Shown in pieces: positions 1 through 64,000 of a DNA stretch of 64,000 nt. Positions within the stretch are counted from its first letter, which is position 1, and each line of letters begins with the position of its first letter. The stretch spans positions 192,326,645 through 192,390,644 of the forward strand of contig NC_068982.1 in NCBI RefSeq assembly GCF_001194135.2. Direction: 5' to 3'. The DNA comes from Octopus bimaculoides. Its lineage: Eukaryota. Below the pieces are notes generated by a model that worked only from the letters and a program-made list of their open reading frames with translations, did no database searches and was not told the DNA's origin. The translations under genes and the position numbers were made by a program.

Positions 1-29
1 TGCTTTTACGTGTCACCCGCACAAAAACG

Positions 30-71
<42 letters not shown>

Positions 72-842
72 CATTGTTGGTTAAAACGAAATGATCCTTA
101 AGAGCAACTCCTATTTACAATAAAAAGGAGAAAAGCATAAATTTCAAAGACAGATCATACTCTAATTGTGTTCATCAGTTGTGCTGTGTAGATAAACGCC
201 ACCAAATGTATAATTACACACACACACACACACACCATCATACAAGCATACACTCTTCCATGAAAAATGTCTAGCCATGGGGAAATATTACAAGTGATAG
301 TTGGCAACAGAAAGAGCATCCAGTCATAGAATCCGTCTGACCAATATAAACATGGAAAAGTGGATGTTAAAACAATGATGATGATATCATCATTTTAACA
401 TTTCCATGCTTTCATGGGTCAGGCAGAATTCGTAGAGGCAGATTTTCGATAGCCAGATGCTCTTCCCATTTCCAAATAAGGTAATAAATTTGCTGTAGTT
501 GGAGATGATTTCACAGAAGACCAGAAATGAAGGTTACTGTTTAGATGCTGGTTATCCTCGTTTACAACTATCACATTACATCAAAAGAAAACTGTCCAAC
601 CCATACCAGCATGGAAAACAGACGTTAAACAACGATGACGATGATGATACATACTTACTAACCTAGCTACATACATTACATACATACAGGCATATGTTGT
701 ATATACATACATATATTTATACAATGGGTTTCTTTTCTTTAGCTACCAACCAAATTCACTCACAAGGCTTCAGTTGGGCCAAGGCTATAGCAGAAGACAT
801 TTATTCAAGTTGCTGCACAATGGGACTGAATCCCAAACATGT

Positions 843-880
<38 letters not shown>

Positions 881-1740
881 AGAGAGAGAGGGAATGTTCT
901 GATAAACTTGTTAGGTTAAAGTGATGCAAAGAGGAGGTTTAACTTGAAACAGCACTTAGCAACATAGTAAGAGTTGATGATGATGATAATGACAACGACA
1001 ACAACAGTCACCATTACCACCGTTATTTACCGGTACCACTGCCGCTACTATCTCCTCTGTGATGGAGTTAGTAAAGATTTATACATAGAAAGTGGGTGCT
1101 GTCATTTTGTGCAGTTAATAAACATTTGTTTTCTTAATGTCTTTATCAGTAACCTGTGAATTAATAGATCACAGAAAGAAATAAAGGAGAAGAATGAGAT
1201 AAAATATAAATGAAAATGGAAATCCTTCAGTTTCCTGAAAATTCTACATTTTGGAAATTTGTTCCATTATATTTTGTTTGAGTTGTTTGTGATAGAATAA
1301 AATGAAGTCAGATAAAGAGGAAAACTAAATCTTTTAACAGGATCATAAAAACGATTGCTTCACTGAATCTTAGAGCAGTTTAAAGATGAAAAAAATATTC
1401 CTGTCAAGAATTACAAGAATCCATAAAGGCCAATCTTTGATTTTGGATTTCTGCAGTATTAAGTGGTTCAGATTAGATTCCTTCTCTGGCATAAGTCTTT
1501 TGCTGGTAATTCATCCAGAAAAAAAAATGCCTTTGTACCAATTTTGTTTTGACATAATGCAGAATTAGGTGTCCTCATGTCTACAGTGGACTTAAAGAGG
1601 TGACCAGTAAAGCTAATGGCGAAGTCATTTAACATTCAGGGAATTTGGTTTCAATCTAGTTTCAAAACACCATTCAAAAATATATAAAAATTAAATCTAA
1701 GCTACAAGAAGGCCGAAGCTGATTCCACTGAATTTGACAG

Positions 1741-2030
1741 AGTGTGGTTGTTGCCAGTGCCACCTGACTGGCTCCTGTACCAGTGGTACATAAAAAGCAC
1801 CATTTGAGCGTGGTCGATGCCAGTGCCGCCTGACTAGCCCCGTGCTAGTGGCATGTAAAAAGCACCCATCACACTCTCAGAGTGGTTGGCATTAGGAAGG
1901 GCATCCAGCTGTAGAAACCTTGCCAGATCAGATTGGAGCCTGGTACAGCCTCCTGGCTTGCCAGTCCTCAGTCAAACCGTCCAACCCATGCCAGCATGGA
2001 AAGCAGATGTTAAACAATGATGATGATGAT
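1741..2030 (+). mobile_element. RTE 3'UTR / RTE-tailed short element with (GAT)n tail
   Basis: GGAAGGGCATCCAGCTGTAGAAAC...CCAACCCATGCCAGCATGGAAAG...(GAT)n; same family as the 3' end of 29668-30956. Confidence 0.85.
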
Positions 2031-2167
2031 ATTAGGGTTGTTGTAGTTTTTTTTTAGCCCTTTTGTTACCAAATATCTGCTGAAGTACACTGCCTTTGTT
2101 TCAATTAATTTTTAAAAAACAAAGAATTTAATTTGATATTTCTTATCCAAGGTTTTTGTGTCTATCA

Positions 2168-2423
2168 TTTATCTTTTGCTTGTTTCAGTCAATAGACTGC
2201 GATCATGCTGGGGCACTACCTTGAGCAATTTTAGTTGCAAGAATCAACCTCAATATTTATTATTTTTAAGCCCGGTAATTATTCTACCATTCTCTTTTGC
2301 CAAACTGCTAAGTTATAAGGATGTAAACACACCAACACCAGTTGTCAAGCAGTGGTGGGAGGGACAAACATAAATACAAACACACACACACACACATATA
2401 TATGATGGGCTTCTTTCAGTTTC
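2168..2423 (-). mobile_element. tRNA-derived SINE 3' half
   Basis: TTGTTTCAGTCA..GACTG...CTAAGTTA...GTTGTCAAGC...CTTCTTTCAGTTTC. Confidence 0.8.
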
Positions 2424-2872
2424 TGGTGGTGGTGGTGTTTTACTTCGCAGAGTGCTTGGTCTTGTTTGCTCTGGTTGATTCTATGAGAGGGGGCAGCAGC
2501 CTGTTGTCAGACATCTCACAGGGTCTCTTTCCACACATTATTAACTTTGATACTCAGGTGTTAATTATCATGGGAGGCATTCAACATCCAGGTACCAATC
2601 TCAAAATCCTAACTGTCCCCAGCAGTCTTTTGGTCTTGCTCTGCTCTCATCTCAATTCCAATTTCTCTGACATATTTCTCAAACTTGGTTGTTAGTGCAC
2701 TGAATGCTCCTACAAACACTCTCTTCATACTCCACATTCTTGCAATTTCATCTTTTAGGAGTCTCTACTTTTCCATCTTTTCTAGTTCTTTATCACTTAT
2801 GCATGCATCCCCAGGCATTACAATATCTATAACTTTGGTTTCCTTTTTTTCCTCAATTTAATTATTATTATT

Positions 2873-3325
2873 GAGTGAGAGAGCAGTGCATGCCATCAAA
2901 ATGACATTGGGGTAAAATATACAAAGCCCAGTATACCCAATATGACTACCCATTTGATAAGAGTACATCAGGCACATGCATCACAACCATATGTGCACGA
3001 CATGGTGATCTCAAACCAAGATAAATGGTGCATGATTTTGCAGGTGGAGCCCAGTTAGAATTTTCTTCAACCTCCAAAGGATTCCTCTCAACACATGGCT
3101 ATCATGCTCCCCCACTACTTCTGCTCATGATCAGAGATGCATATATTGTCAGCCACCAAAGGACAAGCTCAAATCATTAAGGTTACAAGCAAATCTGTGG
3201 TATTAAGCAGAATATTTGTTGTAGTCCATCTTTTATACCAAGACAAAACAATGTACATGATAACACTTCCAATCAGTTAAGATTAGAAGCCATGAGAGTC
3301 AGTGCCTGGTACTACATCAGGGCAT
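2873..3325. mobile_element. Interspersed repeat flanked by (ATT)n on both sides
   Basis: GAGTGAGAGAGCAGTGCATGCC...ACATCAGGGCAT bounded by ATT microsatellite. Family not assignable. Confidence 0.5.
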
Positions 3326-3892
3326 AAATTATTATCATTATTATTATCTTCTCTTTATCACAAGTTTTGTTGGAGCTCCTGGGGTCTTGCATGTGCAACA
3401 GGCTAACTCCCTGCAGCCTACAGTACCATGCTATTTGTTCTTTTCAATTATCTGATACTTTCCTGTTTATTCTGGCCATGCCAAGGAGGCAAACCTTTTG
3501 TAATATTTCTACTGGGGACTCTATTCCAATTTCCTTTATATTCCTCTTGATGCCTTCTGATACTGTCTCCAAGGACATATATTATTATTATTATGTTGTT
3601 TTTTCTTCTTCTTTCTTCAAATTTTCTTCCATTTCTCGCCGAGTGTTTTCCGTACACCTACGGCAGAGAAACTCGTTGTATGCATTCCCAGTTCACACAC
3701 GCAAATTCACAGGTAAAACATGTAGTTAAGAAAAAAAAAAGTTCATGAATGGATGTTGTTTTCACAGCGATAATGCTCTTCTCAGTACATTATTATTATT
3801 ATTATTAGTAGTAGTAGTAGTATTATTATCATTATCATTATTATTATTACTATTCAAATAATTGTTCAAAAAAGAAAAACAGGAAAAGAAGT

Positions 3893-4198
3893 GTTGTTGT
3901 TTGCTCCTTCTTGAGCCATGTCTGGTTCATAAAGGCCAGTTTCCTGGTTTCATTGGCATGTAGGTTCCCCACCTGGACAGGACGCCGGTCTGTTGCAGGT
4001 GAGCTACTAGATGCAGGAGGAAAGAGAGAGAGAAAGTTGTGGCGAAAGAGTCAGCAGAGGTTCGCCATTAGCGTCTGCTGGAGCCATGTGGAGCTTAAGT
4101 GTTTCGCTCATAAACACACACACACTGCCAATCTGAGATTCGAACCTGCAATCCCTTGACCATGAGTCCACTGCTCTAACCACTCAGCCATGTGCTTC
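3893..4198 (-). mobile_element. tRNA-derived SINE with (AAC)n tail
   Basis: Minus-strand head GCACATGGCTGAGTGGTTAGAGC...GGTTCGAATC; 3' GACCGGCGTCCTGTCCAGGTGGGG segment. Confidence 0.75.
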
Positions 4199-4979
4199 TA
4201 CAGAAAAGGAAGTAGTGCGACTATATACGATGATGATGATGATGATAATGATATAGTCACTGACCATGAGATTCTCTGGAGAATCTTGGAAACCAAGGCA
4301 GAAAGTGAATTTATAACAGATATAATATGATGCAGCAGTCATAATCAGACGAAACATTTAATTGATTCAAATACCATACTCTACATTATTTTGCCTAACA
4401 ACCTGACCGATGTCAAAGGTTGTCCTCTGGATCCATCATGTCCAATAACAGATATATATTTTAGGCTGCCTCTGTCTTTAAACCAAAAATTAAAATTTAG
4501 AAAAAAATAAAAAAGAAAAATATAGAAATGTCTGTAAAATGAATGTAAAATTTTAAGAAAGTCTGATTTTATTGGAAGTGGTCTCAGAAAAGAAAAAATC
4601 CTTTTATTTGTATTTGACAGACATTCATGAGTAAATGGCTCGTTACAGTAAATATAATAAGAGGAAATTAATAGAAAAGAAAACTCAGTGATTAATGGTG
4701 AGCTCCAACTCTGTTACAGTCATTCTAGTGTTACCTTTAGTCAAGGAATAAGACTTCAAGACCGCCCTGACTAAGAAGAACTTTGATCAAAGACATTCCA
4801 GCTGTAACGATCCCATCATTTATCTAGCAAGAACTACCTTATCCAATGTGGCCTTTCTGCTTTAAGATGGTAAAGTAAAATTTGAGGGAGCTTTAGCTAT
4901 TTCTAACAGATCAAGCATATAGAGGATCTGTTATTAGTTCACTTATCTACTCATAAACACACTTGTGTCACCAATATAA

Positions 4980-5012
<33 letters not shown>

Positions 5013-5142
5013 ATGACAAACAGATACATATACACAAACACATATGTACAGACACACAACTGTAGCAATGCACTGGTGAGGCTGTCCATTGATTTGAGAA
5101 CCTGAATAATAAAGACTGAACTTCATTTGTGCAATTTGACAG

Positions 5143-5293
5143 AGAAAACTACTACCTGTCCGTTTCCCCGATTTTTACTAAACAAGGTCACGAAGAGCAC
5201 AAATATGACCAAAGACAGGATGGAGACTATTGTTTTAGCTTGGGAGAATGCATATCTCTTTCCAGGAGGAAATATTGGTATAGAATATCTAAG
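5143..5293 (+). CDS. Candidate internal coding exon of an unidentified host gene
   Basis: Acceptor ...TGCAATTTGACAG and donor AAG|GTAAAT. 151 bp with two open frames (KTTTCPFPRFLLNKV...LAWENAYLFPGGNIGIEYL or ENYYLSVSPIF...YWYRISK). No repeat similarity recognised. Confidence 0.35.
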
Positions 5294-5869
5294 GTAAATG
5301 AAATTGGCATTACTATGGAGGCATTTGACCAGTGAGGTCTGTATATACAAATGGAAGGAATTTTTCTGAACCTGGGGGTGGGGTTAGAAACAGACTGCAT
5401 GGGAATGATGCTCTGCTGAATTAGAAAGCTGAGAAAATATGTCTACTCTTTCTTTAGAAACTCGAACCTATCTATCTCTTTCAAAAAGTTTAACCAAATA
5501 GCTAACTTGTTTAGATGTTACATTAAACCTAGATTCCAAACTGTATTATCATTAACCCTACCACAAACCAAACCAGAGTCTCCCCTTACATCCAGAGATT
5601 TAGAATTACATCAGGTCCATTACTGATGAGTCAGAAACCTATCAATTAAAGTATCCCACCTTTCTGCTAATCAAAGAATATTCAATAATAATAATGCAAG
5701 ATATTATAAAGAGACTCTCGGTAGACGTGGTTAAAGTGAAAGGATTAAATTTATTACAGATTCTAAACTTCAGAATGTAGGAATACTGTGAAAACAAGAA
5801 AGTGTAGTGAAACCCCTCTAGATACTGTTGTAGCTTATAATAAGATAAGGACACTGGGATACACAAGTG

Positions 5870-6360
5870 ATGCTGATGGGACCAATAGGACACTACCTCT
5901 CCTTGAAGTGACTAACTTCTTTGAACCCCCCCCCCCTCCGGACAACTCCAGGAATGTAGGGGTGAAATTGAAGGAAAAAGATGCCACCCTTGGCTAACCT
6001 GTTTGTGTGCCATCATTGGGGCATGTTGGCAGGTAGTTGTCATCCTCATTGAGGCTTTTTGTGAGGGCTTAAAACATCTTATGGTGTAGGCACAAGACCA
6101 GAGAGATCTATGGAAATACTCCACCCATTTCTGCTATTGTTGCTCAATGCAAAGAAAGCTTTGCTGGCCAATGCTCTTGTGCTGAACAACAGACCATATT
6201 GGATATTATATAGTTTTGAACTATCCCCACACCAACAAAGAATGATGACCACTCAACTACATCGACATCATTGGCAGAGATACACAACATGGAATTGGGG
6301 GCCAACCAAAACTAATGGCATAGTCTAGTGAAATATATCTTGGCTGCAGCCACTTGAAGA
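5870..6360 (+). mobile_element. Highly decayed RTE-type LINE C-terminal remnant
   Basis: IYGNTPPISAIVAQCKESFAGQC resembles the RTE LYG.LPPIS...FAGHC motif. Confidence 0.4.
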
Positions 6361-6954
6361 AAAACATGGTGATGTGTGGAGCTGTTCCATTCATCTTGGA
6401 ACAGAGATGATATTAGACCATTTCCAATAAGGAGGAGGAGGCTTAAATTAAAATAAAACAAGTTGCCATTTTCTGACTAATGCTATCACCAACGTGACCA
6501 CAACAATTACTACTATTGCTGCTATCACTACAAAAAATGTCTTCAAAAGAGTCAACTGTTTATATCAGTTCCTATTTGTTATATTAATCTCAGAGAATGT
6601 TTGTTGCAATTTTTTTCTTTGAAATATTTTATAAATATTTATATAAATGATTAAAAACCAAGTAGATATAAAATTTGTTTCAAGTCACTGAAATATGGCT
6701 CTACTTGACAAAAGTCAAAAGAGATTTTCCTTTTACAAAAAAAAAGTCTCTTTGTATAAAAAAAAAAAAAAAACATAACTGCTTAGCACAAATTGAAGAA
6801 GCTGGATAAGAAACCCATTGTCTCCTTAAAAATATTGATATTTAGGTCATAGCTTCTGGATTCTAGAACCAGTAGCTGCTACATTTATACTTGAGGATAA
6901 AACAACGATTTCAGATAGAACATATTTTCATCAATTATTTTTAATACATACAAG

Positions 6955-7195
6955 TAGCTGAAAGAAGCCTGTCGTATATATGTATATGTATATGTATGTG
7001 TGTGTATATGTTTGTCCCCCCCAACATCGCTTGACATGTGTTTACGTCCCTGTAACTTAACGGTTCAGCAAAAAGAGCCCGATAGAATAAGTACTAGGCT
7101 TACAAAGAGTAAGTCCTGGGGTCGATTTGCTCGACTAAAAGCGGTGCTCCAGCATGGCCACAGTCAAATGACTGAAACAAGTAAAAGAGTAAATA
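6955..7195 (+). mobile_element. tRNA-derived SINE 3' half (young)
   Basis: GAAAGAAGCCTGTCG...GATAGAATAAGTACTAGGCTT...GAAACAAGTAAAAGAGTAAA. Confidence 0.85.
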
Positions 7196-7392
7196 TAATA
7201 ATGATTTCTTGTGGCTAGGCCCAAAACTATTTGATATATGCAACAACAACAACAACAACACTGGCTCTGGCTGACAGAAATGAGAGATCAAAACACTAAT
7301 TATAACTATTCAGAAACAAACCATTAGAACAAATCTGATAAAAGCAAAGATTAAGGAAACTCAGTCAAACAGCAAATGTAGAATCTGCAGGA

Positions 7393-7487
7393 AAAGAGGA
7401 CAACAGTATCCATCACCTTTTGAACGAGTGCAGTGTACTAACACAAAAGGAGTATAAGTGCAGGCATGACTGTGTCGGAGAAAGAGT
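7393..7487 (+). mobile_element. R4/Dong-like (RLE) LINE fragment
   Basis: KEDNSIHHLLNECSVLTQKEYKCRHDCVG resembles the CCHC/RHD motif that precedes the RLE nuclease. Confidence 0.45.
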
Positions 7488-10224
7488 GTGTGACTTTAAT
7501 TTATTGTTTTATGCTTGTTACAGGTTAAACTCAAGACACATTGGTATTATCCCAAACCCCAAAATATACCTTTAGCAAAATCCTGATTGCATAACCTTTT
7601 CTTAAACACATCGTCTGAATTGAATATTTTCAACTTATTCAAATATACAACTTTTGTGAGTTTACTCATCTACATTTCCAAATTTGTTTATAAAAAAGTC
7701 CTTTTTGTCAGTCAGATTTTCTCATTATGGCTTAACACAAAATTCTAACCAAACTATCATTCTAATTAGATGGAGCTGAGAGTATAAAACTGTTAAACCA
7801 GTATCAAAACATAGGATAATACTAAGCTTGGACCAACTATAAAGTATTTCAATTGAATAGCCAAGAAGACAGACATTAAATGATGATGAGTCTAAATTGA
7901 CACAATATATAACTGTTTGCCAAGGGCAACACAAGTCGTTGAGTATCAGTAGTAGTCCGTAGTATCAATGACCAATGAACCATCACTGACTCAGTTACTT
8001 AACTCTAAATAGGTATCATGAGGAGATGAAGCCTATAATATACTGCAAACCTCAAAAGCTCTACTTAATGTTTTATAAGCCTCACAGGACTGAGTTTACA
8101 TAAAAGCAAAAATGAATCAGGAGGATGAGTGGTAGTAAAGGGTGGTTGGTGGAAGGGTAGTGATAGTAATAGTTGAGAATTATTAGTTTATATCTTATAA
8201 CTGGAATGGCTGAGCAAGGGACTAAAATAATTTATAATATATACTCTCAATCCCCTAGATTCTTAGCTCACTTAGATAAACTTTTCCCTCTGGAGTTCAA
8301 ATTGTTGGTGTTGATTATTCTCCCTTTCATCCTCTTCCTGTATTACCTAACCTTCCATTTAATATCAATTTCTTTCTCTCTCACTCTCTCACTCTCTCTC
8401 TCTTACTCAGGTAAAATAAAAGTCACAAAACCTCAGCTTCTCTAGATTAGTGTCAATACAATTAAATGTATTCTTGCCCTCCAATAACAATTAGTTTTGT
8501 ACTGAGTCAAAACAACTAAATCTGACCAAAATAGTTAATTTCACTGAGTTCCATCACCTTAAACTATTGAGAACAAACTAACAGCAATAGGATAACCAAA
8601 TATCTCTTAGCATAGAAATTAAATTGTGAAAATTTGCAATAGATTGGCTTTCATTGAGTTCTTATTAGCTGCTGACAAACGACAATACAACATAAAAGAA
8701 GTTTTATAATCTTTATACATGAATCTTTCCTGATAAAAGGAAAACAAAATTCATAGTCTGCTGACAAAGTCAATTCACACTCATCAATTAAATTTACAAT
8801 TGAATTAATTAAGGTAATTGTTCTCAACCAATCAAGAATTAGCATAATGCTAATTCTTGGGTATGTGGGCATTTTGAAAATACCTCACAGAACGACAACC
8901 GTCCCCTGCATAGTTATGAGTTGATTTTGACAAGGTATATCAGCAGTTTGGCCACCCATTTGCTAGGGGTACAACAAAATCATGGGAGTGCAGCATGGTG
9001 GATTGTGAAGAGGAAGTAGAAAAGCTCAACTGAGCCAATGGTGTTTTTTACATTGATGCTGGGTGGAGGAATCCCAGAAGATCAATGGTCAGGATCACCA
9101 GGCTTTATCAAAAGAGTAACTGCAACACATTCCTTGGCGTCCATGGCTGTGTAATCAGCTAATGAAAGATTCACTATGGCTCAAGCTTCCGATTCAAATT
9201 CAGAATAATAGAATCGGATGGCAACAGAGAGTCATGGGAATCTGTGAAAGCATCATGACCAGCAACATATCAACTGGCACACCCAATCATTCACAACAAT
9301 GGCAGCTAAACTAAATTATCTCAGTAGTCTTTTGGTGCTGTTAAGATGTTTTCTCTATCATAGGAAACATTGGTCTCTCAAAGGTTTTTCCTATAAAAGG
9401 ATTTGGTTTCAACACTGCAAACTGAGAAAATACCCATCCCTTATACTGTTGCTGATATAAGCCAATAGGAGAGCCTCTGTGTGAGCAAACAATAGCAGCC
9501 AAATTTACCTCAGATCACACTGTATCATCTTAAACAAGGTAGGATACCTTTAAAAGCACTTTGTTGCAGTTGGAATATTTTCATTACAGGTCTACTCAAA
9601 GAGCTGACCTGACATTAAACAACAGCTGTAGACATGGCCATGTGGCTGAGAGGTTCACATCACCAACACATGCTTTCAGGTTCAGCCACCATGGGTGTCT
9701 TCTGTAGCCTCAGGTTGACCAAAGTAAGTAGAAAGAAGATCGTCATCATCATCTTTTAACTTTTGTCTGGCATTGGTTGGACAAATTGACAGGATCTGAT
9801 GGATTTGAAGGCTGCATTGTGCTTTGGCATGGTTTTTATGGTTGGATGCCCTTCCTATTACCAACCACTTTACAGAGTGCAATTCTTGATGCTAACACTA
9901 GTGAGCTTATTTGGTGGTGGAGAGGAACAGATAATTTAGTAGCATAGGAGGGTGATCAAAGTAAGATATGAGTGGAGAGGGATAATGTTAAGAACAAAAG
10001 ATGGATGTGAAGAGATTCAATGTGAGAATGGTAACAGAAGGTATCACAGAAAAAGAAAATGATGAAATATGTAGTTCTACTCTAATTTAATTACAGTAGC
10101 AGAACATTGAAGTTCGACAAGTGATGGAGGGATTAGAGATAGTGAGATGAAAAAGTTGTGGAGATGATTTGACATAGAAATTTCACAAGTGGCCTAGTTA
10201 TGTGTATATATATATATATATATC

Positions 10225-10589
10225 GTTACCAGTGTCGCCTTCCTGGCACTTGTGCTGCAGCTTCGCGTTCCTGGCACGTGAAAAAAGCATTCGAGTGAAA
10301 TTGTTGCCAGTGCCGCTGGACTGGCTCCTGTGCAGGTGGCACGTAAAATACACCATTTTGAGCATTGCCGTTGCCAGTACCTCCTGACTGGCCTTTGTGC
10401 CAGTGCACGTAAAAGCACCCACTACACTCTCTGAGTGGTTGGCGTTAGGAAGGGCATCCAGCTGTAGAAACTCTGCCAAATCAGATTGGAGCCTGGTGTA
10501 ACCATCTGGTTCACCATTCCTCAATCAAATCGTCCAACCCATGCCAGCATGGAAAGCGGACGTTAAACGATGATGATGATGATGATGAT
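10225..10589 (+). mobile_element. RTE 3'UTR copy with TSD in a (TA)n tract
   Basis: Same 3'UTR. ATATATATATC occurs at 10214-10224 and 10588-10598. Confidence 0.85.
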
Positions 10590-10740
10590 ATATATATCAG
10601 TTTCACCAAGGTGGATAGGTTTTCTCAGGCACCACATATCACCAGTCACCCCAATCTTTTGTAATCTTGAAGTTCAAGAGATCAGCCTTCATAATTCCAT
10701 CTTATGTCTTCCTGTGTATTCCTCATTCACAAACTCTATC

Positions 10741-11030
10741 CATCATCATCATCATCATTGTTTAACATCCGTTTTCCATGCTTGCATGATTTGGATGGTT
10801 TGACTGGAGACTGGCAAGCCAGGAGGCCGCACCAGGCTCCAATCTGATCTGGCACTGTTTCTACAGATGGATGCCCTTCCTAAAGCTAACCACTCCAAAT
10901 GTGTAGTGGGTGCTTTTTACATGTCACTGGCACAGGGAGCCAGTCAGGCAGCGACCCACACATGAATGAATGGTGCTTATCGTGTGCCACCAGCACTGGT
11001 AATGGCCACAACTACAATTTCCATTTGATT
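10741..11030 (-). mobile_element. RTE 3'UTR copy (older subfamily)
   Basis: (CAT)n-GTTTAACATCCGTTTTCCATGC...GATGCCCTTCC; reverse orientation relative to 10225-10589. Confidence 0.85.
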
Positions 11031-11516
11031 GTGTCAAGCAATTGGCTGTCTTCATCCATAAATTCATAACATTGCAGTCTTCTTTCCTGCATACCGCATC
11101 TGATTCCTCTTTAGGCCAGACCTATGATCATTCCATGATGATCCATGACCATTCTAACCTTCTTTTAGATATTGTGTGTCCTTCTTTTAAAGATGATACA
11201 GTGTAATTTGAGACAGTTTTTGCTGTTGTTTCTAGCAATTCCAGTGACTACATAGAAACTCTGTTGTTCACTTGTAATCTGCTCATTTGCTCCCAGCTCA
11301 TAGACATTTTTCATTTCAACTAAAACATACAGCTAATTGACACCATTCAGTTTTACCCTAACCCCAACACTATTCTGTTGGCTTTAACACACAAAACTCC
11401 AATCTAATTGTTGTTAAATAATTATAGTTCACCCTTTAAAACACTAGAAGCACTTTATAATTTATTAGAGTTTTCCTAGCCTGCAGAGCTTGCTAGACAA
11501 AAGTCTTTCTCAAGAT

Positions 11517-11824
11517 CAGTGGTTTTCAATTGGGGTTCATATACAATTTTTTGAGGTCCACTCAAGCAAGATAGTAAATTGGAGATTCACAGTAGCATAT
11601 TAAGGGTCCATGAAAAAGTTTTGAATTAGATGTGTTTCTTGCAAGAAACAGCTAAATTTCTTTCTTGAATGTTTTCCATAGCTTTACCTACACAATGTGT
11701 GAAAAACAAAATAGTAATTTTGAAAGAAGTATTTATAAAACATGATTCTTAAGCATTGAATGGTTGTGGGGGCCGACCAGAATAAAATAAAAATCAAAGG
11801 AGCTCATGTGGTTGAGAGTCCTTG
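11517..11824. mobile_element. Old hAT (Charlie/Buster-type) MITE
   Basis: Degenerate TIRs CAGTGGTTTTCAA / GGTTGAGAGTCCTTG. Candidate TSD CTCAAGAT / CTTTAGAT (6 of 8 match). Confidence 0.55.
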
Positions 11825-12328
11825 CTTTAGATCTTGAGAAACTAATAAAAATAACTTCTGAAAGGGCTCCAGACGAGTGCAGCCACCGTACTGTAATCTT
11901 AAAAAAGAAACTGTTGCCAAGCTGAACCTGTTTGACGATCTGTGTTCTCTCTTCACCATTACACCATCTCCTTGACGAAGATACTTTTAATCCTTATTCA
12001 TTCAACCAGGACATAGACATAGATGTATATGTAAATGTCTTTTGATCATGAAGGAGCTTTTGATTAATTGTAGTTTTTTAATCCGTTTAAACAAACGAAA
12101 GAAAAATATTCCTTAGCTAAGACACCAATTTACCTGAGGTACCACACTCAGCTGACTGGGTACCTGTTGTCAAAAAATCAGTGAACCAAGCCATGTATAC
12201 AATAAGCACAATGGGTAAGTGTAGCTCAGCCTTATATCAGTGCAAGCAAAAATGAGTGTTTCATTAAGTTGCAACTCATTAACATTTAAACCATCCTATA
12301 GGTATGAGGAAATTAATGAAAATATTAA

Positions 12329-12549
12329 CCCTTTGGCATTTAAATAGGGCATATTTGACCCAAATATCTTACCTCTGTTTATGTTCAAACTGGCCAGATC
12401 AAACCTCTCACACCTACCCTACAATGTCATTCTAATAATAAACAATCACATCATTGAAATCTCAAAGCTATAAAATCATGTATGATTAATTCCAAACAAT
12501 GTGTGTAAATAAGCATTACATTTGACAGAGTAATCCAACTGCTAAAGGA
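12329..12549 (-). mobile_element. TTAA-flanked (piggyBac-like) MITE
   Basis: TTAA-CCCTTTGGCATT...GCTAAAGGA-TTAA; homologous to the copies at ~34155 and ~41672. Confidence 0.75.
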
Positions 12550-13289
12550 TTAATCTTACCTCAATGATATTAATCTGGTCCAGTTTTGGTGGAAACGTCA
12601 CTGAGAGCAAATCAGATTCTAGAACAAGTCATCAGATGACTCAAACTGAAAATGGAAAGAAAAATAAATAATGTTTCTCCTGAAATCTATAAGACATGCA
12701 TTAACCCTTTCATAACTGTATTTCTAATTAAAAACAGGCTCTATGTTTTAATTCAGAGTATGTTGTTGTTGAGGAGTTACATGGCTATTTGCCTTTAGAA
12801 AGAAAGGTGGGAATGATGTGTAGGGGCTGCAAAGAGATAAAGAGCAACAAGGTATGTAGGTGGCCCCTCAAGGTAGGATGTGTGTAGAAGAAAATAGGGA
12901 AGAGGAATTAAGGCGCACGGATGGGTGGAGTTTGCCAGAGTATATGGGAGAGGAAGACTTAAAGAAGGGAGGGGAAGTAGGCAACAACTGTAAAGATTGG
13001 GTAGGGTCGAAAGGTGGATAGGGAATGGGGTATGACCAATGGTGCATGAGAGTTGGGAAAGGCAGAGAGATGCAGAAGAGACCAGGCTTAAAAAACAAAA
13101 AAAAGTACTGAATCAATTCATTTACCTAAATTACCTGAAAGTGGTGCTCCAGCATAGCCACAATCTAATGACTAAAACAAGTAAAAGAAAGGAAGAAAGA
13201 AAGGAAAGAAGGAAGATAGGAAGGAAGGAGAAAGATGGATAGATAGATAGATAAATAGAATAACTTTACCGTGGCTTTATGAGTTTTAT

Positions 13290-13797
13290 TTTTCAAGCAC
13301 AAGATCCAAATTTTAAACAAAGCTCAAAACTTTCTAATCCCATAACAAATGATTCTGTGTGTTATTCAGAAATTTAGAGAGAGCGAAAAAAAGCTTCTTC
13401 TAAGCAAATAACTCTAGACTTGTATTTTAAAAAGAAATCTACAAGTCCGTCTATGAGTGCTGGTGAATTGGCGATCACATCTACAAGTGAGGGTGTGCAC
13501 GAGTCTAGTCTGAGTGAAAGTGATTCAGAAAACGATTATAATTAATAATAATATTTTTTATTATAAATTATCTCAACATTCTTTTTACTTTACATAAAAT
13601 ATTCTTTATATTCTACTGTTGTTTTATTGCCATTTATTTACAAGTATTATAAATTTTATAGGTAAAATATTTTTCTGAGGACAAATTATGATTTATAACA
13701 TTGCTACTACGGGAAATTATTGCTCTGCTTTACGAGTTTTCACTTTACGAGAAGTCTCCAGGAACAAATTAATTTGTATACCGAGGCATTACAGTAC
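13290..13797 (+). mobile_element. pogo/Tigger-type transposon 3' end
   Basis: C-terminal remnant (CYSEI..KKASSKQITLDLYFKKKSTS), AT-rich 3' region and a TIR-like end CGAGGCATTACAG followed by TA. Confidence 0.6.
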
Positions 13798-13840
13798 ACA
13801 GTTGGATGGATGGGTTTGTGTGTTTCATTTAAACTATGGA

Positions 13841-14061
13841 ACTTGAAGTAGAGAAGCTGCAAACAATAGCATGTAAATATTGGGGTTAAAAACTCCTTTG
13901 GAGAGAAAAAGTCAAAGGCTTGTCATGGGATTGAAAACCTCATCTGTAAACAAGACCAATATTCCCCCATTGCACCAAAGCATGTTTACAGAAATTGTGG
14001 GTTTCAAAGGGTTTTTAACCCAATATTTACTGCTATTCTTTGTAGTTTCTCTACTTTGAGT
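13841..14061. mobile_element. MITE-like foldback with ~55-bp inverted arms and a tRNA-like core
   Basis: AAGTAGAGAAGCTGCAAACAATAGC...TTAAAAACTCCTTTG versus the revcomp of 14007-14056. Internal A-box/B-box-like motifs on the minus strand. Confidence 0.65.
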
Positions 14062-14117
14062 AAAACCATTCAAAATGAAATAGTTCACATTCTCTCAAGG
14101 CTTCTACATTCCTGCAC

Positions 14118-14160
<43 letters not shown>

Positions 14161-14420
14161 GATAGATAGTTTGAATGTCATATATATATATAGAAAGAAA
14201 GCAAACTAGATAGAGCAGCTATGGGTGTGTGCATGAAAAAGAAACTGTGTGTGCGTGTGTGTGAGTATGAAGGAAACTGGTCAAGTGAATAAGGCACTGC
14301 TTCATGCAGTGAGGTCACATTGCACTGCAGATGTTGTGTTGCTTAACGAGGCACCTAATTACAGCAGCCTTCATGGTATTATTGATTTTTTAGATGCAGA
14401 ATGCGTCAGATTTATAAAGG

Positions 14421-14425
<5 letters not shown>

Positions 14426-14501
<76 letters not shown>

Positions 14502-14640
14502 CACATACACACACGTGTACACACACATATATACACATGCACATATATAGACACATATATATATATACACACACACACACATACGCACATATAGGTCTAC
14601 ATATATATATACACATATACATATATACACACAAATGTAT
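14426..14640. repeat. (TA)n/(CA)n compound microsatellite
   Basis: Direct reading. Confidence 0.95.
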
Positions 14641-15765
14641 ACATGCAAGATGTTTGGGCTAAATTTGAAAGTTTGCATAGAAGAAAAAGAAAACACAATA
14701 TTCCATCCAATAATAAAAGTATTTTAAAACCTCAAAAAATACCAACTAGATTATGGCTGGAAGATAACAGTTTATTCAAAGAAGCTTCCCCTCAGCTTCC
14801 ACCATGGTCTCAAGACCACTCCAGAACCTGGCACATGCATTCTTCACTTTGTCTCTGGGAAGACCTTTGAACACCTCCCTGATCTTGGCCACCAATTTGG
14901 CTTTGGTATCACAGGCAGTGTCTTTCTCAATTGTGCCCCACACATAGTAATCCATGGGATTATAGAAGACTAGAAATTGGGGCTGGTGAAGTTGTAGAAA
15001 TTTTCCTACAACCACTTCTGACTCTTTCTGGGGGTATGGAAAGGAGCTGAACCATGCTGCTGCACATATGGCCTCCCAGCTGCAACCCTCTCCAGCCTGG
15101 GATTAACCACAGTCTCCAGCAGCTTCACATAGCCTAAGACCCTTTAAAGATGTGGGGCAGCATGATGTCAACCTCACCGGAGACAGTTTGGGGTAACATG
15201 GTTTTCATGACATGTTGGACACACATGAATCGTAGACAAGCCACCTGTTGTTTTGAGTGTTGTGCAACTGGCCCAGGCAGAAGTTCTTCTCGTCTGAAAA
15301 GAACCAGATCATCCCCAGCTCAACAGGATACCTCAGTTTGTTCAGCAGCTTCTTTGCCTTCATCATCCCCTTGGCTGTCAGAATTTGTCTCTTGTGCCTT
15401 TTNNNNNNNNNNNNNNNNNNNNNNNNNNNNNNNNNNNNNNNNNNNNNNNNNNNNNNNNNNNNNNNNNNNNNNNNNNNNNNNNNNNNNNNNNNNNNNNNTT
15501 CATGATGGCAACTCCAAAACCCATCTCTCTTGCCAAAGCTTGAATTCCCTTACTCGGATTTTTGATCACATGATCTTGCAGTTGTTGGGTGAATCCTTGT
15601 GTGAAGATGCAGTCAGAACGCCAGCTTGTCCCTCTCTACTGGCCATGGCTTTGTTGTCTCTATTGCAGCTGTCCACGTCATGCCCTACAGCCTTTACAGT
15701 GTTCTCAGAGCATTGAGTAGCAGTCATGATGTCAGCATTTTGATACCCAGCACAAATCATTATGA
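14640..15765 (-). mobile_element. Tc1/mariner superfamily maT (DD37D-like) transposase remnant
   Basis: N-terminal HTH (MICAGYQNADIMTATQCSENTVK), FFRREELLPGP region (~FFSDEKNFCQD), TKFPQTV-like motif and NPMDYYVWGTIEKDT...NACARFWSGLETMVEAEG C-terminus. Interrupted by the gap at 15403-15498. Confidence 0.8.
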
Positions 15766-15879
15766 TACAGGTAAGCCCTTTCCAATATCCAGATGGCTTT
15801 CAGTCCTCTATGTCAGCTTTCTTTTTATCATTTACAACTTCAATCTTTATGCTCTCCAAGGCCGTTGACTATTCACCAA

Positions 15880-16159
15880 TACATCAAGCTGTATGACAAT
15901 CAGGCACAACATATGCAGCAAGTTTACTCCACAGAGAATGACAAACCAACACAAAAATATAATTCCCAGGGACAAGGGATTCTAATGAGACGACAAGCAA
16001 AAATCTCAAACTGTCTAAATGGGCCACTGAAGGATAGCAAAGGATCTTATCTCAAACAAGCATCGTTTGAGATCGAAAATGAACTCAAACACTCCCATGA
16101 AAAGAAGAGGGCACAAAAAGTAGCCAGGGCTGTCAAAAATATAAAAACAAACCCTAAAG
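15880..16159 (+). mobile_element. CR1-clade LINE ORF2, 5' part upstream of the hAT insertion
   Basis: Reads ILMRRQAKISNCLN...EIENELKHSHEKKRAQKVARAVKNIKTNPKA and continues in register (PKAFYRFAK) after the hAT TSD. The 5' boundary is approximate. Confidence 0.8.
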
Positions 16160-19017
16160 CATAGCTTCCCAAAGTGGGCAAAGGGCAAATTTCTGGAAAG
16201 TGGTGAGCGATTTGAGATTTTGGTGGGCAGTGTGAACATTTTGTGGGTGACTAAGAATTTTTAGAAAATAAGTCTGCATTTACTGATATCTAGGCATACC
16301 TAGAATAAGGATGCACTTTTATCGATTTGATTACTTGCATGAGACGTCCCTTTGTATTAAAAAAGTGGACTTGTTTATCCATCGAATATTTTTGTCACAC
16401 AGTCATTGAGATGGATGTCATGCATGCTAAAAATAGCAGCCAAATAGGCCTAGACTTTAAATCATACACCACCACAATTTTTGTTTTTTACATAATCATA
16501 TGAAGTCCTACGTGTAGAAAACAAATTCGCAAATATTTTCTGAAAACTTCAAAAAATAAAAGTGTTCTGTGGAATTATAAGTCGTGCATAATTCTACGGT
16601 TTCATATCAAAACACAAGTGCTATTTTCAGGATGTTGACAAAATGTGCAGCACACACAAAACGACAGCTTCGAAATCGTGTTTCTTGACTGGGTGAAAAT
16701 GATCAAACTTTAAACCTCTAAAACTTTTTTAAAACATTTTTCTGGAAAAAAGTTGAATAACTCCAGCAATTTAGCTTGGAAAGGTTCATTAATTTGCCAA
16801 ATTTTAAAATTTTCAATAAACTTTAATTTTTGAAATGCTGGCAGCCAAACGAACTAGATCCATATTTGCTCCAGTAAAGATGTTTTATCTGACTCTGCTC
16901 TATCGACTTCTTCTTCTTTTTGGGAATTCCGTACTGCCTTCCAGACACTATCCATAGAAATTCATTTTCACATTTTCAGTTTACTGATGCCTCCAGTCAA
17001 GAAAATTTGTCAACAGTACAGCAGTGATTATTTACCGTTTGGATTTATTCCCTCTCCTCAGAACTGTCAATTACCAATGTGGCTTCCTTGCCATCAAACA
17101 TTAACCAACGAAGCAATGAAACCTTCACGCTTGAAGTATCACTTTGATGCAAAGCATTCTGACAAGAAGGATAAACTGTTGTCCTACTTTTTGCAACTGA
17201 GTGCCTCTTTCAAAAAGCAAACAAACATTCAACACGCTACTCCAGAAACCCAGTAAACAAGAGAATGGCGGGTTGAATGCATCGTACAACATTGTATTGC
17301 TTGTTGCTAAGTCTGGCAAGTCTCACACAATTGGAGAAACATTACTTCGCCAGTTTATCGAAGAGGTTTTGTCAACCATTATGCACGGAAAACCCGATAA
17401 CATTATGAAGATCCCACTTGGTAATAACACAATTTCTCAACGCATCAATGAAATGGATAACAATGTCAAACATCAGCTCGTTAATACCTTCCAGTGTTCT
17501 GAATTTTCTATACAAGTGGGTGAGTCAACTGTTGTGGACAATCAATGTTTGATGATGGTATATGTTCAGTATTTCAGCAAAGACCTTCAGCCTTGTGAGG
17601 AAATGCTGTTCACAGAGAAATTGCCGCTTGATTCAAAAGGTACAAGTCTTTCCTTTTTGAACATAATATCCCACTCAGTAATATTCTTGCCTGTGCGTCT
17701 GATGGAGCCCCTTCGATGATAGGAAGATACAGAGGTTTTTCATCTCTCCTAAAGCGTGAAATTCCTCACCAGATACTAACTGTTCATTGCTTGGTACACT
17801 GGCAGTATTTAGTAGCAAAAAATATGAACGGTAGATTGAATGTGCGCTACAGTTAGTTATCGAGAGTGAACAAATTGAAGTCCAGTTCCTTGTCTGATCG
17901 AATTTTCCATTAACTCTGTCTGAGAAATGATGAGGACCATACTAAACTCTTACACCATACCCGAAGTGCGGTGGCTGTCAAAAGGAAACTGTATTTTAAG
18001 CTTTGTTGAACTGTTTCATATAATCATATCTTTCTTTGAAGATACTCCACTATCTGCCCCATTGATGGTTGCAAGGTGTGATATCTTTTTTTCTTTGTGA
18101 TATATTCACAAAATTAAATGATTTGAATATGTTATTGCAAGGAAACAGAAAAACTCTCATTGATTGTAAATCATTTATCACTGCCTTCATTTCGAAATTG
18201 GTGTTGTTTAAGACTAACATTTCAAAACGTCAATTCCGTCAAATTCCACAACTTGATTCTTTGAAAAATGAATCGGCTGATGAGGATTTAACTCCATATT
18301 GCAACTATTTTTAATCATTGCAAGATGACATGGTGGAGCGATTTCAAGATGTTATTGTGCTGAATATTTCAAATTGGTATAGCAACCTGTTTGAGGTCAA
18401 TGCAGTCAATTGCGAGGATAACGTTCCGGAGGAATTGATAGAATTACAAAATGACAATGATGCCACAATGCAATATTGTCATAATGGCAAAGAAGGTTTG
18501 TGGTACCACCAAAATATATTGAATTCCTACCCAAATTGGTGGAAACATCTGAAATTACAGCTGAAGTTGATAAGTTTGAAACCGAATGTAACTGCACTAG
18601 CTGCATCGCACCAGACACATGGTTGTATTCTTTTCCTTTATAATACAATCATTTATTATTTTTGCATCTTTGGTTCTGATCAATGGTCCATTTGGGAAAA
18701 ATAAAAAGCAGTGTAAAAGAAAGCACAAGTTTACCGAAGTTAATCTGTCAGCATAATATAGAGTTAACATTAGAATTCTATTCACACTAATGGCAAAACT
18801 AAACCCACAATAAGGGATTTGCAAACAACCACATATTTAATCCAAATGGCACTAACCAGGCAACAAGTCTATGATATAGTGTGTGTCGAATGATACAAGG
18901 GGATTTGGTGTTGGGCATGTCAGGGTTTTTTTTTTTTACACAGGTGGGCAATGGAGCATTATTTGGCCGATAGGTGGGCAATATTGCAATTTGGTGCGAA
19001 AAGTTTGGGAAACACTG
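16160..19017 (+). mobile_element. Buster/Charlie-type hAT DNA transposon, full-length but degenerate
   Basis: TIR-like ends CATAGCTTCCCAAAGT (16160-16175) and AGTTTGGGAAACACTG (19002-19017, revcomp CAGTGTTTCCCAAACT). Perfect 8-bp TSD CCCTAAAG at 16152-16159 and 19018-19025, matching the NNNTANNN preference of Buster elements. Internal transposase remnant. Confidence 0.93.
16987..18600 (+). pseudogene. hAT (Buster/ZBED5-SCAND3-like) transposase pseudogene
   Basis: BED-like N-terminus (QQYSSDYLPFGF...EAMKPSRLKYHFDAKH), KSGKSHTIGETL, FSIQVGEST (catalytic D replaced by G), HCLVHWQ, EVRWLSKG and FLCDIFTKLNDLN motifs, spread over several frames with stops and frameshifts. Confidence 0.9.
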
Positions 19018-20790
19018 CCCTAAAGCCTTCTATAGATTTGCAAAATCTTCTGCTTCAGTACAATACAAAATAGGGCCACTGTTAAAAAAAATGGTTCACT
19101 AACAGCAGACCCCAGAGGATAAGTGAAAGAGTGTTTTCATAACTCCATTGGGACATTTGGAAGTAGATATGCCTGATGAGTTCTTCAGCACTACAGCTCT
19201 ACACAAAGTAGAGGAAACAGATGTAATATCAGCCATTGATGAAATGTGCCCAAACTCAGCCACAGGCTCTGATGGATTCCCAGCAATCCTCCTGAAGAAA
19301 CACAAAGGGGCTTAAGCAAGACTACTACAGATTTAATTCCAGAGCTTCCTCACAACTGGGAGACTTTCCAAAAAGTTAAAGGAAGGCATAATATGTCCTA
19401 TCCATAAGGGTGGTAGCAGAGCAGATGCTAAAAATGATAGACCTGTCTCTCTAACCTTCCATGTCCAGCAAAGTCATGGAATATATTGTCAAGAGGAAAC
19501 TGATTGTGTTCCTCAAAGATAACGGCATACTCCCTGACACCCAGCTTTTGCAGCATTATGACTGAGCATTATGACTGAGTGTTGAAAACAACTAATGAAT
19601 TGCTCAAACGTGGATGTGATATATTTTGACTTTGCAAAGGCCTTTGATAAGGTCGATCATGGGATGATATGTCACAAGCTACAGAGACTTGGCATAACTG
19701 GGAAACTCAGAGAGTGGTTGCATGACTTCTTAAAAGGCAGAAGCCAGGCTGTAGCAGCCAACGGAGCCCACTCCAAGGAGACAGTAATAGAGAGTAGACT
19801 GCCTCAGGGAACTGTATTGGGGCCATTGCTGTTCATGGTTGCTCTTTCAGACATGCCATCAGTCACACAGATAGTCACACTTACTATCTATGCCAATGAC
19901 ACAAAAGTACTACATGCAGCCAAAAAACCTTCTGATGTTAATCTTCTACAGAAAGTCCTAGACGCCATATATAAATGGGCTGAAGAAAACAACATGCAAT
20001 TTAATGCAGGTAAATTCCAAGCCCTCTGCTACCAGTTAATTTGTGGCTTGTGCTGGCTCAATCCAGTTGTGGCTTGTGCTCACAAGCCACAACAACAAAA
20101 CTTTGAAGCAAAAGGAGTGGCAATCCCAGAGTTAAGTACAGTGCATGATCTGGGGATTGATATGAGCAACGATGCCTTATTTTATGGACATATAGTGTGT
20201 GATGTGGAGATTGATATAAGCAACGATGCCTCATTTTACGTGCACATCACCAAAATGGTGGTGGTGTACAGGTAAATGACCAGATGGACCAAGAAACTGT
20301 GATGGCTTTATGTAGGACATTTGTACTGAGCCGTTTGGACTACTGTTCTGAACTGTAGTCATGCTACAGTGTCAAATTAATAACAGAACTTGAGGCAGGA
20401 AGATTGCATCAATGGAACAGCTGAGAGACTGAAAGAGCTACAACTATACTCCCTGGAACAAGGACAGGAAAGGTATGCAGTGTATGGAAAATCCTGGAGG
20501 GGCTGGCACCAAACTTTGGTATCCAGAGCTATACCAGCCCCCTAACTGAATGTCATTTCACTGTTCCAAAGGTCCCAGTCATCTCGTCCAATGTAGTGCA
20601 ATAGCTTAGGATTAAAGGGTCCACAACTATTTAACGCCTTGCCAAAACATCTGAGGGATCTTGATGGAGTAGAGGTACATGTTTTCAAGAAATAATTTAA
20701 CCTCCTGCAATCCAAAGTCCTCAATGAACCTATATCAAGGCAGGAAACTCGAAAGAGGGCAGCAGTGTTGAACAGAGGTTCTCTTATATT
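19018..20790 (+). mobile_element. CR1-clade LINE ORF2 (reverse transcriptase) remnant, 3' part
   Basis: PKAFYRFAKS, SATGSDGFPAILL, YFDFAKAFDKVDHG, LPQGTVLGPLLF, YANDTK (YADD motif mutated), FNAGKFQ and C-terminal KGPQLFNALPKHLRDL; multiple frameshifts. Confidence 0.9.
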
Positions 20791-21309
20791 ATAACCCCAG
20801 GTCAGAGATGGTCAAGCAAATCTATGTTAAAAGATAATCTATGACCATCCTACCTTTTCATTTTAGATCTAGTGTCTCAAGGATTACATCAACTCATAAG
20901 TTCTTGTACATGGTACTGCACTGGTCAGCCAGGGCTGAAATGCATGATGCCACAACAATAATAGTAACCTTGTTTATATTTGAAGGAAGTGAGGAACTCT
21001 CTAATATAAGGGAGTAAACTTTAACCCCTTCCTCTCTCATTTATTTCTCGTCTGTAACAGAATCGTTACGGGGGGGAGCTGCTTTTGACTTAGAAAATAG
21101 TAAACAGGATGTTAAGAATTAAGCAGGTGTCTTTCCTTATGGTAAGGTGAGATTTTATGGAGATTTGGCTACTATTTCTGGCAAGATGAGTAACAATGCA
21201 GAGACTGTACTGGTAGGCCACAGGTGAATATTTGGAGAAAGAAGTGATGCAGGGTTCCACTCCAAAATATATACTTTGCTCTATCTAACAACACACCCAC
21301 ATTCCTGCT

Positions 21310-22392
21310 AGTCTGCCATTTCTCGAGAGCACAGGGTTGCCTGGATGGGAGAGCATTTAATGTTTAAGTAGTGCAACAAGCTTTGCTTCAATAAAAATGG
21401 TGAACTTGCATGAACTTACTTCAAACCAATCCTGTGTCTTGCACCATTTCTTATCAAAGTGCTGTAGATGGTGTTCCTGAGAAAATCTCACCTCATCAGC
21501 ACAGCCCTGTCGAGTAGGAGTCTACAGAGAAGGCATCATTTGGTAACCTGATGAACTTTTCTGCTTTACCTGGTCGTTGGATCATCAATGTTTGTCAGGT
21601 GGGTTTCCTATATTACATCTTTTGGTTGAAGTTTGATCTTGCAGCAAAACAAAGAGTGATTCTCATTAGAGTCTCTATTCTGGAGGGACTGAATTTATGA
21701 GTCCATTCCTCAAGTGGAAGTATCTGGTTTGGTGCCAGTGTTTGGGGCAGAGATGTCTCCAAGACATTTTGGATAAGGTTTTATTTTGGAAGAGAATGTT
21801 GATGGAGTGTGCAAAACTCAAGCAACTGTTGTCCAATGCTGTCAATCACATGCCAACTCAAGTAGCACCGACTCTAGTACTGGAGTCACCAAGCTGCAGT
21901 AATTGTTCTTGGTTTGGAGTTTCATGAATTGTCCTTGAGAGTTGGTCATAGAATTTATCCTTTATATTTTGTATACAGTAGAGGATTGGGGTAGAGACAC
22001 TGACAATGTTGACTATTCGATGTATAGAGCTGAAATGAAAATATCCACTCAGTCCCTCTCTTTTGCTGGATTCCACCATCTTTAGCAGGGAGTTTCCCAG
22101 GGCAAAGCCAACATCATTCTCTTTAATTATACCTGAGCCTTTTCTCTGTTAGTAAAAGCTATAGTTTCTTCTGTTTCTGTAAAACATGTTTCTTGTTGTG
22201 TTGTGATATCCACTTCAAAGTTTAGCAGTTCTTTGTTAATGACTGTAGTCATGCCTGAGTCACTGATCATCAGGAGGTTTGCTGATAATCCAGTGGTCAT
22301 GGTCCACCATTCCAGTTTCCTAATCTGAGGGATAGCTTCTCAATTTTGTCTTTTTGTTTTGCCTCTTCGTCCTACTGCAACAATAATGCCTC
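21310..22392 (-). mobile_element. RTE (BovB-like) LINE, 5'/endonuclease part, inverted relative to its 3' part
   Basis: Degenerate APE endonuclease on the minus strand: LRLGNWN, VINKELLNFEVDIT, IVSVSTP..IKDKFYDQL..EQLLQLGDSSTRVG, SWRHLCPKHWH. Confidence 0.8.
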
Positions 22393-22845
22393 AGCAGGCT
22401 GGGCCATGTACACTGCATGTCAAAGGGGAGGATCCCAAATGATTTGCTTGTAGTGAACTGGCCTCCAGTAAGAGAGCACAAAACAACCCCATCTTCATTT
22501 TCAAGGTGTCTGCAAATGATACATGAAATCCCTTTTCACAAACATTGAAAAGTGGGAGGACATTGCTGATGATCACTGATGCTGGAGTCTGAGAATAGAA
22601 ATGGATTTTAAAAAACAAGAGGAAAGGCTGAAGCTTGCTGAGGAAGGAAAGCAAATCTGATAAACAAAAACAACAGCAGAACAAAATTCATGGGCAGTGC
22701 CTTCAAATGCAGTCTCTGTAGCTGGGATTGTCACAAACACATGTGGGTCTCTACAGTCACAGGAGACACTGCTTTGCCAACGAAACTAAAGCAAGACTTC
22801 CCAGGCCTAGAGTTATCGTCTTGTGAGACTAACAGATGCTCCCAA
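22393..22845 (+). mobile_element. RTE (BovB-like) LINE 3' end
   Basis: LGHVHCMSKGRIPNDLL..ELASSKRA, NIEKWEDIADD, C-terminal C2H2-like FKCSLCSWDCH..GLYSHRRHC and the terminal GAGACTAACAGATGC motif. Confidence 0.8.
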
Positions 22846-23230
22846 GCTCTGTCATGGAGAGATCGTCATGATTGTTATTGTCCAGCCCCAGGCCAGTTCT
22901 GATTGAATAAACTTATGATGAAAGACATTCCATACATGACCACCTTGATAATTCAAATATCAAGAACATCGTCCATTGAGTTGTTCTTTTTTAAAATAGT
23001 AGGGTGAGATTTGAAGAAGACTGATTATTTCTAGGAGGTCAAACAACAATATAAGAACTCCTTCCCTCTTTGGCTTTCCCCGCATATTGAGGTTGTGAGA
23101 ATATGAATAGAACATCAGCTTTGACTTTCATGGTTCAAGTTTGTCATTAATTAATCAAACACTCGGTTATTACATGCAGCAAAGTTATGTGGTTGGCTAG
23201 CATTCTTTAAAAAACAATATCAACAACAAT

Positions 23231-23505
23231 TTTTTTGCCAACCTAATGTGGCAGTCCCATTTAGGGGTGAGTGCTACTGTTGTTTAGCCTCAGGAAACAT
23301 TGTCTCCAGCTGGTTATATATGACACACGATCTGTGTCCTTATATTTTCAAACAGAGAAGGTTAGCACCCCCACCCAGCATAAAGAAGTTTGAGAATATA
23401 AGGACACAGATCTTGTGTTGTATAACCAACTGGAGACGATGTTTCCCAGGGCTAAACAACAGTAGCATTTGCCCCAAAATGGGACTGCCACATATTGGCA
23501 AAAAA
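23231..23505. repeat. Foldback inverted repeat (~120-bp arms, 34-bp spacer)
   Basis: 23231-23353 matches the revcomp of 23388-23505 with scattered mismatches and small indels. Confidence 0.9.
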
Positions 23506-25115
23506 TCCTTACTTTAAAGTGCTGCTACTGAATGCCTCTCGTTGAGAGACTTAGGAACAACACTGTTTCAACAATATCAATATTTCTGAAGTGATGATGA
23601 GATAACCCATGCTAGCATGGAAAGCGGATGTTAAACGATGACGACAATGATGATGATGATGTTTATTTAATCTAATTTAGAAATGTTAAAGAAAAAAAAA
23701 AATAGAGATAAAACTTTCAGTGGAGAGGAAATATTTCTGTCTCAAGAAATATCTGCAGATGATTTGGTATTTATTCCAAACAGAGCTGAAGTGCATTGTA
23801 TTAACTGAAGGAATGTAATGTACTGCATGAAATACACAAAATGTCATTAGAGAAATTGAACTCAAAACATTTTGGTTGGCAGCTGAATACAATATGTACA
23901 CAACCACTTTGCTCCTCTCCAAACACAGAACTTAGCCACACTGAAGCTCTAAATCACCATGTTCTGAATTTGTTTGGCACCAGCCAACATTATCTATTGA
24001 CAAAGAATCAAATAATTTATTACTAAATCATATTTGACTTTGGAGTACTGATGTCATCACAGTTAAAAGCTATTTCTTCGTTAGCAACAGAAGTTCATTA
24101 GGTCAACAGCATTAAGTTATCATCCTAATGAAACACCACAATGAATGGATAACATATGTTGTAAGAGACTGAGTAATAAAGAAGGAAAGCAAAAAAAGAT
24201 AACGGAATGTAGATGGATGGGGAAAAAAGCAAATTCAAAATAGGAGACAAAGAAAGAAAATGGAAAAATTAAAAATGAGAAGAATAGGTATTAAGAGAGG
24301 AAAAGGAGGAAGGAAAAAAGGAAGACCATGATTGAGGGTAAGATGAGAAGATAATGGCAAAAATAAAATTGAAGAATGAAAGAAAAGAGAGCGACTCATA
24401 GAAAATGAACAAATTGGAAAGCAATAACTAATGAGGAAGAAGGTAATGCTTCACCGATTTCTTCTTCCAGGTGACACTAGCAGATGCAACAATGATGACA
24501 GCAACAGCATTGGTGCTTTGATGTGTTTGTCTCTCTCTCTCTCTCCCTCTCTCTCTCTCTCTGTCTCACTGTATATGTGTTACAATCAACACATATGTAT
24601 CGCCTCCATTCATAAATTACTATGGATTTGTGCTTGTGTATACATAAACATACATATATGTTTGTTGTCTCTCACATACATACACACACACATATATATA
24701 TGTGAGAAACAACAAACATACTAAAATGCAAATATATTCATATGCACATGCATAAACACATGTATCCATGTATCACACATAGACATACACTTCTGTATAA
24801 AACATAAGTGCATACACACACTTATGGAGTTATAGTTTAAAGGAAGGGGCTGTGCTCCCAGCCACAGCAGGTACTCCAAGGCTACTGAAATGAATGCTAT
24901 TAATATTCCTTTTGAACAGTTACAAGTCAGTGATGAGAGCAAGAGACATGAATGTGTCCAGGAGTGGCTGAGTGGAGGAGGTGGGAGGAAACAGAGGTAA
25001 TAGCAATAGAAAAGGTAGAGACAAAGAGACGAAATGTAGGCAAGAGATGGGAGCAGGTTTGTGGTGAGTAATTTTATATTAATAAGTTGAATAGCCTTTC
25101 TATGGATGCAGAGTG

Positions 25116-25168
<53 letters not shown>

Positions 25169-25349
25169 GTGCCTGCATGTACATTTGTGTGTGCACATCA
25201 GTAGCACCATCCCAGATGTAGGAGCAGTCTTTGAATTGTGGTTCTCCCCTGAGATATGCAAAATGTTTGGAGTTACTTCAGGGTTTGCAGTACTTTTTTC
25301 ACTGAAGATAAAGGCCAATTTTTGTGAGGTCATTTTTGCTAAGACTGTT

Positions 25350-25447
25350 GAGCCATGATGGTGAGCCATGATGGTGAGCCATGATGGTGAGCCATGATGG
25401 TGAGCCATGATGGTAAGCCATGATGGTGAGGCATGATGGTGAGGCAT
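25350..25447. repeat. 13-bp tandem repeat (GAGCCATGATGGT) x7.5
   Basis: Units start at 25350, 25363, 25376, 25389, 25402, 25415, 25428 and 25441. Confidence 0.95.
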
Positions 25448-25977
25448 AGCATTTGTATAGACCTTCAGTGCAAATGATTTGTGTCAAAAGAGGAGAAGGG
25501 ATACTGTTTCTTGATATGTGAAGCAATTGTGCCACTTTGTTGTTGAAACATTAGTAAATTTCTGTTACTAGTACCAGTGTAGACTTGATTTGGAATGGAA
25601 TGGAAAGTGGTATTATTTGTGGAAGAATGGGTGTTATTAAGGTGAAGACAAGAAAGTTGTTGATGTACAGGAAGAAGAAGAAAGGGACGAAATTGAACCT
25701 TGAGACACACTATAATTGGTAGAGTGTGAGGTAGAGAAAACTTGTCTCAGACCACATCAAAATGATGAAGTCTGACAATAAAGCACTGAACCAACAAATA
25801 AGAGATGAACTAAACTCAAAAACCGGCAGATTGATTAAAAGATCCATGCTGCTAAAGATGCAAAACTATGCTCCTTTGATCTGTATACACTAGCAAAATG
25901 GCCAAATGTTTGATATGAGTTGTGGATTTTCCCTTCACAGAACATCAAAAGTAAGAAAAGAGATCCAGAAGCACATA

Positions 25978-26453
25978 CGAGGTGATATCAAAGAAGTTGC
26001 TGTGCTAGTTCTGTAGCATGCCAACAGATGGCGGCACATGGTTGATTGCACAGTTAGAGCTAGCGGTCACCTTCATGAGGCAGTGTGCTGAATGAATTCA
26101 CTGTGTTTACTTCACAAGTTGTGAAATTTGTATTTTTGTGATCACATACATGTACACTGTTGTCTGTGATTTTGTCATGAACAGGAACAAAGAGCCACGA
26201 AATTTTAAACTTATGAAGTCTGCTAGAGAGACATTGAGCATGTTTCAGCAAGCTTACGGTGATGAGGCAGTGGATCATATGCAATGTTTCAAGTGATGCA
26301 GGCACTTCAAAAGTGGAAGAACATCCCTGGAAAATGATGAGCAATCTGAAAGACATGCCACAAACAGAAATGTGGTATTGTGCATCAAGAATTCATACCC
26401 CAGGGTCAGATCATTAATCGAGAGATCTACTGAGACATTCTGAAGTGTCTGAG
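25978..26453 (+). mobile_element. Internally deleted mariner (DD34D-like) remnant
   Basis: TA followed by the TIR-like CGAGGTGATATCAAAGAAGTT. Degenerate KSARETLSMFQQAYGDEA..HFKSGRTSLENDE joined to GIVHQEFIPQGQIINREIY. Truncated by the RTE insertion at 26454. Confidence 0.75.
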
Positions 26454-26945
26454 CTGGCATCGACCACGACCGGATGGTGCTTTTTACATGCCACCAGCAC
26501 AGAGGCCAGTCAAAGCGGCACTGGCATCGACCATGTTCAGATGGTGCTTTTTACNNNNNNNNNNNNNNNNNNNNNNNNNNNNNNNNNNNNNNNNNNNNNN
26601 NNNNNNNNNNNNNNNNNNNNNNNNNNNNNNNNNNNNNNNNNNNNNNNNNNNNNNNNNNNNNNNNNNNNNNNNNNNNNNNNNNNNNNNNNNNNNNNNNNNN
26701 NNNNNNNNNNNNNNNNNNNNNNNNNNNNNNNNNNNNNNNNNNNNNNNNNNNNNNNNNNNNNNNNNNNNNNCTGGCATCGACCATGTTCAGATGGTGCTTT
26801 TTACATGCCACCAGCACAGAGGCCAGTCAAAGCGGCACTGGCATCGACCATGTTCAGATGGTGCTTTTTACATGCCACCAGCACAGAGGCCAGTCAAAGC
26901 GGCACTGGCATCGACCATGTTCAGATGGTGCTTTTTACGTGCTAC
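26454..26945. repeat. 67-bp tandem repeat (minisatellite)
   Basis: Unit CTGGCATCGACCATGTTCAGATGGTGCTTTTTACATGCCACCAGCACAGAGGCCAGTCAAAGCGGCA starts at 26454, 26521, 26771, 26838 and 26905. Units are near-identical, and further copies probably lie in the gap. Confidence 0.9.
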
Positions 26946-27118
26946 CGGCATGGGGCTCACAACTACAGTTTCCTTTTGATGTGATTTTGATATTGCTGTT
27001 GATGTTGATGTACTTGACTCAATAGCTCTCCTCAAGCACAGCATGTCACCCTACGATCCAAGGTACTGTCCAACCCATGCCAGCATGGAAAATGGACGCT
27101 AAATGATGATGATGATGT
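26454..27118. mobile_element. RTE 3' region with internal inversion and expanded 67-bp 3'UTR tandem repeat
   Basis: Minus-strand 3'UTR units and ORF end at 26454-27050, followed by a plus-strand terminal piece GTCCAACCCATGCC...(GAT)n at ~27068-27118. Spans the gap at 26555-26770. Confidence 0.7.
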
Positions 27119-27870
27119 ATTTGTGTGTGTGTGTGTGAGTGCCTTTGTGTCAGTATTTTTACCCCCACTATTGCTTGGCAACTGATGTTGGTGTGTTTAT
27201 GATCCCAAAACTTAGCAGTTCAGCAAAAGAGTCTGATAGAATAAGTACAAGGCTTTAAAAAAAAAATCAAGTACTAGGGGTGATTCATTCAACAAAATAT
27301 TCTTCAAAGTGGTGCCCTAGCATGGCCACAGACAAATGACTGAAAAAAAAATGAAAGATTTTAACTGGGATGTTGGATGACTGTGACAATTTTATTCTCA
27401 TAATGTGATTTGTCTTCTCAATGAATTGGTCCCCCTTAATACTGTCACCATCATCATCATCATCATCATCATCATCATACTTAGCAAAATCCAGCATTTT
27501 TACATTTGCTTTCAGTTGGGAATCAAGCAAGTTTTTAGTCTTGGAGTAAAATGGACGAGAACAGGCTCCTTTCATAAATTAAATATTTTTGTAGGTTGAA
27601 ACAGGACATAAATCATTAAATGTAAGAAAGTTCACAAAGTTCTTCCTAGCCCTATATTGTAGTATGGCCTTTTCCCTTTTATCATCTGCTGTTGCTTCCA
27701 CATTTCTTATGTATTGAGTTCCTTCAAGAATGTACCATTGTAGCCAGTAAGTCTGATGTTGAGTGTCAAGAATGATGAGACACCATTTATCATTATTCTA
27801 ATATTTCCAGAAATATGTTTATTTCAAAATCAATGTAGTCTTATTGTAAAGTGTTTATCCAAAACAATAC

Positions 27871-27912
27871 CATGGTTACAAGGGGTCCTTCATCTCCAAA
27901 AGCTTTATTCAA
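27871..27912 (-). CDS. Candidate 42-bp coding exon (unidentified)
   Basis: Acceptor GTTTTGTTGTTCAG and donor ATG|GTATTG. Phase 0-0, encoding LNKAFGDEGPLVTM. Confidence 0.22.
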
Positions 27913-28249
27913 CTGAACAACAAAACTTTTTCCATCCAACTGGAGACCATGTTAATTAGCATCACATGACCATTAGAGTGAGTCATGTGATGTAATTGTG
28001 TGAGGTATGCAATACTGCTTTACAAATACTGCAAAACATTTTCTATAACTTTCTAATAATTCTGCCAATGATGATGATGATGATGAAGCCAAACACCCAA
28101 CATCAATCTACGATCCATGATTACAGCTCAGTCAAAGAAAAAAGGCTGAGAAAAGATGTGTCATTTGAAAGATACCCACTCTAGCTCACCCTAGTTTTCA
28201 TCATCATGGTCCAGATACTTCTGCAGATACATCAGCCTCAGTACATGCC

Positions 28250-29620
28250 TGTGCATCATCAGTAATAGTATACTAAGTGGAGTGATTACAGCAGTTGGAT
28301 GTCTTGACTGGTGGAACCTGTCCTTTCCATAAGAAGCAGAAAAGCATGCACTCCAGTTTGGTCAGATGTTTCTTAGGACAGGGTATGACAGTTCAGCAAT
28401 AATATGCCACCAAAGCAATGAAGACATTAGTTACTTATGCCTTGCCTTTCAGAGACAACTTCCTGCTGGAATGAAACCGGTTCCCCTGCTCACAACCTCT
28501 TCCAGGAGAGTTGGTTCAAACCAGACTGAGCACTTTACCTAGGCCCTCGGCAAAGCAACAGAACCTGCCCCTGGTCATCATAGATTTGCCTCAATAAGAA
28601 CCATGTTTAAAGCCGACCACCTTGTTCTGGTTGATGTCTTCTCTACACTCCTGGCATTCTTTCAGTGTAACATTTATCACTTCTAAATCTAATAAAGCCT
28701 GACACTATGACAGTGACATCATCTGCATATGCCAACACGGGTCTCCTAGGACCCAGTTTAAGCAGGCTGCCCAACAGAGTCTCCATCCTCCTCAATGAAG
28801 ACTCCAAAGCCAAAACATACAGGAAAGAGAAAAGGAAGGCAATTATGATGGCTCACACATTTGATGTCAAACAATTCAGTGATGTGGCTGTTTAATTTGA
28901 CCGCCAAAAAGATGCTGAAATGCATTGTAGTGATCCAGCCTTTGAAGATGAGACTGAAACTGACTGCTCTTAAGAACAGCCACTAGGTAGTTATGGTCCA
29001 TTCTGTTAAATGCTTTGAACTGGTCCAAATTGATCAGCTAAATCAATTCTTGATTCACTCTATGATGTATCACATTACATGGTGGTTCTTGGAGATAATT
29101 CTTTGTTAACCCTAACAAACACCAGTCTCTCGACAAACACTTTTGCTGAAATATCTTCAACTCTGTGTTGAGCAAAAAGGTAGTCTGGAATTTTCTGCCA
29201 TGTCCCCCTTGTTCAGGTCCTTCCTTGACAGCATCACCACTCTCCAACTCACTCAAGTGCTCCTGTTGAGTGTTTACTACAACTTCCAGTTTGCTGCCAA
29301 GACAAGAGTAAAGAAGTCTGGCACTTGGAAATATAGCTCACAGCAGAGACCATCCAATCCTGTTGATTTTCACCCTACATGGCTGCACCGAATGCCTGCC
29401 TCTCCGTTAGCTGGAATCAGCTTTTTGCAGTCTTTTGTCCCTTCTTGCTCAAGTAGATATCAAAATCTACTTTTTCCAACGCACATCATCAAGGACTGTA
29501 GTAAAGTGCTTCTTGAAAGCCATGCTTGTCTGTTTAGAATTGAAGAGTACGAACCTGATGTGATACACCATAGACTGAATTCTAGTTCTGTTGCCAAGTT
29601 ATATCTTCACCACCTAAGCT
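28250..29620 (-). mobile_element. Tx1/L1-clade LINE reverse transcriptase remnant
   Basis: GLDGLCCELY, LLNTELKIF, LDQFKAFNRMDHNYL, LYVLALES and VLAYADDVTVIVS motifs on the minus strand; heavily decayed. Confidence 0.8.
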
Positions 29621-29667
29621 CAAGCGAATGACTACAGAGAACTGGATGTGAGAATATAAGAGAATAT

Positions 29668-30956
29668 CATCATCATCATCATCATCGTTTAACGTCCGCT
29701 TTCCATGCTAGCATGGGTTGGACGATTTGACTGAGGACTGGTGAAACCGGATGGCAACACCAGGCTCCAGTCTGATTTGGCAGAGTTTCTACAGCTGGAT
29801 GCCCTTCCTAACGCCAACCACTCAGAGAGTGTAGTGGGTGCTTTTACGTGTCACCCGCACGAAAACGGCCACGCTCGAAATGGTGTNNNNNNNNNNNNNN
29901 NNNNNNNNNNNNNNNNNNNNNNNNNNNNNNNNNNNNNNNNNNNNNNNNNNNNNNNNNNNNNNNNNNNNNNNNNNNNNNNNNNNNNNNNNNNNNNNNNNNN
30001 NNNNNNNNNNNNNNNNNNNNNNNNNNNNNNNNNNNNNNNNNNNNNNNNNNNNNNNNNNNNNNNNNNNNNNNNNNNNNNNNNNNNNNNNNNNNNNNNNNNN
30101 NNNNNNNNNNNNNNNNNNNNNNNNNNNNNNNNNNNNNNNNNNNNNNNNNNNNNNNNNNNNNNNNNNNNNNNNNNNNNNNNNNNNNNNNNNNNNNNNNNNN
30201 NNNNNNNNNNNNNNNNNNNNNNNNNNNNNNNNNNNNNNNNNNNNNNNNNNNNNNNNNNNNNNNNNNNNNNNNNNNNNNNNNNNNNNNNNNNNNNNNNNNN
30301 NNNNNNNNNNNNNNNNNNNNNNNNNNNNNNNNNNNNNNNNNNNNNNNNNNNNNNNNNNNNNNNNNNNNNNNNNNNNNNNNNNNNNNNNNNNNNNNNNNNN
30401 NNNNNNNNNNNNNNNNNNNNNNNNNNNNNNNNNNNNNNNNNNNNNNNNNNNNNNNNNNNNNNNNNNNNNNNNNNNNNNNNNNNNNNNNNNNNNNNNNNNN
30501 NNNNNNNNNNNNNNNNNNNNNNNNNNNNNNNNNNNNNNNNNNNNNNNNNNNNNNNNNNNNNNGTACGCATGCGTCATACAGTCTGCCTTTTACTCTGAGT
30601 GAGAGTCCCTTTGTCGCCAGCAGGGGTAAGAGCTCTCTAAACTTTGCCCAGGCTATTCTTATTCTAGCAGCTACACTTTCAGCGCACCCACCCCCACTAC
30701 TAACTTGGTCGCCCAGATAGCGGAAGCTATCGACTACCTCTAGTTTTTCACCCTGGAATGAGATAGAAGTTGTTTCCTGTTTGTTTGCAGTCTTTATTGC
30801 ACCTGAACATCTGCCACAAACAAAAACTAACTTGCTAGTTAACCTGCCTTTGATGTTGCTGCACCTCTTATGTGTCCATAGCTTGCACCGGGTACATCTT
30901 ATAGAGTTACTACCTACTCCTTTTCTACATACTGAGCAGGGCCATCTACCTGAAGT
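29668..30956 (-). mobile_element. Young 5'-truncated RTE LINE with (GAT)n tail and target-site duplication
   Basis: Open ORF2 segment GRWPCSVC...[18 protein letters not shown]...[12 protein letters not shown]...KGRLYDACV, then a gap, then the 3'UTR and (CAT)n tail. Candidate 14-bp TSD ATATAAGAGAATAT at 29654-29667 and 30957-30970. Confidence 0.9.
30562..30956 (-). CDS. RTE ORF2 fragment: PHD-type zinc finger followed by the RT C-terminal region
   Basis: Uninterrupted frame. C-x2-C-x10-C-x2-C-x4-H-x2-C-x14-C-x2-C at 30807-30938, immediately upstream of the RT YLG motif. The copy is 5'-truncated, so it cannot be autonomous. Confidence 0.8.
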
Positions 30957-31314
30957 ATATAAGAGAATATAAGAGAATATAAGAGTAAAGGAAAAACAGG
31001 AATATAAAACAATGCAAGAACAAAGGAACAAATAAGAGTATAGGAGAAAATAGGAGTAAAGGAAAATAAAGGATTACAGAAAATAGGTTTATAATCTGAT
31101 ATAAGAAGACAGAGAAGGATGGTGAAAGAAAGAAAAAGAATAGAAATTAAAATTATATTTTTAAAAATGGAGAGAAAAAGGAAAAGAAGGAAAGAGAAAA
31201 CAAGGTAAAAAGAATAAAGATTTAATTGAGAAAAAAAAAACAGTAAAAAGTGGAAAGAGAGAATGAAGAAGAAAGAGAAAAAATTAGGGACAAAGAAAGA
31301 ACGAAAGCCAAACT

Positions 31315-32015
<701 letters not shown>

Positions 32016-33589
32016 GTTTGAGAGGGGAAAGAGGGAAAGGGAGTATGAAAGCCTAGAGTTGCAATATAAATTGACTTTGAAGCACATGACTACAATTTGC
32101 ATTTAGTCGGAGAAAGAACGGAGGTGAAAGCCACGTAACGTTTCCTGGCTTCAAGGAACTTACACAACACAAAAATGAATGAATAATTAATTTTTAGTCT
32201 GGAAACGAATGATTCGGATATAAATGGCTTTTGTTTGTTTTTAATAATTTTTAAAAATTGTTAAATTGTGTGTGTGTGTGTGTGTGTGTACACATGCATG
32301 AGAGAGAGAGGAAAAGAGAAGAAGGGTGGGGAAGAATGATTGTAAAAAAAAATTGCAATTTAAATGAATTATTTGCTTAGTGGTGATGGTGGTGTTTGGT
32401 AAACATGAACTAATAGTAGCAGATTTATTATTAATGATGATAAGGCTAACGAGATGAAAGTTGGGCAAATGATTGTTATTTTCTTTAGCCTTAAAAAAAA
32501 AGGAGAAGGTTCTTCTAGCCTATCCTAATCATTAGGTCAGAGTTGAGATGCTGTGTGGACTCTTCAAGCTATCATACAGTCACATGGTATCTGAAATCCA
32601 GTATGAGTCAACATGAGAGGTTCCACAGAGTCACTCAACTTGTAAGAAACAGCAATCCCTCCAATTATCATCTTAAAAAAGATTCAACTGTCCTCAAGCT
32701 AAACAAAAAATACCTTCTAAAAGCCAAAAGTCAACAACTTGAAGAATACAACCAGAAATTCTTGGGCAAAAAGAGGGGACAAGGACATTTTCTCTTTTTA
32801 AAAGGTTTAGTATCATGAAGGGTCTCTACTGATGATCTCCCTGTCGTCACCCCAGCAAATTTAGTGGAAGTGATAGAGATAAAAAGTAGACTGATGATAA
32901 CAAAAATTTCTTTCTAAAATAAAGCATTTTTCACCTTCACCCCCTTCTTCCTCTCTTTTCGCTCATTCTTCTTCACTGATTTATTCCCTACGTTTCACAG
33001 ATAAATTGAATACCTAAGGATCTTGTGGACAAGATATTTCAAAACAGAATACATTAGAATTGTTTCACATTACTTTCTCTAAACTTATTTATTACAAAAG
33101 ACTTGAATTCAAAACACAAAACTAATGAAAATTACTAATAATTATAGTTACAGTATCTTCGTTTTGTGGTCAACTGTATTTTGGGAGGTGTGAGTAGAGG
33201 ATTTTGATCCAGAGTCCTCCACTTACACTCAATTCAACCAGTACTAGATTATTTTAGCATATTGTTATTACAGGTGAATTATTTCTAGCTGATCAAGCAA
33301 CCATGTAGAGATTCCTTTGTTGGCACGGAAATCAAATGAAACAAGTTGTTATCTGTGCTTGTTGTTAGGTCACTTTTTGATGATGAACTGTCAAGTTAGC
33401 AACAGCTGAGCTCAATAGAATGTGGCCAACCACAATAACTGTGTGTCAATGGTAAGGTCTCACCACTGTAAAAACAGACACTGAAAAACATTAACAATCA
33501 AAACAACTCAGAAAAGAAGACAAAGACAGAGCAGGTGACACGCAAAAGACATAACATAAGCATATATAGAAAACATATGTGTAACTTAT

Positions 33590-33753
33590 TAACAGGCAGT
33601 ACCCAGTACACTCTGTAACATGGTTGGCATTAGGAAGGGTATCAAGCCATAGAAACCATACCAAAGCAGACAACTAGAGCCTAGTGCAGCTCTTCAGCTT
33701 GTCAGTTCCTGTCAAACCAGCCAACCCATGTCAGCATGCAAAACAAATGTTAA

Positions 33754-33787
<34 letters not shown>
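33590..33787 (+). mobile_element. RTE 3'UTR copy
   Basis: TTGGCATTAGGAAGGG...CCAACCCATG...(GAT)n. Confidence 0.8.
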
Positions 33788-33788
<1 letters not shown>

Positions 33789-34077
33789 TATATGCGAATC
33801 CTTAGAGCTTTCAACGATACAAAAAATGATGAAAACCTTGACCCTGTCATTCAAACTGCAAGAAATAGAAATCAAATTCTCTTCAAAGCACACTTTATAA
33901 TCTTCAAAAAAGTAGGACACGTTAAATAATGTATTTCTAAATTGTATGTCTGCTGCACAAACAGCAAGAAGTAACTTTACTCATCCTTTTTACATCCTCA
34001 ATTGTTTGGATAGTCTGCCTCAGAACAAAGAGATGAAGGATAACCAACTCAAACCAATCAAACTGAACATCTCTTAC

Positions 34078-34108
34078 CAGGCTACAGAACCATGACAAAC
34101 CACTTTCT
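34078..34108 (-). CDS. Candidate 31-bp coding exon (unidentified)
   Basis: Acceptor CAATTCTGTCAG and donor CTG|GTAAGA. Encodes ESGLSWFCSL, phase-compatible with the neighbouring candidates. Confidence 0.18.
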
Positions 34109-34154
34109 CTGACAGAATTGACTGGAACTTCAACATCAACAGTTTGATATTTCA

Positions 34155-34318
34155 CCCTTTAGCATTCAGATTATTTATTCACATTGTTTTGAATTAATCA
34201 ATGATGATGTGATTGCATATCTTTTGGAATGAAATTGCAGAGTAGGTATGAAAGGCTGAATCTAACCAGTTTGAACAAAATTTTGGGGCCAGATATGGCT
34301 GGTTTAAATGCTAAAGGG
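34155..34318 (+). mobile_element. TTAA-flanked (piggyBac-like) MITE, internally deleted
   Basis: CCCTTTAGCATTCAGATT...AAATGCTAAAGGG followed by TTAA. Confidence 0.75.
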
Positions 34319-34780
34319 TTAACATGATTGATATTGGGATGGCAGAAATAGAATGCAACCAGATTAAATATCCTCCAGGAATTTAGCTTAATCCACTAAA
34401 TACTGTGAATCCAAAAGTGATTGAGGATAATACAATAGATATTGGAGAGTACTTCAATGAGCACTACTCATCTTTTAGAAATGACTAGGATGATGGTTGT
34501 GCATCTAGAAAAACAGACAAATAAGACAAGCACTGTAAGTTAAGAGGAAGAAATGTGTCAGTGATCTAAGTTCAATTCCTAGCCACAGCTAGTTCTCATA
34601 TTCAATACATTACACCCACCTACACACACCATCGCTCTACCTTCTCAGATCAATAGAACCAGTCAGAATTAGTAATGGAAACATTTAAACAACAACAAGC
34701 AATTGATTTTGTGTTACTTGAGAGCGGTGACTTTATAAATATTTCTCTTTATAATATACGTACATATATATATATATGCA

Positions 34781-35117
34781 GTGAAGGTGCATGGCTCAGT
34801 GGTCAGAGCATCGAACTTACAACCATGAGGTTGTGAGTTCGAATCCTGGACCGGGCTGCATGTTGTGTTCTTGAGCAAGACACTTTATTTCACATTGCTC
34901 CAGTTCACTCAGCTGTAGAAATGAGTTGCGACATCATTGGTGCTAAGCTGTGTCAGCCTTTTCCTTTCCCTTGGACAACGTCGGTGGCATGGAGAAGGGA
35001 GGCTGGTATGCATGAGCGACTGCTGGTCTTTCATAAACAACCTTGCCCGGACTTGTACCTCGGAGGGTAACTTTCTAGGTGCAATCCCATGGTCATTCGT
35101 GACCGACGGGGGTCTCC
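34781..35117 (+). mobile_element. tRNA-derived CORE-like SINE
   Basis: GCATGGCTCAGTGGTCAGAGC...GTTCGAATCC head, then TTCTTGAGCAAGACACTT core-like segment; embedded in (TA)n. Confidence 0.8.
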
Positions 35118-35576
35118 GATATATATATACACGAAATGTCAGAGCTTATATGTCCATGGCCATTGGACTCTGATGAATTGTCTATAAGGCTAAATGCTTT
35201 ATGCTTAGTGAAGCCATTGGTCACTCTATGACCGGCATATAATTTAACTTCCTATATACACACACACACACATATATATACATGGCCATCTTAAACTGCA
35301 GGCTCCTTTCATTCAGATCCCTTGGCACTTCTTCCCCACCTCTCTCGTCCTTCATGTGTACCAAATGCCCATACCAATACAGTCTTCTCCATGTAAACTA
35401 CATCTGATTCCGATTATAACCAGTTTTTCTCTCAACTCATTTGTATTATGTCTACCATGGACGCTAACACTGCATGTGTTCAGTGGGTTATACTTGCTTT
35501 TTTCCTTTCTAACTTTCACACTGAATACCCAAGCTTCACTTAACTGTATACAGTATACGCAGCCTACACTATACAC

Positions 35577-36719
35577 AATGTCCATGTCAGCACCATCTAT
35601 TGCCTGCAACAGCGATACAATAACAACAGCAGCACTGCAGAATGTCCCCGCAGAGGACCATGCTCAGGTAGGACCACTGCACCCACCTGCAATGCCTTTG
35701 TGATCGCTTCAGACCGGCCAGTGTGACAGTTTGCAAGACCCTTGGCACTGGACAGTGACCCATCAGCAACGACTCAGTACAACGTCGACTCGCTGCTAAC
35801 AACCTGCATTGCCATCGTCCTGCTTGAGGGCCTGTCCTCACCGCACTCCACCATCAGGTATGACTACAGTGGGCTACACAGCATCGACATTGGCAGCATC
35901 AACAATGGAGATCAAGATTCTTCTCTGACAAGAGCTGGTACTGCGTTTCTACCTTGGATGGCAGAGTGAGGGTGTGGTGTAGGAAGAGTGAACGCTACAG
36001 AGACACATGTGTCATGGAGAGAGATGCATGGGATGGCCAAAGCATCATGGTTTGAGGTACGAAAGGCCTGAATCAGAGAACTGGGCTCCATGTGTTCCAA
36101 AATGTCGGTGCAGGCAGAGGGAATGGCCTCACAGCACAGGGCTATGTTGACCAGATCCTGAGACCTCACATTGTGCCCTTCTTTATGCGTCACCATAGCC
36201 ATGTGTTCCAGCAGGACAATGCTCCCTCCCACTCAACCAGGTCACCATGGACTTCCTGCATCAGCACAACATCAGAACCATGCCATGGCTGGCTCTCAGC
36301 CCGGATTTGAACCCAATTGAACACCTGTGGGATGAAATCCAGAGATGTCTGCACCAGGTGGTCCCAAGGCTGACAACTCGTGTGGTGTGGGCACAGGTGC
36401 CAATGGCTTTTGTGAACCGCCTCATGCACTCCATGTACTGACAGTGTATGGCTGTTTTGAACACCCAGTGGGGGGAGCATACACAGTATTGAACATATCA
36501 CACTCTACAATCTCGATATGCTGGATCTGCACACTACCAGAACACATGACAATGACCCATAGGCTGTGGTCGAAGTGCATCCAAGAATTTGACTTTATCA
36601 GATTTATCAAACTGTGAAATATGTTTTAATTTCATTATGTCAGAGATAATCTCTGACATAATGAAATTAAAACATATTTCACAGTTACACACGTCTCATG
36701 TTTCTTTTGCGGTTCAGTG
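35577..36719 (+). mobile_element. Tc1 (DD34E) transposon remnant lacking its left end
   Basis: NVHVSTIY.., FFSDKSW, DGRVRVW, SIMV*G, YVDQILRPHIVPF, VFQQDNAPSH and SPDLNPIEHLWDEI motifs. Right TIR ...TTTCTTTTGCGGTTCAGTG at the 3' end. Confidence 0.9.
36610..36686. repeat. Perfect palindrome, 38-bp arms, 1-nt spacer
   Basis: AACTGTGAAATATGTTTTAATTTCATTATGTCAGAGAT-A-ATCTCTGACATAATGAAATTAAAACATATTTCACAGTT. Confidence 0.97.
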
Positions 36720-37530
36720 TGTATAAAAATATATGTGTTTAAATGTAAAAAGGTATGTGTGTGCATAATGGTGCTTCTGTGTAAAGTAAAACTGCAAAAA
36801 ATGTAAGGATGTTCAGAAAAGAGCGAGAGAAGAGGAAGATCCTCCTCTTCTTGTCAATCCAAGCCAACCAGTGTCATAAATAGAAACATAAACCAACATG
36901 GAAGTTTCCACGTTGGTTGATTGACACACACGAGAGAAGTTGCAGCCAAATCACAGTTTATTAAAACAAGGGAGAAAAGCACACTATCTGAAAATGAGTT
37001 GGAATGGTCATAACTGGAACGCTTTGCTTATTATAAGTCTGTTTGTTCAGACCAGGAGCTACAACAACAACAACAATGTATGTCTCCTATGGAAGCTCAA
37101 ATCATACTCGAGTGTCACACTTGGCTGAATGATAAATCCAAATTAAATTGTGTGACATTAGATTGCGAAACATGTCAACTAAATTCTACAGGATCTTCTA
37201 ATATCCACTGCTTAGTCTGGTTTTGTGGTGTTAAGCTTAAGGGGAACAAATATACAAATAAGGCACCAGTCCATTTTAGGTACCATTACTAGACAACTTA
37301 GTATTCACTCCCCCATAATAACCCTAAATATTTCAATTGTAGGTTTAAACTCATAACTTTCAAAATGAGGAAGTAACCATCCATTTCACCTTAATGTCAT
37401 TTCATAATTTTATTTGCTTATCAAGAGAAGTAAGGACAGCAACCCCAATACATGGCCTTTCACAAGATTGCAGAAACTGGTGAGAAGGAGGATGTAATCT
37501 TCAAACTGGAGACTGAGTCGAAATACTTAC

Positions 37531-37610
37531 AATGGTGAAAATTTCACTAAATGCACCCAAGGACCAAGCGATGGTGTGAAATGATGGAAATTAAGTCTAC
37601 CATGCAAGAA
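37531..37610 (-). CDS. Candidate coding exon (unidentified)
   Basis: Acceptor TACTTACTCTATGTACTTCACAG and donor ATT|GTAAGT. One open frame, FLHGRLNFHHFTPSLGPWVHLVKFSP. Confidence 0.3.
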
Positions 37611-40600
37611 CTGTGAAGTACATAGAGTAAGTAGCTTAATTTCAGCCTAACTATGGACCATGTGACTGGAAACAGACCAAAGTGACTAGTGAAGTCATAA
37701 AGCAAAATGAAAAGACAGCCCAACAAGCTAGCCTCCACATTGCCACTAAATCTGCTAGAAAAAGCAACCAATTTTCTCTCCCAATGCACTGAACTATCCT
37801 TAAAAAGGAAGGGTACATTGGATAATGTAATTCTAGATACACCAAGTACAGGAAAGGAAAACACTTTTAGCCACAGGTATGCCAAATCAAGCCCATAAAC
37901 AGAATCAGGCTGAACCCTTGTAGGGAGCCACCATAAGCCATACTTGAAATTTATCTACCTATGCAGGTGTTAATAAGGGCTTTTGTAAAAGAATTGGAGG
38001 TTGCTTATATATGCAAGTCACTCCTCTCTACCCAATTAGTGTTGTTCAAGGGAGAGATCCCTATTTTAGGGCCAATACAACTTGACACAAATGTTAACTT
38101 CACAGACTTACAAATACTATCAGGCACCTCACCCAACCCTTTAAGAGTCCTACCAAACCAGGGTTCATGGATTGGTTTTTTTTTTCTGTTGACCCTGAAA
38201 GGATGAAAGACAAAGTAAACCTTAGCTAGATTTGAACTCAGAGTGCACAATTAACCTCTTCAGCAAATTTCAATAACTAACAGGAGTCCCTATTTGTGTG
38301 TGTGTGTGTGTGCGTGTGCGTGTGCATGTGTGTACAAGTGTCTGTCTTGTGTATGGGAGCAGTGTTCATAAGTGTGAATTCTTAATTTGCACATGTCAAG
38401 TGCTGAGCAAATATTTTCATTATCAGCCATGAGGTCAAACTCCTATAAGTACTGGATGACCTATTCTGGGCTAAAGAACGGAATTCAGGATAGGCAGATG
38501 GAAACACTTCATGTAACAGTCATCACTGGTTCCTTATAATATGTCTACATGTGTAACAAATAAAGCATAGCACAGTTTTGTGGCACAATTTACATTATGT
38601 TACCTGAGAGATTCTACTTGGTTAAAGTTTTCTATAATCTAGTTTATGATTCTTTTCTGGTTGCTTTTAGCCTTACCCTAACAGTCTAGACCTTGAATCT
38701 GTTTGGTAGAAGTAGAGAAGTAAATAACTCCTGTTAGCTAAGTAACAGGAGAAGCTAGCAATAAGAACAATTTAAAAGAATGTAATAAAAGATTTCTTTA
38801 GCTGAACGAGTTTAAAACTTAGCCACAATCACAAATGAGTGTAACATTTATCCTACTTTCACTGTTTTAGGTATCCATGTAGTCAGGGACAGAGACCCTC
38901 TCAGCCCTCCTAACCTTGACTCAGTGGAGCATAGAGGATGTAACAACTGGAGGGAAGAAAAAGGACTGAAACAACAATCACCTGCTATTCATTCTCAGCT
39001 AAGTAAACTGGACATGTGCTTTGCTCAAGAACACAATAAGCTGCCTGGTCTCAATCGAACCCACAGTTTTATATTTGTGAAGCCAACATCTGAATCATGT
39101 ACTGTCATCTGTATGGAGAAAGATTATAAAAGAAATATGTAATGAAAAATTGCTTGTGACGACAAGAATGGTATTACAACAACTAAAGGACAACATGGTT
39201 TTGGTGGCCAAGTTATTCTTCCTCAAAAATCCACAAGTCAAGTAATTAACTCCAGTTTTAGAAATTGTTAAGTAGGTGACAATCTGATACTGAACAAGTT
39301 GATAATCTATTCTAGTTAAGTGCCCTACAAATAACCCCATGGTCAAGACACCCAAGTACCAACACTTCCATATAGCACGCTTGAACAATTGTGAAGATAT
39401 TTTCACATGAAACCACTGGTAGCCTTGTTGACCAACAAATAATGAATATTTATTCATTGATGCTGTGTTGAGAAGTCATTCTCACTGTTCAATATTAGTG
39501 TATATATATAAGCTAATATATAGAATAAATAATTGCCTTTCTAATAAATGGTAGATATAATTAAATGAGGTCACCTATAACGACTCACTGATTCTATTAT
39601 TGCCAGCAAATAGCGATCCAAGACAGATAGACACAAAATTAAATGTCACAAAAGAAAGCTTCTGTATAATCAATCAATCTGGTCCAATATAGCAACCAAC
39701 TAACTCTACAACCAGTTTCCATGTTTAGAACGATGGACCATATTTTTGAAGCTTTAAGTATTAAGAGAGAAAAGGTTGGACAACTGTTGAATGGAAACGG
39801 GTGTTTGATATTGGAATTACTTTATTTAGCTGTGATGTGAGGGCTACATGAGCAGAATTGACTAGGCTACAACAACAACAATTTTAAATAGAATTACTGA
39901 CTTCATCCTATCAACTCTAATTACTATACAGTGAAAATATTAATGGCTAACTATTTCAATTGGAATTATTATCTTACATACAGAATGTTTAAAATAAAAC
40001 AGTAAAAGTTGTTGAGAGAATTGACAAAGAATTTGGGACAGAATATTGTTAGAAGGTGAATGGATGGTTAGATTGTCGAAGATGAGAGATGGAAATGCTA
40101 GCAGGGATAAGGGTAAGGAAGTTAAATCATATTCAGCTTAAATTTTTATTGCTTAACAATTTTTTTTACAAAAGTTACAAATGATGAGAAGTTAAAGTCT
40201 AATATCAACATTTCAAACCTTGGTGGGATCGTAAGGTTGAAATTTGGTAAGCATTCAGAAGTTCTTAAAATTGGTTTGTCCCTGTAGCTGGAAGGGAAAG
40301 GCATCGATAAACTAAAAAGGACATCTTTTCTTTTTATCATTTAATTGAAGGCAAATAGTACCATTGATCTTTCCACACTCTTCCAGACGGGTCAGGTAGA
40401 TACAGTTCATGCTGAATTTGAACTTCTTTACATCACTGTAAATCAAACAGGGGCAAAGGAGGAATTTCAAGGAGGCATAGTTCTAGGAAGGAAGAATTGG
40501 GTCACATTTATTATTATGTGGTCCTGAAGAAAGATATTTAGAAGGAAAGGCAAGAGGAGAGAAAGATACATTAGGTGGGCTTTGGCAACACTAAACATGA

Positions 40601-41671
40601 ACCACATTGATATCAGAGGAACTACAACTGTCATGGGCACTGTCCCTTCTCTTCTTACCATTTTATGAGAATATGGAGAAGACCCAAGAAGTATTGTAAT
40701 TATGATGTAAGGGTAAATGGAGGATAGAACATGTAAGTTGGCAACTAGTTGTTACGTAGGGCAATTTGCCAATCAGTTAAAGGATAATATTACAATCAAG
40801 TGTTTGTGTATAAGAGCTGCTCCATTGCCAGGTGTGTGAATGTTAATTATGTTCTGTAGAATATCAGCAAGTCTTCAAGACTGAAGTATTTTTTGGTTCA
40901 GATGAAGAAGTCTGGCTATTTTAGTTATATTATAGAGTTCTGGTTGTCATAAAATTACCAGAGATTGTAAGAGATTTGTTCTGATGCCAAGTCTGCACAT
41001 AAGCTTTGAGAATTCTGAAGAATTTATTCAAAAGACAAAAGTTCAATAAAAGACAAAATAATCAAGAAGTTAAGTAGTAAGCTCCCAGCGAATGCAGTAA
41101 GCATCTATCCTACTCACTGAATATTACATAGTACTGAATTACCAGATAAATATTGACAATTCATAACTTCACTGAATTTGTGCCAAGACAATTACATCTC
41201 ACCGCCTTGCTTAAACATGCAATGAATAAAACTATGAGTAGGTACAGCTTACTGCTGCAATGACCAGAATTAATGAACATTTTATTAACTTATAAAGTTG
41301 AGCTAAAATCCTTAAAAGGACAAGTTCATGGCAGATATATACATGCTTCAGTCTTGTTTCAATGGAATTTGTCCTCATTATTCAAGTGCATTTAATATCA
41401 ATGAATTGTATTACTGATGATTAACCATGTAGCTATGTAAGACATTGAACTTGCTCTCATGTACTTTTAACAAATGTACACAATTGACTTATATGTTGTG
41501 ACTCTTAGTCAATTCCGGTGCATTTTACCGCAACAATCATATTGTGTCTAAAAATGGACTTTGCTTAGCTATAACTTTGTGTCTAGCAAAGAAATTCTCA
41601 AATAGAAACAGACGTTTTCCCACTTATTCTTAAAAACTCAGAGCTGTAATCTTCATTTTATATCTACTTAG

Positions 41672-41873
41672 CTCTTTAGCATTCAGGTTAATCTGACAAA
41701 TGTAAAAAATATTATTCACATTACTATTTTATAGATTCAAAACTTTGATTAAATGTTTGTTTATTTTTAGAATGACATTGTAGTATATGCATGAGAGGCC
41801 AGATCTGGTTGGTTTAAACATAAAACAAGGTAGAATATTTGGGCCTGATATGGCTGGTTGAAATGATAAAGCG
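41672..41873 (+). mobile_element. TTAA-type MITE, decayed copy
   Basis: CTCTTTAGCATTCAG...GAATGACATTGTAG...GAATATTTGGGCCTGATATGGCTGG aligns by eye with the other two copies. Confidence 0.65.
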
Positions 41874-42439
41874 TTGAAGTAGAATAAATTGTTGAATGTT
41901 TCCATTCATTTTCAAGTGTCAACTGATGTAAGTGAGCTTAACATGCAAAAAGATGAAACTTTTTTATGGCTGGAAAGCTTTTAATCACATATCTACTCAA
42001 TCCAGATTGGATCTGGGGCTAAACAACTACTTCCATTTACCTGGATCTCACCCAACATATAATTACTCCATTAAATGCATTTCTCTATAGTAAGTAGTAG
42101 GAACACTATTTAACTGATGGGTGTTTTGCTGATGTTTACATGCAGTTATTATTCTGTGCTGATGCCAAACCTTCAAAGGATAGGAGTCTCATAGCAGCAG
42201 ACTGACAGGCAACGACATATACAACCATGTTACAATCGATTATGTCTAATCATCCTTTTCTGTTATTCTTTTACCAGTTTCAGGCATTGGATTGCAGCCA
42301 TGCTGGAACCCCACTACCTTCATCAGATTTACTTGGCCATATCAAACCCATTGCTTATTCGTTTTAGCAATGTGGTTGTCTTTCTGACACAAAGACCAGT
42401 TTGTTTTTTTTTAAGTGGTAGTGATGTATCAAACATTTT

Positions 42440-42830
42440 TATTTTTTATCTTTTATGTTTCAGTCATTTAGACTGTGGCCATTCTGGGGCACCACCTTAA
42501 AGAATTTTAGTAGAACAAATCAATCCCAGTACTTACTCTTTTTTTAAGCTTGGTACTTATTCTATTGGTCTCCTCTGCCAAACTGCTAAGTTACAAGGAT
42601 GTAAACACACCAATATCAAGTTGTCAAGCAGTGATGGGAGACAAACAGACACAAACACAAACACACACACATGACAAGCCACTTTCAGTTTCTGTCTATC
42701 AAAACCACTCATAAGGTTTTGATCAGCCCAAGGCCATAGTAGAAGACACTTGCCCAAGGTACCATGCAGTGAGACTGAACCTAGAGGCATGTTTCAGAAG
42801 CAAACTTCTTACCACACAATCACACCTGCA
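42440..42830 (-). mobile_element. tRNA-derived SINE (same family as 53755)
   Basis: Reverse-complement homology along the full length. Confidence 0.85.
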
Positions 42831-42894
42831 CCTATGAGCATAAACTCACATGAATTTATATATGCACATATATTTGCATGTGTGTATGTGTATG

Positions 42895-42946
<52 letters not shown>

Positions 42947-43789
42947 NNNNNNNNNNNNNNNNNNNNNNNNNNNNNNNNNNNNNNNNNNNNNNNNNNNNNN
43001 NNNNNNNNNNNNNNNNNNNNNNNNNNNNNNNNNNNNNNNNNNNNNNNNNNNNNNNNNNNNNNNNNNNNNNNNNNNNNNNNNNNNNNNNNNNNNNNNNNNN
43101 NNNNNNNNNNNNNNNNNNNNNNNNNNNNNNNNNNNNNNNNNNNNNNNNNNNNNNNNNNNNNNNNNNNNNNNNNNNNNNNNNNNNNNNNNNNNNNNNNNNN
43201 NNNNNNNNNNNNNNNNNNNNNNNNNNNNNNNNNNNNNNNNNNNNNNNNNNNNNNNNNNNNNNNNNNNNNNNNNNNNNNNNNNNNNNNNNNNNNNNNNNNN
43301 NNNNNNNNNNNNNNNNNNNNNNNNNNNNNNNNNNNNNNNNNNNNNNNNNNNNNNNNNNNNNNNNNNNNNNNNNNNNNNNNNNNNNNNNNNNNNNNNNNNN
43401 NNNNNNNNNNNNNNNNNNNNNNNNNNNNNNNNNNNNNNNNNNNNNNNNNNNNNNNNNNNNNNNNNNNNNNNNNNNNNNNNNNNNNNNNNNNNNNNNNNNN
43501 NNNNNNNNNNNNNNNNNNNNNNNNNNNNNNNNNNNNNNNNNNNNNNNNNNNNNNNNNNNNNNNNNNNNNNNNNNNNNNNNNNNNNNNNNNNNNNNNNNNN
43601 NNNNNNNNNNNNNNNNNNNNNNNNNNNNNNNNNNNNNNNNNNNNNNNNNNNNNNNNNNNNNNNNNNNNNNNNNNNNNNNNNNNNNNNNNNNNNNNNNNNN
43701 NNNNNNNNNNNNNNNNNNNNNNNNNNNNNNNNNNNNNNNNNNNNNNNNNNNNNNNNNNNNNNNNNNNNNNNNNNNNNNNNNNNNNNNNN
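42947..43789. other. Assembly gap flanked by (TA)n
   Basis: N run. Other gaps: 15403-15498, 26555-26770, 29887-30561, 44974-45120, 48543-48663, 59230-59362. Confidence 1.
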
Positions 43790-43836
<47 letters not shown>

Positions 43837-44200
43837 CACATCATTAAAGAATGACGATTAGGATTATATATATATATATATATATATAAATACATATACA
43901 CCCATACATACACACCTGGCATAAGGCCATCTCCCTCTCTACTACACTCCAACTCAGTCAAAGGGGCTCTTTCTGCAAAGTGGTTAGCATTAAAGAAGTG
44001 CATCGTTCCTTAGCCAAATGTCTTCTACTACACAACTAGGGACTCTTTATGGTGACAAATCAAACTTCTTAACCACATAGCTAGTGTTAGTGTCTGTAAT
44101 GCTAAACTTGAAAACTGCCGTGGGCCAGGAGAAGGCAGCATGACAACCACTCAAGTCAATATTCCCAGGAATCACTCCAAATAAAACAAAAGCCTTGAGG

Positions 44201-44586
44201 CTTTTTATTTTGTTTTGTTTTGTTTCAGTCATTAGACTGTGGCCATGATGGGGCACCACCTTGCAGAGTTTTAGTCAAACAAATCAACCCGAGTACCTAT
44301 TTTTTAAAGTTTGGTACCTATTTCATCGATCTCTTTTGCTGAACTGTTAAGTTATGGGGATGTAAACACACAAGCACCTGTTGGCAAGCAGTGAGGATCA
44401 AGACAAACATACACATAGACATAGATATACATACAACGGGGCTTCTTTCAGTTTCCATCTACCAAATCCATTCACAAGGCCTTGGTCAGCCCGAGGCTAT
44501 AGTAGAAGACACTTGCCCAAGGTGCCACACTGTAGGACTGAACCTGAAACCATGCAATTGGGAAGCAAACTTCTTACCAGACAACC
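44201..44586 (-). mobile_element. tRNA-derived SINE (same family as 53755)
   Basis: Reverse-complement homology along the full length. Confidence 0.85.
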
Positions 44587-44801
44587 AGATTTGTTTTTTG
44601 TTTTTTTTTTATGTCAGTGATTCCTGGAAATCTGTTTCCAATAAATTAAGAAAGTTTACAGGGACAGATTTACATATGGACTCCTCTTCCTCTTTGTTTT
44701 AAGTTTGCTTTTTCTTTCCTGGTTCTTCTCCAACATGTCTTACTGCTTGCTGTTATGCCTCATTGCCATCTCTCTCACCACAAGAATCAGTCTCCTGAGA
44801 T

Positions 44802-44951
44802 CACTAGCATAGCTAGGGGAGGGGCAGTAGGGATGATCCACTCTGGGCAGCACTTTTGGTCTGCTGTAGGCAATATGTGTTTTTTGTGGAGTCCGGTGGA
44901 CAGCAAATGAAAGGGCTGCCCCAGACGGCACACACCCTAGCTACGCTAGTG
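44802..44951. mobile_element. 150-bp hAT-type MITE
   Basis: 17-bp TIRs CACTAGCATAGCTAGGG / CCCTAGCTACGCTAGTG (1 mismatch). 8-bp TSD CCTGAGAT / CCTGAAAT. Confidence 0.85.
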
Positions 44952-45120
44952 CCTGAAATCAATCCTCACCGTTNNNNNNNNNNNNNNNNNNNNNNNNNNN
45001 NNNNNNNNNNNNNNNNNNNNNNNNNNNNNNNNNNNNNNNNNNNNNNNNNNNNNNNNNNNNNNNNNNNNNNNNNNNNNNNNNNNNNNNNNNNNNNNNNNNN
45101 NNNNNNNNNNNNNNNNNNNN

Positions 45121-45338
45121 TACCAAATGCCCATACCAATACAGTCTTCTCCATGTAAACTACATCTGATTCCGATTATAACCAGTTTTTCTCTCAACTC
45201 ATTTGTATTATGTCTACCATGGACGCTAACACTGCATGTGTTCAGTGGGTTATACTTGCTTTTTTCCTTTCTAACTTTCACACTGAATACCCAAGCTTCA
45301 CTTAACTGTATACAGTATACGCAGCCTACACTATACAC
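45121..45338 (+). repeat. Exact 218-bp direct duplicate of 35359-35576
   Basis: Base-by-base comparison shows identity from TACCAAATGCCC to CTATACAC. The copy starts exactly at the end of an N-gap. Confidence 0.95.
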
Positions 45339-45997
45339 CTGGACACAGAAGCCTTGTCTTGCCAACAGAGCTGATAGTTCAACAATGTTTTCTACTCTCT
45401 TCTTATTCTGACTACTGTACTTTTGAAACACCACCCCTTGCTTCCACTGTTGGTTAGGTCACCTAGGTAACAGATATCTGCCTTCCAGATATCTGAAGGA
45501 ATTCATTTCAGTACGGTGATGAAGGAATGTGACATTGATACAAAATGCTCAACTAGCCTATAACTATACCATTCTCTATCCATATGGTTATTTAATGTGC
45601 TAGAAATAGCAGTCAAATCTCCTGAATATTACGCAGTACTGTCTTACCAAAAAGAAGAAAAAAAAGGACAACTACATTGGATATTAAGTGTGAAAACAAA
45701 AGATGAGATGAGATAATTATACGTTTGTTCAGTTAATACTGATCTGGGGTAAACAACAGCAATATATTCCAAACTGGTGACACTTTCTAGCATTAAAAAC
45801 AAAAAGCTCTTGTGTTTTTTTTTTCATTCCTAGAGAGTCTGAATGGGAAGTCTAGAGAAGAACTAACATGTTATTGAGGGTAAAGAGAGTTAAGTGAATC
45901 CAAAGACCAAATCTCCAATGACATAACACACCAAATAATAATATATTTATGATTAGATATTATGGGTGTTTACCAAAATATATTGGTAATACATATA

Positions 45998-46124
45998 CAG
46001 GGTGTCCACAAAGTCTGGGTACATGGGGATGAACACATACTTTCATAAATTATTATTTCTTATATTTAATTGTTTATGTTATGATTTTATTTACTCCATG
46101 TACCCAGACCTTGTGGACACCCTG
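45998..46124. mobile_element. 127-bp Tc1/mariner-type MITE
   Basis: 29-bp TIRs CAGGGTGTCCACAA(A/G)GTCTGGGTACATGG with 1 mismatch; TA on both sides. Confidence 0.9.
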
Positions 46125-46408
46125 TATATTCCTATCATTTCTAGAAAGGGATGAAGGAGACTATGTCAGCCAATATGAAGAAATGTATAAGATATCAAAA
46201 TGTAAAAGCAGTTTCTGGCAGTGTCTCATTCTCCAATCACTTTGTACAACTGATATGAAATCAATCACCCAACAAGGGATAATGTCACAAGCAATCACAG
46301 AAATAACACAAACACCAACACAGAGATTTCACAGAAACACCCGCGGGTACATTGTTGCGTCACAACGATTAAGCAAAATGGAGTGACAAAATTTTACATA
46401 CGGTGTGC

Positions 46409-46510
46409 TGACACAATCCATCAGACATATAGTGACACAATCCATTCATCAAACATGTGACATAATCCATCCATCAGACATATAGTGACACTATCCATTC
46501 ATCAAACATG
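46409..46510. repeat. Alternating A-B-A-B tandem repeat (~25-bp monomers)
   Basis: TGACA.AATCCATCAGACATATAG alternates with TGACAC.ATCCATTCATCAAACATG. Confidence 0.8.
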
Positions 46511-46897
46511 GTGTGTTGTTACCATCTTAAACCTTAGACATTGCATGAGAATGGACAACTATTATGTTGCCACATGTATTTTCTCAGACTTGATGTGGTA
46601 CCACAAACTACCATTAAAACGTCAGCAGTCAATGTCAATATTTACAAAGATTATTATGGATGTTTTCTTCTAAACTACAGGATTTTGATATTTCGTATCT
46701 TGTTAGTAACAACTTACAGTAGCAACATCACAATCATTATTAATACTAGCAAGACTACCACCAACAAGAAACAACAGCAACACTACCAAAAATGACACTA
46801 TGACACTAGCTCGGCCTGCTAGAAAGAAGTCTAGCTTTTCTTTTTTTTTTTTAACTCCTATCATACTGTCTTAAAAAGGCCACCATAGTGCGAGATC

Positions 46898-46968
46898 TAC
46901 AGAACTCCGTCACCGTATCGCGGGGGCGGGGTGGAACGTAAAACCCGCGATAATCGAGAGATTACTGT
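46898..46968. mobile_element. Tiny Tigger-like MITE
   Basis: TACAG...TATCGCGGG at the left and CCCGCGATAATCGAGAGATTACTGTA at the right form imperfect TIRs bounded by TA. Confidence 0.5.
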
Positions 46969-47829
46969 ACAAAAAGAAAGGGTGATCACCACTGCAATAT
47001 CCTTGATCAAAGGTCTGCTTAATTTTGGCAGACTTGATGCAAAACAACAACAGAGTCGCCATCATCTTCACACCAACACAATCACTACCACTATGACTGT
47101 CAACAACAGCAACATCACCACTGCCACACAACCAACAATACTAACACCACCACCAACAACAACAACAACAACAACAACAACTACACTACTATCACAAGAG
47201 AAATTTCAAGTTGAATTGTTGCCGTTTGAGATAAGGGAATATGTTGAGAGGGAAGTTGTAATTTAGAAGACTTAGAAATTGTGATAAAAACAAATTTGAA
47301 GCAGGAGAATGTGTTTTTTTTACTGAAATTATTTTTTAGACAAATTTTCTGAAGATAGATGAAGCAAAAAAGAAAAAGAAAAATGTGTGTAATGGAAAAA
47401 TAGGAAAAGAAACTACTTAAATTTATCAGTAAAATCAAATCCATAGGAAAATTAAATCGATATTTTGTATTCGTTGTGAGGTTTCATTTTAATAGGATTT
47501 AAGTAGAGAAAGAGAGAAAGAAAAGGAGCATTTGTGAGGGGAAATAGTGGAAACGAAAGGAAGACGGGTCTTTTTATAAGATGAATGAATAACTGGAATA
47601 TCAGTCAAGTGTGGGTGTGGTGGATGTGTTGATGACTTCCTGCTGATGTGACAACAAGAAAAGAAACATGAGCAGACAAAACAAAGGCAAATATGAGGCA
47701 GTCTTTTCTTTGAGGCACAACAACCACCACCACTACTACTAGCTTTAACAATACCAAATGTCAGTCACAGTAAATAGCTGCTGCTGCTGCCGCGAGATTT
47801 CCCCAGTCCCTCATTCTAACAACTCTACT

Positions 47830-47955
47830 TTCCACCAATCTTGGACTTCCCCGCCCATTAAAACAGTCTTCTTCTTCAACATAACAAGGTAGCCGCCTCT
47901 ATCTCTTCTAGTCTCTCCGTGTCAGTCACTAACACACATCTACAATATGTAAGCA
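47830..47955 (+). promoter_or_regulatory. Candidate TATA-less promoter with a short first exon
   Basis: CCAAT at 47835, GC box CCCCGCCC at 47849-47856, Inr-like TCAGTC at 47922-47927 and splice donor-like GTAAGC at 47949, within a locally CpG-rich patch. Confidence 0.3.
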
Positions 47956-48489
47956 CATATACTTTGAAAAGCTATTTAAAACAGGGCCAACGAACAAAAC
48001 GCATACATGAATGAAGCCCCTTCTTCCTTTGTAGTCGTCCTCACAATTTTTTTTATTACATTTTGGAAGATGAAACCCCTTTCGTTATGTGGATAAGACT
48101 TGGCAAGAATACGAGAAATACTTCTGATACAGAAGACAAACGAAAGGGAATCTAAAGCTGTTTGTTGTATTTGAAACAATAACATTTATTGAAGTGGACG
48201 GAGTGGAAATTGGTCCCAAAATACCAGCGGCTTGCATCGACCCTCTCAACATGAACGTGAGCGAAATGTCCATAATTGGTACTACTTTAATTCTACTTCA
48301 TCTTTATATTGTGAAGTGGGGGGGAGCTTCAAAGACGGAGGAAGAAGACTTCACTAAATAATACTCAATGAGATGACTGTATAACAGTAACTATAGTAGT
48401 GACATCAGTGTGTATGTGTGTATCTCCATGCACGTAAATATATATATGAGTATATATACACGTATGTCTATATATGTGTGTATCCATGT

Positions 48490-48526
<37 letters not shown>

Positions 48527-48663
48527 GTCGCTCTCTCTCTCTNNNNNNNNNNNNNNNNNNNNNNNNNNNNNNNNNNNNNNNNNNNNNNNNNNNNNNNNNN
48601 NNNNNNNNNNNNNNNNNNNNNNNNNNNNNNNNNNNNNNNNNNNNNNNNNNNNNNNNNNNNNNN

Positions 48664-48709
<46 letters not shown>

Positions 48710-49409
48710 CAATACTGTATACCAACTTTTCAGAGATGTCTTAAGTATGGGACTTAAATAATAATGAGTTTTCAAATGTAGTCTCTCAATTCTTTGAGGG
48801 CCAGATGCCCTTCCTGTCAGCAACCCTTATCTGTTCCCAAACAAGATAATATTTCCCTATGGGCAGATATGTTTTTCACAGAAGACTGGAAACAACAGCG
48901 ATTGTATGACAGCAATGCTATTTACAACCATCACATGATGTCAAGACAAGGGTACATACAAAAACACGTACATATCATTATTGTCATTTTAAGATCCACT
49001 TTCCCATGCTTGCACAGGTCAGATGGAGTTTTTTTGAGGCAAATTTTTGACAGGCAGAAGCCCTTCTTGTTCAACCCTCATCTGTTTTCAAATACGATAA
49101 TATTTCCCCATGACCAAACATGTTCTATTCAGAAATTGGAAATGAATGACATAGCTTGTATGACAGTGACAATCATTCTACAAGTATCATGTGATGGCAA
49201 GACAAATACACACACACACACATATAAAACAGGCTTCTTTCAGCTTCCATCCACCAAATCTACTCACAAGTCTTTGATCAGCCCAGGAGTATAGTAGGAG
49301 ACACCTTCTTAAGGTGCCACACAGCAGAACTGAACCTGGAACTATGTGGTTGGGAAGCAAAGTTCTTACCACACAGTCACACCTGCAACTATATATATTG
49401 GTGTCAAAG

Positions 49410-49605
49410 TTTGGCACAAGGTCAGCAATTTCAGAGGAGGTAGTAAGTTGGTCGCACTGACCCCAGTATTCAACTGGTACTTATTTTATCAACCCCAAAA
49501 GGATGAAAGGCAATGTCAGCCTTGGCAGAATTTGAACTTAAACTGTTAAGACAAATGAAATGCAGATAAGCACACGTCCAGTGCACTAACGATTCTGCCA
49601 AACTC
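49410..49605 (-). mobile_element. tRNA-derived SINE with a Nin-like central domain
   Basis: Minus strand TTTCATCCTTTTGGGGTTGATAAAATAAGTACCAGTTGAATACTGGGGTC. Related fragments at ~38200, ~54300 and ~59750. Confidence 0.6.
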
Positions 49606-50029
49606 CTTTCAGTTGCTATCCACTGAGAAGTGTTTGGTCAGCCTGGGGCTCAAGCAGAAGACACTTTACCCAAGATGCTGTGCAGTGGGATTGAATCTGA
49701 AACGACATGGTTTACAAGGGACCTTCTTAGCCACACTTTCACGTCTATACAATATAATTATTTCTGGTAATTTCTAACTGAAGGGATGAGCTTCTCAGCT
49801 TGCCAGTAAATTAACAAAATAGCTTCTCAATAAAAGAAAACATTGCTTTACGAGAAACCCCGTGAAATGATGTAGGGGAAGGGATAACTCATTGTAGTAG
49901 CACCATAAAAGGTAGGGCTGACTCGTTATGGTAACCCCATGAAAGGTGGGGATTAACTTAGCAACTTAGTTTTCTGTGACTAATATCTAAGACTACAACA
50001 CTATTTTTCCCTTTTGTTTCCAAAGCCAT

Positions 50030-50990
50030 TGAACATGATAATCAGGAATAGCCTCCACTTTCAGCTTGGTCATATAATGATTTGAGGCCAACTAGGTTGT
50101 TCTGATACAGTAGAAGGGCTCAGTCTTGTTTCATGTGGTGGAGTATAAACTATTTTTTATTTCACATTGGAAATTGCAACCCAGAGTAAAAAAGGTCCAC
50201 TGTGAATAATCCCTGTTAATCCCGAGATTAATTCTCATCAAAAAGCAATTGTTAATACATATGACAAAGGTTAAGCTTTGTAAACTTTTCCTCTATTCAA
50301 GGTTGCCCAGCAGATCTTCAGGTTTTTGAAACTGGACATTTGTCACAGGTGGCTGGTTTGTTGACAGTTTCTTTAAAGTCTTCACAGATACTTATAGTTA
50401 CAACATTCTCTACAACTGGAACTTTTAGAGAAATCCATTCTGAGAAATTTACAGGCTGATAAATCCCTTCTCACAGTAATTTGTCAAGTTCAACTTAAAT
50501 CCCTTCTTTCAGAGCATATGGAATAGGTGTAGGTTTGAGAAACTCTTGCCCAGTTTTGGAGTTGACCTTGATGTGAAGTTTGATACCCAGAACCGTAGCT
50601 TTACTGAACACCTCACCATACTTATTTGAGAACAGTCAGCTTTTGTTGCAGGACTATACCAAGAACTGCCCATGCAACATTCTGAATAGTTTCTCCCAAT
50701 TCAGTCAGAAGTGTTATAGCCAATTTCAATCCAGCAGAGTTGACCCTTCACAGTGGTCAGCATAAATGCTAAGTCCTTTTTCTAACCCCCATATGTACTA
50801 ACTACCTTAGCAGTTTCTAGTTGAGTGATAGTCTCAGCAGTAGAAGTACTTTGGCAGTAGTTGGAAGAATTTGCAATTGTCTGTCAGTACTTTGTACTTG
50901 AGTGAAGGCAGTTTCACTAATTACTGACGAAGATGTTTCGTTATCAACTTCCATTGCTGTACTTGAGAAAACCCATCCACCAAAACAGAA
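50030..50990 (-). mobile_element. Gypsy/Ty3 LTR retrotransposon pol remnant (protease-RT)
   Basis: Degenerate protease MEVDNETSSSVISE (~MEVDTGASVSIISE) and NWL..LNW, followed by RT-like PTPIPYALK..ELDKL..EGIYQPV..ICEDFKETVN..EKFTKLNL. Confidence 0.8.
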
Positions 50991-50999
50991 TTGAGATTC

Positions 51000-51190
51000 T
51001 AAAACCAAGGTACCAGATAAAAAGCACCCAATATACTTTGTGGAGTGGTTGACATTAAGAAGGGCATCCAGCAGTAGAAACCAAGCCAAAACTATGGAAC
51101 TTGGTGCGACCTTACCAGTTTCTGTCAAGCCATCCAATCCAGGTCAGCAAGGGAGACAGACATTAAATTATGATGATGATGATGATGATT
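51000..51190 (+). mobile_element. RTE 3'UTR copy
   Basis: AAAAGCACCC...AAGGGCATCCAGCAGTAGAAAC...(GAT)n; sits at the upstream edge of the Gypsy remnant. Confidence 0.75.
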
Positions 51191-53754
51191 CATACCTCTC
51201 TGTGAAGAAGTTGGCAAGTAGCCATATGAAGTTATGAGGTCCCTTTAGCTATGTTAAGTACAAGGGGCTGCCTTTCCAGTGCTCATGCCATCCAATATAC
51301 TTTGTAATGTGTGAGGTTATGAGACCCTTTTAGTTTTATCAAAGACATGACACCTTTCTGGTGCAGGCACCACAAAAACGGCATGCAGTACATTTTGTAA
51401 AGTGGCTGATACTAGGAAGGGTATCCAGCCATAAAAACCAGGCTGAAAGTAAACACAAGCAAGGTGCAATCCTTCAAACCTTTAAAGTGAGCAGTACCCC
51501 ACCCCATCTACCCACCTGAATATGTGCTGACCCTGACCAGTCCAAACCCAACACAATGATCACACACACACACGTATTTGGTTTGCAAGATTTATTGGCG
51601 TAATAACCCTCTTGGAAACAGGAGGGGTTTGGTGGCAGGAAGGGCATCCGGCTGTAGAAAACTTACCACACAAATAGTGCTGCATATATGTATATACATA
51701 CATATGTCCAACCCATGCTAGCATGGAAAGCGGACGTTAAACGATGTATGCCAGTATAGGGGAAAATATTCTGTTTTCTGAGTATTCTTTTCTTGAATCC
51801 TGCTATTAAACTCTTGTTATGAAGATTAAACAAATTTGTTGCCATGTGGGCAGAACCATGCCTGACACAGTCTCTTGGACTATTTATTTTAATTTCATTG
51901 AGGTACAGACTTTCTCAAATATGTTCCAAATCAGAAGGTATTAAGTATCTTTATTTTTTTTTACAAGTAATTACTTTAAGATGAAGGGGAAAAAAGAAAA
52001 TGTTGGAAAACAATTCTTTTCTTTACCCAATTTACTAAAAGTTCAGAATAACTGCAATTGTTAAGTGATGTGACGTCAAGAAGGCTGGATGTTCATTAAA
52101 CACAGACTGGATAGTAAAGGTTCTCCTGAATATATTTAAAAGAGGAATGAAAACTCGACACAATACAGGAGTAATGAAGTACAACGTTGTAGTAAGAAAG
52201 TGGGAGAACTGCAGGAAAAAATAGCAGTGATTGCAATTATTCAACAAAGCTCATAAATTAGTGTTACTTATTGATTTATTTTAATTAGACACACATCCAA
52301 TTTGTGTGTGTGCGTGTGTGTGTGTGTAGTGGGGAGGGGTGATATGTAAGTCGATTGAATCAATTCCATCATAATAACAGCAAACGTTTTATCCACTCCA
52401 AACAGTTGAGAAAAACAAAGTTGATTCCAGAGCAACTCAAAACACGATACCACATATCAAAAATTATTCAGAGTGGGACTCTAACATTATTAATTACAAT
52501 TCCTTAATTGTTTTAATTATTAATTATAGATTTTAGTTTTAAAATATGTAAAAAGAATAACATTGATTATCTTTCTGTATTTTTAAATAAACACAAATGT
52601 GAATATGGAAGCTGAAAGGTTCTCAAGAGGAGAGTTTCACCATCACTTTAAGAATATGAGTACATGAAAATAGGAGTACGCCCACCCACATTATAAATGG
52701 GAGTGCTCATCAAATCAGTAAAATTAGCACTCCATAAACTGAGTTTGATATCAACCAACCTGAGAACAGTCCTATTTTAAAGGAATCTAAATAAAAACCT
52801 TCCATCAACATTTCATTTATATTCCAAATCCAGTTTGATTATCAAAGAAGTTATTTTACTAAATTCTTCATTATTTTCAAAATGAATTGAAACAATGGCA
52901 CTGTTTCCAACAGCTAATATTCAAATAGTTTAAGAAACTAGGTTTTTAATACATTTTGGATGAGAATGTTAAGATGAGGTACAGTTAGAATGATTTTTGC
53001 TGGTAATTATATAGTAATTACAATCATTTGAGCATTTACTGCTATTAACATCACTTGATGCCATAAATTAAAATTTAAAGTTAGGAAGTCAATCATAGAC
53101 AAGGTTACATTCTTGGTCGATGTTTTTGGAATCTTACTCCAATGATGAGACAAGGCTTATGAAATGATATTAGCTTTATATTCTATATCATATGAACATG
53201 TGTACAAAGAGATGAAACGGTTTTGTTTAAATAAGTTTTACTCTTCCAATCATAAATCAAAGACTAAGTAAAAGACAACAAACGAAATTTATTCTATTGC
53301 CTCACAACCCACCCCCACCCAACAAACCTAAAACAATTCTTTTAGTTAATCTTGGTGTTTTTGCTTTTTCACAAAGAGAACAACATAGTGAGAATATATT
53401 TATAATTACTGTCTCTCCTTATGGAGTACTGGTCATCTATTTTGTGACCTTGTACCAGAGACAAGAAATGGCAGAAGGTTTAAATTTTATGAATAGAAGC
53501 AGGATTCCTTATTGGTGAGCCATAAAACACACAATTATGCTCCATGTTGTAGCTAAATGTGTTGTGAAAATAAAATAATAAAGAATTTCATAAATAACAA
53601 CTGAAATTCTTATCTTGACAACAGAATTTCATTTAGTGGATAGTGAATAACTTAATTTCTTTACCTTATTTATATTTATAGGTTAAAGTACAGAAATACC
53701 ATTTTTAATACTTTATGCATAAAATATATCAAAATATTTTTATTTGTTCTACAA

Positions 53755-54152
53755 GCACAGGCGTGACTGTGTGGTAAGAAGCATGCTTCCTAATCACATA
53801 GTTCCCGGTTCAGTCCCACTGTGTGGCACCTAGGGTAGGTGTCTTCTACTATAATCTTGGGCTGACCAAAACCTTGTGAGTGAATTTGGTAGAAGGAAAC
53901 TGGAAGAAGTCCGTTGTATATGCGTGTGTCTCTCTCCCTCTCTCTCTCTCTGTTTGTCCATCACAACAGGTGTTGGCATGTTTACGTACTCGTAACTTAG
54001 TGGTTTGGCAAAAGAGACCAATAGAATAAGTATCAGACTTAGCAAAAATATTTGATACTAGGGTCGATTCGTTTGACTAAAAGTTCTTCAAGGCAGTGCC
54101 CCAGCATGACCACAGTCTAATGACTAGAACAAGTAAAAGATAAAGGATAAAA
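53755..54152 (+). mobile_element. tRNA-derived SINE, full-length, with internal microsatellite
   Basis: Head GCGTGACTGTGTGGTAAGAAG...GGTTCAGTCCC (A/B boxes), core ACCTAGGGTAGGTGTCTT, and tail ACAAGTAAAAGATAAA. Confidence 0.85.
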
Positions 54153-57100
54153 AGTGCATCAGAAGTTTAAAATAAAGACAAAAAAAGAGAGAGAGTGAGA
54201 GGATTTCATGAAGCCCTGGTCAAGATGATTTAGTTGAGGGCTCCACTGTTCCTTTATTTCTTATACACGATGACTAGCCCTGGGGTCCATGAAATAAGTA
54301 TCAGTTGAGCACAGGGGGTCAATGTAATCGACTAACTCCCCACCTCCGACAAAAAGACTTCAGGCCTTGTACCTTTAGGAGAAAAAAAAATTATACAACT
54401 AAATCCTGTGTTTCAGTAAATTTACCATAAGAAAGAGGCTTATAATTTTTGTCAAGTAGAGAGAAAGACTTTATATGAAACTTTTAAGGAGAGCCTTGCA
54501 GTTGACAATCTCCACAAGATTACAGAGGAGATAATGTAAGGATGGCTATCAAAGGATCAAGCTATGGTTTAAGGGAAGTGTGTCAGCTTCTTCCATTATA
54601 GAATAAACTGACACTTATTTTTTTAAATTTAGTTATTCAATACAATGGAACAAAAACATGCAAATTAATTCATCTAAAAACCCTAAAACAAACAAATCAG
54701 AAATAAAGGTAGTTTGTTTTTATCCAAATAAAAATACGTGAGAATATATATATGTATATACATGCATATGCAAATATGTATTATATATATATATATATAT
54801 ATATATTTATGTCTGCATATGTTCTTACAAATAATTACACACACACAATGTTGGGGAGAATGCTTTGCAGTATTTGTTCCGACTCAATGGTTCTGAGTTC
54901 AAACCTCGCCGAAGCCAACTTTTACAACTTTTTAGGGTCAAATAGGAAAAGTATGAATCCAAAGAGGAAGATGAACGGATGCCCTTGCAATATTTGTTCA
55001 GGCACTTTGTATTCTGAGTTCGAATCCCAACATGGACTAACTTGTATAGCAGACTTCTGTTGCCTAATTTAGCACCACTCCCATGACACCTGGAGTGGCT
55101 TTAGAAGAATCATCTCGGTCATAAGCATTTGGCAAGGACTTCGCTTGGAGGAGGATAGCTTCTTCCTTTTCTCCTACCAATCTTACAGGTCCCATAAAAT
55201 GTCATGGGAACGGCCTTCCCTCCTGACTAAAAAATAAATAAAAATTTATGACTATTTGTTTCATTATAGCTGCAAAACTCGAAATCAACATATTCTCACG
55301 ACGAAATTGTAATTACTTAATAGTGATTTCATAAAACACAAAACCTAGAAGCCAAATGGCTGTTGTGATGTTTACTCTCTTCGCAAAGGCATTGTAAATA
55401 AAGCGAGACTTATGGAAGCCGGGAACTGAAACCGTAATGCACACTCAGGTTCCCCAGGAGTTTGAGGTGTTAGCCACTTGGGCAAACATATATTAGAATA
55501 TTTAAAGAGCTGGCAGAAGATGTGAAAGAGACAAGAAGTATATGGTTTGAGTGGATAATGTGCTCCCTACTACTTGAAACTGATAATGTCTGTTGATATG
55601 TCCATTCTGTGTGCGAAACGAGACCGATTACCACTGCTTCTACTACAGCACATACCACACACACATACACACACACACACACACACACAGTGTGTGTTTG
55701 TGTACATACATTCATATACACATCGAATTAAAATATTCTGTAATCACAACACCAAAATGGAAATTGTGAGGGAAAAAAAGAACAAAGTTGAAGGAAAAAC
55801 TAGCAGTAATTAGAGAGAGAGAAAAAAACAATTAGATAAGGTAATTAGTAAATAAGAAGACCAGGCAGGTGAAGTAACAAAAGAGGCAATGAAATAGAAT
55901 ATTGAAATAAAGTGAAAGACTGTATTTCAGGAGAAACCAATCCGTTGATTGATAGAAATGAAATTATTCAATTGAAAAGAACTTTAATATGAAGTGGGAA
56001 GAAGCTTGTCTAAAGATGACACGCTTTGATCGCAAGATCAAATAATGTCTGTCTGTGCTTTTCATACAAACTGTTTGTCTCTTTATTTTAGGGTTTTATT
56101 TTCCGTGAAGATGGAAAATATATTTTTAAATAATGTTTGTCATAAAATATGCTCCACATCTCCCAATAAATCTGACATCAGAAACACGCACTTACAAAAT
56201 ATGTTAAAAGGTCTCTCAGCCTCTACAAATCTATTTTCATTGTTTGTTGAAGTATTATCTAAGGTCCACCACATAATAGGGAGTTCACTTTACTTTTCAT
56301 TCTTCTGGAACAGCAGAAAAATATTGAAGTCATAATCAAAACCTAGCAAAAACATCCTTCGTAAGTAAAATGAGTCTCTGGCGAGTGGAACTGACTTAAT
56401 AGAGAAAAGCATGCACATCACAACATCTCATTCCTTGAACTTGGTGGTAAAAAAGACAAAAGAAATGAATATATCACAACAGATCAATTATTCAAACATT
56501 ATGTAAAAAGAAATTTATTTTACATTTATGAGAGAAGGCTTCCAACGTATCGACTCCGCGATATAGGTTCGCTTCTTGAGCGAATCCAGTTCACTTCTCT
56601 TCGATGACGTCTGATCTCATCTCTGCTCTTGTCTTGGAGTGCCATTCGTACGAAATCACACACACACAATGTGTTTCAGGTTTAATTAAATCATTGTTAC
56701 ACACATCACTCATATTACCTTAAGAAATGACAATAACGTGTGTTTGTGTGTAGGTAGGTAGATGACCATCCCCGCTGATGATGACACCAATGTCACTTAG
56801 ACACCGCCGCCAGTCAAAGAGCGGGAGTGACAGACAACGGGTGACACACGGAACACCCTGTCTTCTTTGTTCACGAGGTAAACATTGCCTTTATGGTTGC
56901 CATAATTAAATCCACTCAGTTTTACATTCTTTTTCCTCATTATACATAATAATGCCGTATCTTTCTTCTCTCTTCAACTGCAACTAGATGAATAACAACA
57001 CACACACACGTATAGATATGTGTGTGGTGTGTGTATGCATATATATGTATGTATGTATAAATGCTCGCACAAGTATGTATACCTTACATACATAATTGTA

Positions 57101-57238
57101 TAAAATATATACATTATATATAATGTGTAGTGTATATACTCGACGCACAAGTACCATATATATATATGGATAAAGAATGTGTCTAAGTGGGAATAAATAT
57201 TACCTCTCAGTAATATACATGTATAATGTGTATGTCTG

Positions 57239-57278
<40 letters not shown>

Positions 57279-57512
57279 AAGAGATTGATATCTCACGCAC
57301 GCATACAACGGACTTTATTTCCTCTAACCCTAGGCCCAGAGGAACATGGGGCATATAACAACTCTAGAGGCAGGGACAACTGTACCGTATTCAGATATGC
57401 TGACAGGCGGCAATGTGAAATGAAGTGTCTTGCTTGAGGACACAACGCACTACCCCGTCCAGGAATTGAACTTGTAACATTACGATCGTGAGTCCAGCAC
57501 CGTGTTCATTAT

Positions 57513-57581
<69 letters not shown>

Positions 57582-59444
57582 ATATACGCATTTACGTGTG
57601 TGCAGCTGGAAAGGAATTTAAATTTGAAATACACAATGAGAACATTTAAGGTTTCCGCACCTTTTGTTTATGTCTGGTTATTTTCTGAGATTTGACAGAA
57701 GAACCTCAATTAAATGTTTGTTTGTTTGTTTGCCATGAAAGGTGATCCCTAGGGTCACTTCCAGTCAACACCTTCCGTCTGTTTCATCATATATTTAATA
57801 TATTAGCCAATATTGTCTTGAATACCATATGAAGGTGTAATGAAAGGGAAATTTAGTTGCTTTTTCTTGCAGGTCGAGCGACCGGGGTTAGAGGTTCCCT
57901 TGATGTGTGTGTGTGTGTATACACACGCGTGTATGTTTGCGTGTGACATATAATATTTGCAATGTATACAAGTTACACGAGATTGTGTCTAAATTATTCC
58001 TAACATTATGTCTTAGATTTCTCAAAGACTATCAACGATTCTTTGATAATGTTAACATTCCATGTTCAACTTATTGTGTCTCTCATGGCTGGGTTTCATT
58101 ACAATAGTGAGCAAATGTTCAAAAATATCTTACCTCATTAATTAAAAATGTAACGTTGTTGGAAATCGACAACTCGGCTGTTGGAACTGAGGGATTCGGA
58201 GCTTCAAGTTAGAAAGATTCCAGCATCATCAACAAGAGGACACGACTAAAACAAGGATCCTCTTTCTCTTTCACCCATTCACCTTTTTCTCTCTTATTCT
58301 CTCGCCTTTTGTCTCTCGTCTTATTTTCTTTTTATTTTTAATTCTTGCTATGATTTAGTAAAGGATCTTTACAGTTTGTTGATATTTGGTGTGGATGTGG
58401 AGCTGAGTAAGAGAGAACGATGGAAGCTTTATGAAAGAGAAAGACGGACTGAGGAAGCTGACCCATGTTATTACATCACTTTTATAATTGAGAGAAAGAA
58501 ATCAGAAAAATGAAATCCGTTCGGTAGAGACTATCAACATTGATGTCTAGTAACACAATTAATGTATTTCTCTAGTTATTATAATAACAGACATTTCTAA
58601 AACTCTATTTTTTTTCTTGGGTTTTCCCCGTCATGTTGCGGTGGTGGTGGTCACTTGGCGAACATCGGAAGAGACAGAGAAAGTAGACAGGGCCGGTTAG
58701 TAGTAAAGAGCTTAGTGTTGGGTTCTGTGGCAATGTGTGTAGGAGAGGAAGTGTCAGTAGATTTTAATAATCGGCAACACTGACTGAATGAAGCTGCTAC
58801 TGTGTGTGACTTGGTGTCTGCCACCTTCTTGTCTCTTTCTTTCCCACTGACAATTGACGATCTAAGTCAGGGGCAATAATTTTACGGATGCTCAGAAGTG
58901 ACGAAAAACAATTTCTCTCTCTCATTGAAAGTATTAATTGTCCAAATATATATTTTTTTTACATCAATTGTCAAAATATGCTCACTCTACAAACATCTCT
59001 TTCTTTTGACTAACCACAAGTCATTTATAGAGGCGGAGGAGGAAGAATACATTTTGACAACAAATAGAAACTAGTTTGCAGTCTTGGAAGCTGGATCTTA
59101 TCACTTCGTGGCACTTTAATACTGGTTTATTTATTTATTATGCAGCAATTCCCTATATTTCAGGAGACTGAAAGTTATATAGTTAATGCTTTTTCTCAAA
59201 GGCATTACCATCTCTCTCTCTCTCTCTCTNNNNNNNNNNNNNNNNNNNNNNNNNNNNNNNNNNNNNNNNNNNNNNNNNNNNNNNNNNNNNNNNNNNNNNN
59301 NNNNNNNNNNNNNNNNNNNNNNNNNNNNNNNNNNNNNNNNNNNNNNNNNNNNNNNNNNNNNNATATATATATATGGTGTGTTATGAGAATTTATGAAAAG
59401 GTATCCCATAGAAACTCAACAAATTTGCTAAAAATGGAGAAGAG

Positions 59445-59496
59445 AAGATGTTAAAATTTGAAAGAATTTTTAAATTCTTTCAAATTGTAACATCTT
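59445..59496. repeat. Near-perfect palindrome, 25-bp arms, 2-nt spacer
   Basis: AAGATGTTAAAATTTGAAAGAATTT-TT-AAATTCTTTCAAATTGTAACATCTT, with 1 mismatch. Confidence 0.9.
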
Positions 59497-61702
59497 TCTT
59501 ACGCCAGTAAGCTACCAGCAAAATATGAAGAATCTTTACTAGAAATCGCCCTCCGACGTAAAGGATGAAATATAATTCAACCGTTTCACACACACACACA
59601 ACACACACTTGCTTTTATTATTATAAGTGAAGTAACTTCAGCCCAGAATAGAGAGCATGTCTTCACGTCGCTCGCCCTTCCACTTTAAATATTGATTTCT
59701 TTCATAGGTACAAGGCCATACATTTTGTAGGGAGGCGGTCGTCAAATCAGTCTATCTCCAAACATGACTGGTACTTCGTTTTTTTTAACTCAAGTCAATG
59801 AAAATGGCCATATCACAAAATATCTCAATTTTGGTAGTCGCCACTCTTCCGATTCTAGCAAGCACAACTATTAAAGGCGTGTAAGTTTAGAACTGCGACT
59901 ATGAAATCTTACATCAAACTTTTATTGGAAAAAAAAAATTGAGTCATTTCCATTTCTCTAATGTGAATTTTGCTATTAGTCGTGCTATGAAAAAGAAAAA
60001 AAGGTTTCAGCAAAAATCACAAGTGTAATTTGTTATGGATATTATTAACCCCACTCAGCGACTGAGCCCTGATCAAACAGATCTCTGATCAAAATCATTC
60101 CATCCGTAACCAGCCAGATCTTATTTTCCCGTGCATAGTCTATCTCGGACTACATTGCTAATATGCCCTTTAAAAAACGTGCGAAATCTGATTGTATTCG
60201 CAACAGACTATTAGGTTGTCTCCTTGGTTCATATTCTTAATGTAACATTGTTTAAAGGTTTGTTTGTACATAATGTGAAATTTGAGTAGTTTAACCAGTT
60301 CTTGCGCAAACATTTAACCATTAAAGTAAAATACTTAAAAATATATAATTGAAGTGGATATGACTAGCTAAAACAATGAACAGCTCTAAATATTGCTGTC
60401 TCAATTTTGTTTAGTTTTGGTAATGGCCACATCCTCACTTTATTGATATAATTATTGTCTGTCGCTATGTTGAGGTTCTCGGTTGCGATGTAATCGAAGT
60501 ATAGAAGAATGTTGGTATTTCCAATACAAAGGGAACAGTGACAGTTATTGCTTGGTTATTAGTACTGAGCATTTATAACAAACTACATGAATAAGCAATA
60601 AGTAATTCACTTGCTGAAAAATTATCGAATAAATCGTAATTTCGAGAATTTCCTAGATGCAACACATTTTACACGTCGTCAATATATTTTAATAAAAGTA
60701 TTTGCTACTAACAAAGCTTTGATGTTCCGTTCTATAAACAGAAGGGTGGAAGGGTTGAGAATCAGTTGTGATAAAGCTAAGCACATGATGAGCGATGTCT
60801 GCGACTCGGATTTGATTCCCATTTTATATGGAAATTCGCCACTTGGAATTAGGAGAAACCTTACAACTTCTCGTTTTCTTCGTCTAAAACCATCTCCAAG
60901 TCTTGCGCTTTTACAATAAAGGCACGTTTGTGCCTCCATACAATAAACGTGTTTAGCATGTGTTTGAATGTCGTTTCCTTCCTCTTTTTCGTTGTATTTT
61001 GTCTCATCTTTTCATATTACGCAGTCAGGCTTCGTTCATTTTGTTGTTATTTCGACAGGTCTTAATGACAATATACACAACAATCTATTTTAGTGGTATT
61101 CGTTGTAACTAATTCCCAAAACAGTTTCAAAACAAAGCATTCATTAAAGAACTATATAAAAACGCGCCAAAGCAATGTCTGTTTACGGAAAACACGTGCT
61201 GCTGCTTTTGTAAGGTATCTGCAGGGAGCGATTTTCCGTCAACTTTTTATTGAAGCTTTTCTAGCATTTACAGATGGGTTTTCACCGTCATTAAATTAGT
61301 AGTCTTCACAGAGGGCTAAATATCGATTTTCATCTTCGAATAGTCGCAAACGGCAATATTTTTGGAGCCTGCTCACACATCGCTTTCCTTCCTGGCAAGT
61401 AAAACTGTCTAGTATTGTGTCTTTAGTTTTACTTACATGGATTTATTTAGTGGCTAAATGTAAATATATCGTATATAATATCTTTTACTTATTTCAACCA
61501 GTGACCTACAGTCATGCTGGAGCACCATCTTGAAGGGTTATAGCCGAACAAATTTATCCCAGTATTGATTTTTTAAAAGCCTGGTACTATATTCTATCCT
61601 TCTGTTGTCGAACATCTGCTACGGGGTCGTAAACAAACCACCTTCGGCTTTCAAACAAGGTGGGGGGGGGACACAACACAAACACCAAGATGTGTGTGTG
61701 CC

Positions 61703-61990
61703 TCATCATCATTTAACGTTCGTTTTCCCAGCCAGCATGGGTTTGACGGTTTGACGGGAGCTGGCAAGCCAGAAGACTGCACCAGGCTCACTGTGTTTTG
61801 GCATGGTTTTTACAGCTGGATATTTTCCCTAATGCCAGCCACCTTACAGAGTGGTCTGGGTGTTTTTTTTACATGGCACCAGCACCAATAAGGTCTGCTT
61901 TGATATGTTTTTTTACAGCTGGATGCCCTTCCAAATGCCAACCACTTTACATTGTAGACTGGTTGCTTTTTACATGGCACCATCATTGAC
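61703..61990 (-). mobile_element. RTE 3'UTR copy
   Basis: CATCATCATTTAACGTTCG...GGATGCCCTTCC with an internal partial duplication. Confidence 0.75.
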
Positions 61991-62692
61991 CGGATTACCA
62001 AGTAATTTGCAAGACAAAGATCCTATGAGAGATGGGAGTTGTATTGGAGGACGTGGCCTTGTGCCAGGTAATGAGTGGTTAGGATATGATGGAGGGACAG
62101 AAACATGTGTCTTGCTGTAGAAGAGATATATGGTTATCCCAGTCAGAGAGAGAGAAAAAAGATGAGAGAGGGATGGTGGAAATGTGCTAGGGCATACCCT
62201 CAAGGTACAGGGATGAGAATATAAATAAGAATATTGCCAAGGTGCACAAGTCGGGAGAAGAAAGTTCAGATGAAAGCATATATGTATGTATGTATTGATT
62301 GCTTAACGTGTACAAATTTTATATATTAAGCAAAAGTACTTTTGAATATTTATTTATTTAGCACTTTTATATATATGTGAATTTAAAAAAATCTAGAACT
62401 GAATTGGAAAGAGAATGTTCTTTGTTATTTTGAATCTTTCTATGTGTGTATATATATGTGTGTGCATACATGTATGAGTATGTGTGGTGAATTCTTAGTG
62501 GCTTTGTTTGAAGGAGAAAAACAGAAAAATGAAAAACAAGAAGAGTCCTTTCTTCATGTCTTTCTTTTACTGTTTTTTTCCCACTAATCAAGCCTCCAAA
62601 AATTCACTACACGTTTACACATACATATATGCACACATGTAGCGTACGCTTGAGGGAAATTCCTCTCTCTCTTATATATACATAAATACAGA

Positions 62693-63551
62693 TGTAGTAG
62701 ATAACAGCCAGCCTTCGGCCACCCTTTTGGACCCTGTTATGTCCACTACTCTGATTGGTTGGTATTGGCGCAATTTGTCCCTTGCTCCATTGCGCGCCAA
62801 TATGCAACCCAACCAATCGCGGCCTTCAAATAAGGTCACGTGAGATAGTCTCTTCTAAACTTCCGGTGAGCCGACTGCACCCTATAAAACTTCAGCGACA
62901 CATCAAGTCGATATCTTTCGGTTCCAGACCTTTTGAGGTCTAGCCATTGACCACACAGGACACAGCCAGTTCTTAATGTTGTCAACATCATCTCTCTACG
63001 TACACAGCAACCAGCAACACTCACCCAGGTTCTATCACAACACTGTTCATGAATTACTTCACCATGGTTAACAGCAAATACAACCTGCAAGAACTCCTGT
63101 ACCAAGTGACCGGCAGCAGCATTGTAGCCACAACTTCATGTACGACTTGTACCTCAACCGGCTCTGCATTTCAGCCACAACTTCTTGATACTGCATTTCA
63201 ACTATCGTGTACCTTGACTACAAACTGGTATTTATCATCCTTGTGTCTGAACATTCTTCTAACGTCATATTATAGACTCTTTCAATGCTCTGTACTTATC
63301 GCACACGCATACATCTAAGTTTGTACACACATACACATTATGTATACATGATGGCCTGTCTATTATTATGTATATATGACGCACACACACGTTAACATAT
63401 AAATAAAATCTTCTCTTAAACATTTTGCCCGGTTGTGTCCCTCTTTTCCTTCTGGCACATATACGCATTTATTCTTTTCATATTTATTGTATCAACTGTG
63501 TGATGTGCAAAGGAGCCATTCTCATCACCTTACTTCGCACGATCGTTTACA
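62693..63551 (+). mobile_element. Candidate solo LTR (alternatively a compact host promoter/transcription unit)
   Basis: Begins TGTAG and ends TTTACA. Flanks are CAGA/CACA (3 of 4 match). Promoter motifs, TATAAAA (62883-62889) and AATAAA (63402-63407) lie in U3-R-U5 order. Confidence 0.5.
62753..62889 (+). promoter_or_regulatory. Pol II promoter motif cluster (4 CCAAT, E2F-like, CHR-like, E-box, ETS, TATA)
   Basis: ATTGG at 62754 and 62764; CCAAT at 62797 and 62813; TTGGCGC and GCGCGCCAA; TTCAAA at 62825-62830; GTCACGTGA at 62835-62843; CTTCCGG at 62860-62866; TATAAAA at 62883. Confidence 0.65.
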
Positions 63552-63688
63552 CACACATATAGGTTCAAAATAACAAAAAACATTCTCTTCCAAATTCAAC
63601 TCCAGATTTTTGCAGCTAATTCACATATATATCTAAAAGTCATAAATTTTCTGTCCAAATATCATTCCTAATGATTCTCTGAAACAAG

Positions 63689-64000
63689 ATCATCATCATC
63701 ATCATCGTTTAACGTCCGCTTTCCATGCTAGCATGGGTTGGACGATTTGACTGAGGACTGGTGAAACCAGATGGCTACACCAGGCTCCAATCTGATTTGG
63801 CAGAGTTTCTACAGCTGGATGCCCTTCCTAACGCCAACCACTCCGAGAGTGTAGTGGGTGCTTTTATTTGCCACCGGCACGAATGCCAGTCAGGTGGTAC
63901 TGGCAACGGCCACGCTCAAAATGGTGTATTTTATGTGCCACCCGCACAAGAGCCAGTCCAGGGGCACTGGCAACGATCTCACTCGAAAATCCTTACACAT
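63689..64000 (-). mobile_element. Young RTE 3' end (continues beyond the window)
   Basis: Nearly identical to 29668-29850 over the terminal ~180 bp; (CAT)n tail. Confidence 0.9.

What the first reader, a model, noticed from the sequence alone, without database searches (positions are those of the whole stretch)
62693..63551. Compact promoter-to-polyA unit with a palindromic NF-Y/E2F cassette plus CHR-like, E-box, ETS and TATA motifs: cell-cycle-wired solo LTR or small gene
Seen: within ~140 bp there are four CCAAT boxes arranged as an inverted repeat (62753-62818) enclosing two E2F-like sites (TTGGCGC / GCGCGCCAA), then TTCAAA (reverse CHR), GTCACGTGA, CTTCCGG and TATAAAA. AATAAA lies ~520 bp further on, and the unit starts TGTA and ends TACA. 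Known: NF-Y + E2F + CHR is the signature of DREAM/MuvB-regulated cell-cycle promoters in animals, and LTRs have TG...CA ends with promoter and polyA signal in this order. Inference: either a solo LTR carrying a proliferation/germline-timed promoter, which could spread cell-cycle enhancers genome-wide, or a short host transcript (31-aa ORF from 62976, 89-aa ORF at 63049-63318).
Basis: partly seen in the sequence, partly recalled or inferred. Interest (0 to 1): 0.7.

Follow-up and report, generated by a model that had tools for sequence, protein, structure and literature searches.

The report
Promoter-bearing LTR-like insertion in octopus repeat
The promoter-like motif cluster is real, but it sits on a roughly 0.9 kb, CpG-rich piece of DNA that was inserted into an older hairpin repeat, so it is most likely a solitary retrotransposon LTR (or similar mobile fragment) carrying its own promoter rather than a host gene, and its cell-cycle wiring is unproven.

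Summary
The cluster (four CCAAT boxes as a 10+9 bp palindrome, two E2F-like sites, a CACGTG E-box, an ACTTCCGGT ETS site) is well beyond chance. TTCAAA, TATAAA and AATAAA are each chance-level on their own.

New finding: the block interrupts a roughly 400-nt foldback repeat. Removing 62638-63557 restores one continuous hairpin (62356 pairs with 63647; 149 pairs). The block begins TGTA (62638), ends TACA (63551), and is flanked by a 6-bp duplication, CACACA.

The block keeps its CpGs (o/e 0.77; promoter part 0.90). The window average is 0.32 and the host hairpin has 1 CpG in 381 nt. This matches young SINE copies in the same window, so the block looks young or unmethylated.

There is no coding capacity, no Rfam hit and no second copy in the 64 kb. 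Genome-wide copy number could not be tested because no cephalopod DNA was reachable.

Best reading (0.42): a solo LTR with a compact Pol II promoter. DREAM/CHR membership fails on CHR position, the TATA box and CDE spacing. This is a new member of a known kind, of modest interest.

The parts
62356..62637 (.). Host foldback repeat: outer left arm (62356-62454), inner left arm (62459-62545), loop, and inner right arm (62555-62637). CpG-poor (1 CpG).
   Evidence: BLAST self-matches: 63548-63647 vs 62450-62356 at 81% (E 3e-20), and 62459-62637 self-reverse-complement at 76% (E 2e-28). Also (z -6.3). CpG o/e 0.16.
62632..62637 (.). Left copy of the putative 6-bp target-site duplication CACACA
   Evidence: Lies in a CA-rich context, so the support is only moderate.
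62638..63551 (+). Inserted block of 914 nt (LTR-like): TGTA...TACA ends, CpG o/e 0.77, no coding capacity, single copy in the window
   Evidence: Junction scan, empty-site folds, CpG, no second copy, no homologues
62654..62663 (+).
   Evidence: Read directly. I estimate a chance expectation of about 0.1 for the block, calculated by hand rather than by a tool.
62753..62818 (.). Palindromic cassette: outer near-consensus NF-Y sites (CCAACCAATCAG / CCAACCAATCGC) and inner CCAAT boxes overlapped by E2F-like or NFI-half-site letters (ATTGGCGC / GCGCCAAT)
62817..62830 (+). TCGCGG-CC-TTCAAA: a CDE-like hexamer, a 2-nt spacer, then an inverse CHR-like hexamer. It fails the CDE/CHR geometry.
   Evidence: Sequence. 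TTCAAA frequency. CHR rules.
62835..62843 (.). Palindromic E-box GTCACGTGA (USF/MYC/TFE type)
   Evidence: only 4 CACGTG in 64 kb
62859..62867 (-). ACTTCCGGT, the reverse complement of the high-affinity ETS consensus ACCGGAAGT
   Evidence: the only CCGGAAG in 64 kb
62883..62889 (+). TATAAAA box. It predicts a transcription start at about 62909-62916 (an inference with no data behind it).
62913..63422 (+). Predicted non-coding transcribed (R-like) segment of about 510 nt. Contains a 22-nt direct repeat (63119-63140 / 63166-63187) and a CA/TA-rich tract (63296-63410).
63402..63438 (+). Poly(A)-site-like context: AATAAA (63402-07), CA (63421-22), GT-rich TTGTGT (63433-38)
   Evidence: Sequence. 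Compatible with a poly(A) site but not statistically distinctive.
63552..63557 (.). Right copy of the putative 6-bp target-site duplication CACACA
63552..63647 (.). Host foldback repeat, outer right arm. It pairs with 62356-62454 and has no CpG.

Best explanation
The block 62638-63551 (914 nt) is a discrete and comparatively young insertion into the right arm of an older foldback (hairpin) repeat of about 400 nt. It has the anatomy of a solitary LTR left behind by an LTR retrotransposon.

Anatomy:
- 5'-TGTA...TACA-3' ends with a 6-bp CACACA target duplication.
- A U3-like part of about 275 nt holding a compact RNA polymerase II promoter: a palindromic pair of NF-Y sites overlapping E2F/NFI-like sites at about -160 to -95, an E-box at about -76, an ETS site at about -53, and TATA at -30.
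- A non-coding R-like segment of about 510 nt that ends at an AATAAA/CA/GT-rich site.
- A U5-like tail of about 130 nt.

In the parent element this promoter would have driven the element's own transcription using ubiquitous, proliferation-associated factors (NF-Y, E2F or NFI, USF/MYC, ETS). As a solo copy it can act at most as a stand-alone promoter or enhancer producing a short non-coding RNA.

Shown here: the insertion, its edges to within about 5 nt, the non-random motif cluster, CpG retention, and the absence of coding capacity.

Inferred, not shown: the LTR class, the transcription start, factor binding, and any activity.
For: Insertion into the foldback:
- On the left, the outer and inner arms are contiguous (62356-62454, then 62459-62545). 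On the right, their partners (62555-62637 and 63546-63647) are 908 nt apart.
- A scan of all deletion junctions peaks at 62637-62646 / 63538-63548.
- Joining the flanks gives one continuous hairpin with dG -88.5 to -97.1 kcal/mol. 62356 pairs with 63647, with 149 pairs.

Ends:
- TG at 62638 and CA at 63551, with identical 6-mers CACACA on both sides.
- Only 1.6% of random site pairs in the window give any TG..CA solution with a duplication of 4 bp or more.

Age or methylation contrast:
- The block has 29 CpG (o/e 0.77). The host hairpin has 1 CpG in 381 nt. The window average is 0.32.
- Young SINE copies in the window (93-96% identical) have o/e 0.54-0.72. Old copies (72-84% identical) have 0-0.27.

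Promoter cluster beyond chance.

No protein or known RNA.

Precedent: LTRs are the largest class of NF-Y sites in human cells, with NF-Y plus USF co-bound on MLT1 LTRs (PMC3730095; PMC12065363).
Against: - No second copy exists in the 64 kb, and genome-wide copy number could not be measured. The defining property of a repeat family is therefore untested.
- The duplication CACACA and the TG/CA ends lie in a CA/TG-rich tract, where such matches are much easier than the 1.6% window-wide figure suggests.
- An 18-nt direct repeat offers a competing, though worse-fitting, junction.
- An R segment of about 510 nt is long for an LTR.
- High CpG could reflect protection from methylation, as at a host promoter, rather than youth.
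- There is no PBS, PPT or pol sequence nearby. A solo LTR would lack these, so their absence is uninformative.
Confidence: 0.42

Rival explanations
1. A host RNA polymerase II promoter with the first (non-coding or 5'-UTR) exon of a gene or lncRNA. The small CpG island is kept unmethylated because the promoter is active in the germ line. Downstream exons, if any, lie beyond the window end at 64000.
For: - Near-consensus sites at canonical distances from a TATA box.
- CpG o/e of 0.90 in 62701-62930, the top 0.08% of 230-nt windows by CpG count, while 62931-63295 is depleted at 0.40.
- Single copy in 64 kb.
- The 33-nt spacing of CCAAT boxes at 62764 and 62797 resembles G2/M promoters (from my own knowledge; Fleming et al., mention multiple CCAAT motifs in G2/M promoters).
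Against: - The block sits inside one arm of a foldback repeat, with sharp edges and a flanking duplication. This needs an insertion event rather than an ancestral promoter.
- High CpG extends to the 3' end of the block as well (o/e 0.95-1.5 for 63296-63551), not just the promoter.
- No ORF has any homologue.
- A SINE follows 140 nt after the block.
Confidence: 0.2
2. A mobile or captured fragment of another class. One possibility is a non-autonomous DNA transposon with short imperfect terminal inverted repeats (TGTAGCGTACG / CGATCGTTTACA). Another is that the whole 62356-63647 segment is one 1.3 kb element whose roughly 100-nt arms are its terminal inverted repeats and whose interior carries a captured promoter fragment.
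For: - The ends show about 8 of 12 inverted matches, including the palindromic hexamers CGTACG (62643-48) and CGATCG (63540-45) (sequence).
- Long inverted arms flank the block.
- The 6-bp duplication is not exclusive to LTR elements (from my own knowledge).
Against: - The terminal inverted repeat is weak.
- The one-element model needs the inner hairpin to abut the outer left arm by coincidence so that removing the block restores a seamless hairpin.
- The CpG contrast between arms (0-0.16) and block (0.77) argues for different ages.
- There is no transposase remnant.
Confidence: 0.2
3. Non-functional DNA. The motif cluster is a by-product of a small local palindrome in a GC-rich patch, picked out after the fact. 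Alternatively, the block was placed here by a mis-assembly at CA/TG microsatellites in a gap-rich draft assembly.
For: - The palindrome doubles every motif in it, so there are effectively two independent CCAAT sites, not four.
- TTCAAA, TATAAA and AATAAA are chance-level.
- Both block edges lie in low-complexity CA/TG sequence, and the window has many N gaps.
Against: - The E-box, the ETS site (the only one in 64 kb) and the E2F-like sites are each rare, and they fall in canonical order upstream of a TATA box. The joint set occurred in 0 of 20,000 shuffles.
- There are no Ns within 62300-64000.
- A 6-nt or 18-nt overlap is too short to mislead an assembler (inference).
Confidence: 0.1

Closest known systems
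NF-Y-bound retroviral LTRs of mammals (ERV9/LTR12, MLT1, MER51; mouse RLTR10, IAPLTR)
   Same: An LTR U3 region with several CCAAT boxes acting as promoter or enhancer. NF-Y is paired with an E-box factor (USF) on MLT1. Solo LTRs are the commonest form (PMC3730095; PMC12065363).
   Different: - No sequence relationship was tested or is expected, because the host here is a cephalopod.
- The CCAAT boxes here form an inverted repeat, not tandem repeats.
- The CCAAT to E-box gap is 19 nt, not the '10 bp' module of MLT1.
- Family status (copy number) is unverified.
DREAM/MuvB-regulated G2/M promoters (CDE/CHR plus CCAAT boxes)
   Same: Multiple NF-Y sites, including one pair 33 nt apart. E2F/CDE-like GC letters. 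A TTCAAA that matches the inverse CHR shown to function in Ube2c and Plk4 (PMC4176359).
   Different: - The CHR-like hexamer is about 85-90 nt upstream of the predicted start, not on it.
- The promoter has a TATA box.
- The CDE-like TCGCGG is 2 nt, not 4 nt, from the hexamer and on the wrong side for an inverse CHR.
- The hexamer is chance-level in this AT-rich DNA.
Foldback / hairpin (MITE-like) repeats as insertion targets
   Same: The host sequence is a long imperfect palindrome of about 400 nt (arms 73-84% alike) with a short loop. It gives sub-threshold hits to MITE-derived plant miRNA hairpin models.
   Different: No other copy of this foldback is in the window. Its family, ends and duplication were not determined.

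Membership tests
Solo LTR of an LTR retrotransposon | 5'-TG...CA-3' termini forming a short inverted repeat | tested here: met
   TGTA at 62638-62641 and TACA at 63548-63551, at the edges defined independently by the interrupted foldback. The flanks are low-complexity, so this is weak on its own.
Solo LTR of an LTR retrotransposon | Target-site duplication of 4-6 bp flanking the element | tested here: met
   CACACA at 62632-62637 and at 63552-63557. Random site pairs give a duplication of 4 bp or more in 1.6% of trials, but the CA-rich context makes a chance match much easier here.
Solo LTR of an LTR retrotransposon | Multiple genomic copies with the same boundaries, some paired around gag-pol with PBS and PPT | not testable with these tools
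   No second copy in the 64 kb. No cephalopod genome DNA is reachable: two metagenome scans and one viral scan found nothing, the protein collection holds no raw ORFs of this genome, and the best octopus RT hit has no contig.
Solo LTR of an LTR retrotransposon | U3-R-U5 order: enhancer/promoter, TATA, then poly(A) signal | tested here: met
   Motif cluster 62753-62867, TATA at 62883, AATAAA at 63402 with CA and a GT-rich stretch downstream. These are motif matches only, and the implied R of about 510 nt is long.
DREAM/MuvB CHR cell-cycle promoter | CHR (TTTGAA or a validated variant, either orientation) on or very close to the transcription start | tested here: not met
   TTCAAA at 62825-62830 lies 58 nt upstream of the TATA box and about 85-90 nt upstream of the predicted start. 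The rule is from PMC4176359. The TSS is predicted, not measured.
DREAM/MuvB CHR cell-cycle promoter | Usually a TATA-less promoter | tested here: not met
   TATAAAA at 62883-62889. The rule is from PMC4176359.
DREAM/MuvB CHR cell-cycle promoter | CDE 4 nt upstream of the CHR (in the subset of promoters that has a CDE) | tested here: not met
   TCGCGG (62817-62822) is separated from TTCAAA by 2 nt, and the hexamer is inverted. PMC4176359 notes that most CHRs work without a CDE, so this is not decisive.
DREAM/MuvB CHR cell-cycle promoter | Two or more NF-Y CCAAT boxes upstream, typically about 31-33 nt apart | tested here: met
   ATTGG at 62764 and CCAAT at 62797 are 33 nt apart. The outer sites match the extended NF-Y consensus. 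The spacing rule is from my own knowledge.
DREAM/MuvB CHR cell-cycle promoter | Binding by DREAM/MMB and G2/M-peaked expression | not testable with these tools
   Requires ChIP and expression data from cephalopod cells.
Protein-coding or known RNA gene | An ORF with homologues or domains, or a match to a curated RNA family | tested here: not met
   - The six-frame chimera query found no hit among 5.8 billion proteins.
- Pfam found nothing significant.
- The full HMMER scan of 1.84 billion representatives gave only two weak hits (E 2e-5 and 2e-4) to unrelated repeat proteins. One carries SpaA-type Pfam domains; the other carries lectin and FG-GAP repeats.
- Rfam gave 0 hits at gathering thresholds, and no sub-threshold hit inside the block beyond its first ~20 nt, where weak hairpin-model hits run over from the adjacent host hairpin. 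No tRNA.

The most novel reading that the evidence does not exclude
A young, still-mobile cephalopod LTR family whose U3 carries a palindromic NF-Y/E2F cassette with E-box and ETS sites. This would tie transposon transcription to proliferating or germ-line cells and scatter ready-made proliferation-responsive promoters or enhancers through the octopus genome.
Probability: 0.1. Interest if true: 0.5.

Novelty: new member of a known kind. Interest (0 to 1): 0.3.

Why it matters
If the block proves to be one copy of an LTR family, it would be an invertebrate (cephalopod) counterpart of the mammalian NF-Y-bound LTRs. It would also be a candidate source of transposon-borne promoters in a genome known for heavy repeat content. 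That would be useful for annotation and for studies of regulatory evolution in cephalopods, but it would not be conceptually new. If it is single-copy, it marks an unannotated non-coding transcription unit. In either case, the interrupted foldback provides a clean presence/absence marker that can be checked in other octopod genomes.

Tried and rejected
1. Second copy in the window: blastn with word sizes 9 and 7, and nhmmer, found only microsatellite noise.
2. Known RNA: Rfam at gathering and E-value thresholds, and tRNA search, found nothing inside the block beyond weak hairpin-model hits that run over from the adjacent host hairpin into its first ~20 nt. A sliding fold scan found only the DNA palindrome to be structured.
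3. Coding:
   - Exact look-ups of 10 ORFs found none in the collection.
   - A six-frame chimera search found nothing.
   - Pfam found nothing significant.
   - An exhaustive HMMER search gave two weak hits (E 2e-5 and 2e-4) to unrelated repeat proteins, which I rejected as compositional.
4. External DNA: cassette and E-box/ETS/TATA patterns run against JGI metagenomes (two scans) and IMG/VR (one scan) gave 0 hits.
5. Sampling octopus loci through transposon proteins was abandoned.
   - The collection holds no raw ORFs of this genome.
   - The only clearly octopus RT hit has no contig.
   - This also means the negative protein results say nothing about copy number.
6. The 18-nt direct repeat CGTTTACACAYACATATA (62612 and 63544) as a LINE-type duplication: it restores the hairpin less well (dG -77.5 against -88.5 to -97.1), cuts 8 paired bases, and there is no A-rich or simple-repeat tail.
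8. Helitron, Tc1/mariner (TA) and hAT (8 bp) signatures at the edges were checked by eye and none fits.
9. A B-box-like GGTTCCAGACC (62920-62930) raised a SINE/tRNA idea. There is no A box and no ARAGORN hit.
10. The bacterial promoter/terminator scan is irrelevant here.

Full report
**Context**

The window is a gap-rich draft assembly, 37.6% GC, with CpG o/e of 0.32. It is full of the tRNA-derived octopus-type SINE, with copies at 63689-63990, 61703-61990, 29669-29863, 10290-10586, 1740-2030 and elsewhere. It also holds LINE reverse-transcriptase fragments. The ORF at 19595-20272 matches Pfam RVT_1, and its best named relative is an Octopus 'jockey-like' protein at 69% identity. The finding lies 450-1300 nt from the right end of the window.

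**Observation check**

The four CCAAT boxes are two perfect inverted pairs:
- GATTGGTTGG (62753-62762) with CCAACCAATC (62809-62818).
- TATTGGCGC (62763-62771) with GCGCCAATA (62794-62802).

As single-stranded DNA the cassette folds at -17.5 kcal/mol, z = -4.0.

The cluster is unusual for this sequence:
- It is the only 70-nt stretch in 64 kb with four CCAAT/ATTGG.
- The window has only 5 E2F-like sites (2 here), 4 CACGTG, and a single CCGGAAG, which is this one.
- In dinucleotide shuffles of 62700-62900, four or more NF-Y sites appear in 0.25%, two or more E2F in 0.8%, an E-box in 4% and an ETS site in 2%.
- The combination with a TATA box appeared in 0 of 20,000 shuffles. A 10-nt perfect inverted repeat appeared in 0.9%.

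Several sites also match extended consensus sequences (these consensus sequences are from my own knowledge): CCAACCAATCAG for NF-Y, ACTTCCGGT for ETS, and GTCACGTGA for USF/TFE.

By contrast, three motifs carry no weight alone. TTCAAA/TTTGAA occurs 101 times per 64 kb and in 15.5% of shuffles. TATAAA occurs 87 times per 64 kb. For a single AATAAA I estimate an expectation of about 0.6, calculated by hand from base composition. The motif list was assembled after the fact, so all p-values flatter the finding.

- BLAST of the region against the window shows that 63548-63647 is the reverse complement of 62356-62450 (81%, E 3e-20).
- It also shows that 62459-62637 is its own reverse complement (76% over 182 nt, E 2e-28).
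- On the left, the two arm segments are contiguous, with a 4-nt gap. On the right, their partners are 908 nt apart.
- Scanning every possible deletion junction, the arm-to-arm alignment score peaks when 62638/62642 to 63545/63551 is removed.
- Joining the flanks in silico gives one continuous hairpin from 62356 to 63647, with 149 pairs and dG from -88.5 to -97.1 kcal/mol depending on the exact junction.
- The block therefore entered the right arm of a pre-existing foldback repeat of about 400 nt.
- At the structurally defined edges it begins TGTA (62638) and ends TACA (63551). It is flanked on both sides by CACACA (62632-62637 and 63552-63557).
- A TG..CA solution with a duplication of 4 bp or more is found for only 1.6% of random site pairs in the window. 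The local CA/TG richness makes it far easier here, so I count it as moderate support.
Its right edge is correct.
- A competing junction built on an 18-nt direct repeat (62612 and 63544) restores the hairpin less well (-77.5 kcal/mol) and removes eight bases that pair with the left arm.

**Age and methylation signal**

- The block holds 29 CpGs (o/e 0.77). Its promoter-like part, 62701-62930, has 12 CpGs (o/e 0.90), the top 0.08% of 230-nt windows by CpG count.
- The foldback around it has 1 CpG in 381 nt.
- The SINE copies give an internal yardstick. Copies 93-96% identical to each other have o/e 0.54-0.72, and copies 72-84% identical have 0-0.27.
- The block therefore looks much younger than its host repeat, or shielded from germ-line methylation. 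High CpG also holds in its 3' 250 nt, which favours youth over promoter-only protection. The middle part (62931-63295) is depleted at 0.40, so the signal is not uniform.

**No gene product**

- None of the ORFs is in the 15-billion-protein collection.
- A chimera of all 15 reading-frame pieces found nothing.
- Pfam found nothing above noise.
- The exhaustive HMMER scan of the 113-aa frame gave two weak hits (E 2e-5 and 2e-4). One was to a protein with SpaA-type repeat domains and the other to a protein with lectin and FG-GAP domains. The two are unrelated to each other, and I take both hits as compositional.
- Rfam and tRNA searches were empty inside the block, apart from weak hairpin-model hits that run over from the adjacent host hairpin into its first ~20 nt.
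- Only the DNA palindrome stands out in a fold scan.
- One caveat applies. The collection does not hold raw ORFs from this genome at all, so these negatives say nothing about copy number.

**Mechanism**

The layout fits U3-R-U5:
- A U3-like part of about 275 nt with a kB-like GGGAAATTCC (62654-62663), the NF-Y/E2F-like palindrome, an E-box, an ETS site and a TATA box.
- A predicted start at about 62909-62916.
- About 510 nt of non-coding sequence.
- AATAAA (63402), CA (63421) and a GT-rich stretch (63433-63438).
- A tail of about 130 nt.

I take it as most likely a solitary LTR whose promoter recruits ubiquitous, growth-associated factors. Transcription, factor binding and activity are all inferred.

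LTRs rich in NF-Y sites are well known in mammals. About 40% of NF-Y sites in K562 cells lie in LTRs, and NF-Y is co-bound with USF on MLT1 (PMC3730095; PMC12065363). The CCAAT to E-box gap here (19 nt) is not the '10 bp' module described there.

**The cell-cycle (DREAM) reading**

PMC4176359 confirms that inverse TTCAAA CHRs can function. It also places validated CHRs on or next to the TSS, usually in TATA-less promoters. Here the hexamer is about 85-90 nt upstream of the TATA-predicted start, the promoter has a TATA box, and the CDE-like TCGCGG is 2 nt away on the wrong side. Membership is therefore not met.

'Works somewhat like a proliferation-linked promoter' remains possible through NF-Y and E2F alone. 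However, ATTGGCGC and GCGCCAAT can equally be read as NFI half-sites (from my own knowledge).

**Limits**

The decisive test is genome-wide copies and paired copies around gag-pol. It could not be run:
- Two metagenome scans and one viral scan found nothing.
- No cephalopod genome DNA is reachable through the protein-anchored tools.

**Rivals kept**

- A host promoter with its first exon (0.20).
- Another transposon class, or a 1.3 kb inverted-repeat element with a captured promoter (0.20).
- A non-functional motif cluster or an assembly artefact (0.10).

**Verdict**

This is a real, non-random promoter-like module on a real insertion. It is most likely a solo LTR, the DREAM wiring is unsupported, and it is a new member of a known kind. 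Interest 0.3.

Noticed in passing
window 62356-62637 plus 63552-63647: A foldback (hairpin) repeat of about 400 nt with arms 73-84% alike. The inner hairpin 62459-62637 folds with z = -6.3 and draws sub-threshold Rfam hits to MITE-derived plant miRNA hairpin models. There is no other copy in the window, and its family and ends are undetermined.
   Followed up: partly
I estimate a chance expectation of about 0.1 for the block, calculated by hand.
   Followed up: no
window 63689-63990, 61703-61990, 29669-29863, 10290-10586, 10742-10948, 1740-2030, 33598-33773, 51020-51186: At least eight copies of the octopus-type SINE, which starts TCATCATCATC(G)TTTAACGTCCG. CpG o/e falls from 0.54-0.72 in copies 93-96% identical to each other to 0-0.27 in copies 72-84% identical. 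This gives a usable within-window age yardstick.
   Followed up: partly
window 60600-61400: An AT-rich (about 35% GC) stretch with undepleted CpG (o/e 1.1-1.4; 17 CpG in 61000-61500), against a window average of 0.32. It has no ORF over 102 aa. It was not tested for homologues and lay outside the 62401-64000 query used for repeat matching. It could be a young repeat or an unmethylated region.
   Followed up: no
window 19595-20272 (+) and 30572-31031 (-): LINE remnants. The first is an RVT_1 reverse-transcriptase ORF, 69% identical to an Octopus 'jockey-like' protein. The second is an ORF with a PHD-type zinc finger next to an N gap. ORFs at 17201-18704 look hAT-like by eye but have no Pfam hit.
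   Followed up: partly
window 62926-62941 and 63119-63187: Inside the predicted transcript there is a small hairpin AGACCT-TTTG-AGGTCT about 15 nt after the predicted start. There is also a 22-nt direct repeat, GCATTGTAGCCACAACTTCATG / GCATTTCAGCCACAACTTCTTG, with copies 47 nt apart. Their meaning is unknown.
   Followed up: no
window 6155-6300: The only other place in the window with four CCAAT/ATTGG within 140 nt. It has no palindrome and none of the accompanying E-box, ETS or E2F-like sites by eye.
   Followed up: no
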